A stretch of DNA of 19,523 nucleotides from Candidatus Altiarchaeota archaeon (GTDB lineage: Archaea; Altiarchaeota; Altiarchaeia; IMC4; SCGC-AAA252-I15). Both the position numbers and the translations under genes were made by a program. Below, piece after piece: positions 1 through 19,523 of this stretch. Location of the stretch: NCBI GenBank assembly GCA_043800705.1, contig JAZDMS010000037.1, forward strand, positions 1-19,523, in the 5' to 3' direction. The first letter of the stretch is position 1. Each line of letters begins with the position of its first letter. A model generated the notes under the pieces. The model worked only from the letters and a program-made list of their open reading frames with translations. It was not told the DNA's origin and made no database searches.

Positions 1-195
1 CCTCTCACACTTCAGGCGTGAACTGTGGAAGTTCGACCAGAGATACAACAACTGGCGAAAGCAGGAACCGTTAAGCTGGCTGACGCCAGCCAGCGTCTAC
101 AACAACCCGCGATATTTTAACAAGGACTACAAAGTACTCAAAAAGCGGACATAAAATCGTGCAACAAAAGCGGACAAAAATTCATGCACTATACA
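1..195 (+). mobile_element. Right end of an IS481-family-like insertion sequence
   Basis: Transposase tail, then two 25-bp imperfect tandem repeats (141-165 AAAAGCGGACATAAAATCGTGCAAC; 166-190 AAAAGCGGACAAAAATTCATGCACT) and a terminal ...CTATACA at 195. This matches the TGT...ACA ends and repeated transposase-binding sites of IS481-type elements. Confidence 0.65.
2..154 (+). CDS. C-terminal fragment of an IS481/IS3-like DDE transposase (partial, runs off the window start)
   Basis: Frame 2 reads LSHFRRELWKFDQRYNNWRKQEPLSWLTPASVYNNPRYFNKDYKVLKKRT*. The YNxxRxxxxLxxxTP signature is typical of the end of integrase-core transposases. Not in the supplied ORF track. Confidence 0.75.
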   Translation, partial: LSHFRRELWKFDQRYNNWRKQEPLSWLTPASVYNNPRYFNKDYKVLKKRT

Positions 196-276
196 ATTAC
201 TTCTGATGTACTGATCAAGAAAATTTAAGGATTTATCTAATTCAAGAACCAATCTATCAATTCGTAAATCTGCCAC
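196..276 (-). pseudogene. 5' portion of an AT-rich gene apparently interrupted by the IS
   Basis: GTG at 276 is preceded by an AGGTG Shine-Dalgarno-like motif and upstream TATA-like boxes. It gives 27 open codons (VADLRIDRLVLELDKSLNFLDQYIRSN) running up to the IS end at 195. Confidence 0.35.
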
Positions 277-344
277 TGGCCAACACCTTTTTCACCGTCT
301 ACGGATTTATAGAACCCGCAGAACTTCCGGTTTATAATATAAAA

Positions 345-419
345 TAGCGGGGAATGGATTTGAACCATTGACCTTCGGGTTATGAGCCCGACGAGCACTC
401 CTGACTGCTCAACCCCGCT
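345..419 (-). tRNA. tRNA-Met(CAT), initiator type
   Basis: Full cloverleaf AGCGGGG...CCCCGCT-A, with an A1-U72 pair, three consecutive G-C pairs in the anticodon stem (TCGGG CTCATAA CCCGA) and T-loop TTCAAAT. No encoded CCA, no intron. Confidence 0.96.
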
Positions 420-446
420 TTTTTGTTTGTTGTGATTTTTTGTTTA

Positions 447-682
447 TTGCTGCGCCATCGAGCGCAAGCGAATATGGCGCCTTCGCCAGCCTTAATAAGG
501 CTGCTGACAGCTCAACCCCGCTTTTTTGTGTTTATTTTTTATGTTATTTGCCGCGCCATCGAGCGCAAGCGATTCAGCTTAGGCTTCAGCCTAAGGTGAA
601 CGCCCGACGCGAAGCGTCGGAAGCGAGACGGCGCCTTCGCCAGCCTTAATAAGGCTGCTGACAGCTCAACCCCGCTTTTTTT
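447..682 (-). repeat. Two tandem structured repeats each starting with the first 19 nt of tRNA-iMet
   Basis: 504-522 and 658-676 match tRNA 401-419 at 18/19. Blocks 476-527 and 630-681 are identical, as are 452-471 and 553-572. Several internal palindromes are present. Confidence 0.92.
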
Positions 683-729
683 AGACGATACTGCGTTTTT
701 TCTCGAGTATATCTTTATGTCGTTCCTTC

Positions 730-748
730 TATAAAAGAGGTTTTTATA
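730..748. promoter_or_regulatory. Back-to-back TATA boxes for the tRNA-iMet unit (-) and rpl40e (+)
   Basis: TTTTATA on the minus strand at 730-736. TTTTTATA on the plus strand at 741-748 has purine-rich BRE-like sequence upstream and lies about 28 nt before the rpl40e ATG. Confidence 0.55.
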
Positions 749-776
749 CCCTTTGTCCCTATAATATGGGTACATC

Positions 777-935
777 ATGACTAAGTTCAAAGAGGCCGAG
801 GTAAGGCTGTTTAAAGGCGTCTGCATGAGTTGCAACGCCAAGAACCCGATCGACGCCACAAAGTGCCGCAAATGCGGGAAGACCGGCCGAATCAGGCGTA
901 AGAGCAGGAAGAAGGCCGTCAGCTCCACAGCATAA
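777..935 (+). CDS. rpl40e: 50S ribosomal protein L40e
   Basis: 52 aa [52 protein letters not shown], with the CxxCNAxNPxxAxKCRKC zinc-ribbon signature. Missed by the ORF track because of its length. Confidence 0.95.
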
Positions 936-1005
936 TCTAAAGCTGACAGTATTACTTCTCTTTACTGTATCTGTTTTTTATCCGTCCTTGCCTGTTTAGC
1001 CCTGG

Positions 1006-1383
1006 GTGTTTTCCGTGGCGGACAGTATGCTCCATCTGGCCTTGTGCGTTTCCATATTCGGACTAGTGATTATCGCGTATATTTCCCCGTCCATCCGTCC
1101 ACCTGTTTCCCATATCTCCGACCTGGAAGCCTCGTCGGTGGAGAAGGCCGTCCTCTTCGAGGGGGGTGTGACAAAGACACATGCGTTCAAGGGCGGCAGC
1201 GTCCTGCTGACCGTCTCCGAGGGGGGCTCATCCGTCGACGTCTTCGTCCCGGCGACACACGCAAAAGGTTTCATATCATCATCTTGGACCGGCAGGCACG
1301 TCAAGGTCACCGGCACGGTCCAACTTTATCGCGGAAAGTTGGAGGTCGTCGTCGACAATCCAAAGGGGGTGGTGTGGGAGTGA
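1006..1383 (+). CDS. Membrane-anchored OB-fold nucleic-acid-binding domain protein
   Basis: N-terminal hydrophobic helix (LALCVSIFGLVIIAYI), then an OB-fold-like beta pattern (VLFEGGV...LLTVSEGGSSVDVFV...GRHVKVTGTVQLYRGKLEVVV). The start could be 1006 (GTG) or 1027 (ATG). Confidence 0.8.
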   Translation: MFSVADSMLHLALCVSIFGLVIIAYISPSIRPPVSHISDLEASSVEKAVLFEGGVTKTHAFKGGSVLLTVSEGGSSVDVFVPATHAKGFISSSWTGRHVKVTGTVQLYRGKLEVVVDNPKGVVWE

Positions 1384-2159
1384 TCAGCGTCTCGGACCTC
1401 GGCAGGTTCCTGTACTGCCCGCGGCAGGTATACCTCGAATCCTTCCTTGGATTGGGGAGTCCGCAGACATTGGAGATGGGCAGAGGCGTCGTCGGACATG
1501 CCGTGAGGCGGGAGCTCAGCATGCGACAAAGGCGGCTGATGGAGAGGATTAGTTCAGCCAACGACGTCGACGACCTGCTGGTCCGTGAACTCGACGCAGT
1601 CCTCGAAGATATCCCATACATTTTCGCGGAAAAATGGTCTGCGGGCTACGGTATGTTCCTGCCTGAGGTGAGGCTTGAGATGCTGTCCGAGCTTGAGGGG
1701 CTGAAGGCCGACCTTTCCGCCATGGCTGAGGAATTGGGATTCGAGGCGACACTTGAGTATTTGACGCCCTGGAAAACCGAGTATACGGTCTGTTCAAACT
1801 CGCTTCGCCTGAAGGGGAGGGTCGATAAGGTCATGCGGATGCCGGGGATCGTCCCCATAGACATCAAGACGGGAAAGGTTTCAGAACTATTCCGGGAAGG
1901 GGATAGGATCCAGCTTTGCGCCTATGGGATGCTCCTGGAGGAGACATTCAATACGAAGATCCCCCACGGTTTCTTGGAGTACACGAGGATCCAGGAGCGC
2001 AGGCCGGTCGTGTTCAGCCAGAAGCTCCGCAGGCAGGTCGTGCTAATCAGGGACCAGGTGGCAGAGACCTTGTCGGGGATGGAGCCGCCCGTATGTCCGC
2101 ACGGGCAGCCAAAGAAATGCGACGCCTGCAGGCTGAACAGGATATGCTACAGGACCTAG
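1380..2159 (+). CDS. cas4: Solo Cas4-like PD-(D/E)XK nuclease with Fe-S cluster cysteines
   Basis: True start is probably GTG 1380 (GTGA overlap with the upstream stop). Motifs: YCPRQ, GxxxH, LKGRVD, PIDIKTG, QLCAY and C-terminal KCDACRLNRIC. Confidence 0.88.
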   Translation: MISVSDLGRFLYCPRQVYLESFLGLGSPQTLEMGRGVVGHAVRRELSMRQRRLMERISSANDVDDLLVRELDAVLEDIPYIFAEKWSAGYGMFLPEVRLEMLSELEGLKADLSAMAEELGFEATLEYLTPWKTEYTVCSNSLRLKGRVDKVMRMPGIVPIDIKTGKVSELFREGDRIQLCAYGMLLEETFNTKIPHGFLEYTRIQERRPVVFSQKLRRQVVLIRDQVAETLSGMEPPVCPHGQPKKCDACRLNRICYRT

Positions 2160-2359
2160 TCCTTCTTCTTAGCGTTCTGCTTTACCTTCTTGGTGATGTA
2201 TCCTGCGATCTTGTTGCGGATGCTCTTAGAGGTGATGTCGGTGTGGGTCCCAACCTTCTTCTTGTTGTCCTGGAAGTCGGTTTTTGTGAAGGTCTGGGGA
2301 TACTCCCTCATCAGCTTTACGGCAACCCGCTTCAGGTACGTCTGTTTAATCCTTCCCAT
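2156..2359 (-). CDS. rps17e: 30S ribosomal protein S17e
   Basis: MGRIKQTYLKRVAVKLMREYP...DFQDNKKKV...SKSIRNKIAGYIT is the S17e signature. Start at ATG 2359, about 25 nt after a TTTTTATAT box (2385-2393). Confidence 0.96.
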   Translation of the reverse strand: MGRIKQTYLKRVAVKLMREYPQTFTKTDFQDNKKKVGTHTDITSKSIRNKIAGYITKKVKQNAKKKD

Positions 2360-2384
2360 AGTGTCAAACAATAAGGCAACCGGC

Positions 2385-2393
2385 ATATAAAAA
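2385..2393 (-). promoter_or_regulatory. TATA box of rps17e (probably a leaderless transcript)
   Basis: TTTTTATAT on the minus strand, 25 nt upstream of the ATG. Confidence 0.6.
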
Positions 2394-2480
2394 CCGACGG
2401 CTGAATCTGAAGCGGGCGGTTTTTATAGACAAAACTGCATACAGGCTTTTGAAGAGGCAGTTTTGAAGATTTAAAAGCGC

Positions 2481-3353
2481 CTACTGGCTCAGAAAATCGA
2501 TCAGGGTGACTTTGCGCTCAGGCCGCCTCAGATTCGGCTCCCCGCTTATGCCGCTCATGTTCGCCGCAATGGCGACCGCGTCGTCGAAGCCACCGAGGTC
2601 GTCGACCAGGCCCAGATCCTTCGCTTCGCTGCCGAGATATATCCTGCCCTGGGAGATGTTCTTCACGTAGTCGACCTCCAATCCGCGGTTTTTAGCCACA
2701 TCTGATGTGAAGCTGTCGTAGACCTTGTCGACCATGTCTTTCATCTCCTTCTCCTCCTCCGGAGTCATGGGACGGTAGGGGCTGCCTGTGTCCTTGCTGT
2801 TGCCGGCCTTGATCGTGGTCACGTTTATCCCGACCCAGTCGAAGAGGTCATAATAGTGTTCTATGAACATGATGACCCCGATGCTGCCGGTCAGCGAGTT
2901 GTCGTCAGCCACGACCCTGTCCGCAGCGGAAGCGGCATAGTATGCGCCGGAGGCGCCGATCTCGCCGATCCATGCGACCGTCGGCTTCTGGGTGTTTCGG
3001 ACGGCCCGCATTAGCTCCCGCGAGGCGACGACGTTGCCCCCGCCGGAGTAGACGTCCAAGACGATTGCCTTGATACTAGGATCATCGTCGGCGTCCTTCA
3101 AATGCTGCTTGATCGCACCGACGTCGGCGCAGGTTTCGACAGCCAGCATGCTCCCGCCGCATCCGCCGAGCGTAATAGGCCCATATATCGGGACCACCGC
3201 AATGTCTCCGCCCCCGCCCAGAGGGGCCTTGAAATCGCCGAGAAAGGCAGCTATGCCGAACGCAATTATCATGACAAAAATCCCAAGCACACCGAACGTG
3301 ACAACAACCTTCCAAAAAGTCCTCAACTTAAAACACCTGCTACAGTATAGCAC
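2481..3353 (-). CDS. sppA: Signal peptide peptidase SppA (S49 family, short form)
   Basis: N-terminal TM helix and motifs IKAIVLDVYSGGG, GASGAYYAASAAD, TGSIGV, KAGNSKD and GRIYLGSEAKDLGLVD. The real start may be TTG 3326 (AGGTG upstream, TATA-like box at about 3361-3367). Confidence 0.93.
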   Translation of the reverse strand: MLYCSRCFKLRTFWKVVVTFGVLGIFVMIIAFGIAAFLGDFKAPLGGGGDIAVVPIYGPITLGGCGGSMLAVETCADVGAIKQHLKDADDDPSIKAIVLDVYSGGGNVVASRELMRAVRNTQKPTVAWIGEIGASGAYYAASAADRVVADDNSLTGSIGVIMFIEHYYDLFDWVGINVTTIKAGNSKDTGSPYRPMTPEEEKEMKDMVDKVYDSFTSDVAKNRGLEVDYVKNISQGRIYLGSEAKDLGLVDDLGGFDDAVAIAANMSGISGEPNLRRPERKVTLIDFLSQ

Positions 3354-3425
3354 CGGTCGGTTAAAAAGGCGGTGAAATGATCACACCCTAAAACAAGCTA
3401 CGAGCAATATAGACCCCCCCAACAA

Positions 3426-3872
3426 TCAATCATACCTTGCAACGATAGATAGGTTCATGCCTGAATCGCTCAGCACACATAATCCACGCTCCAACAGCCC
3501 TAACCTAACCTGGCAGTCGCAGAACTTCTTGAACACCTCCTTTATCCTCGATTCCCCAGTGGGATCCATCGACTTCACAACCCTGACGTAAAAGAGATTA
3601 GCCCCGTCACAATCGCCTTTCTCAGCCAAACCGTCAGCGACGGACTCAAGATGCTCTGGACTGTCCGCCGACAACGAAGCCCTATCCATCAACACCACAT
3701 ACCCGACAGACGTCGCCAAAAGAACCGCGGCCGCAGCGAGAATAAGATACATCCTAAACCGCGGCGAATCCCGGAGATTGCGCACATGGCGATGAAGCGG
3801 CCTGACAGATTTACCGCCGGCAACCACCACCTTCTTGACAGTAACATGATGATGAACTTTTCCCATATCCAT
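3426..3872 (-). CDS. Hypothetical single-pass membrane protein with a helical (TPR-like) C-terminal region
   Basis: Basic His-rich N-terminus, one TM helix (MYLILAAAAVLLATSVGYVVLM), helical repeat-like ADGLAEKGDCDGANLFYVRVV. Start moved to ATG 3872/3866 because the upstream part of the ORF is repeat DNA. Confidence 0.6.
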   Translation of the reverse strand: MDMGKVHHHVTVKKVVVAGGKSVRPLHRHVRNLRDSPRFRMYLILAAAAVLLATSVGYVVLMDRASLSADSPEHLESVADGLAEKGDCDGANLFYVRVVKSMDPTGESRIKEVFKKFCDCQVRLGLLERGLCVLSDSGMNLSIVARYD

Positions 3873-3913
3873 ATCAGCATCGTAATTGAGGAATAAATAT
3901 CTGCAGCCAACAG

Positions 3914-4250
3914 GCCGAAGACAATGCATTAAAACAGCCCACAGGCCCGATACAGAAGACCGAGGACAGAAGACCGAATACTTAGATTGCGACCGCCGGG
4001 ATCCTGCGCCGCGGTCCACAGTCTACAGTCCCCATCCTACAGTCCTCTGAAGACCGCAGACCGAAGACAGTCAAAAACAGCCCACAGTCCACAGTCTTGA
4101 AGACCGAAAACGGTAGACCGAAGACTTCCAACATGACCGAGGACAGAAGACCGAAGACTTAGATTGCGACCGTCGGGATTCTGCAAAAACCCTTCGGGGG
4201 TTTACATCCCGACGGTTACGCGACAAGAAATCGCTTTGGTGTGGTCTGAT
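3914..4250 (-). repeat. tRNA-Gly-linked repeat region: two copies of the tRNA 3' end plus heptamer repeats
   Basis: 4162-4181 is identical to 4248-4267 (20 bp), with a degenerate copy at 3985-4002. A 50-bp direct repeat at 3958-4007 / 4135-4184 has 3 mismatches. GAAGACC-like and CCACAGT-like heptamer runs are interspersed. Confidence 0.9.
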
Positions 4251-4322
4251 TGCGACCGTCGGGATTCGAACCCGAGTCGCCAGATTGGCAATCTGGAGTC
4301 ATAGCCACTAGACTACGGTCGC
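4251..4322 (-). tRNA. tRNA-Gly(GCC)
   Basis: 72-nt cloverleaf GCGACCG...CGGTCGC-A, anticodon arm CCAGA TTGCCAA TCTGG, T-arm TCGGG TTCGAAT CCCGA. No encoded CCA. Confidence 0.96.
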
Positions 4323-4409
4323 GTTGTTTTTTTGGTGATTTTGTGGGTTTTATATTATGCTGTCGGGTTTAAAAAATCGGTTAATTCTCTGGCTGGCCCA
4401 TAGTATCAT

Positions 4410-4820
4410 ATGGAACGCTTGAAGGAGACTGTGACGGGGGTGGATGCATTAGGCAAGCCGAAGAATCTTGAGTTCATCCATCTCGTCCACCATAGGGCTT
4501 ATCGGGACAAGAAGGGCGTATTATACAGGGCTGTTTCCGAGATCCATATCGTGGACGAGGGGATTTTCTCCTTCAGGTTGAGGTTCGTGGAGGAGTTGTT
4601 TCATGTCGTCAGAAGCCTTCGGGAGCGGAGATTGGAGAGGATTAGTCTCGTCTATGACCCGATAAGCCCAAACAGCGATTTTATCGTTAGAAATTCTGTC
4701 GAGATGGGATTTGTCAGCTCAGGACAGAGGGGTAGGCTAAGGCTCGACCCGCTGGCATTCGACAGGGTCTACAATTCCTTCAAAAAAAAGATGACAGATA
4801 GGGCTATTTTTTGTTTCTAA
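4410..4820 (+). CDS. Hypothetical protein
   Basis: 136-aa ORF with an ATG start, an AT-rich upstream region and protein-like composition. It fills the gap between tRNA-Gly and the next gene and overlaps the convergent gene by 17 bp. No family recognised. Confidence 0.65.
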   Translation: MERLKETVTGVDALGKPKNLEFIHLVHHRAYRDKKGVLYRAVSEIHIVDEGIFSFRLRFVEELFHVVRSLRERRLERISLVYDPISPNSDFIVRNSVEMGFVSSGQRGRLRLDPLAFDRVYNSFKKKMTDRAIFCF

Positions 4821-5406
4821 TGCGGCTTTTCATGTGGTCGAACAGGCTTCTCTTAGTGTATGCGTTCGTCTGGATCGGCTCCTCCCTCGCGTGCCTTATG
4901 TCCTCGACCGTGTAGAATGCCGTGGGGTTGCAGATTTTGATGATGTCCAGGACCTTCTTGACATCCTTCCGCCTCACGATGGAGAATATTATGTTCACCG
5001 TTCCCTGCTCCTCGGTGGCTTCGTGTTTGGTGTTCCTGTAGCCTTCCGCCTTCAGGCATTGGAGCAGTTTCGTCGTGTCTTTGCTCGTTATGACCCTGAC
5101 GAGTACGGTGCCTACTGAGAGTTTCTCCTCGACGAGTATGCCCACCAGGTTGCCGGTTGCGAAGCCTGCGGCGTATGCGATGTAGTGTATGGGGCTTGTG
5201 AGGTGCTGCATTATCTGGGTGATGGCGAGGAGCCATATGAGGACTTCGAAGAATCCCAGAATCGGGGCGACGTATTTCATCCCCCGCTGGACGTATATTA
5301 TCCTCACGGTGTCGAGTGTGACGTCGCAGATGCGTGACAGGAATATGAGCAGGGGGAGTATGGCAAACGTGAACGTGTCGGAGTTCATGAATGCTGCATA
5401 GTCCAT
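4804..5406 (-). CDS. DUF2179/DUF5698 (UPF0316) membrane protein
   Basis: Motifs LIFLSRICDVTLDTVRII, LGFFEVLIWLLAI, YAAGFATGNLVGILVEEKL and C-terminal PII-like NPTAFYTVEDIR. Start reset to ATG 5406. Confidence 0.9.
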   Translation of the reverse strand: MDYAAFMNSDTFTFAILPLLIFLSRICDVTLDTVRIIYVQRGMKYVAPILGFFEVLIWLLAITQIMQHLTSPIHYIAYAAGFATGNLVGILVEEKLSVGTVLVRVITSKDTTKLLQCLKAEGYRNTKHEATEEQGTVNIIFSIVRRKDVKKVLDIIKICNPTAFYTVEDIRHAREEPIQTNAYTKRSLFDHMKSRIRNKK

Positions 5407-5452
5407 GCAATCATTTAAGCGCGTAGGATTTAATATCATGTCGTGATTTGAC

Positions 5453-6442
5453 ATGTTGGGCCTGTTAGCTGTGCTGGCGGTCTCGTCGGCGTTCACTTTT
5501 GTGTCGGTTCCCTGGTTCATCGGGAGACTGAAGGCGGCGGGAATCACCGGCAGGGACATGAACAAGCCGGGTAACGTGGTCCTGCCCGAAATGGGGGGTT
5601 TCGCCATAGTCGGGGGCTTCATCGTCGGAGTCCTTTTCGCGATTTCGCTGACGACGTTCCACCGGATCACGGTCCCGTTGAATCTGACGGTCGTCTTGGC
5701 GGGTCTGTCCACTGTGCTTCTGACCGCCCTGATAGGGGTCATCGACGACCTGTTGAGGATTGATCAGCGTGTCAAGGCCGTCCTGCCCGTGTTCGCTGCG
5801 CTTCCCCTGGTTGCCGTCAGGTCCGGGGTTACGTCAGTTTATCTGCCGTATGTCGGCGTTGTGGATCTCTGGCTGCTGTATCCCCTTTTGCTGGTTCCTT
5901 TGGCGATTACGGGCGCCTCGAACGCGACCAACATGCTCGCCGGCTTCAACGGTTTGGAGGCGGGGTTGGGGGTCGTCATGTGTTCGACGATAGGTTTCGT
6001 GGCCTACCGTCTTGGGAACGCCGAGGCGATGGTCTTGTCGTTGGCGATGCTCGGAGCCCTCTTGGCGTTCCTTTGGTACAACTGGTACCCTTCCAAGATC
6101 CTGATCGGGGACGTGGGGACGCTCAGCATCGGAGCAGTCGTCGCGACTTCGGTCATCGTCGGCAACATCGAGAAGCTCGGGGTCATCCTGATCGCCCCGT
6201 TCTTTGTTGAGCTCTATCTGAAGGGCCGCGGGCGGATGAAGGAGCAGTCTTGGTGCAGGTTGAAGGGGAAGCTCCTGGTCTGCGACAAGAGGAAGGAGGT
6301 CTACGGCCTGGGCAGGCTTGTCATGTACGTCACAGGCGGGGTGTCGGAGAGGGGGCTTGTGCTGACGATCCTCTGTGTCGAGGCGGTTTTCGCAGCCGTA
6401 GGCTTGTATTCTTATTTCGGTGCGAACATATTCGGATTATGA
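5453..6442 (+). CDS. UDP-GlcNAc:dolichol/polyprenyl-phosphate GlcNAc-1-phosphotransferase (GPT/MraY/AglH-like)
   Basis: Polytopic membrane protein with motifs GRDMNKP, PEMGG, IGVIDD, NATNMLAGFNGLE and YNWYPSKILIGDVG. Confidence 0.93.
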   Translation: MLGLLAVLAVSSAFTFVSVPWFIGRLKAAGITGRDMNKPGNVVLPEMGGFAIVGGFIVGVLFAISLTTFHRITVPLNLTVVLAGLSTVLLTALIGVIDDLLRIDQRVKAVLPVFAALPLVAVRSGVTSVYLPYVGVVDLWLLYPLLLVPLAITGASNATNMLAGFNGLEAGLGVVMCSTIGFVAYRLGNAEAMVLSLAMLGALLAFLWYNWYPSKILIGDVGTLSIGAVVATSVIVGNIEKLGVILIAPFFVELYLKGRGRMKEQSWCRLKGKLLVCDKRKEVYGLGRLVMYVTGGVSERGLVLTILCVEAVFAAVGLYSYFGANIFGL

Positions 6443-7554
6443 AAGCGTGCATCGTCTCCAAGCATTTCTATCCGTTTTCCGGGGGTTTGGAGGCGAGGGT
6501 GTTTGATTTTGCCAGGTGGCTTTCTGCGAAGGGCGACGACGTTCTAATCGTTACATCCAGTGAGAGGGGGTCCTCCGCGGATGAGCTCGTCGAGGGTGTG
6601 CGCGTGAAGAGGTCGTCGGTCCTCGTCGACGTCTCTAACGCCCTAGTGGCGCCCGGAATATTCTTCGATCTCATGGGGGGGGAGTACGATTTTATAGACG
6701 TCAACCTCCCGGACCCTGTGGACTGCGCCTTCGCCTATGCGGCATCCGTCCTGAGGCGGAAGCCTTTGTTCGTCACGTATCATGCTGACATTCTGCGGCA
6801 GGGATGGGTCTATCTGCCGTTCAAGCTGCTCTATTTCCCATTCGAGAGGCTCGTCTTCAAAAGGGCGAAGATGATTTTCGTGACGTCGAAGGAGTATGCG
6901 GTCTCTTCGGAAGAGTTGAAGGGGTTCATGGAAAGGATCGTCGTCGCCCCGAATTTCGTCGACACGAAGAAGTATAGCACGGCTGTCGACGGTTCCAGGG
7001 TAAGAAAGGAGCTGGGTTTGGATGGGGGGAAGATGGTCCTGTTCGTTGGGAGGCTCGTCGAATACAAGGGGGTCGAGTACCTCTTAGAGGCTGCCAGGTC
7101 CCTGCCCCAACATACATTCGTTATCGCGGGATCAGGCTCATTGGAGGAGAGCCTGAGGAAAAAGGCGCAGGGGCTGTCCAACGTCGTATTCGCAGGCAAG
7201 GTGCCGGATGACATGCTCCCCTCATACTACGCAGCCTGCGACGTCTTCGTCCTGCCGTCCGTCACCCGCCAGGAGGCGTTCGGCATAGTCCTATTGGAGG
7301 CGATGGCCTGCGGGAAGCCGGTCGTCTCGACGAACTTCTCAGGGATGCCTTACGTCGTCGGCGACGGCGGCCTCCTCGTTGAGCCCAGGGATTCGAAGGC
7401 GCTGGCTGAAGCGATTCAAAATGTCCTAGGGGACGACAAACTGGCGAAGAAGCTCGGCGGCAACGGGCTCAAGAGGGTGAAGGAGCTCTTCGACAGGGTT
7501 GTCGTCTGCGCGAGAATAAGGGAGACGTACTCATCTGCGTTGAAGCCTGTATAG
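6439..7554 (+). CDS. Glycosyltransferase family 4 (GT-B)
   Basis: Start at ATG 6439 (ATGA overlap). Motifs FYPFSGGLE, LFVGRLVEYKG and EAFGIVLLEAMACGKPVV (EX7E). Confidence 0.93.
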   Translation: MKACIVSKHFYPFSGGLEARVFDFARWLSAKGDDVLIVTSSERGSSADELVEGVRVKRSSVLVDVSNALVAPGIFFDLMGGEYDFIDVNLPDPVDCAFAYAASVLRRKPLFVTYHADILRQGWVYLPFKLLYFPFERLVFKRAKMIFVTSKEYAVSSEELKGFMERIVVAPNFVDTKKYSTAVDGSRVRKELGLDGGKMVLFVGRLVEYKGVEYLLEAARSLPQHTFVIAGSGSLEESLRKKAQGLSNVVFAGKVPDDMLPSYYAACDVFVLPSVTRQEAFGIVLLEAMACGKPVVSTNFSGMPYVVGDGGLLVEPRDSKALAEAIQNVLGDDKLAKKLGGNGLKRVKELFDRVVVCARIRETYSSALKPV

Positions 7555-7589
7555 CCGATTTTATATCCTCATTCCTTTATGGTTTTATC

Positions 7590-8600
7590 ATGATAATCCA
7601 CAGCAGGGCCCCGGTTCGGATCAGCTTCGGAGGCGGCGGAAGCGACGTTTCCCCGTATACGGAGGAACATGGGGGTGCTGTTGTCAGTGCCACGATAAAC
7701 AAATACGCGTGGGGCAGCCTCGAAGCCAGGGACGACGGCCGCATCCTTTTGATGGACAGCCACAACAGGCCCGTGTCTTTCAAGTCGTTCAATGAGTTGC
7801 ATTATGGGACAAAAATGGACCTGCTGTCGGCGGTCGTCAAGAACATGCACAACTCCGAAGACGGCCTCAGCCTCAGGCTGAGGGGCGATGTGCCTCCCCG
7901 TTCCGGTCTCGGCTCTTCGGCGTCTGCTTTCGTCTCGCTCATCGGCCTGTTCAACCATTCTAGGAGGGAGGCGAGGATGACGGACTATGAGATCGCGGAG
8001 CTCGCATTCAGGCTGGAGAGGGAGGAGTTGGGCAACAAGGGCGGCCGCCAGGACCAGTATGCTTCCACCTTCGGGGGGATGAATTTCATCGAGTTTCGCG
8101 GCGACGATTTCGTCAGGGTGAATCCGGTCAGGATGAAGCGGGAGCATCTTTTGGAGCTGGAGAAGAATCTCATATTGGTCCACGTCATGGAGAGGAAGAA
8201 GTCGGGGGACATCATAGCGGACCAGACGAAGAGTTACCTCGAGGGGAAGAAGTCCGTTGTCGACGCCCTGCACGCGGTCAAGGGTCTTGCGGAGGAGATC
8301 CACAAAGCATTGAGGAAGGGCGACCTTAACCGGTTCGGGGAGCTTCTGAACGAGGGCTGGTTGCAGAAGAAGAGGTTCAGCCCTATGATCACCAACAGGC
8401 ACCTGGACCGCATATATGCCCTGGCTTTGAGAAGCGGCGCCATCGGAGGCAAGATCAACGGCGCAGGAGGCGGAGGACACATGATCTTCTACGCTGAAAG
8501 CGGCAGGGAGGAGGACGTCATGCGCGCATTGACGAATGCCGGCGCCTACGTGCGCAGCTTCAGCCTGGACATGGACGGACTGCAGACGTGGGAGGTGTGA
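7590..8600 (+). CDS. hddA: GHMP-family sugar kinase, D-glycero-D-manno-heptose-7-phosphate kinase (HddA)-like
   Basis: Motifs RAPVRISFGGGGSDV, PPRSGLGSSAS, GGRQDQYASTFGG and GGKINGAGGGG. A TATA-like TTTTATAT lies about 24 nt upstream. Confidence 0.85.
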   Translation: MIIHSRAPVRISFGGGGSDVSPYTEEHGGAVVSATINKYAWGSLEARDDGRILLMDSHNRPVSFKSFNELHYGTKMDLLSAVVKNMHNSEDGLSLRLRGDVPPRSGLGSSASAFVSLIGLFNHSRREARMTDYEIAELAFRLEREELGNKGGRQDQYASTFGGMNFIEFRGDDFVRVNPVRMKREHLLELEKNLILVHVMERKKSGDIIADQTKSYLEGKKSVVDALHAVKGLAEEIHKALRKGDLNRFGELLNEGWLQKKRFSPMITNRHLDRIYALALRSGAIGGKINGAGGGGHMIFYAESGREEDVMRALTNAGAYVRSFSLDMDGLQTWEV

Positions 8601-8602
8601 GC

Positions 8603-9757
8603 TTGAGGCTCGCATACGTCTGCCAGTACTTCACGAGGGAGTACGGGGGCCCCGTGACGAATCTGATGCATGAGCTTTCGAAGTCCGTCGACGTCGTCAA
8701 CTACTCCTACGTCGGGAAACACATGCAGTATTACAAAGGCGGAAGGCATGAGAAGACGGTGGAGAGGGTCGATGACAGGCTCACACTGAAAAGGTACGAG
8801 GCGTGGCTCAGGCTTTCCGGATTGATAGTCCCGTCAGGCCTTGGGGGGATGCTGGCTGAAGACAGGCCGGACGTGGTCCAGTCCGAGGAATACTATCAGC
8901 CGGCGTCCAGGATCGCGTTCAGATACGCCAAGAAGAATAGGGTGCCGTTCATCTTCAACCACAGGCTGAGCGAGGCGAGGACGAGGACGCTGAGGGACAG
9001 GGCGTTCTTCGCGTTCGCGAATCCGTATTGCAGGGACCTCGTCAAAGGCGCCGACGCCGTAGTATGCCTTTCGGAGGCCGGGAAGAAGGTCCTGTGCGAC
9101 GTCTATCCCGAGGCAGCGGACAAGGTCAGGATCATACCGAACTCCATCGACCCAAGCCGGTATTCCGGCGGCGAGGGCATTGGCTTCAGGCAGGAGAACA
9201 ACATCCCCGAGGATGCGCCTCTTCTTCTGGCAGTGGCCAGGCTCCATCCGCAGAAGAGGATAGACCTGCTCGTGAAGGCGTTCGCAGAGGTCAAACACCG
9301 GAACAGGGATGCGGTGCTCTGCGTCGTCGGGCCGTGGTTCGTCGAAGAGAAGAGGAAGGTCGACTCCCTTGTCAGGGAGCTGAGGGTGGAGGATGTCCTG
9401 TTCACGGGGCCGATCCCGAACCAGAGGGTGAAGGACGCATACGCGGCATGCGACGTCGTCGGATTCACATCCGAGTATGAGCCCTTCGGCTACAGCCTCC
9501 TTGAGGCGATGGCCTGCGCTAAGCCCGTCGTCGCCTTCGGCATCGGCGCCGTCTCGGAGATCGTCGAGGACTCGATTACCGGCCACATAGTCCCCTTCGC
9601 AGACGTGAAAGGCTTCGCAGAAAAGGCTGGCGGGCTTTGTTGCGACAGGCAGCTTGCGAAAAGGATGGGCGACGCCGGATTTGCCAGGGTTTGCGACAAA
9701 TTCAATTTGCGCCTTAACTCCGAAAGGTTGGTGAGGATCTACGGCGAGGTCGCATAG
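8603..9757 (+). CDS. Glycosyltransferase family 4 (GT-B)
   Basis: TTG 8603 follows a GGAGGTG Shine-Dalgarno motif (alternative start GTG 8597). Motifs VARLHPQKR and EPFGYSLLEAMACAKPVV. Confidence 0.92.
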   Translation: MRLAYVCQYFTREYGGPVTNLMHELSKSVDVVNYSYVGKHMQYYKGGRHEKTVERVDDRLTLKRYEAWLRLSGLIVPSGLGGMLAEDRPDVVQSEEYYQPASRIAFRYAKKNRVPFIFNHRLSEARTRTLRDRAFFAFANPYCRDLVKGADAVVCLSEAGKKVLCDVYPEAADKVRIIPNSIDPSRYSGGEGIGFRQENNIPEDAPLLLAVARLHPQKRIDLLVKAFAEVKHRNRDAVLCVVGPWFVEEKRKVDSLVRELRVEDVLFTGPIPNQRVKDAYAACDVVGFTSEYEPFGYSLLEAMACAKPVVAFGIGAVSEIVEDSITGHIVPFADVKGFAEKAGGLCCDRQLAKRMGDAGFARVCDKFNLRLNSERLVRIYGEVA

Positions 9758-11296
9758 GTGGAACCGGATTTCTCCCTTAAGGATGCGATGCTGAAAGCCA
9801 GCACGGTGCTCATCGCCTCCATGGTGGCGGGGAAGGCGCTCGGGTACGCATACCATTTCATGTTCGTGCGCCTGTTCACCCAGGACCAATACGGCCTGTT
9901 CATATACGCATGGTCGATGGCATTGTTCCTTTGCGGGCTTCTGATCCCGAACATCCCCGCTGCGGTGACGAGGTATGTGGCATATCGCCGGGGAAGATCC
10001 GACGAGAAGGGAGTCCGTTCAGCGACCTGGACCGGGATCGTCATCAACGCCCTGTTCGGAATTGTGGCAGCTGTCCTCTTTTCCCTTGCATACGTTACGG
10101 GACTGACCGGCCTCGATCTAGCCATGTTCGGCTTCATCCTTGCGATAATGCTCCTCAACTCGCAGTCCAGCCTCATATCCGCGATAATAGCCGGGCACAG
10201 GAGGCCTGAGGTCTCCTCGCTATTCGCCCTGGTACTGCAGGCATTGAGGATAGCTGCGGTCCTCTTAGCAGCCTACATTGCCGCCAGCCTCGGCGGCCTC
10301 TACCTGTATACGGTGGCGATTTTCATCTTGTTTCTCGCATTTCTTGTCGCCTACGGGCGTTCGGCGTTCGGCTTCGGCGGGGGGTTCGACTACAAGCTGG
10401 CTAAGAGGATGTCCATCTTCGGCATATACACGGTATTCTATGTGACTGCGAACAATCTCCTGTCCTTGTTCAGCATCTTCTTCATCAAATACTACATGTC
10501 CGCGGAATCTGTGGCCGTCTACAACATCGCGTCGCTGGCTTCGACCGTGAACCTCGTGTTCTTCTACGCAGTCCTGCAAATTTTCAATCCAGTCGTCACT
10601 GAACTTCTCGGAGCGAGGAAGACCAAGAGGGCGGTATTTCTGACCTCGTATATGCTGGAGTCATTCTTCCTGCTCTTCCTCCCCGTCTTCGCCCTCACGG
10701 TCGTCTTCGCGAGGGAGATTCTCACCATATTCTTCACCGCAGCCTACGCTGAGGGAACGGTTCCCCTCCAGATCCTGGCGTTCGGCGGATTCATGACAGG
10801 CGTCTACCTAATCTTCGTCGAGCTCACTGCAGCAGGGGGGAGGCCGCAGCTGAACGCGAGGGCGTTCGGCGCCGGAGCGGCTGCGCAGATACTCTTGAAC
10901 GTGATATTGGTCCCCTTGTATGGTATGGTGGGGGCGGCGATTGCGACCGTCACCTCTTCCACCATAATCTTCCTTATCTCATACGCCAACGTGAGGACCA
11001 TCCTGAGGCCATCAATTTCGGGAAGGAGGCTTGTGAAGATCGTGTTGGCGTCCGTCGCATGCATAGCCATCGTTCTTGCCGTCAGGCATGCTGATATGCC
11101 GATATATGCGACGATCGCCGCCTCCGCATTCCTTGCAGCGTTTGCCTATGCATCCTGCATTATCGCGTTGAAGGCTCTCCGCAAGGAGGACGTCTCCCTG
11201 GCGGATGCCGTGATGGAGAAATCACGGCTTCCGGAGGGTATCCGGGGACTTGTCGATAGGGTGCTGGCATCCGGAGTCCAGCAGGTTTCCCCGTAG
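9758..11296 (+). CDS. Oligosaccharide flippase (MOP/Wzx family)
   Basis: About 14 hydrophobic segments, LFTQDQYGLF, VAVYNIA and LNVILVPLYGMVGAAIAT motifs, and a glycosylation-locus context. Confidence 0.9.
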   Translation: MEPDFSLKDAMLKASTVLIASMVAGKALGYAYHFMFVRLFTQDQYGLFIYAWSMALFLCGLLIPNIPAAVTRYVAYRRGRSDEKGVRSATWTGIVINALFGIVAAVLFSLAYVTGLTGLDLAMFGFILAIMLLNSQSSLISAIIAGHRRPEVSSLFALVLQALRIAAVLLAAYIAASLGGLYLYTVAIFILFLAFLVAYGRSAFGFGGGFDYKLAKRMSIFGIYTVFYVTANNLLSLFSIFFIKYYMSAESVAVYNIASLASTVNLVFFYAVLQIFNPVVTELLGARKTKRAVFLTSYMLESFFLLFLPVFALTVVFAREILTIFFTAAYAEGTVPLQILAFGGFMTGVYLIFVELTAAGGRPQLNARAFGAGAAAQILLNVILVPLYGMVGAAIATVTSSTIIFLISYANVRTILRPSISGRRLVKIVLASVACIAIVLAVRHADMPIYATIAASAFLAAFAYASCIIALKALRKEDVSLADAVMEKSRLPEGIRGLVDRVLASGVQQVSP

Positions 11297-11343
11297 AATG
11301 CGGATGCGGGGATGTGCAGGGGGAGGGTTTAGGGCTTATGTGA

Positions 11344-12474
11344 TTATCGCGTCTCCAATGCTTCGCGATAGATTTTGAGCGTCTGTTCGGCGGTGCGCTC
11401 CCAGGAGAATCCTTCGGCAGTTTTCCTCGCGTTGGCTCCCATCCGCTCAAGCCCGTATCCCATGGCCTTCTTCACCTTGTCGGCTATGTCTTTGCCGTCC
11501 CGCTCTATGAAGTGGCCGTTGTAACCGTCCTCTATCAGCTCTTCGGTGCCGTTGACCTTGGTTGCGATGACCGGCAGCCCGGAGGCAGCCGCCTCAAGCG
11601 TCGATAGGCTGAATGCCTCATATGCTGTGGGGAAGACGAACGCGTCTGCCGCGGCATAGTATTCCTTCACGTTCTTCGAGTGGCCGGTGAATATCACGCG
11701 GTCCTTGACGCCAAGCCTTTCGGCCAGGTTACGATACGGGGTCGGGTCTTCGCCGCCGACTGCCGCCAGCTTAACGTCGTCCGGCAGGTGGGGCAGCGCC
11801 TCGATTATATGGCGCAGCCCCTTGCGTTTGAACTCCCATGCCGTGAAGACCAGCAGGACTTGTCCTTCCCTAACCCCCAAACGCCCGCGCACGGGCAGCC
11901 TGTACTCGGCCCTCATCGAGGGGTTGAATTCTTCGAGGTCGACGCCGTTGGGTATCGAAGTCACCCTCTCCTGCGCGACGCCGTACAGGTCCATGAGCTC
12001 CCGTTTGACGCCCTCGGATACTGCTATGATCCTCTTGCACCCGTCCGGGGCTACGTTCAGCTTCTCTATCGCCATCACTATGTTGCTTGTCGGCTCGAAT
12101 GGTTTAAGCATGTCGTAGATGCCGCCTCTGACCAGCCTCATCTGACTCACGGCGGCTTTCTGGCAGCTGTGTGCCGTGACGACGTCGGGTCGCAGGTATT
12201 CGACGCCCTGGCCGTGCATCAACTCGACGATTCCCTCCCTCTTCAGCTTCCTCCCGACGTTCGTGTTCACATAGGCTGACGTGGCCACCTTCAGGGAGGT
12301 GGGATGCCAGATTATCCGGCTCTTATGGATGACCGTCCCCCGAACGGCATAGTTGACCTTTGCGCTCAGCAGGTGGATTTCATGCTCCCTTGAGAATCTT
12401 TCTGCAAGCTCCGAGACGTATCTGGATATCCCCCCCTGCTTGTCCAAGACATTGGACGTAATGCCCACCCTCAT
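11344..12474 (-). CDS. Glycosyltransferase family 4 (GT-B)
   Basis: Motifs GGISRY, IPNGVD, FKRKGL and YEAFSLSTLEAAASGLPVI. Confidence 0.93.
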   Translation of the reverse strand: MRVGITSNVLDKQGGISRYVSELAERFSREHEIHLLSAKVNYAVRGTVIHKSRIIWHPTSLKVATSAYVNTNVGRKLKREGIVELMHGQGVEYLRPDVVTAHSCQKAAVSQMRLVRGGIYDMLKPFEPTSNIVMAIEKLNVAPDGCKRIIAVSEGVKRELMDLYGVAQERVTSIPNGVDLEEFNPSMRAEYRLPVRGRLGVREGQVLLVFTAWEFKRKGLRHIIEALPHLPDDVKLAAVGGEDPTPYRNLAERLGVKDRVIFTGHSKNVKEYYAAADAFVFPTAYEAFSLSTLEAAASGLPVIATKVNGTEELIEDGYNGHFIERDGKDIADKVKKAMGYGLERMGANARKTAEGFSWERTAEQTLKIYREALETR

Positions 12475-13643
12475 CGTATTACCCCCTTGAAGACCTTGAT
12501 CGTTTCATCCACCATCCCATCCCTGCTGAACGTCTCCTTTACGGTTTTCCTTGCATTCGCGCCAAGCCTAGCTGCCAGTCCGTTATCCGTGAGGAGGAAC
12601 CCGAGCTTTTCTCCAAGCTCGCCGACGTCGCCTGGCTTTACCAATAGACCGTTTTCCCCGTCTTTGATGACTGTGGGAATGCCGCCGATGTCGGATGCGA
12701 TGACCGGCTTGCCGCAAGCCATCGACTCGAGCTCTATCAGAGGTAGCCCCTCGACCCGAATCGTGGGTATGACGAATATGTCGGCTGCGTTGTAGTATTC
12801 TTTAAGCCTTTCGTGGGGGATCCTGCCCTCGAAGACCACGCAATCCATCAGGCGAAGACCCGCTGTGAGCTGTTCAAGTTCGCGTCTGTATGGGCCGTCC
12901 CCGCCGACTATCAGCACCGTATCAGGCTCTTTGTCAATGGTCTTCGCCAGCGCCTTTATGAGGTATTGTATGCCTTTCTGCCTATGCAGGACAGACGCCG
13001 TGAAGATTATCTTTTTCCCCCTGAAGCGGTCCCGTATCCTGCTTTTTTCCGGCTTGAATTCTTCGGTGTCTACGCCGTTGTAGACCGTCTTCACCTGCTC
13101 GGGGCTTATCCCGAACTCTTTGGGGATCAGCTGCGCCAACTCCCTGCTGATGGCTATCACCGCCTCGCTTTCCCTGACCTGCTGCTTGGTCCGGAAATGG
13201 TGGTTGAACGTGTGGAAAGCGATCTTCGGCAGGAGCATCCGGCTGAAGCCCTGCCTGAGGTTGCTGCCGATCTCGGTCTGGGCGGTCCCGTGAATGGTCG
13301 TCACGAGGGGGATCCCAAGCTTCTTCTTGAACCCGTCCTTCACGTAGTAGGACGCCGAGAATGACTGGCTGTGTACGACGTCGAATGGTTTGATTGAGTG
13401 CAACTCCCGCAGCTTCTCCAACGCCTTCCGCCCCATCGGCCTCTTGCTCGTCGGCTCCTCGTCGATGTAGTGTATTTCGACGCCGTCCTTCCGCTCCTGT
13501 TTCAGTCCCGCAGGATGCCTCGTCGTTATCACGACGACTTCGTGGCCCGCTGCCGCGACACCCTTAGCCAGGTCCCATGCGTGTATCTCCATGCCTCCGG
13601 TGGCGTGGACCGGCAGCATCATCGCGAACATGCAGACTCTCAT
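12471..13643 (-). CDS. Glycosyltransferase family 4 (GT-B)
   Basis: Start at ATG 13643 (ATGA overlap with the asnB-like stop). Motifs GGMEIH, VYNGVD and EGLPLIELESMACGKPVI. Confidence 0.93.
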   Translation of the reverse strand: MRVCMFAMMLPVHATGGMEIHAWDLAKGVAAAGHEVVVITTRHPAGLKQERKDGVEIHYIDEEPTSKRPMGRKALEKLRELHSIKPFDVVHSQSFSASYYVKDGFKKKLGIPLVTTIHGTAQTEIGSNLRQGFSRMLLPKIAFHTFNHHFRTKQQVRESEAVIAISRELAQLIPKEFGISPEQVKTVYNGVDTEEFKPEKSRIRDRFRGKKIIFTASVLHRQKGIQYLIKALAKTIDKEPDTVLIVGGDGPYRRELEQLTAGLRLMDCVVFEGRIPHERLKEYYNAADIFVIPTIRVEGLPLIELESMACGKPVIASDIGGIPTVIKDGENGLLVKPGDVGELGEKLGFLLTDNGLAARLGANARKTVKETFSRDGMVDETIKVFKGVIR

Positions 13644-15499
13644 CGTTGCTCCCTCAGGTATATCCTGTTCCACTCCTCCAGCATCAGGAGGCCGAATATC
13701 TTCGTCGAGACCCTGAAGTCGCCGCGCTTGGCAAGGAGCTTCGCGAGGTATACTTTGTCATAGTATTTCGATGCCATCGAGTCGGGGGATGCGAGGGATT
13801 GTTCCGTGTATTCCCAGAGCTCCTCGAAAAGCCATTGGTCAGTGGGGACGGTGAATCCGCGTTTTCTGCGCGCGACTATCTGGCGCGGCAGAAGGTCGCC
13901 GACCGCCTTACGCAGGACGTATTTCTCAGTCCATCCGTTTAGCTTGTATTCTGGGGGGATCGTGAAGCAGTATTCCGCAAGGACGTGGTCGAGGAACGGG
14001 GCCCTCGCCTCCAGGGAATGCGTCATGCTAACCCTGTCGAACTGGCCCATGCAGTCGTCGGAGAGCCAGCCCTTCATGTCAGTGTACAGGAGTCGGTTGA
14101 GGAAGTCTTCCGTCTTCTTCTCGTAGAAGTTTTTCCTGGCGATCCCGTGCGGGTCGTTTTCTCCGGTCTGCGCCTTGAATGCGCGATTGACAAGGAGGGT
14201 CTTTTCGTCGTCTGGGAACATCTGCCCCTGGCCTTCGTAATAGCAGCCCCCCTCCGGGGACGAGGCGTATTCGAGGTATTTCCCCGCCCTGCGGGGGATG
14301 GCTCCAAATCCCGCCAGAGGTTTAAGGACTGCCTGTCTGAGGGGCTGCGGGAGGCTCTTGCGGATCCGCTCAGCCATCATCGAGTATTTGTATGCCCTGT
14401 ATCCCGCGAAGACCTCGTCGCTGCCTCCGCCGCCGAACGCCACGGTTACGTTCTTTCTCGTGAACTCGCAGAGGAAATGCAGAGGTATGAGGGCGGGGTC
14501 GCCGATGGGCTCGTCGAGGTGCCATGAGATCTTGTCCAGCCCCCCGATCACCTGGTTGGCGGATGCCGTTATCTCGTGGTGTTCGGTGGATAGGTGTTCG
14601 GCAACCTGTCTGGCGTATCCGGTCTCGTCCACGCCTTCGCACCCGTAACCGATCGAGAACGTCTTCACAGGCTCTGTCGCGGTCTGGCTCATGAGGGCGA
14701 CGAGTGCGCTCGAGTCCAATCCTCCGGAGAGGAAAGCCCCGAGGGGGACGTCGCTCATGAGGCGCAGCCGCACCGACTCCTTAAGGAGGGACAGGACACG
14801 GGAGGTCGCCTCGTTCAGCGTCTGGCCCTTCACTTCGAGGCTCGGGTCCCAGTATCTCTCCGTGACGATCCCGTCCTTCGTGACGGTCATCGAATGCGCA
14901 GGCATGAGCTTCGATATGCCCCGTATCATCGTCCTCGGCGCAGGCACGTATTGCAGGGAGAGATAGTTGTCGACGGAGACCGGGTCCATCACCCTCTTGA
15001 ATCCCGGAATCCTCAGCAATGCCTTCATCTCCGAGCCGAAATAGAACGCGCCCCCGTATTCGGCGTAATACAGCGGCTTCTTGCCGAAGCGGTCCCTCGC
15101 GAGGAAGAGGCTCCGTTTCTTCGAGTCCCATACGGCGAACGCGAACATCCCCCTGAACCTTTTCACGCAATCCTTCCCGTATTCCTCGTATGCGTGGACT
15201 AAGACTTCGGTGTCGGTGTCGCTTCTGAACCTGTGGCCCTTTGCCTCCAGAGCCTCCTTCAGCTCCCTGAAGTTGTATATCTCGCCGTTGTAGGTGACCT
15301 GGACGGTCCCGTCCTCGTTGCCCATCGGCTGATGCCCGCGAGGGCTGAGGTCGATGATGGACAGGCGCAGGTGGCCGAGGCTTATTCCGCGGTCGAAGTA
15401 GGTCCCTGAGTCGTCGGGGCCCCTGTGCCGCATCGAATCCATCATGGATTTGACCAATTCACGGTCTTCCACACCCAATATCCCGCATATGCCGCACAT
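13640..15499 (-). CDS. asnB: Asparagine synthase (glutamine-hydrolysing) family amidotransferase, probably glycan-modifying
   Basis: N-terminal MCGICG Ntn nucleophile and motifs HRGPD, RLSIIDL, YNGEIYN, ARDRFGKKPLYY, LSGGLDSS, EARAPFLD and RRKRGF. Confidence 0.92.
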   Translation of the reverse strand: MCGICGILGVEDRELVKSMMDSMRHRGPDDSGTYFDRGISLGHLRLSIIDLSPRGHQPMGNEDGTVQVTYNGEIYNFRELKEALEAKGHRFRSDTDTEVLVHAYEEYGKDCVKRFRGMFAFAVWDSKKRSLFLARDRFGKKPLYYAEYGGAFYFGSEMKALLRIPGFKRVMDPVSVDNYLSLQYVPAPRTMIRGISKLMPAHSMTVTKDGIVTERYWDPSLEVKGQTLNEATSRVLSLLKESVRLRLMSDVPLGAFLSGGLDSSALVALMSQTATEPVKTFSIGYGCEGVDETGYARQVAEHLSTEHHEITASANQVIGGLDKISWHLDEPIGDPALIPLHFLCEFTRKNVTVAFGGGGSDEVFAGYRAYKYSMMAERIRKSLPQPLRQAVLKPLAGFGAIPRRAGKYLEYASSPEGGCYYEGQGQMFPDDEKTLLVNRAFKAQTGENDPHGIARKNFYEKKTEDFLNRLLYTDMKGWLSDDCMGQFDRVSMTHSLEARAPFLDHVLAEYCFTIPPEYKLNGWTEKYVLRKAVGDLLPRQIVARRKRGFTVPTDQWLFEELWEYTEQSLASPDSMASKYYDKVYLAKLLAKRGDFRVSTKIFGLLMLEEWNRIYLREQR

Positions 15500-15541
15500 G
15501 ATATCCTACATTACTATGCAGTGGTTAAAACCTTGAGCGAT

Positions 15542-16927
15542 TTAGATCGTGTTCTTCGCTTTTCTGGCGGCGCTCAGGCCGCGTCTTCCGAGGCCCCGTA
15601 GGGCGTCGCTCGACCAGAACCCGTATGCGATGGGTGCGAGGGGCCCGAACCGCTTCCTGAAGTTGCGCTTCAGGGAGAATTTCGATGCGACATTCAACGC
15701 CCTTACCCGCTCATCGAGGGGGAATTCCTTCGTCTCGAATACGGGGGCGCTTCGCTGGTGGCTTCTGCCGTTCAGGTAGGATTCCATCGGCTCGAGGAAT
15801 GTGCCGTTCTTGGCGACCCATTCGTAGAATTCGGTGCCGGGATATGGCATCGCGTTGTAGAACCTGGTCTCGTCGAGTGGGAGGCCTTTGGCAAACTTGA
15901 CCGAGTCCATGGCTGTCTCGTACGTCTCCTCCGGGGTCCCGATTATGAAGAAGCCGCTTGCGCGCAGGCGCACGGACTTCGCGGCGTGGACGGCTTTCGT
16001 GACCTGTTCGAGTGTTATGCCCTTCTTCATCGCGTCGAGGACCTTCTGGTTCCCGGATTCTATGCCGAAGGCGACGAAGAAGCAACCTGCGTCCTTCATC
16101 TTCTTAAGGAGCGGCTTGTCGACGCGGTCGACCCTTACCCCGTTTCTCAGGTCCCACTTGATGTCCAGCCTCTCGTCTATGATCATGTCGCATATCTTCC
16201 CTGCGCGCTCCATGTCGAGGGTGAAGTTGTCGTCCGTGAACTGGAAGTCCCTGTAGCCCCTGTCGTACCATTTCCTTATCTCGCCCACTACGTTCTCCGG
16301 GCTTCTTGGCCTCCATGTGCAGCTCATCGTCAGCCTGATGGAGCAGTAGACGCACTGGTATGGGCAGCCGCGCGACGAGACGATTGGAATCTGCTTGTTG
16401 TCGTACGCGTCAAGGTCGAAGACGTCGTATGCGGGATAGGGGAGGGCGTCGAGGTCCCGGATCGGCTGTGCCTTCTTGTTTCTGACAATGCCTTCCTTCC
16501 CCCGCCATATGAGGTTTTCGATCCCGTCGGGGGGTTCCTCCCGGCACAGGGACAGGATAGTGTTCTCCCCTTCCGCGACGACGGCGTAGTCTGCCCCGGT
16601 CTTTGCCATGAGGTCGTCGCCCATCACGGAGACGTGGGGGCCGCCTGCGACGAGCGGAAGGTCGAGGGCCTCTTTCAGTGCGTTGATGACCTCGTACGAG
16701 CGCAGATATTCGAGGGTGTACGTTGTGACTCCGACGATGTCGGGCTTGAACTTTTTAGCGCGGGCTATGACCGAGCCGATGCCTGTTCCGAGGCGCATGT
16801 CGACCGCGTCCGACTCCACACCATCTTCGCGCAACGATGCGACCAGGTACGATATCCCGATATGGGGGTAGCCAGGCCTTCCGTAGTCGCCCTTTGACGG
16901 CGGAACGACGAAGAGGACCCGTTCCAT
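15542..16927 (-). CDS. Cobalamin-binding domain radical SAM protein
   Basis: N-terminal B12-binding-like domain (PHIGISYLVASL, VAGGPHVS, VVAEGE), SSRGCPYQCVYC (CX3CX2C), FTDDNF, GIESG and PYPGT. Confidence 0.93.
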   Translation of the reverse strand: MERVLFVVPPSKGDYGRPGYPHIGISYLVASLREDGVESDAVDMRLGTGIGSVIARAKKFKPDIVGVTTYTLEYLRSYEVINALKEALDLPLVAGGPHVSVMGDDLMAKTGADYAVVAEGENTILSLCREEPPDGIENLIWRGKEGIVRNKKAQPIRDLDALPYPAYDVFDLDAYDNKQIPIVSSRGCPYQCVYCSIRLTMSCTWRPRSPENVVGEIRKWYDRGYRDFQFTDDNFTLDMERAGKICDMIIDERLDIKWDLRNGVRVDRVDKPLLKKMKDAGCFFVAFGIESGNQKVLDAMKKGITLEQVTKAVHAAKSVRLRASGFFIIGTPEETYETAMDSVKFAKGLPLDETRFYNAMPYPGTEFYEWVAKNGTFLEPMESYLNGRSHQRSAPVFETKEFPLDERVRALNVASKFSLKRNFRKRFGPLAPIAYGFWSSDALRGLGRRGLSAARKAKNTI

Positions 16928-16929
16928 GC

Positions 16930-17784
16930 TCAGCCCCCCCTCAGCAGTCTGATGAATCCCCTGACATTCCCCGCCACCGTCAGCGCCTCGTAGGCGAGAC
17001 CGAGCGGGGCAAGGCCGAGGGGGTAACGCATCAGGACTATGACAGGCAGCGCCACGGTCTTGACCGCCGTCCTTGCCATCTCATGCGCCATGCTCTTTCC
17101 CATCTTCCTCTTGTACCTGATTATCTCGCTGCCGTGCAGGTACGCCCGCCTGAATATCCTGCCGAGGGTCTGCGAATGGTGGTGGACTATCTCGATCCCC
17201 GGCTCGTAGAGGATCTTGTGCCCTTTGAGCGTTACCTTCCTGCACAGGTCGTAGTCCTCCGCCGACGCGTTCCTGAACTCCTCGTCGAATCCTCCGGCCT
17301 CCTCGAATACCCCCCTCTTGAAGGCGAGGTTGCAGCTCGGGAGCTCTGTCACGAATTTCCTCGCGCGGCCGTAGAGGCGCTCCCGCCTCGCCTGCTCGAA
17401 TCGTTCTGCGAGTGACCGTTCCGATGAGGGCTTCATGCTTCCCCCGACGGCGTCTACGGAGTCCAGCTCGGCGGCCACCCTCTTCAGCCAGTCCTTCGGA
17501 ACGACGCAATCGGAGTCGGTGAATATGATCACGTCCCCTTTCGAGCTCTTGACTCCAAGGTTCCTTGCCGCCGCGGGGCCTTCGTGTTTGGCTTCGACGA
17601 GTCTCACCTGCGGATAGGATCTGATGATGCCCCTTGTCCCGTCCGTGGAGCCGTCGTCGACTAAGACGAGTTCCAGGCTGTCTGTGGGCCAGTCGAGGGC
17701 AAGAAGAGATTTAACGCAGTCCTCGATAGTCGCCTCGGCGTTGTATGCCGGGACGATCACCGAAACTTTTGGCTCGTTCACCAT
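16930..17784 (-). CDS. Glycosyltransferase family 2 (GT-A)
   Basis: Motifs VSVIVPAYNAE, VDDGSTD, GPAAARNLG, FTDSDC (DxD), GGFDE and EDYDL. Confidence 0.94.
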   Translation of the reverse strand: MVNEPKVSVIVPAYNAEATIEDCVKSLLALDWPTDSLELVLVDDGSTDGTRGIIRSYPQVRLVEAKHEGPAAARNLGVKSSKGDVIIFTDSDCVVPKDWLKRVAAELDSVDAVGGSMKPSSERSLAERFEQARRERLYGRARKFVTELPSCNLAFKRGVFEEAGGFDEEFRNASAEDYDLCRKVTLKGHKILYEPGIEIVHHHSQTLGRIFRRAYLHGSEIIRYKRKMGKSMAHEMARTAVKTVALPVIVLMRYPLGLAPLGLAYEALTVAGNVRGFIRLLRGG

Positions 17785-19283
17785 TGTTTTTTTGACTTCG
17801 CTTTCGCGACCCTTGATGCGGCGCGGTGCAGCAGCTTGAAGGTGCCGAGGCCGTGCCTGCGGAAGGTGTCAGTCAGCTTGAACGCCGTCCACTTCGGCTC
17901 GGTCAGGGCCTTCTTCAGGTATAGCTGGTAGATTAGGTAGTTGTTCGCGTACTGCGATGCTTTTTTTAGGTCGTCCTGTGTGAGCTCCTCCGTGGACACG
18001 ACGGGCTTGTCCTGTATGTAGTGTATGTTGCTGAAGTCGTCCCAGCATTTCGCGTGCAGGAGGCCTTTGTCCTTGGCGTAGTCGTAGTATTGCGTGCCGG
18101 GCAGCGGAGTGCATACGGAGACCTGGTATGAGTCAGGCCTGATACCGAGCAGGTAGTCGTAGGTCTCGCCGACCGTGTTCTTCGTCTCCCCCGGCAGGCC
18201 TATCATGAACGTTGCATGGGTGCGTATGCCGATCTCCTTGCACCATTTGAATACGTTCTTCACATGTTCCAGGTCCTGGCCTTTCCTGTTGGCAAGGTCG
18301 AGGATCTTCCTAGACCCTGATTCGACGCCGAACTTAAGCGCCTCGCAGCCTGCGTCGTGCATCGTCGTGAGGAGCTCCTTGGTCGCCGGTACCGGCGAAC
18401 ACATCGCCCCCCATATCTTTCCGATGCCGCTCTCCTTGTACGCCTTGCAGAATTCCACGACCTTATCGGGGTTGAGGTTGAACGTGTCGTCGTCGAAGTA
18501 CAGTTCGCGGGCCTTGTATTTCTCCACGACGTGCCTGCATTCCTCCACGACCAGTTCCGGCTTCCTGAAGCGGAAGTTCAATCCGCCGTACATGACAGGA
18601 GGCCACAGGCAGTATACGCAGCCGAACGTGCATCCCCGGCTCTGTATGAGCTGGGCGTTGGGGGTCTGCATGAACGGCTCGCAGTAGTTTTCCATGTTCA
18701 TGAGGTGCCTTGCGGGATAAGGCAGCTCGTTGAGGTCTATGAGGGGGCGCCGCTTGTTGACTCTTGCGGATCCGCCCTCCCTGTATGCGAGGCCGAGGAC
18801 GTCGGCGTGCTTCATCGCACCTGCCAGCGCCTTCGCCGTGTCGCGGCAGGTGTATTCGTATTCGCCCATGAGTATGTAGTCCACCTGCCTGTTTTCGAGG
18901 ATCTCCTTCGGGAACGTGGTCACGTGCGGGCCGCAGAGTGCGATCTTCGTGTCGAGCTCGTCCTTGATCGCCTGTGCGGTCCTCAGGTCGAAGTTGATGG
19001 AGGGCGTGGAGGACTCCATGACGAGGAGGCCGGGCTTGTAAGCCTTCAGGTCGGAGATGAACTTTTTCTTGCTCTCCCCGGCAGTCAGGGGGTCCATGAC
19101 GCGGACCTCGAAGCCCTCCTTCTCGCAGACTGCTGCGGCGTACGCCATGAAGAAAGGGAACGGGGAATAGCCGGTCCTGTCGCCTTCCTCGTCGAATTCC
19201 CCGTGGGGCCAGCGGCTGCCAGCCCTGACGGCATGGCCTTCATCGAACCATGGCGGATTGGCTATCGCAACCTTCATCACCAT
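17778..19283 (-). CDS. Cobalamin-binding domain radical SAM protein (HpnJ-like N-terminus)
   Basis: N-terminal RAGSRWP and PFFMAYAAAV, GPHVT, GEYE, SRGCTFGCVYC, FDDDTF, GVESG and PLPGT. Start at 19283 or 19277. Confidence 0.92.
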   Translation of the reverse strand: MVMKVAIANPPWFDEGHAVRAGSRWPHGEFDEEGDRTGYSPFPFFMAYAAAVCEKEGFEVRVMDPLTAGESKKKFISDLKAYKPGLLVMESSTPSINFDLRTAQAIKDELDTKIALCGPHVTTFPKEILENRQVDYILMGEYEYTCRDTAKALAGAMKHADVLGLAYREGGSARVNKRRPLIDLNELPYPARHLMNMENYCEPFMQTPNAQLIQSRGCTFGCVYCLWPPVMYGGLNFRFRKPELVVEECRHVVEKYKARELYFDDDTFNLNPDKVVEFCKAYKESGIGKIWGAMCSPVPATKELLTTMHDAGCEALKFGVESGSRKILDLANRKGQDLEHVKNVFKWCKEIGIRTHATFMIGLPGETKNTVGETYDYLLGIRPDSYQVSVCTPLPGTQYYDYAKDKGLLHAKCWDDFSNIHYIQDKPVVSTEELTQDDLKKASQYANNYLIYQLYLKKALTEPKWTAFKLTDTFRRHGLGTFKLLHRAASRVAKAKSKKQW

Positions 19284-19325
19284 CTATATGGCTGTGCCGG
19301 TTTAATAAGGTCGGCTAAGAATTAG

Positions 19326-19523
19326 TCAGGTTTTCCTAAGTTTGAAGATTATCTGGTCTATCCTCGTGCCGGGTAAGAAGGCCCCGACAAGCGACGATGC
19401 AGGCTTCACGATGAACCTGTTTCTGGAGACGTCGGGCAGGTTGATACCCTCGACCTTCATGACCTCCATTCCAGCCTCCCTGAGGACGGTCTTGAAATCA
19501 TCGGTGCAGAATATGTGCATGTG
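19326..19523 (-). CDS. C-terminal part of a probable class I SAM-dependent methyltransferase (partial)
   Basis: Open to the window end. HMHIFCTDDFKTVLREAGMEVMKV resembles the HxxxFxxxxLxxLLxxAGFxV tail of SAM methyltransferases. Same strand as the operon. Confidence 0.55.
   Translation of the reverse strand, partial: HMHIFCTDDFKTVLREAGMEVMKVEGINLPDVSRNRFIVKPASSLVGAFLPGTRIDQIIFKLRKT

Follow-up and report, generated by a model that had tools for sequence, protein, structure and literature searches.

The hairpin that lies directly downstream of the tRNA-Gly(GCC) gene in this contig is one copy of a lineage-wide family of modules, each of about 86 bp, found behind many tRNA genes. On balance we take the unit to be a lineage-specific, non-coding insertion or duplication module at tRNA 3′ ends, which brings with it a replacement end for the gene, a trailer and a terminator. 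Its features suit a terminator-bearing DNA module better than an RNA dedicated to tRNA mimicry.

The DNA analysed, hereafter the window, is an entire contig of 19.5 kb (19,523 nt) from a 2.0-Mb assembly of 43 contigs that is 87.55% complete. An earlier note on this sequence had placed it in an archaeal host, and we agree. The features of the locus are these.

4251-4322, minus strand: tRNA-Gly(GCC), CCA not encoded (ARAGORN; Rfam RF00005, tRNA, 68.9 bits)
4217-4250, minus strand: conserved trailer, 34 nt (alignment of 14 units, 42 sense-strand rows and the sequence itself)
4231-4234 and 4220-4223, minus strand: small hairpin of the trailer, GCGA with TCGC
4219-4223, minus strand: TCGCG box inside the trailer, the source of the GCG that is paired with the acceptor end
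4206-4216, minus strand: 5′ arm, 11 nt, the complement of tRNA positions 59-69 (inverted repeat and fold)
4180-4205, minus strand: hairpin top, 26 nt, consisting of an A-run, a GC stem with a CGAAG loop, T5 and GCAGA (folds)
4185-4189, minus strand: T5 run within the top and before the 3′ arm, +62 to +66 after the tRNA
4169-4179, minus strand: 3′ arm, 11 nt, equal to tRNA positions 59-69 (direct repeat)
4165-4168, minus strand: copy of tRNA positions 70-73 (CGCA), downstream of the 3′ arm
4162-4164, minus strand: ATC, a copy of trailer bases 4248-4250
3958-4030, minus strand: degenerate second unit, its top hairpin lost (repeat comparison)
3900-4160, no strand: 7-nt periodic tracts of the GAAGACC and ACAGTCC types, filling the space between and beyond the units

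The earlier note described 4162-4181 as an exact 20-nt copy of the tRNA 3′ end plus trailer, and repeat comparison agrees. The 20-mer is identical to 4248-4267, which covers the tRNA from G57 to the discriminator (4251-4267) and three trailer bases (4248-4250). We call the latter the proximal and 4162-4181 the distal copy; the insert at this tRNA is 66 nt only. No other exact site occurs in the 2.0-Mb assembly, and a third copy with two mismatches is retained at 3985-4004 in the degenerate second unit. The stretch 3958-4007 of that unit is 94% identical to 4135-4184, so that its copy of the tRNA end is followed by the flank seen downstream of the first unit. The two arms, 4169-4179 and 4206-4216, are 11 nt each, 26 nt apart and 100% complementary; all 11 positions pair around a nested hairpin, as had been read from the sequence. 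The tRNA segment 59-69 comprises the last two T-loop bases, the 3′ strand of the T-stem and bases 1-4 of the acceptor 3′ strand.

As RNA, the minus strand of 4155-4230 has a minimum free energy of -30.6 kcal/mol (z -4.37) and none of 200 shuffled sequences is as stable. The predicted structure contains the nested top hairpin and a GCG/CGC closure with a 2-nt bulge; both the bulge and the discriminator base shared with the tRNA, which the note had pointed out, are present. The note had also proposed folding both strands. A stable hairpin is indeed formed on the minus strand, and the plus strand is equally stable (-31.6 kcal/mol, z -4.67), so the strand cannot be identified from folding alone. 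The top, 4180-4205, is predicted to be terminator-like whichever direction it is read.

Could the resemblance be fortuitous or an artefact of assembly? The context is repeat-rich and one contig of DNA run X1 skips 143 nt nearby. Against this stand the confinement of the exact 20-mer to two sites, the failure of 200 shuffles to match the fold and the recurrence of the design in eight genomes, and we give such an explanation next to no probability. The X1 contig, of depth 2 and weak as evidence, joins 3930 to 4074 and thereby omits 3931-4073. Two 17-nt direct repeats bound the skip, which takes out the degenerate second unit and could represent a deletion variant from another population. The X1 contigs do not cover the hairpin unit itself. 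The 7-nt tracts recur in intergenic DNA genome-wide (contigs C12:49788-49995, C35:185846-185988 and C3:2166-2238), some of them just upstream of tRNA genes (tRNA-Cys, tRNA-Gln).

Inspection of the 130 nt that follow every tRNA called by ARAGORN reveals the same design after Arg(GCG), Arg(TCG), Arg(TCT), Ala(GGC), Val(GAC), Val(TAC) and Gly(TCC), and after Pro(GGG) with a different top. The hairpin is not peculiar to tRNA-Gly; the design stands behind nine tRNA identities. The note further suggested a covariance-model search beside other tRNAs, and this proved productive. Our model, R1, was built from 14 aligned units and contains 11 arm pairs and six top pairs. Applied to the genome of the window (G000) it gives 29 matches at E≤1, including 16 full sense-strand units with E≤1.2e-7 at the nine tRNA identities. 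The other 13 are mostly antisense images, with one top-only partial match (C20:74198) and weak sense-strand matches.

At E≤1e-4, eight of 41 genomes have matches: 18 in G000, 16 in G001 and one or two each in G002, G003, G005, G006, G007 and G016. All eight belong to one family (f1) and to its genera g1 to g4. The family consists of 21 genomes in total, all of which were searched, and seven of the 20 relatives of G000 are positive; none of 20 genomes from six other families of the order is. All 14 loci fetched from relatives have the unit downstream of a tRNA on the same strand, namely Val(TAC), Val(GAC), Gly(GCC), Gly(TCC), Arg(GCG), Arg(CCT), Ala(GGC), Gln or Ile (ARAGORN mislabels two of these genes, which have introns). 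Units are located solely behind tRNA ends or displaced copies of those ends. Several are in tandem. tRNA-Arg(GCG) has three R1 matches and one degenerate unit, each tRNA-Val has two units, and at one locus (L051) there are four, which form two identical pairs. At tRNA-Gln three units are found at a distance of 1.6-3.4 kb, and a displaced copy of the 3′ end of that gene stands before each.

Scans with the top-hairpin motif gave little further. Among prokaryotes, with one genome per species, 24 loci were found and real units occur only at two of them (L030 and L042); both are in Candidatus Altiarchaeota archaeon and duplicate loci already in hand (L051 and L052), so that they are counted once. 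The remaining loci of that scan are chance matches in AT-rich bacterial DNA. Two matches in the viral collection are both due to chance, and none of 24 loci in the metagenome collection has an R1 match. Neither of these two collections yielded a free or larger element bearing a unit. A profile of the conserved trailer alone detected nothing beyond the known units, and a full-text literature search of main articles found no description of such units.

The period of about 86 bp runs from a tRNA copy (T-loop to discriminator, with up to three trailer bases) through the trailer and the 11-nt complement to the top. The trailer combines a small hairpin with a TCGCG or TCACG box, which is kept whatever the tRNA. 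The stem is 11 bp, formed by tRNA positions 59-69 and their complement, and ends at 69. The top follows the order A-run, GC-hairpin, T-run, and its commonest loop is CGAAG (8/39 units). The arm sequence varies with each tRNA across the units, which bears out the suggestion that the complementary arm is tailored to the tRNA; the unit likewise exceeds a plain direct-repeat scar, as had been argued. The 39 distinct units used here derive from 57 matches after removal of 14 antisense rows and one partial row, which leaves 42 sense-strand rows. Units of genera g2-g4 (L003, L004, L058, L059, L061 and L064) display a second form of top, TAAGCGAG, a stem-loop and CGAGCGGGA, which has no T-run and in which GCGA stands opposite GAGC, so that tandem G.A pairs are possible.

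Minihelices that consist of a tRNA acceptor and T-arm are substrates for tRNase Z, the CCA-adding enzyme and some synthetases, and the earlier note saw the hairpin as a mimic of this kind. The window copy, alone in the family, does fold into an acceptor plus T-stem helix with the same discriminator base. The acceptor closure is peculiar to it, the stem elsewhere being 59-69 only. Positions 70-72 form contiguous pairs with the bases that precede the 5′ arm in none of the 39 units; if a bulge of no more than 3 nt is tolerated, they pair in the window unit alone, as against a mean of 2.29 units with permuted tails. In the other 38 units, 70-72 are unpaired, and the T-loop of a true minihelix is replaced by a 26-nt hairpin. 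A closed acceptor end thus occurs no more often than chance would give.

It is possible, though not probable, that the trailer and hairpin are co-transcribed with the tRNA and work as RNA. Two forms of this proposal may be drawn from the sequence. In the first, the unit would be a partial acceptor/T-arm mimic, serving as a processing signal, as punctuation or as a decoy for tRNA-binding enzymes. In the second, the trailer would be antisense to the 3′ strand of its own tRNA and would be neutralised by the 3′ arm on read-through. What does the pairing tell us? Over the 429 cells of the 39 units there are 369 Watson-Crick pairs, 17 G.U, eight A.C, 23 other combinations and 12 gaps. In 34 units the sense RNA has the more stable fold, in four the antisense does and in one the two are equal (mean -2.6 kcal/mol); because the units are related, the Wilcoxon p value exaggerates this difference. 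The ratio of 17 G.U to 8 A.C and the greater sense stability argue for a functional RNA. The difference in stability fits a single-stranded sense form, either RNA or DNA, or else a C-to-T bias on the non-template strand, from which the G.U excess could also arise.

The pattern of change in the arms argues the other way. Compared with the parent tRNA, 354 of 418 cells in 38 units are parental and 12 are gaps; this census excludes the window unit, which by direct comparison is fully parental. The 5′ arm alone is altered in 39 cells (14 giving G.U, 25 unpaired) and the 3′ arm alone in nine, and only four cells have both arms altered yet still paired. The frequency of change in the 5′ arm is thus about four times that in the 3′ arm, which stays tRNA-like. 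In 25 of the 38 units positions 70-73 match the tRNA throughout, so the direct repeat continues beyond the stem to the discriminator. An inverted arm that drifts, mostly to mismatches, beside a direct copy that is kept is unlike what would be expected of a selected RNA stem. Decay with distance from the tRNA is seen at tRNA-Arg(GCG) and in the unit pair of the window; in the set as a whole the pairing of proximal units is not clearly superior to that of distal ones, a point that counts against the DNA-module reading.

Termination bears on the same issue. Archaeal RNA polymerase terminates at oligo-T, a run of at least five T on the sense strand. No T5+ run occurs within 25 nt of any of the nine unit-bearing tRNAs, and in six of them the first is located between +60 and +66, on the 3′ strand of the top and before the 3′ arm. 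For comparison, 16 of 22 unit-less tRNA calls have such a run within 400 nt and ten of these have it within 25 nt. In the window T5 at 4185-4189 is the first oligo-T after tRNA-Gly and fits the description of a terminator. By the oligo-T rule, the unit would supply the terminator of the gene and many transcripts would lack the 3′ arm, which is absent from any transcript that ends at 4185-4189. If the T-run is the terminator then the long stem becomes a property of DNA, of single-stranded DNA during insertion, or of read-through RNA. The position of T5+ before the 3′ arm in most units weighs against a functional RNA hairpin. The trailer itself, by the same token, is necessarily transcribed as far as the top hairpin, since the unit-bearing tRNAs have no oligo-T of their own. 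In three of seven cases the predicted fold of tRNA plus trailer up to the U-run has the 5′ arm on the 3′ strand of the tRNA itself; when the 3′ arm is included the 5′ arm is predicted to shift to it. Both observations favour the RNA proposal.

Rfam offers no family to which the unit might belong. At gathering score the window contains two true tRNAs only, and at E≤10 the segment 3900-4260 gives noise, with no tRNA match. By eye, GGAUGU or GGAUGA and NAGA flank the top, which bears on a box C/D guide (consensus boxes RUGAUGA and CUGA). The boxes are poor, most units have U or C in place of the key A, there is no Rfam match and no guide sits in the right place, which makes such a guide doubtful. 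An alternative 3′ exon with a T-loop intron was discarded because the product would be the same tRNA. A primer-binding site of retroviral type was likewise set aside since the complementarity ends at 69, short of the tRNA 3′ end.

Comparison of 11 orthologous tRNA-Gly(GCC) loci gives some insight into history. Units are present at L002 (two), L006, L003, L008 (two) and L004, and L011, judged by eye, is a probable variant with a longer top. L010 carries a different insert with a plain tRNA-end copy behind it, and there is no unit at L005, L007, L009 or L012. In G016 the sequence beyond the 3′ arm resembles, by eye, the trailer that directly follows the gene in the unit-less ortholog of G020. 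This would make the distal copy the original tRNA end. The tRNA of G006 has a T-stem unlike those of the other orthologs and both arms of both its units match it, which speaks for a functional RNA. Its sister G016 has the G006-type base in the 5′ arm, where it mismatches its own 3′ arm. In the proximal unit of G001 the 5′ arm is kept and the 3′ arm has three changes, a decay that speaks against an RNA function.

More widely, the tRNAs that bear units (Gly, Val, Arg, Ala, Gln and Ile) are the same across genera g1-g4, where the trailer motifs are conserved and the top stems covary. Such persistence at the same six tRNAs counts in favour of an RNA function and calls for either selection or steady turnover. 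Evidence of exchange is found in G003, where trailer and unit are identical at tRNA-Val(GAC) and tRNA-Val(TAC) (L061 and L063) and the identity extends no further than the 3′ arm. It would seem that one of the two loci has recently been copied to the other.

Duplications are also observed at the other end of tRNA genes. At L060 (G005) and L064 (G006) a second copy of roughly the initial 30 nt of tRNA-Val(TAC) lies upstream of the gene, and a palindromic insert of the AAAGAAAG type separates the two copies. In the window, tRNA-Met (345-419, minus strand) has two identical 52-nt repeats upstream (373-424, 476-527 and 630-681 were compared), which end with about 20 nt of the 5′ end region of the gene (62% identity over 52 nt). 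They appear to be a stacked 5′-end duplication, the mirror image of the 3′-end units.

A more familiar origin would be the scar of a virus or plasmid, integrated at the T-loop by a tyrosine integrase and later deleted to its ends. The tRNA-gene integration sites of the T-loop class, according to Williams (2002), reportedly leave a direct repeat from the T-loop to the 3′ end. The repeat here has that extent, and a tRNA 3′-part does flank the insert (4162-4181 equals 4248-4267). As in attL/attR duplications, the gene remains intact, the former end is displaced, units stack in tandem and, elsewhere in the genome, larger cassettes are bounded by copies of the same repeat type. Archaeal integration that leaves direct repeats of parts of tRNA genes is well known (PMC3293823).

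The differences are considerable. The insert, at 66 nt only, is far from element-sized and gene-less, the same size and non-coding layout are conserved at nine different tRNAs, and an inverted arm matches each host tRNA. No adjoining integrase was found with Pfam in these incomplete assemblies. The 14 ORFs of the window include no integrase or transposase, and a single PF00589 tyrosine recombinase in G000 is on another contig (C17). PF00589 has no match in G001-G005 or G007, assemblies that are 70-92% complete and include the unit-rich G001. An att scar is accordingly quite unlikely in our estimation. Three particular systems were also considered and rejected. For a split integrase of SSV type the candidate was a 197-aa ORF at 3426-4019, which overlaps the degenerate copy and has no Pfam match; a casposon and an IS200/IS605 element were dismissed as G000 (87.55% complete) has no Cas1 and no Y1 transposase.

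The larger cassettes deserve description. Plain copies of the tRNA 3′ end, lacking an inverted arm, occur downstream of tRNA-Gln, Met, Phe, Asp, Leu(TAA), Leu(TAG) and Thr. They bound cassettes of 0.2-4 kb with PIN/VapB, RHH, DUF6036, Mrr_N and VWA genes and no integrase. One cassette lies between the 3′ arm of a unit and a plain copy. At tRNA-Gln there are seven end copies in 5 kb, three of which are the 3′ arms of units.

Within this region (L047, C30:1-6000) four small cassettes each end in the last 14-15 nt of the tRNA and encode, respectively, a 120-aa ORF with VapBC, a 447-aa protein, a PIN protein, and HVO_A0114 with DUF7718. Related end modules of about 60 nt, two of them nearly identical, occur in three of these cassettes and comprise a reversed T-arm-like piece and a TATA-like box; three hairpin units lie between the cassettes. 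Judged by its layout, the array looks integron-like, albeit one that is without an integrase. A second type of module (GGGTTGATAAGGGC, a hairpin and GCCCTTATGTTC) precedes displaced ends of tRNA-Thr, tRNA-Leu(TAG) and tRNA-Ile (C39:8083-8477, C29:31536-31780 and C22:58860-59090); it reads like a T-arm with a hairpin set in the loop.

How do the units compare with other repeats and hairpins of this kind? The tyrT-linked repeats of E. coli, RtT RNA (RF00391), are tandem and non-coding and each includes a copy of the tRNA 3′ end, which is also true of the array downstream of our tRNA genes. The units described here differ in having a tRNA-complementary arm, in standing at many tRNAs and in being about half the size, and RF00391 gave no match at gathering score or at E≤10. 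The REP/BIME, Correia and Sulfolobus SM elements and MITEs are short, non-coding, hairpin-forming, multicopy and terminator-like. Our units share with them the short non-coding hairpin, the many copies per genome and the terminator-like character. The unit stem, in contrast, changes with the neighbouring tRNA and the units are confined to tRNA ends and their displaced copies. The fixed terminal inverted repeats and short target duplication of a MITE were not found; the arms are tRNA-specific and the duplicated target, 15-20 nt, is itself one arm of the stem.

The attC sites of integrons and the attP of CTX phage, where a hairpin mimics dif, are recombination sites formed by a folded single strand. 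A GAA loop closed by a C-G pair gives a very stable mini-hairpin in DNA. The resemblance to such sites lies in a hairpin at the end of a cassette, a stem that reproduces the target, and small cassettes, some of which carry toxin-antitoxin genes, that form arrays anchored at a single site. The units depart from attC in having no linked recombinase, of IntI type or other, and in that the cassettes' own ends differ from the units. The GTTRRRY core, which is said to be the attC consensus, is absent from the unit alignment. It seems rather unlikely, though worth stating, that these loci represent a self-targeting insertion system poor in recombinases, in which the hairpin does the work, its 5′ arm is a guide to tRNA positions 59-69 and the toxin-antitoxin and defence cassettes at tRNA-Gln and tRNA-Met arrive in the same way. 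Once landed, such a module would no longer need its guide, which would drift, as is seen for the 5′ arm. The outcome would be integron-like arrays anchored at tRNA ends.

The preferred reading, a DNA module at tRNA 3′ ends, draws on the same-strand downstream placement, the tandem arrays, the extent of the direct repeat, the asymmetry of the arms, the polarity in G016, the exchange in G003, the cassettes and the terminator. Counting against it are the lack of a linked enzyme or a free element, conservation over four genera and the bias towards the sense fold, and we know of no process that makes an inverted and a direct copy of a target in one step. The module would enter or be copied by recombination or duplication within tRNA positions of about 57-73. 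The gene would retain a full 3′ end while its former end, now 4162-4181, is pushed downstream. Tandem growth and loss could proceed through the direct repeats, and exchange with the neighbouring tRNA may hold the 3′ arm identical to it. The T-run of the module would replace the terminator of the gene, so that the majority of tRNA transcripts probably stop short of the 3′ arm, at 4185-4189. The inverted arm may have been created at insertion, as a feature for targeting or as part of a recombination site, or it may derive from template switching at the hairpin.

Mobile DNA classically lands at tRNA genes, where an integrase as a rule leaves plain direct repeats as the scar. In this little-known archaeal lineage some 20% or more of tRNA genes carry short gene-less modules matched to the tRNA, which stack in arrays and would supply the terminator of the gene, with no recombinase in sight. 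In annotation the units should not be labelled as tRNA fragments or small-RNA genes unless transcripts support it. Should they prove to be RNA, they would constitute a family of tRNA-tailored trailers. If they are DNA elements, they would represent an undescribed way to target and duplicate the ends of genes.
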